DNA from: Lingula anatina
Lineage: Eukaryota; Animalia; Brachiopoda
Direction of reading: 5' to 3'
Assembly: GCA_051362555.1 (NCBI GenBank)
Contig: CM120648.1
Coordinates: 17,294,587-17,358,586, forward strand
DNA length: 64,000 nt
Below are positions 1 through 64,000 of this stretch, one piece after another. The first letter of the stretch is position 1. Each line of letters starts with the position of its first letter. The translations under genes and the position numbers were made by a program. Below the pieces are notes generated by a model. It made no database searches, was not told where the DNA came from, and saw nothing but the letters and a program-made list of their open reading frames with translations.

Positions 1-2016
1 ATATCAAAGCAGATAAGCATGGTGAAATGAGAGAGCATGTATACAATGTGCAAAAAAAAAATGATTATATCAATTTTTAAATATGTTTTATGACACAAAA
101 TATAGCCTTTCAGGCAAAGTGGTGAGGACCAGGTCATGATTTGATTCAACGATTCACATATATGAGTTTGGAGGGGCTCAGCCTCAGCAATCAGGAACCT
201 GCTTTCTCTTCAACTGTTGAAACGGCAGGGATTTCTACAACTTGAAACCGTGCACTTCTACATGGCATAACAAGACCTACTGAGTACATTAGAAAATATG
301 ACTTCCAAGTTTGACACCAAGTCTTAGGATCCAACAAAGGGACCATTCAGAACAAGATGATCCACGGACTAATAGATCCGAGAATCAAACATGGCGCCAC
401 CCACTTGAAATAGTGCAGAGCTTTAATTATTCACCACTGCTAGGCCGGCGGGCGTGGGAGGCGGAATCCATTGTCAGGTGCGACCCATATTTGATATGAG
501 GACTAGTAAGTTCGCGGATAAACTTTGTTGGGAATGCTCCAAATTGAAATAGTCCAGGAACAAGCATGTAAAATCATTCATCCTGGCTCCAAGTTTGATG
601 AAACATTCAAGATTTCAAGCAGTGAAAACATTTGCATGAAGACGAAATCATTTTCTATTGAAACCGTTAATCAAAACATCTACACTATTCAGGTAAATAA
701 GAAGGCCATATTCACTACTTCGAACGTAAGATAAGCCATCCCAACATCAATAACGCTCAGATCTTAAAAGACATTCATATCATATACACAGGGGACGTCA
801 TACTGCATTATGAAATGACGCCACAGAAAATACATGACGTTCTGAAACATTTAAAGGAATCAAAAGAAATTTTGTATTTAGGTTTTAACTTGAAAGAGGC
901 ATACAGATATTTTAGTCTCTTTGTTGAATTCTATGGTTTTCAATCTACGCTGGATTTGCTCAGTGTCTGCTCAAATAAAACGCAATACCATCTGCCTTGA
1001 ATTGGATAATCTAAAGAACATAAACATGTACGTTAGTATGATATCTGATTTGTATGCAAACAGGAAAAGCACCGTCTGGCCTCACAGCGCTTGCCATCGT
1101 TCTTTTTTACCCAGTGACGCAACTGTTTTTTTTTTTTCGACTAATTGATCAACCTCTCCAGCGTGAATCCGATTATAAAACAAGAGCGAGAATAATTCGC
1201 TGTAGACTTGTCTTGATTTAGAGCAGTTAATTGAACTTTTTATTTCATTTGCGTAATAATCTGTAACCATTGTCACATATAATAAGCAGAGAAAATTGGA
1301 TTGTTTCCCAGAATAAAAAAAGAGAAATTGCTCGGATATTGGCTGACATTAGTTATAAGATTTCACGTTGTATCATGATTCTCCTCTCTTGCGATGTGAA
1401 GTGAATCTCAATGTATTGGTGTCACGTGACTGCTACTAAATTCAGCGAAAAATATCGACGATAACCACATATATACGGGCTGTTTTACAGGGTAGGGAAT
1501 GACTAAACTGCATGCAAAAAAAAAAAAAGTAACCATGCATTAAAAAATAAAACATTTTGGAAGATAATCTCACTTCCCGGCTTGTTTCATGGAAAACAAC
1601 AATACTATTACCGACAACAAATCATTCATTCCCCTCGCTGCTCCTTCTTCATGAAGTTAAAATAAAAAAAGTGTCAAACAGTCTGTTGTGGTATTTAAAG
1701 CGTGGTGTAAACAGGGTGTAATCAGTTACCGCCAGTTTGTTTTCTCACACAGTATTGATCAGGAGAGCTAGCAGTGAGAGGCAGGAGAACAATTCAAAAC
1801 AAGCGGGGGGGGGGGGGGGGGGGGGAGGGGGAGGAGGGGGCGACAAACAGCCCTAGAGGTAATATTTCATTTATATATGAAAGTGTACACTTGATTAACA
1901 ATTAAAAAAATAAAAATAAAAATAGAAATAAAAATAGAAAACAAGGTGGGGATGTTGACAAGCAGTGTCATTAGCTATGAAGACTAGGCCACTGATATGA
2001 TACTTATAAAACATTA

Positions 2017-2988
2017 CACTAAAAGAAGTGTACACCCCTTCCTCTCTTCGACCTGCTGATCCATGTCCAAGTGATTCCAAATTTGGAGTCCAGCAGTGGT
2101 GCCTTAAATAACTCCCAACTGGAGTCAAGTTGACTCCAATGGAGTAACGCCATCCCAGACCACACAGGGGGGTCACAATTGACTCCATTTACACATCCCT
2201 TCATCTCTTGAATTATCTCTACAAAGAAGTCAGCATGACCCCATATTAAGGGGTTTTTGACTCCTTGTTACATTATTATTATTATGAAAGAAGACAACAA
2301 CAACAAAAACAGAGCCAAGCGGGGAGACAGCAGGTACCGATGATTAATGACTGGTATGTCCCCGGACGGGTTTGAACCCACGTCCTACCGCTCCTGAGGC
2401 GGATATTCTAACCGTTAGGCCATCCGGTCGCACATAACAAACACTTTGTAAATCTGGTAATAAACAGCATGACAAACATGCATTGGTGGACCAAACCTAC
2501 AACCTGGACAACAAAACCTGCTGACCTGTATACCAACATATCACATAAAGGGTGTGGCAACTGAAAGCCCGGGACAGTAATAGGTGCAAGAGTTCTGTAT
2601 GCAGAAACACACAGCAAACCACTTGTTCATGCATAAAACCAACTATGGACAATAAAGTAATGTTTGTACTGACAAAGAATGATAAAAACTTCTCTCCACG
2701 CCGACTGCACACTGCCAGCACAAGTACTGAAACGAGACTTAGTGTCCAGCGAGGGAAAAGAGTCGGTGAAAGGGGTCAGCCAGACACTGGCCCCCGGTAA
2801 TTTGACTCTGATTTAGAGTCAGATTGACTCCATTAGAGCCAGGGGGTGATTGACTCTGATAAGAGAGTCTAAAGACTCTGGTAGCGGGTTAAGTTGACCC
2901 TTATATAGGGGTCAAATTAACTCCATGAGGGTCAAGGGGTGCTGGACTCTGACTAGAGAGTCAAATGACTCCAATTTTATTCTCAGTG
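2017..2988. mobile_element. Putative non-autonomous DNA transposon (CACT...AGTG ends, CACTA/EnSpm-like) with arrays of short GAGTC/GACTC palindromic boxes
   Basis: Begins CACTAAAAG at 2017 and ends CTCAGTG at 2988. Many GAGTC-n3-4-GACTC and GGGTC/GACCC boxes cluster at 2075-2265 and 2800-2975. The TIR match beyond 4 bp is poor, so the class is tentative. Confidence 0.45.
2345..2429 (-). mobile_element. tRNA-derived SINE head (Pol III A and B boxes)
   Basis: The minus strand reads GACCGGA-TGGCCTAACGG (A box)...CCGC-CTCAGGA-GCGG stem-loop...GGGTTCAAACCC (B box). The acceptor stem is poor and there is no clean tRNA 3' end. Confidence 0.65.
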
Positions 2989-3119
2989 TTGGGACCTACG
3001 TGATAAATAACGAGTGTGTGTTTTGGGAGGTGGGGGTGGAGTAAGTCCCCGTAGCAAACCCCATCCCCTCTGCTCCTGTGCCAATGTTGATATAAAAAAT
3101 GCCAAATTTTGGTGAGTTT

Positions 3120-3121
<2 letters not shown>

Positions 3122-3161
<40 letters not shown>
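3122..3161. repeat. (TG)n microsatellite
   Basis: Perfect TG run. Confidence 0.95.
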
Positions 3162-3164
<3 letters not shown>

Positions 3165-3877
3165 AGTGAGCAAAGTCTGACATACAATCACTATAAATAC
3201 AGACGATTCCTTTCAGTAAAAGCTTGGATAACAATCATTTTCTCTTCCCTTTCTGTCTCACTGTCCAAAAACACACACCTTGCTATGATCCCATTTATTA
3301 TTATTTGTGAAGTTACTTTGGTTTTGGACGAAAGATATTGTTGACATACCGGTGCAGCGTATACTCCGAATCCCAATAAGAAAAGGTAATAACAAAATGA
3401 ATGAATGACTTAAATGACAGAGGAAACGGGATAGTGCCGTGACATTAACCGTGCACAACTGCAAACAAGTCAAAACCATATTCCCAGAATTACTGCTCGA
3501 ACATGAGATGAATATCATGCCTTGGGACCCAGCTTTTGATTATTCTTCAATCTTACTCTTTGTCATTCTGCTCACAATGTTGTTTACAATTCTAAGAAAT
3601 AAATGGTCCCTCGTGGCTCATCGCATCTCTCAGAAGTTGTCAGTTTTTGTTCAGAAATACAGTTATTCCTTTTTAAAACTCCCAAACCACATTTAAAGGA
3701 ACTCGTATTCACAATAAAATGATTGGATTCACTGACCTGCGGTCATTCTGTGGTCACGGGGCGCGTTGTGATGGTCAATTCATTCAGATTCTGTCAGATA
3801 TCGGTAACACGTCTTCATTTAGGGACTTTAATATGCAATTAGTATAAATACATGAAAAGATAGGATCAGTGTACATT

Positions 3878-4010
<133 letters not shown>

Positions 4011-5325
4011 TTTCAAATTCAAACACAAAACAAAACTATTCTTTTTTTAACATATGGATTAGGCCCGACCAAAAGCAATCAAATGTCGCATCGCGGTACT
4101 AACCTCACCTCGCTCTATAATTGACATGTAACTGAGAAATAAGCCAGGTTTGCTCTGCAGGAAAGGTCACAACAGTAAAGAGGTATTGGCAAGTTGACGC
4201 CAGAATCTAGAAATGAGGCAATTAAAGCACAGGAAACCTCCGGCTGTCCGGAGCGATTTTCTTAACGCCTTCTCGAGCTGTACAGCTCTCAGCGGTGTGT
4301 TGTGAGTTATATGTAGCAGTGACAGTGTCTATTGTGAGTCAGAGAATGTGTTAACTACAAATGGGGTCTGTTTGACCTTGTTGTAGGACTGTGCCGACCC
4401 CGTCCCACTCTGTACTAAATCACAATATATTGTGCTTTTCATGAAGTCGTCGAAATAAATATAATGTAGTATTTTCACTGTAAATAGGGACCAACATGGA
4501 AAAAGTAAGGTGGGTATATTAGCACATGACGATGTTTGTAGAACCATCATTTGGCCTACAGATAAAGTTTATGGAACAACTAGATGATGCCATGCATTTA
4601 CAGCTTAAGAGTAGGTCAATACATACACTGAATTCGGGGGGGGGGGGAGCATTCATTTCAAGAACATCAGGGCCTACAAGAATCGGAGTAGCCAAACAGC
4701 CGGCATTAAATTTGACTTCTAAAAATATTTACGTCCTGGAAATTTACCAAACTTTTGTATTTTTTACAATCACGAGGGAAATATGAAGCTTATGTATCTC
4801 AAAAAGGTCGACATATAATATCATTATTGTCAACAGCTTTTGCATTTTGGCGACCAAAGAAAAAAAGCTGAAATCTGGAGAGAAATTTCTGCTACATGAA
4901 GATTTTCCTAGCGTGGTAACGGTATGCCTCTGATAAACCCACAGGTATTATATTTCACGCACGACATGCTCTCTCGAATATAAAAAGACGACTTCGTAGT
5001 AAAGAGAAAATACACAATGAAATAAGATAAGATAAGAGTTTATTTAGCCAATTATAAAAATCGGAAAACATTTTCCTTTTGGAGCAATATACAGAGTAAA
5101 ATAATAAAATAATACAATAAATAAATAAATTAGGAATTTAGTTTTGAGATCAAATTAAAATAGTTGGAGCCAAGATGCAACAGACATACTGATAGAAGAA
5201 CAGATATTTGGACAGATAGAAAGACAGACAAACAGACAGAATTGTATATATATGAAATAAGTAATAAAAAAGAACAAATCCTTGTTTATGGTGTTAAAAT
5301 GAAAGTGCTCACATATTGTACCATA

Positions 5326-5541
5326 GACCCCATTCCCAGAGAATAGATCGATTCAACTTAGATCGACCTAACTCCCTGGGGGTTCACGCTAAATAGCTGT
5401 CAGCCAAGCGGGCATGAAAGTTAATTACCCCCCTTACAGCTTGTAGTAGGCGGGACAGACATTTAAGCCGGATTATCTGACAGTAATCTAGTGAGACTCC
5501 CCACGGGGATAGATCGATCTAAAATCTCTTGGAATACACCC
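5326..5541 (-). mobile_element. PIF/Harbinger (Tourist-like) MITE, family A copy 1
   Basis: Reverse complement of the copies at 6153 and 23293. Imperfect TIRs; 3-bp TSD ATA at 5323-5325 and 5542-5544. Confidence 0.85.
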
Positions 5542-5761
5542 ATACTCTCTCTGTTATCTGCCAGAGATCCATATACCTGTATACTATACTGCATTACACT
5601 ATTCAAGTTACAAAATAATAATAATATGTGTACATTACTCATCCAATTATTAATATTTTCACGAAAATAAAGGGTTATTTTTAAACATTGCTCAATAGAC
5701 GAGTAATATGTGAGAGTTGACGACGTCGATTACTAAACAAAACTGCAGTTCCGGAAATTAA

Positions 5762-5792
<31 letters not shown>

Positions 5793-5870
5793 CTTTTTGA
5801 GATCCGTGAATATTGGAATGATTGTTCGTGCAGCTTTAAAAGATAGTAAAAGACTTGAATATGTGCTTGA

Positions 5871-6037
5871 CAGGCCCGTAGCCAGCAATTTCAAAAGGGG
5901 GATTCTTTTTCTGAAAAAGTGGACCTTCTTCCATAAAAACTTCATGTACCTAGATCAAATTTTACCCTTAGTAGACCTTTCCCAGCAAAAGGGGTGGTTC
6001 TTTCGAACCCCCCGAACCCGCCCTGGCTACGGGCCTG
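5871..6037. mobile_element. MITE with perfect 15-bp TIRs (unclassified)
   Basis: CAGGCCCGTAGCCAG ... CTGGCTACGGGCCTG, flanked by a CTTGA direct repeat (5866-5870, 6038-6042). Confidence 0.85.
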
Positions 6038-6152
6038 CTTGAAGAGAGTATGCTAACAGCAGCGTCCTGCTTTGCACCGCTCACCATTAGGCCACGGCTA
6101 CTCGGACAACTAACAACACTGGACAAAGAAATAGCATACTGACGTCGTCTAA

Positions 6153-6366
6153 GGGCGCATTCCCATAGATTTTAGATCGATCTATCCCCGTGGGGAGTCT
6201 CACTAGATTACTGTCAGATAATCCGGCTTAAATGTTCGTCCCGCCTTCTACAAGCTGTAAGGGGGTAATTAACTTTCGTGCCCGCTCGGCTAACAGCTAT
6301 TTAGCGTGAACCCCCAGGGAGTTAGGTCGATCTAGTTGGATCGATATAATCTCTGGGAATGGGGTC
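6153..6366 (+). mobile_element. PIF/Harbinger MITE, family A copy 2
   Basis: GGGCGCATTCCC...GGGAATGGGGTC with a TAA TSD (6150-6152, 6367-6369); nearly identical to 23293-23507. Confidence 0.9.
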
Positions 6367-9300
6367 TAAAATTCCAGGAGGGGGTTGTTTCCTTGCCCAC
6401 ATTACACGGACGACAAGAACCAATGTCGATGCCAAAAACACAAACATTCAATAACTATGCCCGCATTCAGAACAGTAGACTAGTTAGTCCACGGGTCAAA
6501 TATGGCCGACCCACTTTAATACTTCCCCACGGGGAACCTATTCAGTGTCTATTAGCGGATGAGACAGCAAGCTTTTTAATCGGTCGCCATATTTGGTCCG
6601 CGGACCAGTCAGTTCTGAATACAGCCTGTAATGTCGCTCACTGACAAAGCATTTCAGAAAACAAATAAAACAATCCGAAGAATAATATTTAGGATAGTAA
6701 AGTTTTTGAATAGTTTGGCCATCTGAAGTATATATATTTAAAGGTCACGGCACAATATGAGGCTTCTTGCGCTACACTGGTTTAAGTTCCTGGAAAGATT
6801 CGCTATAACCTTTGACAAAACAACTCAGGATATCTTAGTTAGCCCTACAACAGCGATTCAGTTGTGAAGAACATGAAAACTTTAATGCCGGGGGCCTCGT
6901 GTCGTTCAGCTACTCACACTTCCAGACGGAGGAAAGTTGGATTGAATCAGCGGGCGGTTTCCATATGAGTTGACACAGGAATATCGCTTAAATTGCAGAC
7001 AAATTGTATCTGCATATATATTGGAAGATGGCTCTGTTTGATTTGTCCTTTTCGAGGTGAAAATGACTATTATTCATCCACTGGTGTTCCTCATTCTGAG
7101 AATGCAAAGCAAGCTAATCAAATCTGCAATTCACTTTAAAGCTGTTAACGATACTGACATGTAATCTTGAAGAGAAAAAATAAAAGCTTGGCATTTTCAT
7201 CTTGTAAAACTTTTTTGTTATTTAGAAAAAAAAATGATGATTTAGTCTTAATCGGGACCTTAGCAAAACACTACCAATGTGATACATATGAGTGTAAACA
7301 AGTTAAATGTTCACCTTTTCCTTTCCCCGATTTCTTCTAAATGATATCATTTTCGAAATTCTTGGCGTTCTGAATCTTTTCTAAGCGTACTCAGGCTATT
7401 ACACTGGGACTGTGCATTGCCTGACAACCCCTTGTAGTTTCACAATAACTATTTTCCTTTCACTGCAGGACCACTGCAATTATTGTTAAATGACAATACC
7501 TACACTTTCTAAAGAAACACAATTGCCATTTCCTACAGGGGACCCCCAATTGTGATTCTCCGCTCCACGCAAACAATGTTCATCCTACGCACTCTCTTGT
7601 ACCTCCATAAATTTATCTAAAACTGTATTTCAGTCGCACGGTCAAATGGAACTAAAACTCAGTAAAGCATTGACGTACAGTGTATCAATAATCAACAAAG
7701 AGAAACTACAGCGGACATTATTTTAGATGGAAACCACTGGCTTTTAATAAAAAGTAAATTGGATGCATAATTCCGGTAAAATAATGATGAAGAAGGAATT
7801 ACTAAGGATTTTGATGAAATAAAAATTAGCTCAACACGCACCAGAAGGGCATTACACGCGTCCCGTTGGTTAACATAAACCTTGCTTCACAATTACGATA
7901 AACTTCATAATCAATTGGTAACACAGTATTCTGATTTTGGCGAGGATATAATTTGTTTTGAACTTCTTTTAAACTGTTCATATTTGTCACTTATACGTAG
8001 CACCAATTCTCTCCCGGAACTATCCGCATATTCAAAGAACTTCAGTTTGATATTGTTATTCATTATGTTATATCCTTGGCATGAAGAAATTGCGCTCACA
8101 ATAAGTGTCAAAAACATTTTACTTTGTGACGCAGTCTTGATACTTACTACCAGAAATAAAGATTAAGTATGCCAGTTGGACAGCTTGATACAACGTGTAC
8201 CTGTTCGAGTTACATCAAATATACAACTGTTATTTCAAATTCCAAGTGGGGCACTTGGGCAAAAGTCCTTATTGGATGTGATGTCCTCTTGTGGCTTTAC
8301 AATAATTCCTGTAAATGATCAAAATGACGGTCCCTAACATATCTTTAAAATCAATGACATCTTTAGCAAAATAGGGTCATTTTTTGTAAGATATTCATTA
8401 ATGACAAATACAAAGTCGAGGCCTTATCTTGAAAAACGTCTTCGCGTTTTTTTCTGTTTCTTTCAAGTTACCCCCGCGTCACCTTTTGTTTCAGGAAATC
8501 GCTAGTTGGCGTGATGTTTACAATGCCTTATTAATGAAATTAAATTTGCTTGCTAAGAAAGAGTGTGACAATGTATCTCGAAGCATCTAGCAGGTGTTAA
8601 TAAGCAAGGTTAAAAGAGGTCGAGCTTTAACTGGATACACGTTGACGGCATCACTAAACCAATTTATTGGGTTTCTTATTTTATTTTTCAAAACAAACCA
8701 AGAAGTATAACTTGGAACAATATTCTTCATATTTGGTTGAAGGATTTAAACCTAAACCTGAATCTAAATGTAAATTGAATTAAAATACGGGTGTATATAT
8801 AAATGACTGAATGAATGAATAAATGAATTGGAATGCTTACAAGTATACAAAATGGGCAAGGATTAAAGCATCTTGAAATATGGTAAAACACATTGTGTTG
8901 GGAGTTGAAGCAATTTAAACTTACTTTTTACGTGTTTGAGTAACGATATTTAAAGCAACATGGGGGACAAAACTTGTAAGATAGTAGTCGCTGCCAACAT
9001 TATATTGAACTCCTACGTCTTTTTTGAAGCAAGTCTTTGTCACCCCGCGTGTCAGAGTGAACATGAATCGGGGGAGAGAAATCTGACGATGAAATCACAT
9101 ACTGATAGCAATGATAAGATTTCAGTTTTCTCAGCGACTCATTCTGGCGTACGGTGACGATGATCAAATACTGTGCAGGGATGACAGAAAAAAGCGGGAA
9201 TCTGGACCTTGAATATCGATCAGCAATCAGTAGCGGCATGGGAGCTGTCTTCAACCAGGCCGTGCTGGCTGTAAACTTGTCACTCAGATTGGCAAGCGCG

Positions 9301-10849
9301 CTTCCTGTGCCGTGAACTTTCTGAAGACAAGGCGTGTGGTTAAAATAGATAGCACCATCTTGATTGATTTTCTGTTCAAACAGACGTGACACCGCTGAGC
9401 AAAAAGGATCAAATGCACATTTTCTCTAAGATTGGAAAATACATGTTCTTCGAGGAGAGAAATGTTAACTAGTTTTGAATTAACACGTGTCCAAGTCGAG
9501 TGTAATTTTCAAAATGCGTTCACTAATCAGGACGTGCTTTTCTAACAGTATTTTCTAGCACCAGCTAATCTTATAGTCCCGGATGTTCATAGCCACATGT
9601 GAGGAATTTACATCAACATTAAATTAAGGATAAACGTTTGGTTTCATTCGAACCTAATCAGATCAAATTTTGATTAATATTCGAATATACGGTTATTCGA
9701 ACCCTGGAGGAAACAACAATGCAACTAAATATGTATTGGTCTGGGAGCGATGTTTTGATTGTCTTCTTCTCAAAAAAATTCATTGCTGTTTATTTAAGGA
9801 GAAATTAGAGTAATTTAATGTGTGAGATTAAGATTCATACATATTTCAAATTGCAGATTCCTAGAAAAGGCTCTGCGTCACTCTCTTTTGGAGAATCACT
9901 GTCAGAAAAAAAAAAGACGGAGAACAGGGCACTTCACTTTGAGAGCGGTATAAAAAGATATCTGGGGTTTAAAACCGGTTTGTCAATAAAAATCCCCTAG
10001 AGGTTTTGGCTAAGGCATATTTCCGGTATAAAAGAAAACTGCTGATGTTTTCGGTGGTTTTGCTCTATAAATGTCCAAGTCGCATTGTATGTCTCTGAAT
10101 AATAAAATATTCCATCCACCTCAAACGCCCTTTTCGAGAATTACGAAGTGGGATTTTGAAAACTGACAGTGACATGGACTTGAGAGGTATCAAAATCAGT
10201 GAGAAAGCAATCCAGAGGTGAAACAGGAATTCTTCGACCTCTGGAAAAAAAACATGTTCGTCATCCTCCTTCATGGTTCTAAACTTCTGCTATCATTCCA
10301 CTTGGAAGCTTTTATTTTCATGTCCAATGCATTTAGATTCATTAAGTTAATCGCACTGCTCAAAGGATACGAGGTCGTCTACCACATTATCACATGGGCA
10401 TGTGCACTCTTGTCATGAAAATTGCAAGATAAATTCAAATTTTTCTGCTATTATTTTCATTATTTTCATTTTTATCATCATTATTTTTTATCTTGGAAAT
10501 TGGAAACAATTGATTCCCTTGAACCACACTTCCAATTCGCTTTCTCATAGTTGCGAAGATTTAGTTGCTATTGTGCCTTTCTTTCTCATTACCGTTACAA
10601 TTGTTAATCTTATTACCGTTCTTTTCCCTTCATTATCCCCCTTTCGGTTTCTAGACCTCTTTGTTTTTTGTTGTTTTTTTTTCTGAAAAACAAATGCAAT
10701 GCCGTATATTGTATTTCAAATAAGTGGTGCCATTTTAATTTCACGACTGGTAATGTGATACATATCATAAGGACTGAAGGCCCTGCCACTTTTTTTTTTC
10801 AAATTAGTTTGACTAAGTTTTGCGTTTTCCACCTGGCTATTTTCAATTC

Positions 10850-10995
10850 CACTTCCACTGACTGAATGAAATAAACAAAAGTATGTGTCGATGGAAAATG
10901 CATTGGGTAGGGGGGGGGGGGGGGACTAGATGGGTTTTGTGGTGAAGTAATCGCAATCGCACACTGCTGTCTGATGTCAGCGATGACGTCAAAAA
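10850..10995 (-). promoter_or_regulatory. Possible core promoter (Inr-like motif plus CRE) of a leftward transcript
   Basis: Minus-strand TCATTCAGTCAGT near 10857-10869 and palindromic TGACGTCA at 10984-10991. No downstream coding exon was identified. Confidence 0.25.
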
Positions 10996-12557
10996 TAAAG
11001 CCGTCTACACTCTACCAGAGCCACAGATTGATTTTTTACTAGTTATTAACGGATATGTCTTTGGTGAAATAGATGGCTAATCTCAGCAAATATGTCCACA
11101 ATAATAACTGCGGCCCTGGTTGAAAGTAAAAGTCATCTATGAACGTAATTTACGTTGTAACTTGGGTTTAGGATTTAAATTGACTTATCGACTTCTAAGT
11201 GACTTTCCCGATTTGAGGTTAAAAGTCAAACCATTAATCTCATCCATCCAATCATGCGCAAATGACGATATAAATGACGATATCAGTGACCAGATACAAC
11301 AAGCTCTTTGGAGACAAGCAATTTATGCCCAAAGCACAGTATTTGAACAAACTGAAATATCAGTCGGCAGGTCCGTCCAAAATAATGAAAAAGTCAATTC
11401 TAATCTAGATCTGATTTGTCTCTCGGCGCGGGATCCATCATGTGGAAAGAACGTGTAAAGAAACCTAATCTAAAAACGGAAAGTTTCTAGTCATTTGTCA
11501 CTATTAAGCAAGCCAGCGTCTAAAATGTCAAATCACAGGTTAAGAAACTATCTCTAAATGCAGTAACTTGGCGGAAGAAATATCAGCTCAGTAAACAAAT
11601 AACAATCCAGGAAAATTCACTCAATGATCATCACAAATTTGATCAAATATATCAGCGCCACAACGTTGGTCTGTAGATATCTAACTACTGGATGTAATTC
11701 AATCACGAGAACGAGATGAAATAGATTCCCGATTTCGTGGCGCAAAAAGATAAGATGCGAGACCGACCAGAGGCCGTGGGGGGACCCAGGTCTAGTTATG
11801 TTCCCAGTCAAATCTAAGATATGCTGTGCTTATCGTGTTTTACTTGATTAAGACCGGCTTATCCACCGTGTAAAACACCAGGGACATATTACAGCCATAG
11901 ACATTACCCCAACCTCATTAACGCCTATTACGGCGGTTGATCAGTCTGGAGAAGAATATTGTGACGCACAACTGATAAGTAACTGAAATAATTGCCCCGT
12001 TTTGTTATCGAAGATGTAATCTGCTGTGGTTGAAATGAATTGAGACGTATCTCCGGTATGAACCATGTTCTCTGACTAACTGGTGTGCGCGAATTCTCGA
12101 CGACAAAAATGCGCATTCATAGAAGGTCACTCCAACACTGTGTAAACCCCCGCCCCCCCCCCCACCTCCCCCCCCCCCCCCCCCCCCCCCCCCGCCGACC
12201 TCCCAAACTCATAAACGAAAATTGCCCGGGCGTGTGCATGGATACAAATACCAGCTGAAACAAAATCACATCTCTTCCCTATCAAAAATATCAAGCAAAG
12301 TGCATCACTACTGCGTACTTTAAATCAAAGCTTATAATTGAAGACGTTATAAATCACTGTCAACGTTGTCTGTAAAAACTGATAAAGTGTACGTCAAAAA
12401 ATGTTAGTAATATCGAGTATCTGGTATCCTCATTAGCGTGATTCGTTAAGTCCCATTAAATCACGATGTATCTTAGCTGGCAACTAAGCACCGGCTAACC
12501 TGAAGATGATTTGTGGATGCGGGAGAGGAGGGGGAGTAGCAGAAAAGGTAGAATTTA

Positions 12558-12588
<31 letters not shown>

Positions 12589-12855
12589 GAAGACAGGAAG
12601 GAGGGAAGAAAAGAGCATTTAACCGTTTCTCCACGAACGAATTGGCAAACAATGAAGGAATAATGACATATTAGGCATTGTAGATTAAAGTAAAGACAAA
12701 GAACACGCGCCTCTTTTCCCCTGGGAAACCTGGCTCGTTTTGTTAAAAAAAAGTTTGTTTTCAGTGAACTAATAGTCAAATTTGTCTGGGGGGGGGGGGA
12801 GCTTGTGTTATTGAGGTGAGAGTTGAAACAAAGCCGATACGGAGGATAGGCAGCG

Positions 12856-12897
<42 letters not shown>

Positions 12898-14077
12898 CAG
12901 TGCTTTCCAACATCAAGGAAGCTCCTATAACTACATGTACCGACCATCTATTGTTGATGGTTATAATATTCCCTATTTATCTACTAACCTAAGTAACTTT
13001 GGTCGATTTCATGCGCAATTACGCCCTTTATAGTGAAAATGACTTTGGCGTACCCTTGCACCCAAAACGCAAACCGTGACCTTGTTAAAAAGTAAATATA
13101 AGCCACGTACCGTGAATTCTGTTTATTGCGTCTTTCTAAGAACAATGTTGTTTTCCTTTGGGGGTCGTTCATCATTCAAACTCCAGAGTAATAGACAGTT
13201 ATGTAAGCTAACAAAACGCACTGTCGGTTTTGATAAAGTACCCTTGGGCCTCTGGTAGCATTCAGTGCTATAGCCTCGATATCACGTGTTTGGGTATGGC
13301 CTAGAAAGATTGGATTCGAGGCAGTGTCTTTGAACCTGTGTTCTGGAAGCGTTTTAGTGTAAATAAATGGGTGGTTTGGAGAAACCGGATGTCTAGCCGC
13401 TGAAGCAAATTCAATCTATTTTTTCCTTCAGTCTTAGCAAAAAAGTCCTATTTATCAAACACTTATGTGATAAATGATTTGCAGAGCCAGGCTTTGGATG
13501 TCACAATCCATCAATTCATACACGGTAGATATTGGGTTATCATTCTATGAACCCTTATGGGTAATGCTTTAACATCTAAAAATACCCGCTATAGAACAAT
13601 TCACGCCGACACCGTGAAGAGGGAAACCTCTGAAAAATCCATCGTTAATTTGCTTTCATTTTGACCCCAAAACAATTTTGAATTGGATTTTCCAACATCA
13701 AAGCTGTCAATATTAAAATAATTTTTGATCTCGTTATTAATATTTGAAAGGGAATTTTCAAATACGATCACTGTCCGTCAATGCCTATGGAAGACAGTGG
13801 TTCCGAAGAGTTAACAGAAACAGGAGAGAGGAAAGAGAGACAGGGGGACAAGCGAAACCAGTGGGCTGCCATTATATTGTCCCATTCTCCATCGACATTC
13901 CAACAAATATTGCCATCTAGTGACGAGTGAGCTTTAATTGATAGATCCCGCCCCCAAGGATGACATTTGGCAATGTCTCCCAACCATTCGTTTTGTGTTG
14001 TCGATTACCGTGTCACCAAGCTGCAGTGTCTGAAACCGGGGCGTCCAATAGCTCAACACAATCTGCCAGATTCTAAG

Positions 14078-14122
14078 ACTGGGTTCCCATGCCTAGATCG
14101 ATCTAACTGGATCGACCTATCT
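14078..14122. mobile_element. Terminal fragment of a family A-related MITE
   Basis: GACTGGGTTCCCATGCCTAGATCGATC matches the start of the 18770 copy and is preceded by TAA. Confidence 0.7.
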
Positions 14123-14426
14123 ACAAGCTCTTTGCTCGACAACCAGTCGAGGAATTTTACACGGTGACATTTAATTGGATATGTTCATACGTGTGCAGTG
14201 GCTGTTTCTGGTCACTTTAAGCTATAATTGAAAACAAGTTGATTATAATATCCAAGCGTCCTCAAATGACCGTTTCATAGACATTCTCAAATGTCATCAT
14301 TAATTAAAATTAAAATAACTCAATATTAACTTCGCTATCAAGTACATAATTTGGTAATCCCTCATTAGGTGGTCAGCGTTCGCCAGCATTAGGTCAACGG
14401 AGGTCACCAGAGGTCAATTTGACCTG

Positions 14427-14428
<2 letters not shown>

Positions 14429-14483
<55 letters not shown>
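14429..14483. repeat. (CT)n microsatellite
   Basis: Perfect CT run. Confidence 0.95.
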
Positions 14484-14485
<2 letters not shown>

Positions 14486-17400
14486 GAAATACCCACATTT
14501 AAAGTGAAAAATGGCGAAAACATGTTTATTTAAGTAGGCATAGAAAGGAATGAAGGTCTGTTCATTAATCGCACCACCCATTTAAAAAAGTAATTTTGCT
14601 ACTGAAATTGACCTATTCAATTTAGACTTTACTTTTACGGCTATTATTGTTACGCCTGTCCAATATTGATGATTGTACTCAGAAAACCAATTTGGCTCGT
14701 TTTTTGTTCAACTGATTGAAGTTCTTTTCATGAAAATAAGCGTGAATATTGGAAACGCCAAAATCCTAGGTTCTGCTTCGTACAGTGGATAAGGGAAGCG
14801 TCTTTTTGCACACTAAAAAAATACAGACATGAACTGTTCACAGCAGTAGATCAACTGTTAAGTTATATCACTGGTAGGAATGCGTCTTAAAATATATGGG
14901 GACATCTCTATGAAGTTAGCTGCTACAATGAAATGGAATATGCAACGAATTAAAATCGATCAGCTCAATTGAACTCAAAGCCAAATGAGGAATTGGCAAA
15001 TTTCTTAGAATAAGTAGAAACATGGATTCCTGATTTTGTCTTAGTTCGCATTTTTAATTTATCAATTTTTTATTTATCTTTTTTCGGGGGGTAAACGTTA
15101 AAAGCCGAAGTACCCCCACCTTCACCCCCCCCCCCCCCCAACCTTCACCTCACCCTACCCCCACCTCACCCGACCCCACCTCACCCCGACATTTGACCCA
15201 ACTTTCCCTTGGCTTGAAAGTTTTCATCCGGCTCATCCTTCTCTTAAAGCATTTCTTCCTGTCAGTCTTGAGTATATTACGTAGATAAAGGGGCCTTCGG
15301 GGACAGAGCACATAATGCCGCAAGTTCCCTGGGGTAAAGCTGCCATCAGGGCAACAATTTCATCTTGGAAGCATTGAGTAATCTGAAGCAGTCTACAGCG
15401 TGGTGTAAATACCTTCGTGATTTGCTCTAATTGGTTAAACTTTCCTATTCAGTAATGTGTCGGTTTATTCCCACACCGCATCTTTAATTAATATTCGTGT
15501 CAATCTTTGGGTGACATTTTCAGTATAAATGCCGGATTTTAAGATGCCATCCAATATTGAAATATAATGTAGAGATTTGATAACGTTATATGTTGTATGG
15601 TGAAAACAAATGTTTCATACGCTCGCTCTTTATTATTAGTTGAACTCGACTTGATAATAACTTGGATTTGTCGAGGTCTAAAACTGTAACAAGAAAAAAA
15701 AAAGAAATAATAATAATAACTACTTCAACAAATACTTAAAACATTAATAACTAACACTACAATGAAAGGAAAAAAATGGGAAGTACATGTAAAATGTAGT
15801 TGGTTTTTGAGAACTAACTTCCATTTAACGTTAAGTTTCTTTAACTGAAGCTGCATAGTTTCTAAGGAAATATTCAACTTAATTACAAATCTGCAGTTTA
15901 TATTTGGCTATGTGACTTGAACTGAACTTTTTCCTCTCATCCTGAATGTCTAAAAGTTTAAAATCATATATTTTATTTATCCTTTGGAAGAGAATAAACA
16001 CTTACACTCTTTGCGTCCTGAATACAACACATAACAAGAATCGTAGAGTTTCACATCCGGGCTCTCTTAGCAAAGAGTAATAATAGAAATCGATAGTAGG
16101 GGCCGTCTCTGGACGAGCCCAATCTACAACAGATAAAACAGAACAATCATGTTTTTTTTAATTTTTACTATACTATTAGACCAAATTTGAAGTCCCAACT
16201 CACGTAATCATAGCATTGAGAGGTTGACTCCTATATCTTTTATAATACGAGCAGCATGGAAATGTCAACGCAATACAGGTAGATAAGTGAATAAACGCAT
16301 TTCAGTGTGTGGGGGCATTTAGTAGAGATAAATTAAGAGACGAACGTCAGGTTTGGAAACAGACTGAAAAAAGAAAAAATTCACTCTTGTGTCTATTTTG
16401 AGATTAACTTAACATTTTGGATTTGTCAAAATCAGGAAAAAAAGAATTGTCACATGCTTTATAAAAGCATCACCAAACTTGTCAAAGGAGATATTGACAA
16501 TGCATATAGAATTGGAGCATAGGATACGGGATCAATTTGATAGTAATACAAGAGGCATTTGCCAATTTTTCTTTTTCCTTAAGTGTGGTCCACTAAAAAC
16601 ATCAATTCACGGCGTCCTTGAAACAGATCAACTCCGGCGATCCCAGTGGAGACCCTCTAGGGAAATCTAATGGGGACTAATGACGAGTTTCGTTGGTGAC
16701 TTCACTATCATTGAAGAGAATTCCAGGCACGTTTTGGTGCGCTGACAACAACGTTAACTTCACGACAGTAAAACCAGTTCATCAAAAACCATTCGCAATT
16801 AAATCGCTGCTTCGGTCCTATATTTCCTCGGGTCATAAAATCCTCATAAAAATGTCAAGTGGGGATAAAACAGCTTGAATTGCCTGTGATATCTAATTAC
16901 CATCTTCTGAACCTCTGGACCTCTGGCAATTACAAAAATAGAAATAAAATCCTTGTAGCATTCCCTAATAGCCTGGAGAACGGTCTTGGAACACTATTTA
17001 CAAAATATAACCTCGAGCATTTGTCATAATTTAATATATATATTTCACATATGCTTTTTTTCTTTATGTGTATATATCTGTATATATATTTGTCATTCTT
17101 GCTGCAAAGCCAAAATTCCATATCATATAATGAAACATCTGTTCAAAACGTGTGTACCTCATGGTCAGTTATGGGGCCTGTTCCACACTAGTTATATGCA
17201 CGTTTTAGATACTTTAATTACACTTAACTTCATATTCATGACTAATCGAACACGGTCAACCAATAAGGTCAACTTTTTAGTTGTCAACACATACACATAT
17301 GTACATATCTGCTAGTAATACAACACCAGCGTCTGACAACGGCGGGAATGGACAGTTGTAAAAAAGATTGTTGGTCTTAACATACTCCGCCTGGAACTGT

Positions 17401-18213
17401 CGACTTGGAGGCGAAAGGGCTCTCGTTACCTTCACAGCCGTCCCCAGTGAGGTCAAATTCTATCGCTCGTTTTGCCTGAAGGGATAAATGAAACAGACAC
17501 ATTAAGGACCAAAATAAATTGGCAAGTTAATGAAGAAAGTATCTATTTCCCTGTATCCTGGACAGGTCTTTTATCGCAGGGTTCGCTAGGGGATCTCTCC
17601 CCGCTTACGTTGTCGAAAAAATGATGAGATAATTAAGCCAGTTATTGGCGCAGAAAATTGCATTTATTGATAAATGAAAAGTTTTTGTGCTCTTCTTTTA
17701 ATAGCGCTCTAATACAAAATGAACTGGCATGACCAAACTGTACTTTTATCAATGCGAAAAACGTTTGCCCTTTTATTAAAATATTCAGGTCGCAATGGCT
17801 CACCCGTGATAAAACTGAGTATTATTCCACAGCATCCTATAACTAAGACAGCAACTGTAGTAATGCATTTTGTAACAGAAAATAATACAAAGTCATTTCA
17901 GTTATAAATATGACATTTTTGTAGAGAGCCGCAGTTTTGCTTTTACTGGCGTATTTAATTTTAAAGGATTTCATCGTTGCGGCAAAATAATAAATTATAT
18001 TCGATGAGAACAAAACCCCGTTATCTGTACTTGAAGTTATTAAACAAGAGGATAATTGGAAGGGTTAGACGAAGTGTGTGTGTGTGTGGGGGGGATGAGT
18101 GGCAACATCACGGGGCGGCGACCGCACGCTGCTGCTCTCAAGGTGCTCAGCTAAGTCGATATCCGTTAGAACAGCTCTTTCTTATATCAAATGTAAAATG
18201 CCGTACACAACTA

Positions 18214-18217
<4 letters not shown>

Positions 18218-18279
<62 letters not shown>
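18218..18279. repeat. (TA)n microsatellite
   Basis: Perfect TA run. Confidence 0.95.
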
Positions 18280-18281
<2 letters not shown>

Positions 18282-18769
18282 GCTCCCAGTTGACGATGTG
18301 CAGTGACATCTACGCAAAATATAGATGTATCTTTGTGAGCAAAGCTTGAACGCTTTCTGAGACTCATTAGAGTTGATATTTCTTCATCGCTCTCCGCTGA
18401 CAGCCGCTGTTAGTGTAGCACCCTAGCTGTCAGTGTTGTCTGGCCGTAAGTTATTCCTACTAGCCCAGACCCGGGGGCGGACATAAATGGATTGTCTCGT
18501 TTTGGAGCGATCTATCTTTTCCTGCCTACCATCTTTTCGTCCCGGTGCCCCATAGGACTGACATCCACAGTGCCATGTGTAAAAATAAAGCAACAATGGG
18601 AAGAGCAAATTAAGTCAGGACAAATTGTCCTTTGTTAAGAGGTTTGGACATTGGCTTAGGTAAATGAAGTGGAAAGGGGAAAGGACAAAGGTGAAGGTCA
18701 AGGTTGAAGGTCTATATTCCGATGTTTTGCATAGCTGCATTGTTAAGATAAAAACGCTAGGTACACTAG

Positions 18770-19032
18770 GACTGGGTTCCCATGCCTAGATCGATCCATC
18801 TGGATCGGTCTAACTCCCTGGGGAGTCTCACTAAATTACTTAACCGGCTTACAATTACAACTTAACCTGCTTAATTGTCTGTCACGCTTACCTAATCAGC
18901 TAGGTGGTAAAGATAATTGCCCCCTAACAGCTTTACCAGGTGTGACAGACATTTAAGCCGGTTAAGTTGAGAGCAATTTAGTGAGACTCCCCAGGGAGAT
19001 AAATCGATCCAAATATCTGTGGGAATGGTTCC
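18770..19032. mobile_element. PIF/Harbinger MITE, diverged subfamily of family A
   Basis: Shares TAGATCGATC, AACTCCCTGGG, GAGTCTCACTA/TAGTGAGACTCCCC and GACAGACATTTAAGCCGG blocks with family A. Foldback structure; flanks TAG/TAT. Confidence 0.8.
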
Positions 19033-19314
19033 TATGTGCCTCTGATCCGTTAGCCATATCAGCAGATTGTTCTAGCAGAAAGAAAAAATAATACAGTAGA
19101 TTGTTGGTAATAACAACGTAGACTCAGAAATGTTGGACAACGGCGTGCAGTGCTGATTATTATTCTTAACTGTCAATTCCTGTTTTTGGTTCGTGTCCTC
19201 TAAACAATTTCCTGTCATCAATGTGACGGATGTGGGGTGACAATATTCTATGTGTACTGATCATCTAGCTGAATGTCAAATGCGGTTTTTTGTTATATCA
19301 AAGTTATGAAAAGA

Positions 19315-19335
19315 AACAACGACAACAACAACAAC

Positions 19336-19383
<48 letters not shown>
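19315..19383. repeat. (AAC)n/(AAT)n microsatellite
   Basis: Trinucleotide runs. Similar AAT/ATT arrays at ~12856, 30951, 42648, 44993 and 50875. Confidence 0.9.
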
Positions 19384-19384
<1 letters not shown>

Positions 19385-21447
19385 TCTTAAATCATATTTT
19401 TACACTAGACATACGCAATGTGAATGAAGAATAAAAAGGCAAGCAGGAGAAAAGGAAATGTGAATGAAACAAATAATGTAGAAATTGAAAATATTACGTC
19501 ATCATTTCCTTTAAAAAGTCGTTTATAAAAATGCACTTTTAAAATCCTATACATTTTACGAACACTACTGCAACTTTCTGAGAAAGATATTTTGAATGGG
19601 ATTGTAGTTTAAAATACGTTTTAATTATCGTCATGTATTTTATCCACCATATCTTCTTTTCTCTCTCCAAGATATGTGACCTCTATGAAGTTACATGTAC
19701 AATGCACAAATGCTTTTAAAAGTACACGGGATATCAGTGGTGGCGCCTCAATGCTGATTTAACAACTGATATGCTGATCTCATTACCAGAGGATAAGTGT
19801 TTTCTAGGCGAGGTCATCGGCTTGCCTGAGCACGGTAGCGAAAACAGCAGGAACGCGCTTCTGGCATTTAATGTCTTTGATGTCCGGTTTCCTGCTTGGA
19901 GGGTTAAATGTCACCGGTATGAACTGGTCATTATGCTATCCTGGATATTCTAGTCATCTTCTACTTCAAAGACACTCATTGGAATAGAGATGAGAAAATT
20001 AAGAGAGAATGGAGCTCATCTGTCGTCTTCTCAGCTTCTGAGATGACCTTTGGAATGGACTTAGTAGAACATACTGGAGCAGAGAGAGAATGCCTTGGAG
20101 AAAGAAAAACAAGACGTGCTGGACAAAATAATGACGATTTAAACCTTTTTTAACTGCAATTCCACATTAAAATATATTCCTTAGAAAATCCTTATATTCA
20201 AATGTAATAATCTTTTTATTAAAAAAATTATCAGCTGGCAGCTACTCGAAAGTGCCATAATTAATTCCCGCTTAACCCCACATTTTCATATTAGTCATAA
20301 TGTCCCTCCTAGGTGTGACAATGCCGCTTGCATCTATCAGCAATTTTTTGTGAAGCACTTTTTCTTTACTGCTCAAATGAGAGTGGCTTTCTTTATTGTC
20401 TAATTACACAAGAGTGCAAACAAACACATTTGGCAGTGTTAACATTCTTGGTTATATTTCACGTGAAGCCTTCTGTCAGTAAAATTTGTCAAGTTCGGAT
20501 TTAGTATATATATATATGTTTTTCCAGTCAAAGATCGTAGTTCTACTCCAATTCTGTAAAAACAAACAAACAAACAAACAAAAAAGAAAAGCTAATTTTA
20601 GCTGAGCTGCTTCAATTCTCATAATTCGTACCCCCCTGGGTTGTTTCAATACGTCATAACATAAATGGCCTCTCTGGTTTGTGTTACCACACAGTTGGTG
20701 TACGTCCAGAGAGATATTGGAGACAAACTCCACGGCATTGGCTCTTTTGGTGCAGTTAGTTTAACTAATGGTCTTTTAATAATGCTTACGTTGGAATAAT
20801 TCCCCATGTATTTGAGCTAAGCAATCGATTCGTGTCTCTTTTCAAAATTAATCTTTTTTTTTTTTTTTTGGAGTTTCTCAGACTTTACCAAAAGACATAA
20901 TAAAAACAACAACAAAAGCAATAATAATAATAATAATAATAATAATAAACAGTATCCTTGTGAAGACAACAAGAACAAAATAACAATAATAACATTTAAT
21001 ACATTATGTATCATGATGCCCCGCTTCACATATAGTTAATGGAGCTATTGTAGTACTAAGTGCAGTGTTCTGTATAAACTCGTTGAAAACAAATGTGACC
21101 CGAAATGAAAGGAATCAACCATCGTCATGCAAGCGAATCGCATTTCATACCAGTTATACAGCCAAAAGAACAAATCTATAATAGTGTCCGATGACAACAA
21201 ACCGCAATATAGTCTGAAATACAATACGCATAAATCATCTTATTTATGACACCATGCAATAACAGCAGGGACGCAATAATACATTTAACTATGGATGATA
21301 ACTCATTTTTGACATGGACTACATAAAACGTTATCACCGTCGCACTTGGGTTTTTATAGGCGAAATATTTATCAATTTTGTCACAACAGGCTTCTAAACA
21401 CGCCATCTTGGTAGCGAATGGTGTCATAAGGTGTAGTCCAATATTTT

Positions 21448-21485
<38 letters not shown>

Positions 21486-23157
21486 TTTTGATCGAATTAG
21501 AGTAACATCCCAAAGGCCAATGTTTAAACATTGATCAAAGTGGCAACATTAACGGGTTGATTAAATAGGCACAAAGTGTTCGATTCATCATGTCGCATCC
21601 TACCTACACTTGGGTGGTAAAACACGCGCACTCAGTTGCCCACTTCGAGGCGTAATAGTACATCCAAATACTTGAGCTAGGGATGTCTCTTTGAATTGAA
21701 AAAGACACGGCCATATCTATTCCCATAACCATGGCTTTGTCTTAATTCAAAGTGTTATCCGCTGTTATCCGAAACGAGGGAAACTTCCCAGATGTGATCT
21801 CAACTCCGTTGCAAGCTTGGTTCCCAAACTACAATCTCGAAACTTATCTTTGTCAACATTATTGTTTTGTTTTGTTTTGTTTTGTCGTTGTTTGTCTCGG
21901 TTATCAAGAGAACAAATTTCAGACGTCTATTGTATGCGCTTAAAGCAGGACCGTTGTTTATTAAAACATTACTTCCTTATTTCATTACATACAAGTGAAG
22001 CTTTTCTTACAATGGCAGCTTCACTCCCAATGCTTCATTAAAATGTGCTTTGTAAGCCTTGTAAGTTTACGTTCAATGAGTATGCACAATGCCACAATGC
22101 CCATTACATGCAATATTTCTGGTAAAGTGAGCAAAGGATGGTCAAATAATAGTTGGGTAAACCCTGGCTGACTGACGGTTTGTATTAATTAGATATCTTG
22201 TTTATAAAGTATTTTTATCAAAGTACAACATGGTAAATATATAAAAGAAACAAAATATCGCATCGGGCGACAGATCATACTTGTTTTTTTTTTCTTTTTT
22301 TTTTTTTTTTTTTCAAACACCCACTCAGAAACTGGGAGAGTAAATGAAATAAGTCATATATATATGTTTTATCAGCAAGAGCCTTTCTTCCGTTCATCAG
22401 TGCCTAAAAGCCCGTAAACAAAATAATTCATTAGGAATTGGAATGCACGATAAAGTGCACTTCCATTAAAGCCGAACTGACGCAAAAAGCAATTTAAGCA
22501 ATTTAAGCACTGAGAAATATTTAAAACATGAGCGGTATTATACCAGTAATCCTGCCTACCACTTTTTGTCACTAATCGAATTCAGTTTTGATGCTTTTTT
22601 TCGAACGAATTTGCCTGACGTTCTGATAAGCGGAAAACAAAATGTTGTTTGTGTGACGGATCAATGCTCTCTCCTCAATTTCGTATTTCTAACACTCTCT
22701 CTCTGATAGCACCTGCCCTACACCGCTGTCAAATCGTGTCTAAATTGGAAGATTGGATTGCTCAACATTCATTGGAATTGGAGATGCAATTATTCACGGT
22801 CAACTGTGCTGACATCTATTGCCTGACTGTCAAACTAAAAATCGGCGTTGGTGATTATTAACCGCTCGCCCGAAAATTGGGAATATTGGCCCAATCAGTG
22901 ATTGCTAAGATTACTTTTTTTAGATTGGGCAATTATCACGCAGTTGTTGTACTGGAAAATTGCAAAAATTATCAGTAATGAACACCAATTGCTCTCCCAA
23001 GCGTCACAGACATTACCAAGTGAACTCAATGCACACCAAGTCGCCACCTATTGAGAAACAGATTGTCTTACACTGCATTGTGCTTCCACCTATTGGCCAA
23101 ATGGTGTACTACTTGTGAAAATGGAAATTCGTGCATCAAACTTTTCACAAAGATAAA

Positions 23158-23212
23158 AAATGGCGCATTTAGGGGGTCAGGGGGAGGGCACTCACCCCCC
23201 CCCCCTTCGGTT

Positions 23213-23247
<35 letters not shown>

Positions 23248-23600
23248 CAATATATCCCTCGTGTAATTATAATATTGACTAGCTGAATCTTAGGGCGTAT
23301 TCCCAGAGCTTTTAGATCGATCTATCCCCGTGGGGAGTCTCACTAGATTACTGTCAGATAATCCGGCTTAAATGTCCGTCCCGCCTACTACAAGCTGTAA
23401 GGTTGTAATTAACTTTCGTGCCCGCTCGGCTGACAGCTATTTAGCGTGAACCCCCAGGGAGTTAGGTTGATCTAAAGTAGATCGATCTAATCTCTGGGAA
23501 TGGGGTCTTAATTCTAAACAGTAACAAATGGCACAGTTTGCCCTCCAAAGCACCAAATATTTTGGAGGCCCAATAGCAAACCCCGAACGCAACACCAATG
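23158..23600 (+). mobile_element. Degenerate family B MITE, interrupted by a family A MITE
   Basis: GACTAGCTGAATC...TTCTAAAC...GGCAC...TTTGC.CTCCAAA.CACCAAA is shared with 28884-28946. Boundaries are approximate. Confidence 0.6.
23293..23507 (+). mobile_element. PIF/Harbinger MITE, family A copy 3
   Basis: GGGCGTATTCCCAGAG...CTCTGGGAATGGGGTC with a TTA TSD (23290-23292, 23508-23510). Confidence 0.9.
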
Positions 23601-25199
23601 GGGCCAAGGGTAGACTTTGTAGTGAAAGACTGTCATTCCTAAAAAAAAGTAATAATAATAATCAGATAACTAAACCCCCCCCCCCCCCCCAACAGTCAAA
23701 TTAGCCTGTATCCACCCGTGTCATACCAGCTGTAAACAGCTTTCAGAAGTCAAGTATGGTGTTTTCTCTGCGGAATTATTTGCCACACATGTTTTTCTCA
23801 AAATTCGCATCGTCACAATTGCTTGAATGGAAAGCGCAACAGCTTTGAAACACTTTCGAACGTTTTGTAATGATTCCCTCTTCCGGGGGGTATGCTAAAA
23901 CCGTCCAGACGTGATACGCTGTAATAGGAATGCAATTCCTAGGAATGGAAGGAATCGAATTCAAGCAAGTCCACTGAAATTTTTGTTGTTAGGAATCATT
24001 TCTAAAAATTGGTGTTTAACTATAAGAGGAACTCGTAACAACGATGACGGGCGGATCAAACAAAGCACAGACGGCTGCTTGCACGGCACGACTGCCTAAA
24101 AAAAGGTTCCTGGCTCATAATTAGAGTAGGTAGGACTTATATTACTGTCGGACTTTTATTCCTGTTACACCTATGACAGTAATAAAAGTCCGGCCAGTTG
24201 AATGTCCTATCCTTAGGCAATAATATGGTTAAATGATAAAACTATAAATGTATATGAAATCCTTCTGGTGAGCCATAAATCAGACAAAAAATGAGAGGTT
24301 TGCAACTTCAGCTCGTCTCTGTAGTGGTTAACGTGCAAGACCACAAGGTAAGAATTCATGAATCGTTCTGTTACATCTATGGGTTCGAGACCTACCTTTG
24401 ACATAACCTTACCCCCCTTCCCCTTATTTATTACTTGTAGCAAAATGTGTAATGGTGTTTTTAATGTCTAACATGTGTTCGAAATTCCGTGCTCATTACA
24501 TTTACAACTTTTTTGTTTTGTCTTTTAGTTGTCAAAGCACCAAAATAACAAAGGGTTTTTACAGAACATTATATACATATATTGCAATTTTCAATTTTTA
24601 AACTGGCTTGATATGTCTTAAATCTCAGCCCATACTTTCCATCGAGTTTGAGTTTTTTTTTTTTTTTTTAATTTCAGCGAGTGTAAACCGAAAAATAAAT
24701 CTAAGAACGGAGATCCCGCGTTTTGTGTAAAGTGACTTTTCTCTTAGGAATAAGGTTTTGAAAAAAAGAGAGGGAGAAAAAATAAGAATTTCGTCGCAAA
24801 ACACAAAAGGTACACCCCAGTAGAAAAGGACTTGAAATAATATACACTGTACATATACCTCAAAGGATGAAAATAAGGGATGCCTTTGGATGGTGCCTTA
24901 TTTTGTTAAAAAAATATCAGGCAAACCAGGCTCATACATATTGTGCAATGAGGGAGGAGTACGCCAAAAATATGCGTTAACAAGTCAAAATTTGCGTTTA
25001 CTAGATGAAAAATACACATAAAATAAATAAATTGTTTTTGTTTCTTCATTTTAAAATATGCATATAAACTGCCTATCGGAAAACATTGTAAAATATAAAG
25101 ATAAAATGTCATATAAATAGAATAAAGCAAACGTTTATTATATCTTTAAAACTAGTATGTCTCTATATCTATGTATTCATGTCATTTCTTAGTGTAAAC

Positions 25200-25430
25200 T
25201 ACATAGGACATGCGTTACTAAAATGTTAGTAACGCACGTCCCATTAGGACGTGCATTACTATACGTAGGACTTGCATTACTTGGGAGCCTTCGTCCTACG
25301 GACATTGAATCCTAGTAACGTATGTCCTAGGACTTCCATTTCTAGCAATGCATTTCCTAGGACTTGCATTCCCAGGACTTAGTGTCCGGACGGACTTGCG
25401 TTATTAGGACGTGCTATCCTGCCACACCGG
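25200..25430. repeat. Degenerate ~15-bp repeat array (TAGGACGTGCATTAC-like, both orientations); probable DNA-transposon end
   Basis: About 10 diverged AGGAC[GT]TGCRTT units ending in CCTGCCACACCGG. An analogous GGACTT...CCTGTTACACC fragment lies at 24130-24197. Confidence 0.6.
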
Positions 25431-26114
25431 CCCCGGAATCAGGAAGCCGCGAAAATGAATATATCGTGGGTCCAGGAAAATTACCTTTTGCATAAAAACG
25501 GTATACTTAAGAATAAATAATCGATTTGAGAACAATTTATTGCTGGTCATTATCATAAAATCTGCGTCGTCAATAATATGTCCTTTCTCTTCACTAAAAA
25601 GTCTTTAAGATTATGCTTAGGCGGGGATAGTCATTGATCTCTATGTTTTACCAGCTACGCCACAGATCATGGATGTCATACTGCCCTTTCATCAACAAGT
25701 CCTATCTTCTATCAGCAAGAAGTTTTTTTTTTTTTAAGTAACCTCGGCACTATTGCTTTACCTAAACATACATTTTGTTTTTATGCCCCCTCCCTTTTTG
25801 GGCCCCTGCCTATCAAGACTGTTTGTATGGCCATATACATACCACGGGGCTGATATCTAAACAAAAGGATTGCAGGGACTGATATCATTGTTACTGCCCA
25901 ACCAACCGCATGGTTAAGTTCACACAAACAATGCTGTTAACTCGACCCGCTATCAAAAAGTGCTCGCTTTCGCTCGCACTTTATGATAGCGTGTCTCATG
26001 GTGACTCGGTAAAATCCTCGAAAAAAATCTCGCTTTTTTTCTCGAATTTTACATTAATAGTCACTGAAAACAGAAAAACAAGAAGGAAACAACGTCAGGC
26101 ATTTAATTTATATT

Positions 26115-28134
26115 TTAATGAAATTGGAAATTGCAATTCTGAAATACAACCGGCTGATTTGTTAAATCGATAAGTCTACTCAAAGAAGAATCTGTTTGTG
26201 TTACACTTTCATCACTGACGTCTGTCTGAGTGCGTATTTTCGGCGGCGTCGGACCATCATCACTCCCGTCAAGGATTCTGCTGATGTGTTGTTCCTGTTG
26301 TTCAGACGGCCGTTTACATGAACGAACGCCTAGAAACATATCCGAAAGAAACGAAATAATACTAAAGGATAATATACTGGTAAAATATGAGCCCCTTTCC
26401 CTTATAAATGAGTAAATGAAAATAACATCACAATTGATTGTAACCACAGTGCATGTTGTAAAATCTGTGCATAAACTCATTAGTACTATAAAATAAAATA
26501 ATACTTAAAAAGACATGGGGAGTGGGGATCTTCGTGGCAAAATGAATTTGCCTGGAGTCTAGGCCTACAGCAGTTGAGAGACAATTAAGAATTAATCTAA
26601 ATTATTGTGAAATTTTAGATTAATACAAAACAGTTACACGCACTTAAATTTTGCTGTCTATGTATGGTATTGATGATATTTACCTTCGACTGAACGATGC
26701 CCTGTTTTGGTCATAATTAGCTGCTCATCGACACCTCTCCGAAAGAGACGCGTCGCAGTAGTTGCCCGCAGAGAGTGGTTGGTGTAGAATCCTTTCAGGC
26801 CAGCCTTTTCACACGTTTCTCGGGTGAAGTTTGACAGGGTATTCACACCAATCGGCTGTCGACTAAACCATACGTTTTCCCGCCATTTCTGCAAAGGCTG
26901 GAGGTAAAAAGAATCGTCTCTGTTATCTTTGGGGGATAATTCCATATATTTCTTGTAAATCCTTACATGGCATCGCTACGGGCAGTCTGCGTTAGCAAAA
27001 TGGGTCACTTGCTTTGGTACTAATTTGCGATGTTTTAGGCCACCTTGACACGTTTTAGAGACGTCCTCTGAATATTTCAAATAAGCAATTTCACCTTCAG
27101 GTTCGTGGAGCGTAATTTGAGGTGATTTATATCGCAGTCGTCGATGTTCCTGTCCACCTCGTAATCCGAATTTTTTGCCATTCAAATAGTGCAGTGTACG
27201 CACGAGTACTTTGGGATTATAGTCGCCCAGCGCTTTCGATGACCACAGCTTGCTTTCATCCTCCAAAGAAATTGCTTGGGCCTTTTTGGTGTTACATCCA
27301 AGGCCAGTATGAGAAAGACGTTTCATCTCAGAATCTAATACTTGTCGGAGACCCACAAATTGATCAGAATTTAATAAATCAATCCCTCGCTTCGACTCAG
27401 TGCGAATGTAACTCTGCAGTCCCATCACAAGGGACAGGAGTGTCCTTGGAGGATATTCCGTACCGTTCTCTTTTCTCACCTCCAGTATAAATTTGGATAT
27501 CCAGTACTGAAGTTCCTCGTCAGATAGATTTGTCAGTGGTTTCTTTATTTTATTCCATTTATTAATGGCAATGTCGTTTCCTTGATAACCGTGCAACCGT
27601 GTGTTGTTTCGCGCCACTGCCCACTTATTCCATGTATTAAGTGCCCACATGTTACGACGCAACGTGTTCTTAGGTAAGCTTGCTTTTGAGCGCAACTCCA
27701 TTTCCTCATCTGTTACTGGGATAGCGAACCTTTTACTGCCATTCCCCTCCTAAAAACAGGATAATATCATAAGAAAACGCATTTTGTCAAATATGTCAAT
27801 TTTCACGTTTTTCGAAAGCAATGAATCTCATCCGTTCAAATGTCAAGGTACAAATGCATTTTGTCGTATAATTATGTAGTGGAAATACATATGGAAAAGA
27901 TAAACATAAATGAAAAATGTGTATTTTTGTTATACGCACCTTCATCTCAGCCGAGAAAGCCTGCTGCTCCTGCTGCTGCTTCGCGTCTAAATAACACATT
28001 TCTGCATTTTGACTTGCGCTTATAAGTTCGTCGTCCGAAATGTCAGAAAATTGTTGCTCAGTTTCATAATGAGATTTCTCTGCCGTTTGACTTGCGCTCA
28101 CGAGTTCGTCGTCCGATACATCAGAAAACAGCAT
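26115..28134 (-). pseudogene. Crypton tyrosine recombinase (DUF3504 / ZMYM-QRICH1-KIAA1958-like), 3 exons, ~491 codons, inactivated
   Basis: Exons 28134-27940, 27749-26684 and 26329-26115 with GT-AG introns in consistent phases (0, 1). Motifs: RFAIPVTDEE, FILEVRKENGTEYPPRTL, FGLRGGQEHR (R), NHSLRAT (HxxR), TGHRS, then GVRSCKR where Y is expected, and C-terminal FQNCNFQF. In-frame TAG at 26978-26976 (ADCP*RCHV). Confidence 0.9.
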
Positions 28135-28179
28135 TTCTGCAATGTCGCTGTCAGCTTTGCCGAAAAATGAATGAGAGTG

Positions 28180-28232
28180 ACTGCCACGTGCGGGAGATGG
28201 GCAGGAAACTGCCACGTGCGGGAGATGGGCAG
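28180..28232. repeat. Exact 25-bp tandem duplication (28-bp period) upstream of the recombinase ATG
   Basis: ACTGCCACGTGCGGGAGATGGGCAG at 28180-28204 and 28208-28232; each copy contains a CACGTG E-box. Confidence 0.9.
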
Positions 28233-28815
28233 CCAACTTCTCACAGAAAACCACTGACCCATATCTCTGCCAAAGCACACGCAACCACAAACCATTCACA
28301 CAAATGAAAATAATTGGACGGTGACCACAATTAGACAGAAACTATCGGCGTAAGCGCGGGAAAAGTCCATTCTTTGATATCACCCCATGCGCGGTGATAT
28401 CAGCGTGTTCTATTCAAAGTTAGGGGGTTTGGGTGAGGAACATGCACGATTTCCCTTAGTATGTATGACAAATAATGCACTGTTACCCCCTCGCCCGATA
28501 TCCACGATAGCATGCCTCGCTGACGCTCGGCTTGCTATCGTGGATATCGGGCTCGTGGACAGTGCATTATTTACTACATAGTACCCCAGGCATTTGAAAT
28601 GGCAAAGACTACTCAAAACTAAAACCGACAAGGTGTGAACCACTTCGAACTCTATGACGTCACAGGTGAGGTCGAACGTAATCTCAGTGTAAAACAAAAT
28701 GAAAATAAAAAAAATCTTAAGTTATCTTAATAGGAACGCTTCGGGTAGGTATATCAATAAAAGCGACTGAACTGGAATTGATTCAGTGGCTTTCCAGCCA
28801 TAACATCACGTCATA

Positions 28816-29052
28816 CAGTGGCGGGTTTAGATTTGTGGAAAAAACCACACTATTATATATTCCTCTCTAGAGATAAGAAGTTTGACTAGCTGAATCATAG
28901 TTCTAAACCGTACCAAAAGGCACCATTTGCTCTCCAAAACACCAAAAAAATTCAGGGCCCTTCGGCGGGCCCCGAACCCGACGCTAATAGTGGCCAGGTC
29001 TGTCATTAAAAAAAAACGACCACCCCTTCAAATAATCCTGGATCCAGCCCTG
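28816..29052 (+). mobile_element. Family B MITE (CAGTGGCGG...GATCCAGCCCTG ends)
   Basis: Imperfect TIRs. Internal homology to 23277-23560 and 59372-59430. Confidence 0.65.
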
Positions 29053-29950
29053 AAAAATCACTTTGTCGAAAAATAATAGATTTGTTTTAGAAATGCCTTT
29101 TGGCTCTTGAAACAGGGTGAAGGAACACACAGATGTAATGTAAGATGATGTCAAGAAAGCGTTCCTTTATTGATGAAATAAGGCCACGTACATGTCTTGT
29201 ACTCCTGTAAAAAGCAGCCTTGATAGTTTTTTTTATTTGATTTATGTCGGTGATTTTCATCAACTTGGGTTTATTATTATTATTATTATTACAGACTTGA
29301 CATTTAATATGGAATATTTAAGTTTCTAAGGTAAACCTTGATAAAAATGCGTTCTTTTTTTAAAAAACTCAGACCTCATATCAGATATCTGACTAGAGAA
29401 GCATTTAGTCAGGTGTGTCGCTAACAATTTACTGACTACTATGTCTGTTGTACTGTTGCATTGTGTAGTATGCAGTAATTTAATTGGGTAGTGCTCCTTT
29501 GGAAAGGCCAAAGCTTGGCTTTGGCGAAGCATGGTTCTGTCAAAGAAGTATCCATATTTCGGCAACTACTGCATCTAAGAATTTGAATTTTTGCATGCAA
29601 GCGGTCGGTTTTGCAGTGTGTAAAATGAGTTAAGCAATGTTCTACAAAATTGTTAATTTATGCCAGAATGGAGCGAAATAGACAGACATTGCCAGACAGA
29701 TTACTGTGTCACACAGAATGGTCCGTACATTTTAATAGAGTTATGCCAAATCTGATGTACCTACACAGAGGCCACGCCCATTGTATCAAAATCTTACCAC
29801 CAGGGTACAGGACTCACTGTCCTTCCAGATATGCTGCTGCAACTAAACAAAATCCACCCAGTCCGTTCAGAATGAGGGGCAAATTGTCACCAAAACGCGT
29901 TTCTCAAGACTCTTAGAGAACACCAACCTGGTTTCAGCAGGTTAGGATAC

Positions 29951-29999
29951 CAGACGACCTCTGAGGAAGCCACTGTAAACAGCAAAACAGCGTCGTCTG
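29951..29999 (+). other. Degenerate Penelope-type minimal hammerhead-ribozyme-like motif
   Basis: CAGACGAC...GTCGTCTG flanking stem, CTGAGGA box, then AAAACAGCGTC where GAAACAGCTGTC would be expected. Confidence 0.35.
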
Positions 30000-30947
30000 A
30001 TTCTCTAGTGAATTGGAGCCATGGCCGTTTCTGGGTAGAACACTGAAACTGCGAGGCTTTCTTCATTGCGGTCAGATTTCACCTGTGCCGCTCAACTAGT
30101 CAAAACAGAGTTTACATACATCCTGAAGAAGCCTTCGACGGAGTGTGTGCTGCTTCTAAAGTGACTAGGGTCATTGACAGCGTTAGTATTTGGAGTGGAT
30201 AGCACATTGGTCCCAAAACACCAATGGTAGTGCTCGGTGAAAACCTGAACCAGATCAAATAAAGGAATAATCTGGAAATTAATGTGTTTTCATTTGATAG
30301 GGGGCACCTTAGGAACAATTTTAGGTTGCACGATGAGATTGCTGGTTCACACAGAGCACTTTAAATAGCAGGTAACTTACAGAACCAAGGGAATGAGCAG
30401 TTACCTTGGTCATCAAAATCGCCATTTTTAATCACATAGACAATATGTGGGTAGGTCATTACTCGCCGAATCAACGGCCTGTATGCCCTACAACAAAACG
30501 GAACCAAATTGAACAAGTTCTGACCGTTGCCTGGAATTTTATTTCAGACTAAACTCTAAAAACCTATCCCAAGGAATGCCTTGCCGCTTGAAAGCTCTGG
30601 TAGCGGCCAGATGAAGTCAGGTATAACAGCAACTGTTGCTGTGACTAGACACTGACATGAGGGTCCTTTGTGGGGCGTGTAACTCTTTTAAAGACAATGA
30701 TTTGGAAAATATGGAGATCCAAAATATCGCTTTCAATAGTTGTCGTATGACTTAGAATAGGCAATGTATTTTTGTTTGCTTCACTGGCGAATTCAATTAA
30801 TGAACTGACATCACAATGACATCAAAGAGATTATTAAAAGTTATTAAAACACGATTTCAATCCTTATTTTCATTTATCAGTCAGCAAAACAGGAAAAAAG
30901 TAATGAATTATGCTTTGGAAAAAATATTCCATATTAAATGTCAAGTC

Positions 30948-30998
<51 letters not shown>

Positions 30999-32280
30999 GA
31001 CGACGTTAACTGACATGCAAGTCTGAAGGAAAATATGAAAATCTTCTCGTTAGTATCAAGAAACCCGCCCTACCCTTCGTAACCCCCACACATTCAACAC
31101 ATCGCGCTCAACATCGAAAATCGTTTACTATTGTTTTCATTCTTTTCAAGACTCCACCGCCATATTGATTGGTTTAAATTATTCATGTTTGTGCTCATAC
31201 ATTCGGATAATCGATTCTGCCGTTCGACACAATTATTTCTTCTGAGATGCAATAACTTCTCTATAACTCAACACCTCATAACTGGAATAATTATCATCTC
31301 GAATAAATGTTATGGAGCGATCTTTTGTGTTTTTCTTGAAATTAAAATGATTACTGCTTGGACCGAATGTTCACGGAACTCTAGTAGATATTCGGAACCC
31401 ATATTGCCCGAGTTCTGCATGCTGTACAATGTTTTCAAAGATCGTACGTCAGACACCGACATGTACTTTTAACCACACTGTCCTTGGAACAGCGGCTGCA
31501 CTATAAATATGTAAATAAATAAATAAATAACGTAACTTAAAAAGACGTGGAGCTTTAATCTTGTGAACGAAATACTAACAACTGTGTTCAACCACACCCA
31601 CAGAGAATGTATGAATGTGAGGTTAACAAATTCTTTTTTTCTTTTAAAATGTGAAGTAACCGCACCAACACTGGAACAAAAACCTCACGCCATTTTCATC
31701 TGTGTGCACAAGCCCTCAACGTAAATGTTCATTTATTTAACAAGATAACGTTTATTGTTATAGCTTGTTCATGTACAAAGCTCAAATATTTGTGTGTATC
31801 CAAGGTACAATATGCTAACTGCGCTGGATTTATGTATAAGCAAATTAAACACGGTCTTAGGGCAGCGTGACAAAGCAAGTCCAATGTCAGGGTGTAAAAG
31901 AAATTATATAAAAAAGGAAACAAGGTTTAGGAAAAATATATCTTGGGACAACAGAGAAAAAGGATAAAAACCCGGAACGAGAATGAGAAGCATGTTTGTA
32001 TGTTGAAATCACGTTTTCCGCAAGTACCCTGTTCCGGTATGGGGGGGGGGGGGGGTACAGAGGAGCTGGGAGTGCTTAGGGCACTATGAGATTTGAATCC
32101 CGTCCTGGGTGTATGGTATAAGTTCCCTTCCTTTTATAGTCTGATATTTAAAAGATATTGTTCCCAACACACAGTTATACAACAATGGTACATTTCCTCA
32201 AAATTGCTGAGTTGTAATAATGTTCACCGAAACAATTGTCAAAAATGGTGACGAAAAAAGAAATAATAATAATAATAAAC

Positions 32281-33922
32281 TCAGGGGTTCATTTTATCAG
32301 TTATATTCCTTCTATTTTGCCATCTTTCCGCCTCCTTTCTTTCTTGACGCTTTTTCTTAATCGCTTCCAGTTTCGCTTTCAGTTTGTCTTGTTTGGGATC
32401 GTGTACTGTAGCCTGACTCTGCAGGGGGTGCTCTGCTGGGGGCGGCTTGTTGTCAAACGCTTTCTTTATCTTTATCTCGATATCTTCGGGTATAACCGTG
32501 TCTGCTACCTTGCGTCTGTAATTCTTGGTAAGAGCCAGCGGTAGAGGATGTTCTTCGAGTATGGACGCCAGGGCTGGGTCTGGCTTTCTTCTGTTATCTT
32601 GTGGTCTCGCGCCCGCACGAGATCTGGCGCTCATTCGAGAATTCCGTCCCGCTGCAGACGGCGGACGCAGACCAAGCTTCACTTCCTTGTCGCGTCTCTT
32701 GGACGCCGACCTGAAGGCGGACCTCATATTGAACGCGTCTTGGTCAATGGCGCTCTCCGGTCGGATCGGTTTCGGTTTCGGTTTCGGTTTGGGCATGATT
32801 GGCTCCTTTAACTTGGCTATGCTGACTGGGGTATCTTTCTGCGATGGATGTGACCAGGAGTTTGACCGAGGACGGCTTTCCATCTCATCATATGGTTTAC
32901 TAAATGCACTGAAATATTTCTTAAGACATCCCTCCACGTGCGCCTGGTCCACACGCTTGCGTTTATTTTGTTTCAGTTTTAAGGCAAGTTCGGCCAGTCT
33001 GTTGCGCTCATCTTCTAGCGTCTTTAAGTATTCTGCCTGTTTTTTCTCCCTTTCTTCCTTTTCTTTTAGTTTTCTCTTCTGGAGAAAATTGAGTTTTTTC
33101 TTCTTTTTCTTTTTCGGTGGCGGCAGTCCTGCGTTCTTCCTCTTCCAGGCCTTGATCACAAATCTACAAAGATGACAATAATGCTTCGATGAACTTCAGA
33201 TAATAAGGGTGACATTATTTCATTTTATGATTAAAGTTAATTTGTAGACATGAACACTTCTTCATGACTCATATTGGTTTTAACATTCAACAACACACTT
33301 CCGGTATATATGTAAAAGAGTTATAAAATGGCAAGCTCATTGTATGGTTTGTTTTAAAATTATTAATATACATTGTATCGCAATGTAATGTTATCTACCC
33401 TTTTTAAGAGAAGATTCGATTAAATAGTAACGTTTCCTATACTTCAGAACTCAGTCTAGCCTGACCCCCCTACCCCCACCCCCCACCACCACCACCCCCC
33501 ACCACCACCACCCCGGAACCCTCTCTAACCCATTCCAGGGTTTTATTTCCTTTCACAAAATAACAATATTTCCTTACGTACCGAAGCTCAAACAAAATCA
33601 GGCCAATCACATACACCAGCGCCGCCCCGATGTAGACGAAACAAAACAGCGGGATGATGACGTAGTTAGCCAGGTTGGCCTTCTTGTCTGCCATCATCCA
33701 ATCATAGGCCGGTTGAAACCACGCCATCCAATCAGGGAGGTCCGAGGCCACTGTTGTCGTCACTTCCTGTGTGGTGGTCTGGACTGCTGACGTCATAGTG
33801 GTCAGGGCAGACGCTATCATTGTAGTCACCACTGACGTGGTCAAACCGTCCGTGGTCATTGTGAGATTACTGGACAGGGTTGTGAGGTTGTCGGCCATTG
33901 AGGTGGTGGTAAGGTTCGCCAT
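32281..33922 (-). CDS. Uncharacterized single-pass membrane protein (~407 aa): Thr-rich N-terminus, one TM helix, Lys/Arg-rich cytoplasmic tail
   Basis: Exons 33922-33582 and 33163-32281 joined by a phase-2 GT-AG intron (CG|gtacgt...tttgtag|A), giving ...GLILFELRFVIKAWKRK.... Hydrophobic YVIIPLFCFVYIGAALVYVIGLILF. Upstream acceptor near 33968 and donor AAG|gtgagt at 34805 suggest a 5'UTR exon. Confidence 0.85.
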
Positions 33923-36900
33923 GATTGATGACCACGTGATAGTCACGTGATGGTTATCTGTTAGTGTCTGGAAACATAAATAATAATAATAATAATATTT
34001 ATCTAATCTTTGAAAAGGTAATAGAAGGAGGTCTTTCTGTAGTATACCTAATATTCAGAAACATGTCCAAAAAAGTTTTAACATCTAGTGTACGGTGTAG
34101 TAGTATTTACAGGCCTACCCATGCATTATGCCTGCCTCTGTCCCAATTAGCGGAGTTGACCAAGATTGAGAAAAATGGAGAACACTGCATCACACACGTG
34201 TTAGATTCAACTGCAAAACGGCAACTGTACTCTAGGACGGATTTGTTTATCAGTGTTTTTTTTTCCATATTCACGTGTTTAACGCATAAAAGCCTAGGTC
34301 CCAACGAGTAATTGGTGAAAAGTTTCTACGTGCTGTTTGCGTCCTCCAAAAGTCGCACGATGGACGTGCTCCTCACTCACGAACTCCCACGTTTTCCCCA
34401 ATTTTTTGGCCGTAGACCACACCTAGCAGCCTTTACGTTCGGTTGGGACCTAGGCTTTACCCAATGGTAGATGTTACACCTAGTTATAAGTCTTATCCAC
34501 AGCAACGCAATATCCTTGCGACAATAACCAGCAGCGAGTTTGTTATTTGTTTCTACTCTAGTCAGCGTCTATTCCTTAACTGGCGTCTAATAACTTGTGA
34601 AATAATTAGCAAACAAATCTCCAAGAGCAGCCATAATTCCCTGTCAACACTTTTCCTGTCAACTGCCAGAGAACGTTCCGGTCACTAATTGTTCTGATCC
34701 GCCATCTTTGTGCCTCGGAATCCAACCCCAATCCAGAGTGACCAGAAGACAGAATAAAGCCTTGGATAGAGACTTAATTAACTCTCGTTACTTATAAACA
34801 CTCACCTTAGCTGTGCTGTTTAAGAGATTTATTTCATCTTTCACAACTTTTCCTTAACATACTGTAGTCTTTCCTTTGTCACCACCCAAAACGTCCCTAA
34901 ACTACAGACCAAGTGAACCGATTATTTGCCTTGTCGCCTGACAGCAGAGCTAAGCTGTTTATATCATTGTAGCAACCGACCCCATACAACACAGCAGTGC
35001 TGCGTATCACCTTTTGTTTAGATTCGATAATCGATACAAGAAGCCCTATACGCTAAGCGGCCAACAACAAGCGTAGGATAGTTTACAGTGTGTATGGATA
35101 TACGTTTTGGGGAAGATCAATAAAGTATGCTACTTGTCTATGGAGTGTATGGCATTAAGGTATTGATTCGATAATCGAAAATTATTGATTTGTTATAATT
35201 ATGCACATACAGGCTACATTGGTCTCGTAAATGGCATCTTTTCTATATCTAGAAATAATCAGATTATATTACCATTGTGTTTAGAAGATAGAGTCAACAT
35301 GGTGTCACTGAGGGGAGAGGATCTGATACACATGTAGAATGAATTTCGGAATGTGAAGTGAATTTTTTATTAATATTGAAACATGATAAAAATATTTCCA
35401 TTGCGTGTTGTGAAGAATTTTTAAAAGGAAAAAGTTTTAAAATAATTTTTAAAAGAAAAAAAGCAAAATTTGAAATATTGCACCAAGCACAAATAACGAA
35501 ATTATTTGGAGCTTCACCATCTTAGCGCAAAGGAAATGCAGCAGTTGGCTACTCCCTGTCAGTGATTGTGCTAGATGTGACCACGTTCACTGTCACACCT
35601 ACCGCAATCTCACCCACTGACACCAGCTAAGTCAAGGATTTTCATGTCGATCTCCTTCCTGTGTGTACAGGGAAAAGACCATGATGTCACATCCTTCAAA
35701 CGAGAATTCCTTCTTCTGAAAAATACGTGTTGCTATGGTAATGGAAAACATTGTTTTATTGACAAGTTTTGTAAAATCGAGAAATTTGGGTTACCTTAAA
35801 ATCGACGGATTTTGATGCCGTATCTCCAACCCTCTAAATTATGTACTGGGAACATATCGCAAATAGACCATCGTTTAAGATTTAATGAGGTAGTTTTACA
35901 TTTTTCCAAACTTTTCAGCCTATGAAGATTTTGCGAGAGGGGGATGAAATGACACTGGACAAGGTTGGCAGCTACATGTAGTTTAAAATATGTGTCGCTA
36001 ACCTTAAGTCCATCTGTGGTGTTTAAAGTCTTGGTTTTCCTCGTCATTATCATTTTTTAAAAGTATTCTTTATCACGGGGACTTCGCGGTATGTTCTTTC
36101 TTCTTTCATTAACAATTCTATACCAAAGGCTGAACACTTATATTTTATCGAGGCTTAAATGGACACACGTGCACCAAGCCTCATCGAAACGAAAAATAGA
36201 GCTTTTTCCACAGAAGACGACACGTGAGAACAAAACCTCCCCACGGAGGATTTGGCAAAGGTTGACATCACATGGACCTTAGAATAGAGAAAACTCATGC
36301 GATATCTTACTGTTCACACGGGATACACACGGACCGGTTCTAATCAATACCTAAATCGGTCTCTATCGGTCTAGGTCTAGTGTGAACGCTGACATACCCC
36401 ACTGTGCTCTGGGGAGGTGCTTGGGTCAGGCATCGGTCAGCTCGACTCGTGAGCGCTCGCTTGATTAGCGCTCGGCGGGGCGCGTGCTTGCGCGTGTTAC
36501 ATGGCCTGTTTATTATGCAATTATAAAGGCTAACGTCCAGATGTGCATTCCAATGTATTTGTATAGCTATGGGGAGTTGGAGCAGGTCTTAGCTTCTTCT
36601 GGGAAGTTTTATTTTGAATTGTAACAAGAGATGTTAGGAAGTTATTTGGAATGTTGTGAGTGATATGATAACGGGGTGGATGACGTCATAATCCCCAAAC
36701 CAAAAACTTTCAACAACTTCCACAATTTCTTTTTTGCATTTTTTTTTTAATTTCTAAACGGACAACGTCTGTGTTTAGTTTGTGGTAGCTAGGGACCATT
36801 TCTCACCTACGTCCTATCACCTGGTGAAAATGGGAAAATTATTGAACCCTTGTCTGTGTGTGTGGGGGGGGGGGGGGGGGGGAGGGGGGGGAGCGGATCA

Positions 36901-39649
36901 CCATGGCACAGATTTCTGATCGAATCTACCTCAAACCCCCTGAGGTTTACAGCCAGTGGTATACACACAGCCCTATAACCACTACATATGCTTGGAAAAG
37001 TTGACAGAGTCAAGAGGGTCGCTGTCATCCCCAGGGGGTGATAACATCTACACCCAGATAAAACCAGGGCCCAAAATCATGCCAGAAAAACTAGTACTGG
37101 CATTTATTGTACATCGCACTGAGACATGGAGTGAGGTATGTTAGAATCAGACTATGTCTTTTTTATTTTGCTATCATTACTCTAGATACTGAGCTCTTCA
37201 ATCGGTTTGTACATCGATTTGACATTTTGAAGCCTGAATCGGTTTGGATAAGTTTCAAATCATAGCACAGTTTTGAAGTTATGCAAGACATCGACACTTA
37301 GACAGTATGTCAGGGGTTAAAACATATGTGGAACATTTGTCAATATTTATAGAAAATAAATTATCTGAAACTTGCCAGCCAGGAGTGCGTCTACTGACCG
37401 ATTTATTTTACAAATTGAAGACGACTGAAAACAAAAACAAATATACCAAAAAAGATGAGGACCAGTCAGACTTCATCAGGGTATTGAGGTCTGATGAACA
37501 AATGTAGGTATTACCACCTATCGAACCACAGGTGTGTCGGTTCAGTCAGGTGCCCCCCCCCCCCCACCCCCCACCCCCCACCCCCTAAGGAATGGAAGAT
37601 ATTTTCTATTGCTATTGACAAATGGAAGTATTTTTGTAAAATAAAAACACAGAACTAAGGAAACTACTCACCATTATCCAGTTGGCGAAATGCCAATACA
37701 ATGACCGCTGTCCCAGTGAGATAACATGATGTATATAGAAACTTATGATGTAAACAAATATTTTGTAACGCTTCACAGTAGGCCTCAGAGATGCCGCCAT
37801 TTGTAAATATGCCAAGGATAATAAACACTTGACTCTTGACTGTTATGTAAGTATCTCAAGTGCATTTATTCCAATAGCCATAAAATGCCATAACTTGTCT
37901 TGTGAGTTGTTTGTAAACAAACGAATGCACACAGTTACTTCTGCCTGAGTTCTAGTGACAAATTACACAAAACAAGTTGATAGATCCGTATATCATTTAT
38001 TAACAAATAAATGTAATGGAAATTGAAGCGACGCAGTTTAACAAACTGCGAGAAAAAACGATAATGACGTTGTTTTTGTTTGTATAGAAGGTTCTATTTA
38101 TTTGAGACCGTCATTGGTGACGCTCGACTGTAACAAACCGCAAATGTCGTGCGAAACAGAAATGCATGGAAAAACAAAAACGTCGTGGATTGATTCATTG
38201 GTTCATTTATTTATTCATTTCTTTTCATTGTCCTTGGTTCGTGTTGGTTCGTATATCTAGATGTAGATAATTAGTGAAGGGGCAATTGTAGGGCAGATTA
38301 TGTCATAGGTTAATTTTGTCAACGTCACTAAATGCCCGGACGTGAGTTTGTTAGGAAAAGCTCTGATGAATAAAACAAATGAATGAATGAGTAAATTGCC
38401 CAGTTAGTTAATGATTGTTAAACCAACAGCTTGATAAACCGGTAAATAGATGCTACTCGTTTAATAACGCAGATAAATTACTCCATTTATTAATATTCTG
38501 CAAGGGCGTGAGTAAATCCATTAAGTAAACTGCGGACTCATATTCCCGCCGTTATAATCGCTTCCTCGCCTGACTTCTGTTAATGTCTCCTGGGATTAAA
38601 CATTTCCCACGAACGCATTATTGCATATGTTTGGGTGTCTGAACTCATCTTCGATAGCTGGTGATTAATATGCTTTCTGGGCTGGCACTGTGCCAGCAGG
38701 CGGCGATTAAGAGAGGATTAAGAGAGAGGATTAACCGTGATAAATGTATGAAGTTATAACTTTGGCAGCCTTCCATGTTTTGGTCTCGAATCCCAAGGAA
38801 TGATAAATCCCTGATGAATAAATATTTCTTTCCCGCGGTGGTAAAAAGGTGAGTGGATGAAAAAGGTTAGGAATAAATACATAAAGGTAAATGGATGCTG
38901 AGAGTCACGTTTTCAGTAATAATTGAGCATAACAACATTTTTCATTCCATTCACTCTTTTATTAACGCACACGCTTGTCCAGTTACGTGTAAATTTGACC
39001 TTGTCTGTGAACTGTTCAAGATTCAATAAATCCATTCTAAATAAAATCGTCAGTAAAGTGGCAAGGAATGGAGAAGGACGTCAGCAATATAATGATGGCA
39101 TATTACGTACTGTTACGTACTACTCACTCCCGCGGGAACACAGTAACCTTCAAAGAACGTAATCCTATGACGTCACCCATGATCATGACGTCATTGAGAG
39201 TTTCTTCCTGGAATTCCATTCGATTCCACTATTGATCCAGACACTATACTCGGCATTCTGAACCAGACTATTCTTGGTAATTGCATTAACAAACTTGGCA
39301 GCTTGCCAGCGCTATTTCTGGCTTTACACGTGACGAGAGGCTGAGTCGAATGTTTACAAACATCAGAGAACTGCGCCAGACAAGGTCAGCTGAGGACGTT
39401 TTCTTATTTGACCTCTTTGATAATGTTTTTGAACTCTTCTCAACAGCTTGTATTTGCTGCTTGCACTACATGGTGAAGAATCTTAAAATAATTAGTTCTA
39501 TTTTTATATTTATTCAATTTCTCCATATCATTATGCGCTGACTTAATTAATGGTTTTGGTACGGACTGGAAAAGCACATTATAAGAGTACGGTATGAGTT
39601 AAATTGGCCACTGTCAATAGTGAATTATAGCTGGAGAAACAAAAACTCT

Positions 39650-39800
39650 CCGGGGGCGTTTGGAAGACGGTCGGAATTTTTAAGTTTACATTGATAGGCA
39701 TCTAATTTTTTCCTGTCGGAAGACGTTAAAAATGGAAAAATGGAGGATGGATTAACAAAGATAATTTGCAAGACAGTCAGAAAATATATCTGGAGCCACT
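39650..39800 (+). mobile_element. Degenerate copy of the 56542 MITE (family C)
   Basis: GAAGACGGTC...AAGTTTACATTGA...TCTAATTTTTTC...CTGTCGGAAGACG...AACAAAGATAATTTG is shared with 56575-56695. Confidence 0.8.
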
Positions 39801-41653
39801 TCTATAATCAGTCATTTCACGGTGTATATCTATATAAAATTAAGCCAAATAAAATGATGAAAAGGGTAAACAAAAACTCCTCAACGGCAGCAGCTATTTG
39901 ATAAGGAAAAAGTGTAAGGAAAAAAGAGGAGAAAGAGCTTGTCTTTCTCTTTTCATCCCAGCACGTTATCGTGGCATTAGCTCTGAGGGTAAAATGATAG
40001 CTGTTTTATCATAGGAACGTTTACATTCTCTGGTTAGAGCCGATATTGAACGCAGTTAAATCGATATTCTGAAGATGAAACATGACTTTTGTCTCATGGG
40101 AAAATATATATATCTAATTGTACGTGTAAATAATGAGCAAGGGTAGGGAAGAAATATTTTCTCTGAGTTATCTTTGTTGTGACTGCACATTGTTGAATCT
40201 GCTTTGATTTGTGCCCCTTGAGCACAAAATCGATCTATCCTGCAAGTGTAAATGTGTTCTCTTACATACTCAAGGTTTTAACCTTTACTAAAGTGATGTC
40301 TTTTATCTTTGAACACCAGGAATTCACGCCTAGGGGCCTCCGTATCACACCCTGTGGCCTCCGTATCACGCACTTATCATGTAGAGTAAGGAAAGAGAAA
40401 AAAGAAATAAAAAGAGCTACATTGTACTAATCACAGCTTCTAGGGTAAAGTGATTTTTCTTTTTTCTTTCTTTTTTAACACCCATCTCTTCAGTAAACAC
40501 TATTTGTACTAGAAGCTGTGTTATATTGGAATTACACCAAAGCATATAATTGTCCCGTTATCACATCATTGAAGCGCAAATGATAACCAAATTTGAAAAT
40601 GAAAAATGAGAAATTTTTTGGCATAATAAATGATAATAATAAGCCCTGCTAAGTGACCAGTTAACACATACTACTGCATTTAGTTTGTCACACAGTGTCA
40701 TCTTTTCTTGCGATATGTCTCCATGCGTCACAATCTTTATTTCGCTTTCAAAAGTAAATACCTTTTCAGACGATTCAAACAAAAGTACAGTGAGAAGAAT
40801 GAATTGTGTGTATGCACATCTCTTTATTCAGTAAGTCACCATTGTCCAGTGCTACAACATTTTGTTCTACAGATTAAATAACTAGACAAATCATGCGCGT
40901 GACGACACAGGTACAAGCATGCATGTTTCACGTGAACTCCACGCCACCGTGCTTTATAAATTCTGTGCGTGGAGTAACCTCGCACTTCAAAGTGAGACAA
41001 ACGTCTGAAAGGTGGCATTGCCACTGTCACGGACCTTTCACCAAGAGAAATATGACATATGACATGATCAAAGCGACGTGGGAAGCGCACCTGTGTATAC
41101 AGGCCTATACCAGTTGTTTATGGGACTGTCACTTGTGACGGTTCTTCACAGTGCAAAACTAACCTCACTGATGACAAAAATTCCACATGTTGCATTGCAC
41201 AACCGCCCTTTTTCGGTCACAGAAGAGGTGACGAATTCGAATCAAACACGAAAAAAAAAAAGAAAAAGAAAGAAAGAAAAAACACTTCAATCCCAATAGT
41301 TCGAAAATTTTCAGGTTTTGATAACCTAATGACACATTCGGGATCTTTTTAATATAAATCGTTTTAAGACACAATAGAAAAAGTAACAGGTGCATTTTGT
41401 GTCCTCAATTACACGTCTGTACACAACCTTCAGTTGCGTGTACTTAATGAGTGATACCACTGAAATTCATAGAAAAAGAGAGAACTCTTTGTTGCTGAAT
41501 ACACTAAGGATGTCGTAAGAAAATACTAAATATCAATTAAAGCTTAAAGCTAACCTTCAATTTTATGTAATGTTAAAGGACCACTTCTGTTGTATAAGAA
41601 TACTTGAGTGTATTTATTCAATCAATTATAATCGTGTGTTTACGTACCGTACA

Positions 41654-41662
41654 TGTGTGTGT

Positions 41663-41720
<58 letters not shown>
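41654..41720. repeat. (TG)n-(AG)n microsatellite
   Basis: Dinucleotide runs; a complementary (CT)n tract lies at 42131-42211. Confidence 0.9.
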
Positions 41721-41723
<3 letters not shown>

Positions 41724-42125
41724 TGCATTCAGGCGTCGACTAAAACACAAGCGGTCTAAATAAAAACTTAAACGCAGCACAGTGTCATGCTGTCAGACCG
41801 GTAACCTTCCTGGTTAAAACAATACAAACAATAACATACTGTAGACTTGTTCCATACATGATAAAGTATTGTGACTGCCACCACGATATCAAAGTACATT
41901 AGTGCAGATGTTAGTGTGTAACAGCCAGCTGTGATGTATAATCTGTACAGCCAGATATCTTACCTAGAATGACATGTAACAGCCTCTTAAGGCGTGGTCA
42001 TTTTTGTAATACAAACAGTTATATTTTGGGAAAAAGGTAATAAAGCCTTTATGTGAATTTATTTTCAATATGGAGGAAATTCGTGCCGCTGCCAGTACAT
42101 AGCTTGTTTGTTAAGAAGGTGCGCG

Positions 42126-42213
<88 letters not shown>

Positions 42214-42647
42214 ACACACACGTACGTACATATTGACCTAATCACGTGGTATCACGCCCAGCACGTGACTCTCAGACAGGATTTCCAGACATCAGTAATG
42301 ACAACCATGTGTAGTAACCAGCCCCGTTCACGAGACCGACGCACACTACTCATCTTATTAATTTTTTTTCATTGGGGGACTGCCTTAAAATCTGCAAAAC
42401 CAATCCAGACACATATACACCGCCTACTATTCAACAGTTACACGTTTTACCTGCCGACATCACTCCAACAAGCCGTTCATCATTTCACGGTCTAGACCAT
42501 TCATTTGGTTTCCGCTATCCGGAATTCTGAAGTTCCCGTGTACCTGGGAGAAAAGCTCTAAGGTCTACACGCCTAGCAATCGTGTCATTTCCTTCATTTT
42601 ACAAATAGTTTGTCAGATTAAGGTTACACAGTACGGCATTGGTAAGT

Positions 42648-42692
<45 letters not shown>

Positions 42693-43552
42693 CAATGATT
42701 ATCCATACAATAATGTTGCAATGTGACATGTTTCCCGCTATGAGAAGATAGTGGAAAAAATTCAGTGGTTTTGGTTTCTGTGCAACAGTAGCACGCGCGC
42801 ACAGACACACGTGTACACACACTCACACATGCACGCACGCACGCACACGCATACATTCCTATGCAGCACATGCGGTGCACTAGTAACCCACATTTCACTA
42901 ATATTATAGCCATCAGAAGCGTCCCAGGTGCAGTAATCTCTCTCCACACCTGCTCTCTCTCTCTGTACAGCAGAATTTCCTGACTGGTTCTAAATATCCT
43001 CTCTCTGCAGACACCTGCCGGGGTAGATTGAATTAAGACACATGAAGTGCATCAAGGGTCGCTGACTGAATACATACTTCATATTCAATATAGGCCCATA
43101 GGATTACATGGTAGTACCTTGTTATAATAAATAATGTAATATGAAAATGAAAATAATAGCATCATTTATGTGTATAGTAATGACAACAACAACAACAACA
43201 ACAACAATAATAATAATAATAATAGTGATGATGATAACAACATTATTATAATTATTATTTTCATATACTACATATTCTGTGCTTTTGCCGTCTATTCACC
43301 CTTTAAGATCTGGAGTTCAACCGATGTCTTTACTTTACGGAGAAGTGAGTAATGAGTCAACAAATCACAAGGACACGGCTTGACATGCCTCCATCGTGAG
43401 ATTATGACTGATGTGCTTTGACAGCTACTCATCGTCAAGTTTTATGAGCAAATTTTCTACAAGACTTGGACAGATTAATATATTGCTGCTGCAGTGGAGA
43501 GCTCACGATACTTGTTATAACCTTTATCTTAAGTCAAAAACACCCTACCGCC

Positions 43553-43602
<50 letters not shown>

Positions 43603-43683
43603 CATGCACACACAATCATGCACACACACACACACACACACATACACAATCACACAATTGTTAACGCAATCTTTTGTAAACCA

Positions 43684-43831
43684 GGGCTCCGTATCTCGAA
43701 AGGTTCGCTATGTTGCGCACGTGCGCAAGTGTCTCGATTCCATGGCCCCGTATTTCGAAATAGAATCGGTTATGGAATCGAGACACTAACGCTCGTGCGC
43801 AACATAGCGAACCTTTCGAGATACAGAGCCC
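43684..43831. mobile_element. Foldback MITE, probably PIF/Harbinger-type
   Basis: ~60-bp near-perfect arms GGGCTCCGTATCTCGAAAGGTTCGCTATGTTGCGCACG... and ...CGTGCGCAACATAGCGAACCTTTCGAGATACAGAGCCC. TSD is imperfect. Confidence 0.85.
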
Positions 43832-44992
43832 ACATCATCCATAAGCACAGGAAGCAAGAGGTAAAGGAGACCCCCCCATGTCGCTATTCTTTGCTGCCCC
43901 TTCACCCCCCCCCTTCTCAACCACACACAAAAACAAACACATAAACAAACACTTAAATGTGCTTCCTATCCACACTTACGTCATGTTTTGTCTTTTTATT
44001 TGATATATTACACACGAAGTTACAATTTCAATTACGAGCTTGTCATGAATGAAGGGCATTTAGGTGACAAAAACACACACACGGGAAAAGTGAAACCTAC
44101 CTGAATTTTGGACAACACACGGTACGCTTTACATAATATTGCAGGGTTATGTCGTCGTTTGCCAAATAAAAACAAGGAGAGAATTTGACATACCTTTATC
44201 TCAACGTATTATATACCAATTTTATGACGCAATTTAGGATATGACAACAAGAATTAGGGGACCACGTGTGCGCCACGGTATTTACATCCCAGATCGGATT
44301 TCCCCCAAGATTTAAATTATCTTGAGTAGTTTGCTTTAGAATCTTATCTTTAAGGAGTTCTTTTCTTTCGTCACAATATTTTGATATTATCTGCGAAAAC
44401 CCCCTTATTGGACGGCCGGTTATTTGGTGAATCATATTATACAAATACATATTTAGCGCACCCTTCAATGTTTCGATTTCCAATCTATTTTTCCTTGGGT
44501 CTAAATATAGCGTGGTAAAAAAAGAACATTGATATTATCTGCGTAATATCTTATTTACTGGCGGAAATCGTCTACATTTCTACAACATTTGTGAATGGTA
44601 AAACATGCTGAACACGTGTATATCTCAGGTACCAGGCTGTGTACCTGTACTAACACATTGCCGGGGGAATTGATATTTGTACCGACATGGAGTTACACTC
44701 AGTGTTGATTATCATTGGATTTATTGCCTTTCATTATTATTAATATTATCATCATTATTATTCTTAGCCGTTGCACAAAAGCCTGGGTAGAAGTTTGGCA
44801 TATAGGCTGTTTTCCATGAAACAAACTTTCTCTCTCACCGTATATAACGAAATACATACACGTATTTCATATTGATTAAAGATCAATACATGTAGGTTTG
44901 CATGGGGTATTTTATAATAAAAAGTAATACAAAAATGAAAACAATAACATCGGTGATGTTACCAATGCATCACACCTTCCCTCTCCACGTAA

Positions 44993-45043
<51 letters not shown>

Positions 45044-45693
45044 GTTGTTGTTGTTGTTGTTGTTGTTGTTATCTGCCATGTACACATTTATCTAATAATT
45101 TAAACCTTCATTAAACTGTCAGAAACCGTGTTACGTTTTTCTTATAGATGAACATTAATAACTTCCGCTGATGAACAAGAAAACTCGAGTAATCTGCAGG
45201 CAGACGCTTAAACAAAAACTAACGTGTGTGTAAAAAAATTCCTATCACGCACTGCACCGCGTGACCAATAAAACACAATCATATGAAATGTCAACACTTG
45301 AGTTATCTCGTGAGTCAGATATCAAAGTACAATCAACTGTGATCAAGTACGTTGTAATCGGCGAGTATATTGCATTGTTTGATGGCTGAAACCAGAGGGG
45401 GAAACAGAGTGAACCCCCACCCCCTCCCCTCAGCTTCGAAGGCACTCTCATCCCACCTAACAAATGTCTTTTCCCGTGCCTTGAATATTGTGTTGACATA
45501 ATTTATGTTGAAATATTAGGATTGTATTATATTTGCCGAGCAAAAGCAGGCGATGTTTTATCCTCCACACCCCTCCCCGACTCCAATGTTTTCCATGGAT
45601 GTGAGTAAATTTTTGGGTTATTTTTAAAGGATGATTCGTATTATTTATTATTTATTTTTATATGGCCTCTCTCTCTCTTTCTCTGTCTCTCTG

Positions 45694-45735
<42 letters not shown>

Positions 45736-46161
45736 GAACAAACATATTCAAACACGCACTCACGCGCACAAACACGCAAAAAACCACCATTCACGGCACT
45801 ACATGTATCAACATTACATTTGTGTATCAGATCAATTTTCTTTCAATTCGTCACGCTTTCACCTCATTCAGTCTCATTTCATCATCTCCCATGTCATAAG
45901 AATGAGGCCACGGATTTAGATTTCTAACGGAAACGTAACAGTTTGATTAAGATAAGCCATTAGTCACGCAGCACGCACCCAGTTATTAAGTCCTTCTATA
46001 TACCAGTGTCAATATTGATATTTAGATAATAATGTCGCATTGTTGAATTGTGTCAAGATCCCCGTCTGTTTCTCTATGTTACGAGACGAAATGTGTCAAT
46101 GAATGGGAGTTAGGGCGCACTCGGTGACTGATTAGAAATCTGCTGTGAATCATTCATCAAA

Positions 46162-46192
<31 letters not shown>

Positions 46193-46302
46193 GACACAAA
46201 CATTTAAGTATTTCCTTTTAAACGAAGTCATTATAAAATTGTCTTTAGACGGTCTGTTCAACAGAAATGATCTACGTAAAAATACCACAGAATACAGTTC
46301 AA

Positions 46303-46336
<34 letters not shown>

Positions 46337-46759
46337 TCAGTAACATTAGTTTACAAATCATAACGCTCTGGAACATTCAATAAGGGGAGAGTGATCATTT
46401 ATAAATATCATTGGGTGGAAGTCGTAGAACAGTTTCTTGTCTTCAAAGAGAGCCTGCTAAATTCTGCCCACGCCAGCTTATGACTGTCTCACTCAGCTGT
46501 TCACAATTCAAACAGCGTGTATTTGTTGCTTCGATATTTTAACCCCCCTAGTCAGAATATATATATGTGTGAGTCAGGAATCAAAGTACGTTAAAATCAT
46601 AATCACGAGTACTTTACCAAGGCAATCTTCCTGACGTGTCGTCTGATTCGATTAAGTAGAAAAGTGCAAACTACCACCAGTGACAACAGAATTGCTGTGG
46701 TATTGTCTCATCTCAGCGGCGGTGCTCAAATCATGTTTAAAGTGACAGGGAAATTTTAA

Positions 46760-48290
46760 TGTTTTTCTGGTATTTTACTTCCTTGTTTGTATAAGACAGT
46801 ACATTATTTATTAGATTTCGTAAGTCATACATTAGGTTTCATTATTGGTTCTGACAGGAATACTTCCTCAATATTTTTTCAGCAGAGACAATGTTTTCTA
46901 TGATACATTTTGCATAATTCAAGAACCCGTTCTAACTGCGGCCTTTTTCCACTTAATGTTCCCTTATTCAGCTTCGTACTGGTCAATTACTATTTCAGTT
47001 GCAGATACAGACATTTTGCAAGGGGTATGTGTGTGTGTGTGGGGGGGGGGGGGGGGGGGTGGACGGGGGCGCGTCTTCCCTAAAGTAGACATAGTATTCA
47101 CAGCAGGGTCCTGCCTTACATGGGAGATATTATTATGTTTTTCTGACATTTTACTTCCTTGTTTGTGTAAGCCAGTATATTATTTATTAGGTTTCGTAAG
47201 TCATACATTAGGTTTCATTCTTAGTTCTGACAGGAACAGGAATACTTCCTCGGGGGGAAGGGGGGGCGTCTTCCCTAATGTAGGCATTGTATTCACAGCA
47301 GGGTCCTGAGTTACATGAGAGATGTCTTCTACAGTCAGTTACACGTGACTGGTAATACGCCACAAGAATAATCAGCTTCGCACAAAAGAGAGAGAGAGAG
47401 AGAGAGAGAGGGGGTGGCATGACCTGGTATCGGGATTGTGCAAGCTGGTGAATTTAATTCAGTACCGTCTACAAATGCCAATGACACAAAAAATTCTTAG
47501 GTGGACCAAATTGTGATAGTTATTTGTAAAGAGAACGGGGGGGAGGTATGAAAATAGACTGCTTCGCTCAGATAAAAAGAGTTAGTGGCATGACGTCCCT
47601 GAAGTGCGTAAGCTAATGAATTTAATGAATTTGTGTTGGTTATTCGTACAATGTGTATGTAAAGAATAGATGGTATGAACTCTCTACGACACTGTCTCCA
47701 GTAGAGAAGATAGAAGTGGGCTGGATAGCAGGTTGCCAAGTCCCTAGGAGAGCCAGAGCACTGAATGACGTACGACACTGCGGGAGATGCACGTGAGCAG
47801 CCCTGGGTTGTCTGTTTGTCTGCGGACAGTGCCTCCAAGAACCACCCTGACTTGAAGGGTTCACAGTAACTGCCCTCCTGTCACATACTGGTATAGATAT
47901 GTGTAAAAAGAGATCTTCAGTAGTCTCGGAGTTGCAGGGTACCCAAAGCTCACGTGTTAGGAAAGTTTGGGTGCTGCATGAGAGATACCGTTAAGAAACT
48001 GAGAAACAGGAACGGACTCGGGGTTTTGGGGAGAGAGAAGGGGTGGGGGTGGGTGGGGGACATGACTTCCATGTAACATGATTAAAATGTGACCCTTCTT
48101 TTTGTCAGTTTTATATTCTTTTTTCAAAATTCTTACAGTTAGTCTGGGAGTTGCAGGGTTCCTGAAGCTCACGTGTTGGTGAAGTTTACCTTCTGAGAGA
48201 TGACGTTAAGAAACAGGAGCGGATTCTGGGCTTCGGGGGGTTAGCAGGAGTTAATAGGAGGAGGAGGGGGGCATTGCTTCCAATGAGTAA
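46760..48290. repeat. Local diverged tandem duplications
   Basis: 46760-46869 matches 47136-47251; 47066-47128 matches 47263-47324; 47922-48070 matches 48141-48285. Confidence 0.8.
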
Positions 48291-48648
48291 CAACAAAAAA
48301 ACTATGACCCCGATATTAGTCAATGTTATGTCTTTCTCAAAATCCGCACATGCATACGTAATTTCGGACCGTTTTCATCCCCTCTGCCTACTGCTTCTAC
48401 TTCCCGCTAGATGGTAGATGGTTGTTGATCAGCAGCACTTTCACCGCTGTAATATTGCTTTGGTCTGTATACAGTGATCAGTGTACATGTACTTTAGTTA
48501 TATGTCTGCAAGCCTGGGTAAAAATCGATATAAGTCTACGATTTGCCGCCGCTACTATAATACACGCGATAACGCCGTAGACGGAAAGGGCGTGCCGCGG
48601 TCATTAGGGCTTTGAGAATATACTACAGTGATTGTGTGTGTGTGTGTA

Positions 48649-48697
<49 letters not shown>

Positions 48698-50849
48698 CGG
48701 AGTCTGTGCATGTGTTTGTTTGTATTTATTTATTAACGTGACAGGTATATCACCCGGTCTTATTGGCCTTTAAGTCACCGTCTTTCTACATTTATCAACA
48801 AAAAACATAATTTTATAAATTCTAACAATTAAGAGCAATGATAAAACGGCATAGTTACAGTATTTATGTCTTTTATTAGCCTCAACATTAACTATACAGG
48901 CGCTGTATAGAAATATGAAGTATATACACCGGTATATGCTGATGGCAATAACACATCATAAAACCTCAGGCGGTGATACTATACTGGGTGCAAGGTTTTA
49001 TTACATTCAACACAACTTATATGATTCCCTTGTGATTCAGATCCGAATGACAAACAGGACAAACAGGGAACATTCCTAGTTTCAGTATTATAACGCAATA
49101 TAACGTAGACCCGTCCCAAGATTACCACGCCTGAAACCCACAGTCGGATGAGGCCTTATCGCCATCTAATCTTCTTACTGTTATCGGGGTAGTCTTGTTT
49201 GGATTGCCCGAGATGACCGCTCTACGGGGGTGGGGATGTTTCTGATTCTCGATTTTGGAATTTTACTACGACCAGTGGAAAAAAACCCTTTGCATCTTGA
49301 AAAATTCCCTATATTTATACCATATATTATATCTCCCTGTTGTCAATAAGAGGTCGTGTTTAAAAACAGTTGTGTATATATTTTGAAAATATTAACAATA
49401 ATAACTGGTTAATATAAAATTGCGTTCATAGCCAAGAATATTATCAGGAAAGAGTTTGCTATGAGTCTACATGTATAACGGAATCCACCGGGGGAAATAT
49501 CAAAACTAAAGTCAACAAACTATCTCCTGAACGTCATGTCCATTCTCTTCCTCTATTCTTATCCTAATTACTCAAATCCATTTCCATCAAGCACACCAAG
49601 CTAGCTGTCTATCTATCAACCATAGCCGTCTATACACCCATGTATTTATCTGTATATCCCTCTATATCTGGGTGGACGGGGGCTATCTCACCCTCGGGCA
49701 GTCATCCACCAAGGAATAAAAAAATGTAGAAGAGAGAATTAGAGGGAGGCAGAGAAAGAAAAGGGCAGACAACATTGTTGTGTGGACCATGGAGACCTTT
49801 AATTGTTATGACCAAAGAATAAGTCCACGAACATATCTAACCGTTATCAAAACAACAATATACGGAGACTTCGGGTTCAAACAGTGTCGGTATCATCTGA
49901 CCAGTTCTGATGATTGCTTTTTATCAAGCTCTATCATTTTCATTCGTCATATATGCCTCGTATTCATTTGTGTACCTGTATTTTCAAGTGCAAATACTGG
50001 TACCTGAAACGAGACTACAAAGCGTGGGAAGCGACGGGGCACCTGCAGACCTTTTTGTCCTTGGAATATTTCCTTCCTTGACCTCTCGATTCCGGGTCAC
50101 TAGAATTGCTTGAATAAAACACAATGGTTCGCAAAGTGAAAGTAGGGCAACAGGTTTCGACCCTGGAGGGTTAATTCTTGCCTTTTGTTCAAATTCATGG
50201 TTGCGTACAAAAAAATTGCGGTTAGTGCGCAAAATAAGAGTTGTTGATGCTTTCAATAAAAATTGACGGAGGAAGTCTTTAACGGGAAACTAGGAGATGG
50301 TTCGTCCGCCTGTGTGATTTTAAGTTGGTGGCGAAATTTCTAGCTCCCCTTACGCCATAGAGAATATAATAATTAAAGAAGATGATAGTAATATAAACAG
50401 GAAATTGAAATTGAACAAAATAGAAGAAAAACAATGAGTTAAAACTCATTACTGACACGCGTTCAATGCACAGACCATACACAGACATCCAAGATTTCGC
50501 AATTGACAACATCTGATTCTCGTCTAAATATACAGGGGAGCTTAATTTATTGCTATGCACGTGGCATATAATCACAAATGCGCGTGACAGCACATGTATA
50601 AACTGCTCATCTGCGGCGTGTTAAAAAACGCCATAAAAATGTACAGAACTCAATTAGCGAGGTCACGGTGACATTAGGCGAATTCACAACCTGGTGACAC
50701 TGGAGTTAATGAATGACCGACTGACACACGTTTTCGCGCTAGGTGAGATTCCTAGCTTCTCGTTTCATTTTCTTGTTACACTTCGCAGTCGAATACTTCT
50801 AACACGTACTCGACTCGGTAGCGGGATATCAAATAAGCAAAAAAAAAAA

Positions 50850-50925
<76 letters not shown>

Positions 50926-51029
50926 AATAAATAATAAGAAAGAATTATGTAAAAGAAAATTTTATTTTGGATACTGGACAACAGCAGAGTGATGTATCAC
51001 GTCGTTAAAGCAGTATATACGAGACCAGT

Positions 51030-51297
51030 CAAAATAACATCTATCGACCTTGGTTATGTGCACATGATCAACAGGGACTCTCGCTGATTGCAATCAGATT
51101 ACTAGCAACAGAAAAACAACCCCCACTGTTTTCAATGTACTTGTATTAATCACCCTCCTTTCTGCATTCTACAGTGTACGCAACATCGGGGGAGGGGGGG
51201 GGGCACGTTAGTCTGTTAATCTGATAGCATTCAGCAAGAGTCCCCATGGAGTTAGTATCCATCAGGCAGGTCGATAGATTTCAATATAAACGGCCCC
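51030..51297. mobile_element. Old Harbinger-like MITE related to family A
   Basis: Inverted ATCTATCGACCT/AGGTCGATAGAT and GGGACTCTCGCTGA/TCAGCAAGAGTCCC blocks; ends in AAACGGCCCC|TTA. Confidence 0.6.
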
Positions 51298-51751
51298 TTA
51301 CATTTTTTTCTATTGTTATTATTCTAGCATTTGCACAGTCCTGTTGCTGTAACCCAGAATGTCTGAGCCCAATAGAGATTCCACTTTATCATCAGGGCCA
51401 GAGACAAGCTGGTGGTAATACTGTCCTGTTCCCAGTGACCCTCAACATTCAGGGTACCTATAATTTCAGTCATTGAACTCCCCACAGCAATGACTCATGC
51501 CATGAAACAAGTGTGCACCAAATCTCCCGTTTTTATTTTCATTTTCACAGTTCTTAGAGCCTTACAACGAAATTACATCATAAATTTCCCCTTTTCGTGG
51601 AAAAGAGAACTTGAAGCAGGCTAATTGCTTCCATGTCATCAATACACTCTTGATCCTTAGCCAACTTACAGAGTCTGCTGTATATCGTCAAGATATGGCG
51701 GAGGTTTAATAGTGCATAAGCTTGGTATAAACCATCGGATTAAACGGAGAC

Positions 51752-52018
51752 TAGAACTCCATTCACATATACACCATCGGTCTATGCAGATCGATCCAAC
51801 TTTGCGGGGACTCTCACTAAGTGCAATCAGCCTAACTGAATGACACGCCTCCTCTTGTTTCCAACGTAGGCCTACTCGTGCAAACACTAGTTTTTGGGTA
51901 TTTTATTTAACGCCAGGCGGAGGCGTGTTAATCTTTTAAAACTGATTGCACTCGGCAAGAGTCCCCACAGAGTTGGATCGGTCTAAGTAGGGCAGCGGTG
52001 GTTATGGAAACGGGACCC
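51752..52018. mobile_element. Second old Harbinger-like MITE, same subfamily as 51030
   Basis: GATCGATCCAACTTTGCGGGACTCTCACTAAGTGCAATCAG is inverted to CTGATTGCACTCGGCAAGAGTCCCCACAGAGTTGGATCGGTC. Confidence 0.65.
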
Positions 52019-54369
52019 GGTTCGCACTTCGCGTCGTTGAACAACCGCGTCAATTCAACTGGGGTTTGAAATGTCTGCGTCGCCGAGAAGTCTTTTAATG
52101 CACTCATTTAGTTTCAGGATTTTCAGCAGTGTAAATGCTAACTTAAGTGTTTTCAGAACATTCTTTGCACTAAGTCTCAACTGTTGTATTGATACCATGT
52201 GCACTTAGGTTCACGACGTACATGTCAATGACCGGCGTTAATAACTAGGACGAAAATGACAACATTTTAATGAGCATTTTGCATGTATTTTTCATCTTTG
52301 CATTGATATGGCAAACTATAAACATTTACACTATTTCAAATAACTAGCCACCAGATTATAACATTAAAGACACCTTTAAATAATCTAACTTGACGACTTA
52401 AAAACATCGAAAATATATACATAATTGATTATAAACGTCCAGAAGTAGACCATTGCAAACAGTATCATTCCTAAATGTGGGGTTGAACGGAGGTGGCGTG
52501 AGTGGTTAACTCACTGAGTTTAAAATACCTCTTAATAACGAGAGGTTAAAACGAGATTGAGCAGTTAAGCACATGCACCCCAAACTCTCTGAACAGAGTA
52601 TTTGCATGCACATGTGTAAAATAGGACGTTCACTTCACTTGCGTGTTTGTCTTATTATGGACGCTATCCCAGCGGTTAAGAAGTTGCTCTGATCCTTTAA
52701 CCCCCAGACACATTATAATTCTAATCCCTGGTTAGATATAAAGTACAAGTGTAACTGAATTGAACTTCTCCCCATTTGGACACCTACCACCTAATTGCAA
52801 ACATATTAAAATACAGGGCTCACAGAATGTCTGCGACTAGAGCTCGTGATAGTATTGTCTACAGGTAAAAAAAAAGGGAAACCAAAGAAAAGCTACATAC
52901 GGAGATTTACAGATTTGTGCAGAAGGGTCCTTTTAGAAATAATAAGAGTAATACAGCTGACTTGAGTAAATCAGGCCTAGAAAGTTTCTTATCTTCACAA
53001 CGGAGATTTAACACTTAAAATTTAGCCCCATTCAGCCAGGGTACAAATAAGGAGAAGTCCTACGCCCTGTTGACCAAACGACCTTGACGCCGAAAACTGG
53101 TCCAAACTTCTAGCCCACGTTTTTAGTCTACTAAGATCCACGAGAAATGGGTAAAAGATTCAGGTGAGTTTCACAGACAATCCAAAAAACCTCTTTTTTG
53201 CGGTCTTTAAAAAAGCCTCAAGAGAGAATTAAAATTGTCAAAACATTTTTTGTGCCTATTGGCGACTGTAGCCCATTTAGGCATGTTAACCGCATTTCTA
53301 CCAGTGCCAATCCTTTGCAAAACGCCCTTAGACAAATATCTCAATGGTTTCGTCAATCCAATTTTAGCAGTCTGATCTAATCCTTCAACAATTTGACTTT
53401 TTGTGCCGTAGTCCCCGTGAAAGGAAAGCACCAGACAACAGTATATTCGATTCTCTTGGGCTTGTAGGCTGCCTGTGCAATAAAAAAAAGAGAAAGAAAC
53501 CGCAAACCGATGGAATTACCATCATATAACATTCTGTGTTGGCGTATAGTGATGGTGTTACAGATAGATCTTTCCGTAGTTGCTACAGGAAGCGTTTCCT
53601 ATAACATCCCAAAGCCGATGCTGGTAGACTTCTACATATTTATAGCAATCTAAACGCTCCTCTTACGTCAGAGATCGGCGCCCACGTCAGCATAGTTAAT
53701 CTCTAGAAATTTACTCAATCTATTTCAACTTAACCGATATTAAATGATAATAATTATTGTTGTCAGCTAATCAATAATGACGATCCTCATCGATAATAAT
53801 TAAACATTATTATTCCTTCTGACTTAATGGCTTTTTGACTATGAGGAACATTTTACAGAGTTCACAAGTACCCAGAAAAGCTTTTAACAATTTAACGTTT
53901 AGAGACCCGCATCTACGCCTACGGAGTCCATTAACACACGAAAATAATACAGCACAAATATTATAATAAATTAATCTCAAATAAATTAAGAATCAACATG
54001 GAATTAAGTGAGAACAATATCAAGTTTATCAAATAACAATGAGATCGTAGGAGACTACTGCATTCTTGATGTGATTTCGAGCGCAATATTTTGGTGTACT
54101 GTCTAGACTAGGAAGAGCGCTTCAGGCTCTGTTTTAGACGCACCCGGCCGGAAGTCGTTTCCATCAGGTCACGTAAGGGCGTGTAGCATAGCACACATTA
54201 TAATAGTCAAAAAATGGCACAGTTCCAGTCCCATAACATCTCCTAGACGACTTATAGGCTCGTCTATGTTGACAAGAAGAAGTATTTAATTCTGCTTTGA
54301 CTTAATAGGTCAGTATAAACACTGGAAGATAAATTATCGGACCACTCTACTACACATAAATAATCCTCA

Positions 54370-55071
54370 TCATTTTTGTCCGCACGATTTTTCTATAACA
54401 TATTGTTCTGATATCGTTTCTGGCGGTGAGAGAGACAATGAAGAAGATGGCGAGTCTGCTGTCGGGTCTATAGACAAAACATCCCCGGAGCCCTGTTCGC
54501 TTTCCTCAGCTATCGACTCCATGGCGCTATAAGTCCGTGAGCGAAGGGAATCCCCTCGAAATCGTTTCGGTTTTGGGGGAAAGCTCGAGCTGGGGCTGCT
54601 CCCGCTAGTGGGGGAGTGTTTCCTCGGGCTCGAGTTAGTAGGACTGTCCGTGAGGTCCTCGTGTCCATTTTGTAACTTCCTAACGTTGTTTGGAATTAAA
54701 ATTGGACTGGACTCCGTCCGTCCGTTTTCGTCCTTTGATGTCACCGTCTCCTGCGACTTCGATTTCTTTTTCTTGCTGAATAAATTTAAGAAGGAAGACA
54801 TGAGTGACTTCTCCTTTGGTGAACTTTCTTTGGTATCGTCGAGATTGGGAAGAGACATGAATTTAGCGTTCACTTTTGTCTTACCGCTGTCTGTAAGAAC
54901 GGGCATGGACACTACTCCCGGACCATGCGGTCGGTGTTGGCGAATTATGATCGTTGCCGTCTCGTGGCGACTCGGGTCACTTTTGTGCCTCAATCGTTCG
55001 TGTTCCTTCTTTCGTTGTTCGTAGTTAGGAGCGAAGGGCATGTAGCCCTTGTGAGCGTTTGGGAACATCAT
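54370..55071 (-). CDS. Uncharacterized intronless 233-aa Ser/Lys-rich, probably disordered protein
   Basis: Long ATG-initiated ORF that is GC-richer than its flanks, with plausible protein composition and a promoter-like upstream region. No family recognised. Confidence 0.75.
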   Translation of the reverse strand: MMFPNAHKGYMPFAPNYEQRKKEHERLRHKSDPSRHETATIIIRQHRPHGPGVVSMPVLTDSGKTKVNAKFMSLPNLDDTKESSPKEKSLMSSFLNLFSKKKKSKSQETVTSKDENGRTESSPILIPNNVRKLQNGHEDLTDSPTNSSPRKHSPTSGSSPSSSFPPKPKRFRGDSLRSRTYSAMESIAEESEQGSGDVLSIDPTADSPSSSLSLSPPETISEQYVIEKSCGQK

Positions 55072-55224
55072 GATTTGAAGTCAGTTAAAGACGTCCTTTC
55101 GCTTTGTTGGACGTCTTTTCTCTGTGGCAAGTGCCACGCGGGATTCTGCCTTCAGACAACACACCAAAACAAACCGTCGTGGAAATTTGCCAAGAATCTT
55201 CCCGTCAGTTCGTGAGTGGAAACT

Positions 55225-55615
55225 GTTCTGAAACCCAACACAATCACCTCAAATTTATAGTCCTGTGATCCCACTGTATCTTCCTCTTATCTTTGCGTAA
55301 GAATCCACTCGAAATGTTAGAGATAAAGCGAGAAATCCGACCACTTCGTGCCTCTGTCAACCTTTTCACAAGTCATAGTAGGAAGTAGGTCATGCGCACT
55401 GATAGTAAGAATTCAGGCGGAACATCCGTGACGTCACGCTGACGCAAATGCAAGTGTCTAGTGAGCGTAATTCCAACCAGATGTCTATGAAAATGGAAAT
55501 CTTTTGCGAGAATGACTTTTAAAAATGACACAGAATGAATGAAAACTGGTAAAATTTATAATCTTGGACATTATTTTAAAATGTTTAAATTAAAGTTTAA
55601 GATTATGACGTAATG
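55225..55615 (-). promoter_or_regulatory. Putative promoter of the 233-aa gene: TATA plus CRE/ATF-type sites
   Basis: TATAAA (minus, 55259-55254) lies ~30 nt upstream of TCAGAACAGTT. CGTGACGTCACG palindrome at 55427-55438, TGACGCAA at 55440-55447, TGACGTAA at 55606-55613. Confidence 0.5.
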
Positions 55616-56541
55616 CTGATTTGGCCTGGTTAATCCGCTAGCCTATGAATGAACCGACTTACACGTATGTAAATACAGCCGCAGAGAAAGAGGCGGACTA
55701 CGTGCACGTCAATACTACCTGGAATGCTGCCAGGTTATCTCATAGGGAGAACCTGCGGAAAATAAATAATAAGAAAATGTCTGCAGGTTATATAATTCTG
55801 TGAGCAATATTGACAAAATAATGCATTACATGTAATATAGGAGTAGCAGACATACCAAATAAGGACTGATTCATTTTTTTTTCGTGTAATAATCGCCAAA
55901 ATAACAAATATATAATTTCCATCTTATATCTCCCTAAAAATTTCGACCATGCTTAGAAGTTGCCGCCAATATTCAGCTGTTTCACATAGTAATGACGTAG
56001 AGATATTTCATTTGACCACCCAGAATTCCTAAGCGGCGCGGCAAATGGATTTCTCCCATACAAGGTATTGCGACTACGATAAGTTTAGATCGATCGATAC
56101 TTCGTATCAAATATAACAGGCGGTGTACTCCGCCCTAGCGACTGTTGTGACAGCAGCTACTTGAACTAGATTAAGGACATTATAGTACGGATTCGAAGGC
56201 GGGGATACAAATTAATTGGGTTAAGAGGGGGGGGGGGGGGGATGTGCAGCTCTTCTTTCTTTCTTTCTTTCGTTCTTTTATATGAACTGTCACTGGAGTT
56301 AACAATAACGCGGAATATTTCTAAATGTCCTAAATATCAATGTGTTTTTTTTATTATTTTCAATTAATTTTCATCATTTTTTGTTTAATTTATAATTGAA
56401 TATGTGATTTGGTGGAAAATTGACAAATAAAATAACAACGTTTTATATAAGGCAGTTTTTCTGACATGATACAATTTTATAATTCGTATAGGAGCAGCTT
56501 ATGGCAAGCACATTAAGGTCACGCTGTTATATTTACATATT

Positions 56542-56709
56542 CAGGGGCGGATTTAGGCCGTCTTCTGGGTCTTCCAGAAGACGGTCAGATTTTCAAGTTT
56601 ACATTGAGGGGTATCTAATTTTTTCTGTCGGAAGACGGTCAAAAATGGAGGACGGATCAACAAAGATAATTTGGAAGACTGTCAGAAAATATCTCTGAAT
56701 CCGCCCCTC
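56542..56709 (+). mobile_element. MITE family C (CAGGGGCGGATT ends)
   Basis: CAGGGGCGGATT...AATCCGCCCCTC TIRs, flanked by a CATATT direct repeat (56536-56541, 56710-56715). Confidence 0.85.
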
Positions 56710-57035
56710 CATATTTATACTGATATTCATGCTCATAGTTTCCTTCAGTCGCTCTATTTATCGAGCGCAAATATACTTAACAACGCATACCAGCGCTGAC
56801 TTCCATATTGCTATATATGATGGTCCTTTTATAATGAAATGTGGAGCATTCTACATAGCCATTATTTTGATTTATAGCCAGTAAGTCGTCTGGTAATCAG
56901 TCATAAGAGGAGAGATAACGGCGTTGTGAGGAGAACCGGTACACGGGCACGCGGAGTGCACTTGGGGCGCGTTCACACTGAGATTAGATACATCGATCCA
57001 AGTGAGCGTAGTCATAGGCAACCTCTGGATAAATT

Positions 57036-57077
<42 letters not shown>

Positions 57078-58444
57078 CATTTAGTCGAACAAACCTCATT
57101 CAAACTATAATATACTATTTAAATCGCGCCAGGGATTAAAAGAGCTAGGACACAAGTTTTTAATGTCACCGTAAATATTGCGGTCTTCTGAGACCCAGGT
57201 TTGCAGTTTCGATAATTAATTACTTTGCCGTGACTTTTTACGTCCATCAGAGAAAGTCTGTTTTTAAATTTAATGTTTGTTCACTACTTGTCGAAATTTT
57301 TTTGTCTCTGCTTCTGATAATCAACCTCTTTAAATATAGACTTAGACAAAGAAGCATTTGTGTGTTAATCCTAAAAATAAGGAAACAAGGAAATGCAAGG
57401 TAGGCAGAATTTACACAAAGCAACAGAGGTCAAATTATGATAAATTAACCATTACTCACGTCCACTTGAATTTAAGAACTTATGTAAAATTAACGGAATG
57501 TACGTCATTTAAAACTAGTCTCCACACTGTTTAGAACGCTCCATTTTAAGACAGTGTGAACGCTGCAGTCTATGGAATGTGATTTAGCAGTCTGCGGTTT
57601 TAAAATAAGTCGATGTATTCTCGTTACGCCTCCTCTTTTACATAATTAGGAATTTCAAGAACAGAGTTCTTTTTTCTTGTGGGCCTTTGATTTTCTTTTC
57701 ATCTAGAGTGACCTATAATTTACAACTTTTCTTTTTTTCCCATCGCCATCGCAATATGCAGGTGGACACGCTAGTTTTCCCTTGTCGTGCTGTATTGGGC
57801 AATCAATGTGCAATGGAAATGCTAGATATTATTTGAAATATATAGATAAATCATAAGCAATTGGTGATATAATTAATAGCAACAGTTTGTTGGTAGTTTT
57901 ACCACCTAGTCAAGAACCGTTACAGTTGATCTAAAAGAACGTTTTATTATGCATGTATTTCACATGAAACCTCATAATTATGAATACCTCTAATGTTCCA
58001 GAAACAGATTGAAATCGCCTAACTCAAAAAGCACCGTTTTTTTCTTCACATTAAGGGAATATATTTTATACTCGTGCCAATTTCAGAAACATCACACACT
58101 TTACATAGCATTGTTATCATATTTCTTTAGCAATGATGGCGTCTCAAGGATCAAGTTTGTTCACTGTACTGGCAGATACATTGAAATCAGTGTGCTTGAC
58201 ACTAAACAATCACGTCGCACGCACACGGCATTCTGGCGCCTTACACTTATTATATATGCAATATTACAACACGCGATGTGTGCAGTAAAGTCATTAATGT
58301 AGTAAAGTAATAAAATGGAGAAAAAATGATAGGCCTACGTGTATCTCGTTGTTGTATTCCGATTACTACCAGTAATGTTAATATATCATGAAAAATGTTG
58401 TAATGGTGTGAGACTGATTCAGGGTTGCAAACTGGGCACACACT

Positions 58445-58491
<47 letters not shown>

Positions 58492-58577
58492 ACATACAAA
58501 GAAAGGAAAGAAAGAAAGACGCTAAGGTCTTTTATACTCAATTCTATAAAATTAGTCTACTAGCACCCAGACTTAAT

Positions 58578-58767
58578 GGGGCCGTAGCGATAGTCCGAAG
58601 GTTCAATAGTCCGAAGGTTCATTGGTCCGAATGTTCACTATAGAACCTTCGGACCAATGAACCCTTGATTAAAAAATCGATAAAAATGTTACCGCTTTTC
58701 GGACCAATGAACCTTCGGACCAATGAACCTTCGGACCAATGAACCTTCGGACTATCGAGACGCCCCC
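58578..58767. mobile_element. Foldback DNA transposon built from 15-bp tandem units, with an 8-bp TSD
   Basis: Arms of A(A/T)T(A/G)GTCCGAAGGTTC-type units and their reverse complement GAACCTTCGGACCAAT. GACTTAAT is duplicated at 58570-58577 and 58768-58775. Confidence 0.9.
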
Positions 58768-59274
58768 GACTTAATAACAGGCAGGACACTGGGAATAGAG
58801 AATGCTGCAATCCTTTCTTTGTAAGAGATCTACGAGTAGTAAAATAATTTTAATTCTCCCTTTAAAAATGAATTTTATACTTCAGTATCAAAACAGTGTT
58901 CAACTGTCGACAGAGATTTTATTCCTTATGAAACCCTACCCAAAGCAAATTGTTCGGTCAACAAGTCGATTATTATTATCTCAAGTTGACCGTGGCTATC
59001 AAACAAGTTTTCCTTTTCATAAGCGAATTATCGGACCAGAAATAATTCAAGACGATGGGCAATTATGGGACTTTGAATGCTTGTTAATAACCCGCAATAT
59101 GCTATGCGACTAGAGCTGCGACCAAAGCTGCTTATTACCATCGGTAATTACTAGAAGGCTGACCACAAACGACCTCCAGAAGTCATGGCGAGGTCAGTGA
59201 ACTGAACTGAACTGAATCTTTGTTAAGGGGTCAAACACCCTGAGTTTCTTAGGCTTTAACAGCGTCAGCCACTG

Positions 59275-59470
59275 CAGTGGTGGATTTAGAGAGTGTGGGT
59301 GTCAGGGGGGTCCTGCATCCCCCCCCCCCCCCTTTGATTTCTGAAAAAAAAACAACATCAATTAGAATTTTGACTAACCGAGTCATAGTTCTAACCCGAA
59401 CCAAATGCCATTGTTCTCCCTCTAAAATATCAGTTTTTCGGGGCCCTTCACCCCTTTTTTTTTCGCTGAA
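59275..59470 (+). mobile_element. Degenerate family B MITE
   Basis: CAGTGGTGGATTTAGA start. TTGACTAACCGAGTCATAGTTCTAACCCG is homologous to 28882-28910. The 3' boundary is approximate. Confidence 0.55.
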
Positions 59471-60192
59471 ACGATATTTTCCCACAATATAACGTTTTAC
59501 GGGGACCTATATGCTGGCAGAGATTAGGGTCAGTCGATGAATTTGAACTTCTGGGTGAGGTCATTGCAGTTCAGAGAAATTAGCCTCAGCACATAAGTCA
59601 GTCATAAATGAATAATTAATCATAGTACTGACATTAAGTGTTTTATTTCTTGGTCTTTACTGAGCGCTGACCTCTCTCCAAGAATGAACTTATCACCTCT
59701 CTTTCAAGCAGGTATTTCTAGTCCAATGAAGAATATTTGAATATAAAACAAAACAAAAGAGACAGAGAAAAGTGGGTATGTCCTCACAGACTGAATATGT
59801 ATACTTCCTTAAGCAACCACAAAACCGCAAAACGCTGACAATGAAATTGCACTGTGAATAGCAACCGCTGTTCAAATTTTTTTTTGCTAGTCTAGACCAT
59901 CTTGTATATATTTTGCTATATTGTTTATGGATAGTTTGGATTTATTTATTTAAATCAAACATGTGAAATGCTTTTTTTTTTCAACTGTAGCTGTTTTTTC
60001 ACTTTGAACGTGATATTAAAGGTCAATTTTTTTTCAAGACAGAGGAGGAACAAAGACATTGTGTTAACAGCGATTGCACAACAAAATTATGAAATCTCAA
60101 CAGCCGCAATATGAGACAACAAATATGGCTGCGCCCACGAAGACCTCGAGTTTGATCCTATTGTATATAAAAACAGCATCATGTGAGCAATT

Positions 60193-60698
60193 ATGAAGAA
60201 GAACACGATTCATTTGTTGAGTCAAAGAGAATATGGTGTAAAATGTAGTTACAGACATAATTGCAATATTATGAGAGAGCTGGTTTTGCAGGTAAACTTC
60301 TACTGTACTTTACCCCACCGAACTTTTTAACTTAGTACTGAGTAAGCTGCATGAGGTCACTGGGAAAATAATGTATTGGAAAGACCGAAAACTGTGGAAA
60401 GAATTATCTCAGATTAGAAGATGCACTTATCTTAGCAGTTTGTAGCTGAAATTATTGACAAAGAATTGGTGTAAAAAGCATATTCGAACAATATACTTAG
60501 TACTTTCTATTCTTTTCATGTGTACTGCATGCAATTGCATTTGTATACTATTGATTCACCATGACATTAATTTACTGTGAATTTTGACTTTTCAGCCAGA
60601 TGCTAAATTTAAGAAGATTTGGCAGCGTAGAGCCAAGCATCCCATTTTGTGTGAGGGGTAAGTATCATGGATGCTTGATCCCTCTCTCTCCTTCTCTC

Positions 60699-60774
<76 letters not shown>

Positions 60775-61506
60775 GTTTAGGCATAACCAGCATACATGTA
60801 CATGTTTCCAATTCTGAAATTTTAATGAAAAAAATTACTAATTTTGTAATCCTTATTTGATATTTCAGAGGGAAGCTGTACTTTGACCAGTATCGGACAT
60901 GCTTCACCAAGTAAGTGAATAGTTTGAACTGTGCAGTAAATAGGTTATCTTTCATCATTAGTGTATTGATGTTAATTGATACCAATTGTTTTGCCTTGTC
61001 ATTTGGATGAGCTGTTCAAGCAGAGGACGGAATATTTTAGGGATAGACAATTAATCACTGGTTTTCAAGATATCATCTAATGCTAGTAACCTCTGTCAAC
61101 AAATGTGTTAAGTTTTCATTGCATTGATTTGGCTTTTTGTCAGTAAAATATTTCAGTCAGTATTTTTTCTCTCTTCCAGCTACGGCATGAATGGTGTTCC
61201 AATGCAACTGTATAAACTGCCACATTGCACCTCAGCACAGAAGATAGAAGAGGGCATCATATGTCAGTCCACTTTGGTAAGATGATGTTCATTCTGTGCT
61301 AAAACTTTCAGTGCACCAGAATCTGCAGGGGAATCTGTGGACGCAAAGCAGAAATTTTGTCAAGTAACAAAATATTATTGACCCAGGGATGCCAGTATCT
61401 GACAACATGAATTCTTGTAAGCAAGTTCATTCTCTATTTCTACAACTCTATCAAGATCAGTAATAAGCAGTAGTTTTGATTAATTTCACACACACACACA
61501 CACGCA

Positions 61507-61538
<32 letters not shown>

Positions 61539-63692
61539 CACACATACACACACACACATGTGCATGCACCCACATACTAGTATACACTTTTGAAGCATAA
61601 AATTTGTCTTAGAATTATATTTCATAGTAATTTGTAGATTTGATCTTAAGAGCAGCTGTTTCTTGATCTTAAAGCATACAAACCCTTTTTCCCTTCCTGT
61701 ATGCTCATAAGCACAGATGTTCCCTATTTAAGCATAAAATTGTCTTAGAATTCATACTGATTTGTGCTATGTATTTACATATATCTCAGGAGGACCTGTG
61801 TCTTGAACACAAGGGCTACAAACCTGCCTTCCTGGCGCTGACTGCTGACAACTGGTTGGTAAGACATGACCTGGAGACGGGAGACAAACTGCAGGAGGTC
61901 TTCCTGTCCAACAAGTACAAGTTTAGGTAGTGACAGCTTATCATTTGATTGAATTAAATTGAACTATTGAATTACTGATTGGATTTTATCAAGTGATTAA
62001 TCTATATATATATTTATTTATTCATTTATTCATCAGTTAATTGAAAGAATATATAAATGTTTATATTACTCTATTATTTATTTATTTATTTATTCTTATG
62101 ATATTGAATGAAATTAGGTAACTAGGTTGCACTCTGGTGATATTTTTACTCGCTCACTCAGCTCTGTGCATTAGATACACTTGGAATGCATGCATGGTTT
62201 CAAAAAGAAGTCTCAAAGCAGGTTTATATTGCAGACACCTGTCCTGGGAGTCCGACCTTTATACCATTGTTCTGCGCTCAACACACAGCAAATTAGCAAG
62301 TGTGGCCCGTCAGGTAAGTGCTACTTGATGACATACAGTAACATTTTATGAAAAGTTTGTACAAATTAATATTGAAATCACTTTTGCTTATATTTGAATC
62401 ATTTCTGTTGGGTGATTTCTGTTATGGAAAAAGAGATTCTTGAATTGTAGTCATGATGGTAAAAATAGACCTTTAGAACTTGAAAACGGGTCTGAATAAA
62501 GTCATTTTATATCTTGGTTTTGGCAGTATAAAATAAATTTGGATGATGATGATAGATTTGGCAGACCTGAATGACTGGATGGGAGAGTGTTCAATTACCT
62601 GGAAATTTAGATTTGTGCCATGTACAGGTCTGATTCTCATGATTGTGTTTGTTGTGACAGGCAGGGTTCACACACTCTCCCCTGATGTCTCTGGCTGTGT
62701 TCACAGTCTTTCCTCTCAACATTGTAGCTGTAATGGAGGTCAGTAAGCAGGTGGGTAGCTGAAAATTATAAGATAAAAGAGATCAGTATTTCTCAGTCTG
62801 AATAATTGTTCAAACATGGTTGCAGTACATGAATGGTTACTATGCTTTGAAAGTTCTTAGATATAGATATATCTTTGTGAATTGTTTATACAATTTGTTC
62901 TCATTATATATAATATTTGCTTCAGTAAATTATTTGTGGTCAAAATTAAGAAATCTGTTCATTCCATCCTGCTCTGTTCTCTACTTTTTCTCTTTTGGAA
63001 TTTTTGGAATAGAAAATTCAAGATTTGAAAGATTCTCCACTCCAGTCCAAATTATTCTATTCTCTAGGTGTTTGGTCATGATGTGACAGATGCTATGATA
63101 TCTCAGGGACTTCTAGTTGTCATGCACCAGGGCGGTGGAGTCAGATTGTACAGCTTTGAAACCGTCCTGCTGGAGGTAGAGTATTGGGGCTGGCCTGTCT
63201 TGCTTAAGACTCCCTCTTTCATTATACTCTTAACCCCCCCCTCTCTCTCTCACACACACACACATACATACACTTGTACACACACATTCAGATACACTCA
63301 TATAGAATGGTATTTTGCAAAATTGGTGCGACAAATCTTAACAGTTTACACATTTAATTTATTAAATAATTATGTATCTGCCACAGAGATGGCACAAGTA
63401 AATAAATGTACACATTTCCATGATTTAGTGTGTATGATTTTCCTGTTTATTATTAGACAAATGACAACAAGTAAAATCTCATTTTGGATCTAAACTGGTT
63501 CAAGATACAGTCATTGTCTGAACAAACAGACATTCAGCCATGGTTATACCTCAGGACTACATTCTCTATAATTATAATTATCCTCTCCCCAGGGAAAACA
63601 GTTTAACCTCAGTCTTCAGAGCACACATTCTGGTGGAAGAGGAAAGACAGGGTCTTACCCAGACGGCATTCCTTGTAATGTTAATCTGAAAG
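60193..63692 (+). CDS. DCAF17: DDB1- and CUL4-associated factor 17 homolog, first 9 coding exons (continues beyond the window)
   Basis: Exons 60193-60291, 60596-60657, 60869-60910, 61180-61276, 61790-61926, 62235-62313, 62661-62750, 63068-63175 and 63593-63692; all GT-AG with frame preserved. Peptides KFKKIW, GKLYFDQYR, KIEEG, LALTADNWL, KFRHLSW, VARQAG, LAVFTVFP, VFGHDVTDA..SQGLLVVM..GGVRLYSF and GIPCNV match human DCAF17 as I recall it. Confidence 0.93.
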
Positions 63693-64000
63693 GTAAGAAC
63701 ATGTGTGTTATAGTTGTACAGTGGGTAACTTAGCTTAGAGGGCAGTTATAAACAGGTTACCAGAAGCTTTGCATTTCTTTGTGAAACTGCTTATGCATTT
63801 TTCTGACACAGTTCATGCTGTTGTCTCAGAGATCGAGGTTGTAATAAATTTGAAAGTGATGAGCTTTTTTGATTTTATAATTTACTTCAAATTTGTTATC
63901 CATTGTTTCCTTGACTAATTATAAAAATATTTATTTATTCATAATTTTTGATGCATTTTAAACAGTTTTGCAGAAAAAAAAAACAATTATTGTTCTAAAA

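What the first reader, a model, noticed from the sequence alone, without database searches (positions are those of the whole stretch)
25836..28580. Complete, intron-containing tyrosine-recombinase (Crypton-type) element with readable end architecture
Seen: one spliced recombinase gene with R / HxxR / GH motifs and no RT, bounded by TACATA direct repeats. The subterminal inverted repeat is asymmetric: it abuts the left TACATA but lies 16 bp inside the right one. Six GATATC boxes sit in the terminal regions (25852, 25881, 28376, 28396, 28497, 28543). Established: Cryptons are eukaryotic DNA transposons encoding only a tyrosine recombinase, with short terminal direct repeats, and are proposed to move via circles; DUF3504 host genes (ZMYM2-4, QRICH1, KIAA1958) derive from them. 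Inference: TACATA is the crossover core and the GATATC boxes are recombinase-binding arms, making this a compact animal site-specific recombination system whose mechanism, to my knowledge, is poorly characterised.
Basis: partly seen in the sequence, partly recalled or inferred. Interest (0 to 1): 0.75.

Follow-up and report, generated by a model that had tools for sequence, protein, structure and literature searches.

The report
Crypton transposon with self-pairing folded end
This is a broken copy of a recently mobile animal Crypton jumping gene whose true ends, shown by an empty site in other sequenced samples, do not use the proposed six-base repeat but are predicted to fold into one long single-stranded DNA hairpin once joined, so its recombinase likely works the way bacterial integrons do.

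Summary
The element is real, but not as first read. It is a 2,743-bp CryptonA transposon (25835-28577) with a three-exon tyrosine-recombinase gene on the minus strand. This copy is dead: a stop at codon 323, and Cys in place of catalytic Tyr425. A sibling protein (XP_013380784.1, Lingula anatina) is intact.

An empty allele in runs from two studies joins 25834 to 28578 with only ATA shared, so TACATA is not the crossover core. Other copies stop at these ends, and short deleted derivatives exist.

Its outer arm is complementary to the element's own 3' end, so joining the ends completes the stem. Six related family representatives from two other sources show the same design with different sequences: an 8-14-nt junction helix, a 2-nt bulge after the cut, sense-strand-only tandem G·A mismatches, and insertion after T-A-N without duplication.

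Best model (about 0.6): the recombinase acts on a folded single strand, like integron attC. No circle or activity was observed. I found no such description in print; earlier AI notes in this scan propose the same idea.

The parts
25835..28577 (-). Whole CryptonA element, 2,743 bp; gene-sense 5' end at 28577, 3' end at 25835
   Evidence: Empty-allele joint 25834->28578 skipping 2743 in X1 and X3; loose ends of other copies at 25835 and 28580; an X4 contig ends at 28577. That the shared triplet at the right side belongs to the target is inferred from related families.
28578..28580 (-). Target triplet (TAT on the gene strand), host-derived; matches the element's last three bases in this case
   Evidence: 'both = 3' at the joint; relatives insert after T-A-N with a variable third base
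27940..28134 (-). Exon 1 (ATG to GT donor), acidic low-confidence N-terminus
   Evidence: identical to P0002 except one residue
27750..27939 (-). Intron 1, 190 nt, GT..AG
   Evidence: agrees with P0002. No RNA read spanned it.
26684..27749 (-). Exon 2: QRICH1-like domain and DUF3504 recombinase core with R262, K297, H390-x-x-R393, H416
26976..26978 (-). Premature TAG (codon 323), peculiar to this copy
   Evidence: every contig laid at 26978 reads a sense codon in X1, X3, X4, X5
26330..26683 (-). Intron 2, 354 nt, phase 1
   Evidence: agrees with P0002; the ORFs of P0003, P0005, P0007 and P0010 lose similarity at the same point, consistent with the same intron
26115..26329 (-). Exon 3, with the catalytic Tyr425 position (Cys in this copy, codon 26318-26316) and the stop
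   Evidence: Tyr in 98 of 112 aligned proteins; contigs of X1, X3, X4 read the Tyr codon
28470..28572 (-). Long imperfect 5' hairpin: outer 14-bp stem 28470-28483 with 28559-28572, inner 20-bp stem 28493-28512 with 28533-28552
28517..28528 (-). Hairpin apex: tandem G·A/G·A mismatch around a GCGNNAGC DNA mini-hairpin, on the gene strand only
   Evidence: mini-hairpin motif per PMC13037366 abstract
28459..28467 (-). Internal complement of the predicted circle junction: pairs with 25835-25842 (3' terminus) plus 28577 (first base)
25835..25842 (-). 3' terminal sequence; predicted binding half-site, with the cut predicted just after it
   Evidence: boundary; role inferred
25944..25995 (-). Second, smaller hairpin with the same G·A and mini-hairpin apex; absent from the deleted derivative
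   Evidence: the derivative joins 25884/25885 to about 28170
25852..25886 (.). Two GATATC boxes near the 3' end (25852, 25881); possible family-specific accessory sites
   Evidence: function untested
28376..28401 (.). Two GATATC boxes (28376, 28396) forming a small palindrome inside the 5' end
   Evidence: function untested

Best explanation
This is a broken copy of a recently mobile CryptonA DNA transposon family whose intact members likely move by tyrosine-recombinase cutting of a folded single DNA strand rather than by exchange between two six-base repeats.

SHOWN: ends at 25835 and 28577/28580; an empty allele; several near-identical full copies and many deleted derivatives; an intact sibling protein with the full R-K-H-R-H-Y set; no true duplication; insertion after T-A-N in relatives.

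PREDICTED FROM SEQUENCE: when the ends are joined, the gene-sense strand folds into a stem in which the last 8-12 nt of the element pair with an internal copy 110-190 nt inside the other end. After the cut come 1-2 paired bases and a 2-nt bulge. A tandem G·A mismatch sits about 50 nt from the cut, and a DNA mini-hairpin is at or near the apex.

INFERRED: the recombinase would bind that terminal helix as its half-site and cut the sense strand just after the terminal triplet. It would release a single-stranded circle and paste it after a T-A-N site by one strand exchange that host replication or repair then resolves, as for integron attC sites. This would let copy number rise and would explain why no terminal repeat was found in animal Cryptons.
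For: 1. Empty allele in 2 of 3 DNA runs laid (X1 depth 22.6, X3 depth 54.1; two studies), with 3 shared letters. Record lengths (341 = 296+45; 332 = 290+42) leave no letters between.

2. No strict homology is needed. A paralogous empty site for family F4 has target TAT while the element ends TAA. In 41 distinct 5' flanks, T is at -3 in 37 and A at -2 in 38, while -1 varies (A 14, T 18, C 9). F1a ends CAA but has T at -3 in 8 of 8. That is too little homology for a standard two-exchange reaction over a 6-8-bp spacer (PMC3212892 background).

3. The junction helix is 8-14 nt (Watson-Crick) in 7 of 7 representatives, against 4-8 nt when 3' ends are swapped between families with different termini. 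Null 0 of 2000 for five representatives, 7 of 2000 for the window, 95 of 2000 for F3 (12 nt with one G-T).

4. The F4 and F5 ends were suggested by the hairpin rule before copies were fetched. Five other F4 copies, an empty site and two other F5 copies then matched them.

5. A 2-nt excess after the cut appears in 7 of 7. Tandem GA·GA is on the sense strand in 7 of 7 and on the antisense strand in 0 of 7, at position 49-50 in 6 of 7.

6. GCGNAGC/GCGNNAGC motifs, a DNA-specific stable fold (PMC13037366 abstract), are at the hairpin in the window, F1b, F2, F3 and F4.

7. The geometry resembles attC: three conserved bases, unpaired spacer, extra-helical bases (PMC2727003 passages); one exchange with replicative resolution (PMC3458562 passages and start of abstract).

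8. The model of the intact protein has pLDDT 82.9, with QRICH1 E 4e-12 and Cre Z 16.4.
Against: - No circle, single-stranded form or enzyme activity was observed. No direct end-to-end joint appeared among the listed joints (171 rows were not shown).
- The window's own junction helix is the shortest but one (9 nt). Against random host flanks it adds little energy: 21 of 300 folded as well.
- G-T versus A-C bias between strands was not significant (25 to 17, P 0.28), and whole-fold energies favoured either strand by family.
- The seven representatives hold only five different 3' termini and come from three sources.
- Blind searches in more distant DUF3504 loci were weak: 7 of 27 against 6 of 27 controls; a strict rule 0 of 20 against 1 of 20; a loose rule 6 of 20 against 1 of 20 at 10 nt or more.
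- A cruciform extruded from a double-stranded circle would show the same sequence signals.
- The protein model is closer to Cre (Z 16.4) than to the integron integrase (Z 12.5).
- Clean excisions are reported for CryptonF (PMC9977147 passages), a different group.
Confidence: 0.6

Rival explanations
1. Classical Crypton model on double-stranded DNA. The element excises as a double-stranded circle and integrates by two exchanges that tolerate a mismatched spacer (Tn916-like). The palindrome would be an accessory binding array or a cruciform.
For: This is the published model (PMC3212892), with support in CryptonF (PMC9977147 passages) and in Starships (bioRxiv 10.64898/2026.09.21.753150 abstract). 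The fold is closest to Cre. GATATC is shared by both ends in this family (null 0 of 300).
Against: No variable carried-over bases appear at two empty sites. Strand-specific G·A tandems at a fixed distance, mini-hairpins and a fixed 2-nt bulge have no obvious role in plain duplex DNA.
Confidence: 0.2
2. The hairpin and internal complement restore or prime the ends of a single-stranded intermediate, as the DIRS internal complementary region or a phage single-strand origin does, while the recombinase itself acts on a duplex circle.
For: DIRS-1 has an internal region complementary to both termini that is essential after first-strand synthesis, and trinucleotide junctions (PMC7192593 passages). A section heading of PMC13037366 places mini-hairpins at phage ssDNA origins (outline only).
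Against: The internal copy lacks 2 nt of the junction in 7 of 7 representatives and keeps a stable G-T in F3, so it is not a faithful template. No RT was found, and DNA contigs cover the introns as deeply as the exons with no intron-skipping joint listed, which argues against an RNA step.
Confidence: 0.15
3. One reading: TACATA is a 6-bp crossover core duplicated at both ends, and the GATATC boxes are the recombinase arms.
For: TACATA is the only hexamer shared near both ends, and GATATC is enriched. Fungal and oomycete Cryptons have 5-6-bp repeats.
Against: The empty allele shares 3 letters and skips 2,743 bp, not the 2,739 that a TACATA core requires. Copies keep homology out to 25835. No relative has a hexamer repeat.
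Confidence: 0.03
4. A domesticated single-copy host gene, as the database name 'zinc finger MYM-type protein 2' suggests.
For: The name of XP_013380784.1; QRICH1 is the best structural and profile match.
Against: Empty allele, several insertion sites, deleted derivatives and an intact catalytic set in the sibling; no MYM zinc-finger domain among its listed Pfam domains.
Confidence: 0.01

Closest known systems
CryptonA DNA transposons of animals (Kojima and Jurka 2011, PMC3212892; read: abstract, parts 1-2 of 7 of the body, passages, rows of supplement 1) and fungal Glomhoppers (PMC13465315, passages)
   Same: A single DUF3504-type tyrosine recombinase with R-H-R-Y, no RT, no C-terminal GCR1_C domain, about 2-3 kb, and more abundant non-autonomous derivatives.
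   Different: That paper found no terminal repeats in animal Cryptons (all 8 CryptonA rows 'n.d.'), and Glomhopper boundaries were not resolved. Here the ends are fixed to the base, with an empty allele, a T-A-N target rule and a junction-completing hairpin.
CryptonF / CryptonS (fungi, oomycetes, Chlamydomonas; PMC3212892, PMC9977147 passages)
   Same: Recombinase-only DNA transposons; one terminus resembles the target; copy number rises.
   Different: They have 5-6-bp matching repeats. Here at most 2-3 bases match and the third is free.
Integron gene cassettes / attC, and CTX phage integration (PMC2727003, PMC3458562 passages)
   Same: Works like them in predicted substrate: a long imperfect hairpin, a very short conserved core, unpaired bases next to the cut, and strand asymmetry. 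That an attC site is completed on circularisation is recalled, not from a call.
   Different: A eukaryotic, self-encoded recombinase in the mobile unit; no attI platform or promoter; T-A-N targets genome-wide; G·A tandems and mini-hairpins rather than attC boxes; single-strand activity not shown.
DIRS retrotransposons (PMC7192593 passages)
   Same: A tyrosine recombinase, an internal region complementary to both termini, and a trinucleotide junction.
   Different: No gag, RT or RNase H; introns are kept; the complement is about 10 nt of the 3' end plus a long 5' hairpin, with a fixed 2-nt gap.
SE strand-biased circularising elements of Vibrio (PMC9345347 abstract and passages)
   Same: A tyrosine-recombinase element that circularises one strand and is copied out.
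   Different: Bacterial, four genes; no hairpin-completing junction in the passages read.

Membership tests
CryptonA | Encodes a DUF3504-type tyrosine recombinase as its only protein | tested here: met
   Pfam on 4 ORFs; one three-exon gene; fold
CryptonA | Catalytic R-H-R-Y retained in mobile members | tested here: met
   Met for the family: P0002 and the contigs carry Tyr425. This copy has Cys and a stop.
CryptonA | No RT and no GCR1_C C-terminal domain | tested here: met
   low-confidence unstructured tail
CryptonA | Multicopy, with defined ends and non-autonomous derivatives, in an animal | tested here: met
CryptonA | Groups with Repbase CryptonA recombinases in a tree | not testable with these tools
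   No Repbase or Dfam sequences are available; assignment rests on DUF3504 plus structure and host.
Crypton (original fungal definition) | 4-6-bp terminal direct repeats as recombination substrate | tested here: not met
   3 shared letters at the empty allele; none required in relatives. The published animal members lack this too.
Crypton (original fungal definition) | Circular intermediate | tested here: inconclusive
   No direct end-to-end joint among listed rows. A head-to-tail junction in L029 can also arise by insertion after another element's TAA end.
Domesticated DUF3504 genes (ZMYM2-4, QRICH1, KIAA1958, WOC) | Single-copy, fixed, catalytically degenerate, with added domains | tested here: not met
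   Empty allele, several copies, intact sibling
Integron cassette / attC system | Folded single-strand site with unpaired features and strand asymmetry | tested here: inconclusive
   Predicted fold and asymmetry in 7 of 7; no binding or cleavage data
Integron cassette / attC system | Conserved AAC/GTT core triplets of attC | tested here: not met
   Termini end in TAT, TAA or CAA and targets are T-A-N. It works like, but is not a member of, this family.
Integron cassette / attC system | IntI-specific I2 helix insertion | tested here: inconclusive
   The profile aligns to IntI4 only over the C-terminal 63 residues (E 9.7e-6, close to XerA 4.7e-5); the insertion region was not covered.
DIRS retrotransposons | gag, RT and RNase H with inverted LTRs | tested here: not met
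   The 2.7-kb element holds one gene.

The most novel reading that the evidence does not exclude
Animal CryptonA transposons are eukaryotic counterparts of integron cassettes. A one-protein tyrosine recombinase reads the shape of a folded single strand, completed only when the element's ends join, and inserts it after almost any T-A-N. This brachiopod family, with an intact natural enzyme, an empty allele and short cargo-free derivatives, would be a ready test system and a candidate single-strand DNA integration tool from an animal.
Probability: 0.55. Interest if true: 0.85.

Novelty: new variant of a known kind. Interest (0 to 1): 0.68.

Why it matters
How animal Cryptons move is open: their ends were reported as lacking repeats (PMC3212892), and functional assays are still called for (PMC13465315, passages). 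This locus supplies base-exact ends, an empty allele, a target rule and an intact natural enzyme, so the question becomes directly testable. If the folded-strand model holds, a bacterial integron-type reaction operates in animal genomes. It would also suggest that the human DUF3504 proteins (ZMYM2-4, QRICH1, KIAA1958) descend from enzymes that read DNA structure. It also shows that a protein filed as 'ZMYM2' in Lingula is a transposon recombinase. The mechanism is inferred, and the idea has already surfaced in other windows of this scan, which lowers the novelty of this one report.

Tried and rejected
- No whole genome is held for the window, so copies came from public runs.
- A self-BLAST of the window found no second copy.
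- A metagenome scan with the single protein found 0 relatives among 191 candidates. A viral scan with the alignment found 0 among 17.
- Rfam gave only a sub-threshold microRNA match to the hairpin (E 0.31), rejected as chance.
- No RNA holder was listed. One RNA run (6% read) gave 20 laid reads, 18 of them partial, almost none on exon 2 and no splice joint. Expression is neither shown nor excluded.
- Three other acceptors for intron 2 were dropped because only 26330 reproduces the sibling protein.
- A true 3-bp target duplication was considered. It was dropped because relatives vary at the third base. For this family itself the listed loose ends sit at 28580, 39 rows were not shown, and variation at 28578 could not be seen.
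- Blind hairpin/complement searches: one search was noisy and its null was contaminated by shared termini. One search did not separate real from control and missed three known positives. One search found 6 of 7 training loci and 0 of 20 new loci. Only the looser one search showed an excess.
- G-T/A-C strand bias was not significant. The match between target +1 and the element's first base was significant in one of three families.
- Shared subterminal 6-mers were significant in 2 of 7 representatives.
- The L029 head-to-tail junction and the X3 tandem were not counted as circles.
- Summed contig depth was used only as a rough guide to copy number.
- The Kojima review on transposon diversity (10.1266/ggs.18-00024) is not held.
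Full report
**1. Observation.** The listed motifs are at the stated positions. The gene lies on the minus strand in three exons: 28134-27940, 27749-26684 and 26329-26115, with GT..AG introns of 190 and 354 nt. Pfam gives QRICH1 (E 1e-16), DUF3504 (3e-16, 3e-9) and Phage_integrase (2e-9). The best of 555 homologues is XP_013380784.1 from Lingula anatina, named 'zinc finger MYM-type protein 2'. It is 491 aa and differs from the window's spliced product at 5 positions, two of them the premature stop at 323 and Cys for the catalytic Tyr425. The window is therefore most likely from Lingula or a very close relative (inference). In 112 aligned proteins R262 and K297 are invariant, H390, R393 and H416 occur in 110-111, and Y425 in 98. 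The AlphaFold model of the intact protein (pLDDT 82.9) matches QRICH1 and Cre best, with the integron integrase lower.

**2. Ends.** No genome was held, so public runs were laid on the region. Every contig laid at the stop position reads a sense codon in 4 of 4 DNA runs, and contigs at the Cys position read the Tyr codon in the 3 runs that covered it. The lesions therefore look peculiar to this copy, although contigs drop rare variants. At 96% likeness, a joint from 25834 to 28578 skipping 2,743 bp with 3 shared letters appears in X1 and X3, from two studies. X4 has a left-flank contig that stops at 25834 with 30 letters left over but is not listed at the joint. The empty site thus holds ATA once and no TACATA. 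Other copies diverge from the window at 25835 (2 contigs), 25831 (1), 28580 (5 contigs and 10 RNA reads) and 28581 (1), and one X4 contig ends at 28577; 39 loose-end rows were not shown. Loose ends at 25884/25885 and 28175 reveal an internally deleted derivative of roughly 460 bp. Interior depth is about 2-7 times that of flank contigs, and the right end is tens to over a hundred times higher; this is a rough guide only. Both flanks belong to one host repeat that the element interrupts (X5 joint 25830 to 28590).

The gene's 5' end (window right) is a ~110-nt imperfect hairpin (z -12.3). Its outer arm runs on into nine bases (28459-28467) complementary to the last eight bases of the element's other end plus its first base, so the stem is completed only when the ends are joined. 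Taken alone this is modest: 7 of 2000 in one null and 21 of 300 in another.

**4. Relatives.** A scan with the alignment gave 80 metagenome loci and 12 genome loci, and one genome (G001) gave 32 matches. Copy alignment fixed the ends of four multicopy families in one record set (F1a, F1b, F2, F3). Twenty-four copies had both exact termini; several others lacked an anchor and were left out. Two more families (F4, F5) were first suggested by the hairpin rule and then checked. Six of 20 loci fetched for F4 had both ends at the predicted bases (one is the query itself), and a paralogous empty site shows target TAT against element end TAA. Three of 20 loci fetched for F5 had both termini (one is the query). 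Of 41 distinct 5' flanks, 37 have T at -3 and 38 have A at -2, while -1 varies; the element's 3' end is fixed within a family. So insertion follows T-A-N without duplication, and the ATA match in the window is likely a case where target and terminus happen to agree.

In all 7 representatives the 3' terminus pairs with its own internal copy over 8-14 nt, at 112-189 nt from the 5' end. Swapping termini between families with different ends gives 4-8 nt, and the mirror arrangement gives 4-8 nt. All 7 have 1-2 paired bases and then a 2-nt excess after the junction. All 7 have tandem GA·GA mismatches on the sense strand and none on the antisense strand, at position 49-50 in six; this test was prompted by earlier AI notes seen. 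Five carry a GCGNAGC or GCGNNAGC motif, a DNA-specific stable mini-hairpin (PMC13037366, abstract and outline). The seven hold five different 3' termini from three sources, so they are not seven independent events. In 20 more distant or single-copy loci a strict rule found none (control 1) and a loose rule found 6 (control 1). The design is therefore shown for this clade and only hinted beyond it. No relative has GATATC at its 3' end.

**5. Mechanism.** Tyrosine recombinases normally need two 11-13-bp inverted arms around a 6-8-bp spacer (PMC3212892). The junction here has no such duplex symmetry and needs at most 2-3 matching bases. A folded single strand supplies an 8-12-bp helix ending at the cut, followed by a bulge. 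This resembles attC, where conservation is limited to 3 nt and unpaired features choose the strand (PMC2727003 passages), and where one exchange is resolved by replication (PMC3458562). I infer cutting of the sense strand after the terminal triplet, release of a single-stranded circle, and insertion after T-A-N; none of these steps was observed. The rivals are a duplex circle with the palindrome as an accessory array or cruciform (0.2), and a DIRS-like end-restoring or priming role (0.15; PMC7192593 passages).

**6. Literature.** Kojima and Jurka report no terminal repeats in animal Cryptons (supplement rows), and 'hairpin' and 'palindrom' do not occur in that text. The Glomhopper paper has no 'hairpin' or 'circular' and leaves boundaries open. 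A curation guide gives a short direct repeat as the only mark (PMC8969392 passages). Active CryptonF excises cleanly yet gains copies (PMC9977147 passages). Ten searches were run. Those that paired Crypton with hairpin, single-stranded, stem-loop, palindrome, integron/attC or Lingula listed no paper on this design, judged from listings and the passages named. Repbase Reports, Dfam notes, Goodwin 2003, subscription reviews and bioRxiv supplements were not seen and could hold an earlier mention. That Eulor5/6 repeats are Crypton-derived is in PMC5753468 (passages); that they are hairpins is recalled only. Eight earlier AI findings in this scan propose the same folded-strand idea for other genomes. 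I had reached the junction-complement reading before that call (note), and they are not independent support.

**7. Verdict.** Observation partly confirmed; interpretation partly supported. This is a CryptonA element whose end design departs from the published Crypton model. The added value of this locus is an autonomous family with an intact natural enzyme, an empty allele and derivatives. Interest 0.68.

Noticed in passing
Probably mis-binned animal host DNA; not checked.
   Followed up: partly
window 28580 joined to 25833 (run X3 contig): A right end followed by 33 other letters and then a left end, at single-locus depth: two neighbouring insertions, or a copy that carried flank.
   Followed up: no
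L029 6349-6400: One element's 3' end directly followed by a diverged 5' start; an element's TAA end is itself a good target, so stacks can form.
   Followed up: partly
window 25540-25834 and 28581-28710: The flanks belong to abundant host repeats; at least the parts next to the element are one repeat that it interrupts.
   Followed up: partly
window 25200-25420: A multicopy stretch of short tandem and inverted units with a 45-bp imperfect palindrome, likely another small mobile element.
   Followed up: no
window 28820-29030: A very high-copy repeat (the highest depth) with many length variants.
   Followed up: no
L087 and L092: Distant DUF3504 loci with 17-nt complements between the hairpin base and downstream DNA; L087's apparent ends do not follow T-A-N, perhaps a subfamily with another target.
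   Followed up: partly
XP_013380784.1 (P0002): Annotated as zinc finger MYM-type protein 2 but has no zinc-finger domain listed and is the transposon's recombinase.
   Followed up: yes
P0012: A 52%-identical recombinase with the catalytic motifs in a moray eel assembly, a possible intact vertebrate CryptonA.
   Followed up: no
window 27974-28128 and 28180-28235: A 78-bp tandem duplication encoding the acidic N-terminal repeat, and a 28-bp tandem upstream of the ATG.
   Followed up: no

Follow-up and report, generated by a model that had tools for sequence, protein, structure and literature searches.

CryptonA DNA transposons, for which our comparison set is Kojima and Jurka 2011 (PMC3212892), Glomhopper (PMC13465315) and Eulor5/6 (PMC5753468), are described in the available text of these sources as carrying a single DUF3504 tyrosine-recombinase gene, with no reverse transcriptase or DDE enzyme, and as multi-copy elements with non-autonomous derivatives and no classical terminal inverted repeats. 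According to the accessible text of Kojima and Jurka, terminal repeats are absent from animal Cryptons (PMC3212892), and the Glomhopper paper, within the same bounds, reports that no repeats were found (PMC13465315); the strings 'palindrom' and 'stem' do not occur in the accessible part of PMC3212892, nor 'hairpin' and 'palindrom' in those of PMC13465315 and PMC5753468. The mechanism of Crypton movement is described as unshown in the available portion of a 2026 review, which assumes a double-stranded circle (PMC13565253). No account of hairpins at Crypton ends, of tandem G.A pairs or of a junction mirror turned up in the literature searched; Repbase/Dfam, subscription journals and the supplements of PMC3212892 lay outside that search and may describe palindromes.

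Outside the Cryptons, the integron integrase IntI is likewise a tyrosine recombinase, and its attC sites conserve structure and leave sequence free, with non-complementary positions that favour one strand (PMC2727003, PMC3458562) and an unpaired stretch next to the predicted cut (PMC2727003). DIRS elements combine a tyrosine recombinase with an internal segment complementary to their joined termini (PMC13465315). IS200/IS605 and Helitron2, which use HUH enzymes, have strand-specific end hairpins, asymmetric inverted repeats, no duplication and a left-only target motif (PMC13565253, PMC3627910). At the level of DNA chemistry, GCGNNAGC and GCGNAGC form mini-hairpins that are much less stable as RNA (PMC13037366), and pyrimidine-GA-purine blocks are the context of sheared tandem G.A pairs (PMC10085684); the natural cases named in the accessible text lie in settings different from ours, namely phage and plasmid priming sites, N4 promoters and a human promoter (PMC13037366, PMC10085684), and 'transpos' does not occur in the available part of the mini-hairpin review (PMC13037366).

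The window analysed here, by which we mean the whole 64-kb stretch of Lingula anatina DNA, contains an element of the first of these kinds:

25837..28577, minus strand: CryptonA element, 2741 bp, its ends placed by analogy with relatives
27940..28134, minus strand: predicted exon 1, acidic and of low complexity, placed by splice motifs and frame
26684..27749, minus strand: exon 2, with QRICH1, DUF3504 and phage-integrase domains
26115..26329, minus strand: predicted exon 3, with the catalytic tyrosine position at 26316-26318
25837..25847, minus strand: 3' terminus, RTGGTA plus three bases, as in three related families

Its attribution to the Cryptons in the preliminary description is borne out by DUF3504-type tyrosine-recombinase domains in the element's frames (PF12012, E 2.6e-16 and 2.6e-9; PF25561, E 1.3e-16; PF00589, E 1.7e-9), and by its protein the element is a member of CryptonA. 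In the five longest frames the recombinase alone matched, with no Pfam match to a reverse transcriptase, a DDE transposase or a HUH (Rep/Y1) enzyme. A profile search placed QRICH1 first and then IntI4/Xer. The predicted structure of a relative (64-67% identical, pLDDT 90.8) matched QRICH1, then Cre, then Tn1549 Int, IntI4 and Xer; this fold is nearer Cre (E 1e-7) than IntI4 (E 1e-4), which speaks against the single-strand reading discussed below. The GLRGG, HSLRAT and GHRS motifs of the R-H-R-Y tetrad are present, and the tetrad is complete in the family and incomplete in the window copy, because other copies have tyrosine at the catalytic position (seen at 26317) and the window copy has cysteine at 26316-26318. 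The window copy also has an in-frame stop at 26976-26978 in exon 2, which is a sense codon in other copies of the species; it is a decayed CryptonA tyrosine-recombinase transposon. The position of the intron after GHRSVE fits several relatives, whose frames end at that point, and the keeping of introns argues against an RNA intermediate. From three raw RNA runs came 53, 10 and 22 reads, most of which belong to other copies; they are too few to judge expression, and no spliced read of the recombinase gene was seen among them.

That the element spans approximately 25837-28577 within a high-copy host repeat follows from reads of other copies, which diverge from the window at 25835, 28580 and 28583, from contigs of X4 and X5, two runs belonging to one study, that carry the empty-site joint 25830->28590, and from contig depth, which is low over the gene and high over both ends. 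The other junctions, the empty-site joint and an internal-deletion derivative that joins 25884 to 28175 in contigs mark the element as multi-copy, its copies being viewed through contigs and reads rather than through a whole genome. An alternative parse gives 25836-28580, with TATGTA at each end. All copies seen have TATGTA at the junction, three of them at the left and two at the right; it is readable as a classical 6-bp direct repeat, a point against single-strand movement, and host-repeat reads that have no second TATGTA copy favour unduplicated insertion of the window element without proving it. Among the joints listed (15 of 315 in one case), in contigs that drop rare forms, none was a circle junction or a strand-switch joint.

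The structures of the two end regions are as follows:

28465..28577, minus strand: 5'-terminal long hairpin, running from the element's first bases, with 14-bp outer arms, 24-bp inner arms and two tandem GA/GA loops
28517..28528, minus strand: 5' cap GA-GC-GTCA-GC-GA, a tandem GA/GA below a GCGNNAGC mini-hairpin (motif class from the accessible text of PMC13037366)
28491..28554, minus strand: second C-GA-G / C-GA-G loop, at the foot of the 24-bp stem, with 28553-28554 opposite 28491-28492
28454..28464, minus strand: internal mirror of the 3' terminus, 9/11 bases, in register with the foot of the 5' hairpin
25944..25995, minus strand: 3'-subterminal hairpin with 20-bp arms, 107 nt inside the 3' end, family-specific
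25964..25975, minus strand: 3' cap GA-GC-GAAA-GC-GA, containing GCGAAAGC
26009..26052, minus strand: small side hairpin adjoining the 3' hairpin, in the C-GA-G / C-GA-G register

Two 'end hairpins' had been reported in the preliminary description, and its coordinates, arm lengths, identities and loop sequences all proved exact on recomputation: the arms of the left (3') hairpin match at 18/20 positions (25944-25963 / 25976-25995), those of the right (5') hairpin at 23/24 (28493-28516 / 28529-28552) with outer arms at 14/14 (28470-28483 / 28559-28572), and the loops, TCGCTTTCGCTC on the left and TCGCTGACGCTC on the right, are 10/12 identical and lie in the same orientation. The right hairpin does start at the element's first bases, but the left one is internal. 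The 14-letter pattern that includes the closing pair occurs at two sites in the 64 kb, which are the two hairpins; with one mismatch allowed, 0.05 sites are expected and two are reached in 1/100 shuffles. By sequence, both caps match GCGNNAGC and rest on a C-GA-G / C-GA-G block. Compared with shuffles, the folds of both hairpins are much more stable (z -5.6 to -13). The claim that they fold on only one strand was not confirmed, the strands differing only at the tip: with the DNA parameters of ViennaRNA the long stems give an identical structure from either strand, and the minus strand is favoured by 3.2 and 2.6 kcal/mol when the hairpins are taken whole and by 0.8-0.9 kcal/mol for the 20-nt tips. 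That the computed tip energies of the two strands lie less than 1 kcal/mol apart counts against a single-strand reading. From published chemistry, as given in the accessible parts of PMC13037366 and PMC10085684, it follows that the minus-strand tip would be much the stronger, through sheared G.A pairs.

Relatives were taken as 75 loci from a metagenome scan for encoded homologues, and 114 pattern matches in viral contigs included no relative. The loop sequence itself, which had been proposed as the fixed feature, is not conserved: the GAGCGNNAGCGA loop has one exact match in the 75 loci, and that one is stemless. What is conserved is a design, stem-GA-(2-5 bp)-GNA/GNNA/CTTG-(2-5 bp)-GA-stem, with more GA/GA loops lower in the stem. 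In a strand-neutral alignment that counts Watson-Crick pairs only, a hairpin upstream of the gene scores at least 45 in 36/67 loci having at least 300 nt upstream (two of the 36 being neighbouring elements), and the 31/67 loci below this score comprise short flanks, decayed copies, prefilter misses and real blanks such as L053, L058, L066 and L072.

For the strand counts we used 22 end hairpins, from the window and 21 loci, mostly one per nucleotide cluster that has a hairpin and picked after the folds had been seen, with L068 (score 34) and L070 kept. On the coding strand their 68 two-by-two loops include 34 GA/GA and 0 TC/TC, with 39 all-purine loops against 2 all-pyrimidine, and the single mismatches comprise 39 G.T against 8 A.C. 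At least one GA/GA loop is found in 19/22 hairpins, and 29/34 GA/GA loops have, on the 5' arm, a pyrimidine before and a purine after. Across 12 clusters with unalignable stems GA exceeds TC in 11 and the reverse holds in none, the hairpin of cluster L037 having neither GA/GA nor TC/TC. Tips of the form C-GNA-G or C-GNNA-G are present on the coding strand in 12/22 hairpins and on the opposite strand in 0, the remaining 10/22 tips being CTTG, ATTA, TTT or irregular; three of the five well-formed caps with GNNA tetraloops (GTCA, GGTA, GATA) violate the RNA GNRA rule and two (GAAA, GGAA) obey it. These counts are not independent trials, since the families share ancestry. The idea of a strand-specific structure with unconserved stems is upheld, in that the G.A design lies on one strand across distant relatives, and the stem covariation that had been proposed as a check was found: in two groups of related families 21/97 and 22/66 pairs have changed on both sides, the latter figure being approached by 0/500 shuffles and by no slid register.

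A stronger clue than the loop, missed in the preliminary description, is an internal segment that mirrors the junction of the two ends. Three multi-copy families have elements in which G is the first base, the fold sets in with the opening bases, and the 3' end reads RTGGTA followed by three fixed bases; these three are constant in every copy that has the 3' end (11, 7 and 4 copies). When the ends are joined in silico the hairpin lengthens, and a bulge or patch of mismatches, 2-5 nt in size, is left immediately 3' of the joint. In register, the mirror matches at 11/11 bases in L008, 9/11 in the window and L022 and 8/11 in L030, and is weak (5/11) in the L016/L062 family. Taken alone the window mirror is weak, with 14/300 random 11-mers reaching 9 somewhere in the first 330 nt, and position-free significance is found for L008 alone; the mirror's register, rather than its match, carries the weight. 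In the three related families the fixed bases differ between the two ends and the empty sites are unduplicated; target duplication is absent at the paralogous empty sites of L005, L002 and L014 and from the tandem repeat around L023, L011 and L027 being uninformative on empty sites. The GA-studded 5'-terminal hairpin and junction mirror of the window element, with the unduplicated insertions of its relatives, thus set it apart from CryptonA as so far described. Position -3 of the left flank is T or G in 23/23 insertions and position -2 is A in 17/23 (K-A-N); right flanks show a weak bias. From family to family the left triplet fails to follow the 3' end of the element concerned, and guide-like pairing of the left flank with the family's own mirror is therefore not supported by the flank comparison.

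At the other end, the notion of one loop read at both ends is unsupported, because, whereas the 5' hairpin is the conserved one, the 3' cap is family-specific and is missing from the 25884->28175 derivative. A strict cap scan found the capped 3' hairpin in 0/5 relatives whose ends are known and in 0/41 loci examined downstream of the gene on the coding strand; for these blanks we lean on a looser scan, which agrees, because the strict one misses the window's own 5' cap. The one near loop match listed with a stem, L052 (6 bp), has no Crypton 3'-end motif in the surrounding 550 nt and was rejected as a second case. Summed contig depth, which is not copy number, is 460 over the 3' hairpin (equal to that of the gene), 2,500 in the bin at the 3' terminus and 9,300 across the 5' hairpin. 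Record 1 of the X4 contigs spans 25900-26124 at core depth, and in this family contig the 3' hairpin is apparently unchanged (3 other letters in 233 nt, none inside the hairpin among the differences listed), the side hairpin having 8 extra bases. In the window family the 3' capped hairpin goes with copies that bear the gene, and it may be an accessory signal or a passenger, at odds near even. As a passenger it would derive from a Crypton-type 5' hairpin, of which a piece was captured and became fixed in the window family, with the 12 shared bases reflecting how few sequences build the cap. We give this a shade less than an even chance: its absence from related elements and from the derivative, its depth far below that of the termini and the frequency of capped hairpin elements as neighbours (L040, L006, L013, L065) are in keeping with it, but the hairpin is undamaged, sits on the correct strand and shows apparently no change in the family contig, and a second GA-type hairpin adjoins it.

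We suggest, with a probability of about one half, that the coding strand of the window's CryptonA element folds on itself in transposition and that the element moves as a folded single strand, in the manner of integron cassettes. This reading takes up the observed layout, strand bias and covariation and the unduplicated insertion of relatives. The coding strand would become single at a replication fork or in an extruded arm, where the G.A pairs and the cap would favour its folding over that of the complement. The joined ends would then pair with the mirror, giving a duplex-like site with a 3-5 nt bubble just 3' of the joint, a bubble that resembles the unpaired spacer of attC as described in the available text of PMC2727003. 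The recombinase would cut at the joint, and one strand would be swapped with a loosely specified target (K-A-N on the left). Replication would resolve the junction, as it is described to do in integrons in the accessible part of PMC3458562, and therefore nothing would be duplicated. The 3' capped hairpin would be a family accessory, possibly a priming or folding signal of gene-bearing copies, rather than a required second recombination signal. More tentatively, and somewhat short of an even bet, animal CryptonA in general may recombine as folded single strands in integron style, with G.A pairs and caps picking the strand, the mirror splinting the ends and, in the window family, a second capped hairpin close to the 3' end priming or protecting the single-stranded circle. 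CryptonF is reported, in the available text of PMC9977147, to combine clean excision with copy gain, and single-strand excision would explain both.

The window element nonetheless differs from each of the systems that it recalls. No integron cassette array with attC boxes and no attC consensus was found in the region, the element being single and self-contained; its strand marks are tandem G.A pairs and mini-hairpin caps rather than extrahelical bases; and its enzyme is encoded within the mobile unit and has a fold nearer Cre. The resemblance to integrons is an analogy, not membership. XerCD, which acts on the folded attP of CTXphi, belongs with the same comparison. Unlike DIRS, the element has no reverse transcriptase and keeps its introns, and its mirror is short (about 11-25 bases) and placed at the foot of a terminal hairpin; unlike IS200/IS605 and Helitron2, it has no HUH enzyme. 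What the window contributes to the knowledge of CryptonA is a further cap close to the 3' end, together with an empty site and a derivative from which this further cap is seen to be dispensable. The strand-specific fold and the junction mirror together provide a concrete substrate, which makes single- versus double-strand recombination of Cryptons testable. If the single-strand route is true, the chemistry of bacterial integrons and phages operates in animals, a rule becomes available for locating Crypton ends and gene-less derivatives, and there are implications for what the domesticated relatives ZMYM, QRICH1 and KCTD1 once bound.

The strongest alternative to the folded single strand, although an unlikely one at perhaps half its weight, is that a double-stranded circle recombines and that the hairpin serves the copying of the circle or the donor, as a signal for replication or copy-out in the form of a priming site or an extruded cruciform arm. 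Single-stranded phages and plasmids have mini-hairpins of the same kind at their priming sites, and N4 promoters contain them too (accessible text of PMC13037366), the protein fold is Cre-like, Starships form circles (available part of 10.64898/2026.09.21.753150), and the targets of CryptonF match its own terminus (available text of PMC9977147). Such a circle, however, leaves unexplained why the hairpin should be prolonged, in register, by a mirror of the 3' terminus, and two exchanges should pass on the overlap of either partner, yet the three bases after RTGGTA are constant.

We consider it improbable that these structures work at the RNA level, whether in a small non-coding RNA made from the 5' end, perhaps after the ends have been joined, or as signals in a transcript; the 3' hairpin would in that case be a 3'-UTR element. 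Tandem GA and G.U pairs are favourable in RNA too, and this fit of the tandem GA and G.T pairs to RNA weighs against the single-strand reading; the bias also follows the coding strand, and the 3' hairpin lies about 120 nt past the stop codon. GNA triloops and non-GNRA tetraloops, however, are of DNA type, the 5' hairpin begins with the element's base 1, and an Rfam scan gave no family at threshold, the best hit being a chance-level miRNA (E 0.4). The few poly(A) reads on exon 3 fall from a depth of 1.0-1.75 to 0.2 ahead of the 3' hairpin, and ATTAAA signals lie upstream of it, although this evidence is thin. Equally improbable is that the arms are ordinary duplex binding sites made symmetric by template switching, with GA/GA as bases read in sequence, for although tyrosine recombinases bind inverted repeats (accessible text of PMC3212892) and strand switching that homogenises palindromes would also be expected to give compensatory change, a GA carried by each arm reads in duplex as a direct repeat and not as a dyad, it stands anywhere from 2 to 5 bp from the tip in stems that are unrelated, and homogenisation should erase or flip mismatches, TC/TC standing at 0/68.

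Two further points concern the hairpin and the element's edge. Flip-flop inversion of the hairpin in gene-bearing copies, for which the 2-micron plasmid is the model, was rejected, GA/GA never being on the other strand. Seven RNA reads leave the window sequence at 25843; they resemble splicing at a GT donor and were not taken as an end of the element.

The decayed CryptonA copy is flanked by a high-copy host repeat (window 25600-25836 and 28578-28730) and lies inserted within it; about 20 bases of this host repeat copy are missing beside the 5' junction. Within the element, paired GATATC motifs occur inside the 5' region (28397-28420), where there is a small hairpin of 10 bp at about 28374-28402, and again among the final 60 bases at the 3' end (25851-25890). 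We consider it possible that these paired motifs represent further asymmetric repeats. Two duplications were also seen, one a tandem duplication of 28 nt upstream of the recombinase gene (28180-28235) and the other a 78-nt duplication within its predicted first exon (27974-28128).

Among the loci encoding related recombinases, long hairpin elements with GA-type caps (tandem GA/GA mismatches under the hairpin tip) were found at L040:3666-3985, L006:4441-4648, L013:6474-6648 and L065:2321-2393. They adjoin or sit within Cryptons, occur in both orientations and are probably gene-less relatives. In the related L016/L062 family (L023:2663-2920 and 5193-5222), a motif is common to the small 3' hairpin and the 5' arm, in direct orientation, loosely paralleling the cap common to both hairpins of the window element. 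Copies of the WLWD family (L015:4760-4821 and L045:3174-3467) have a rearranged 5' end with a short inverted piece.

Elsewhere in the window, a hairpin distinct from those of the Crypton lies at 43684-43831; its arms are 64 bp long and it carries no GA cap. Since a portion of one arm is similar to GGTTATGGAA, the sequence with which some related Cryptons begin at their 5' end, this hairpin may be the end of another element. A further hairpin (58616-58663) has 21-bp arms and a 6-nt loop, and lacks GA/GA. At 25200-25420, units of 30 nt and 15 nt make up a degenerate array that is also self-complementary and has high contig depth; this array is another repeat family. A long (AT)n microsatellite occupies 18217-18280.
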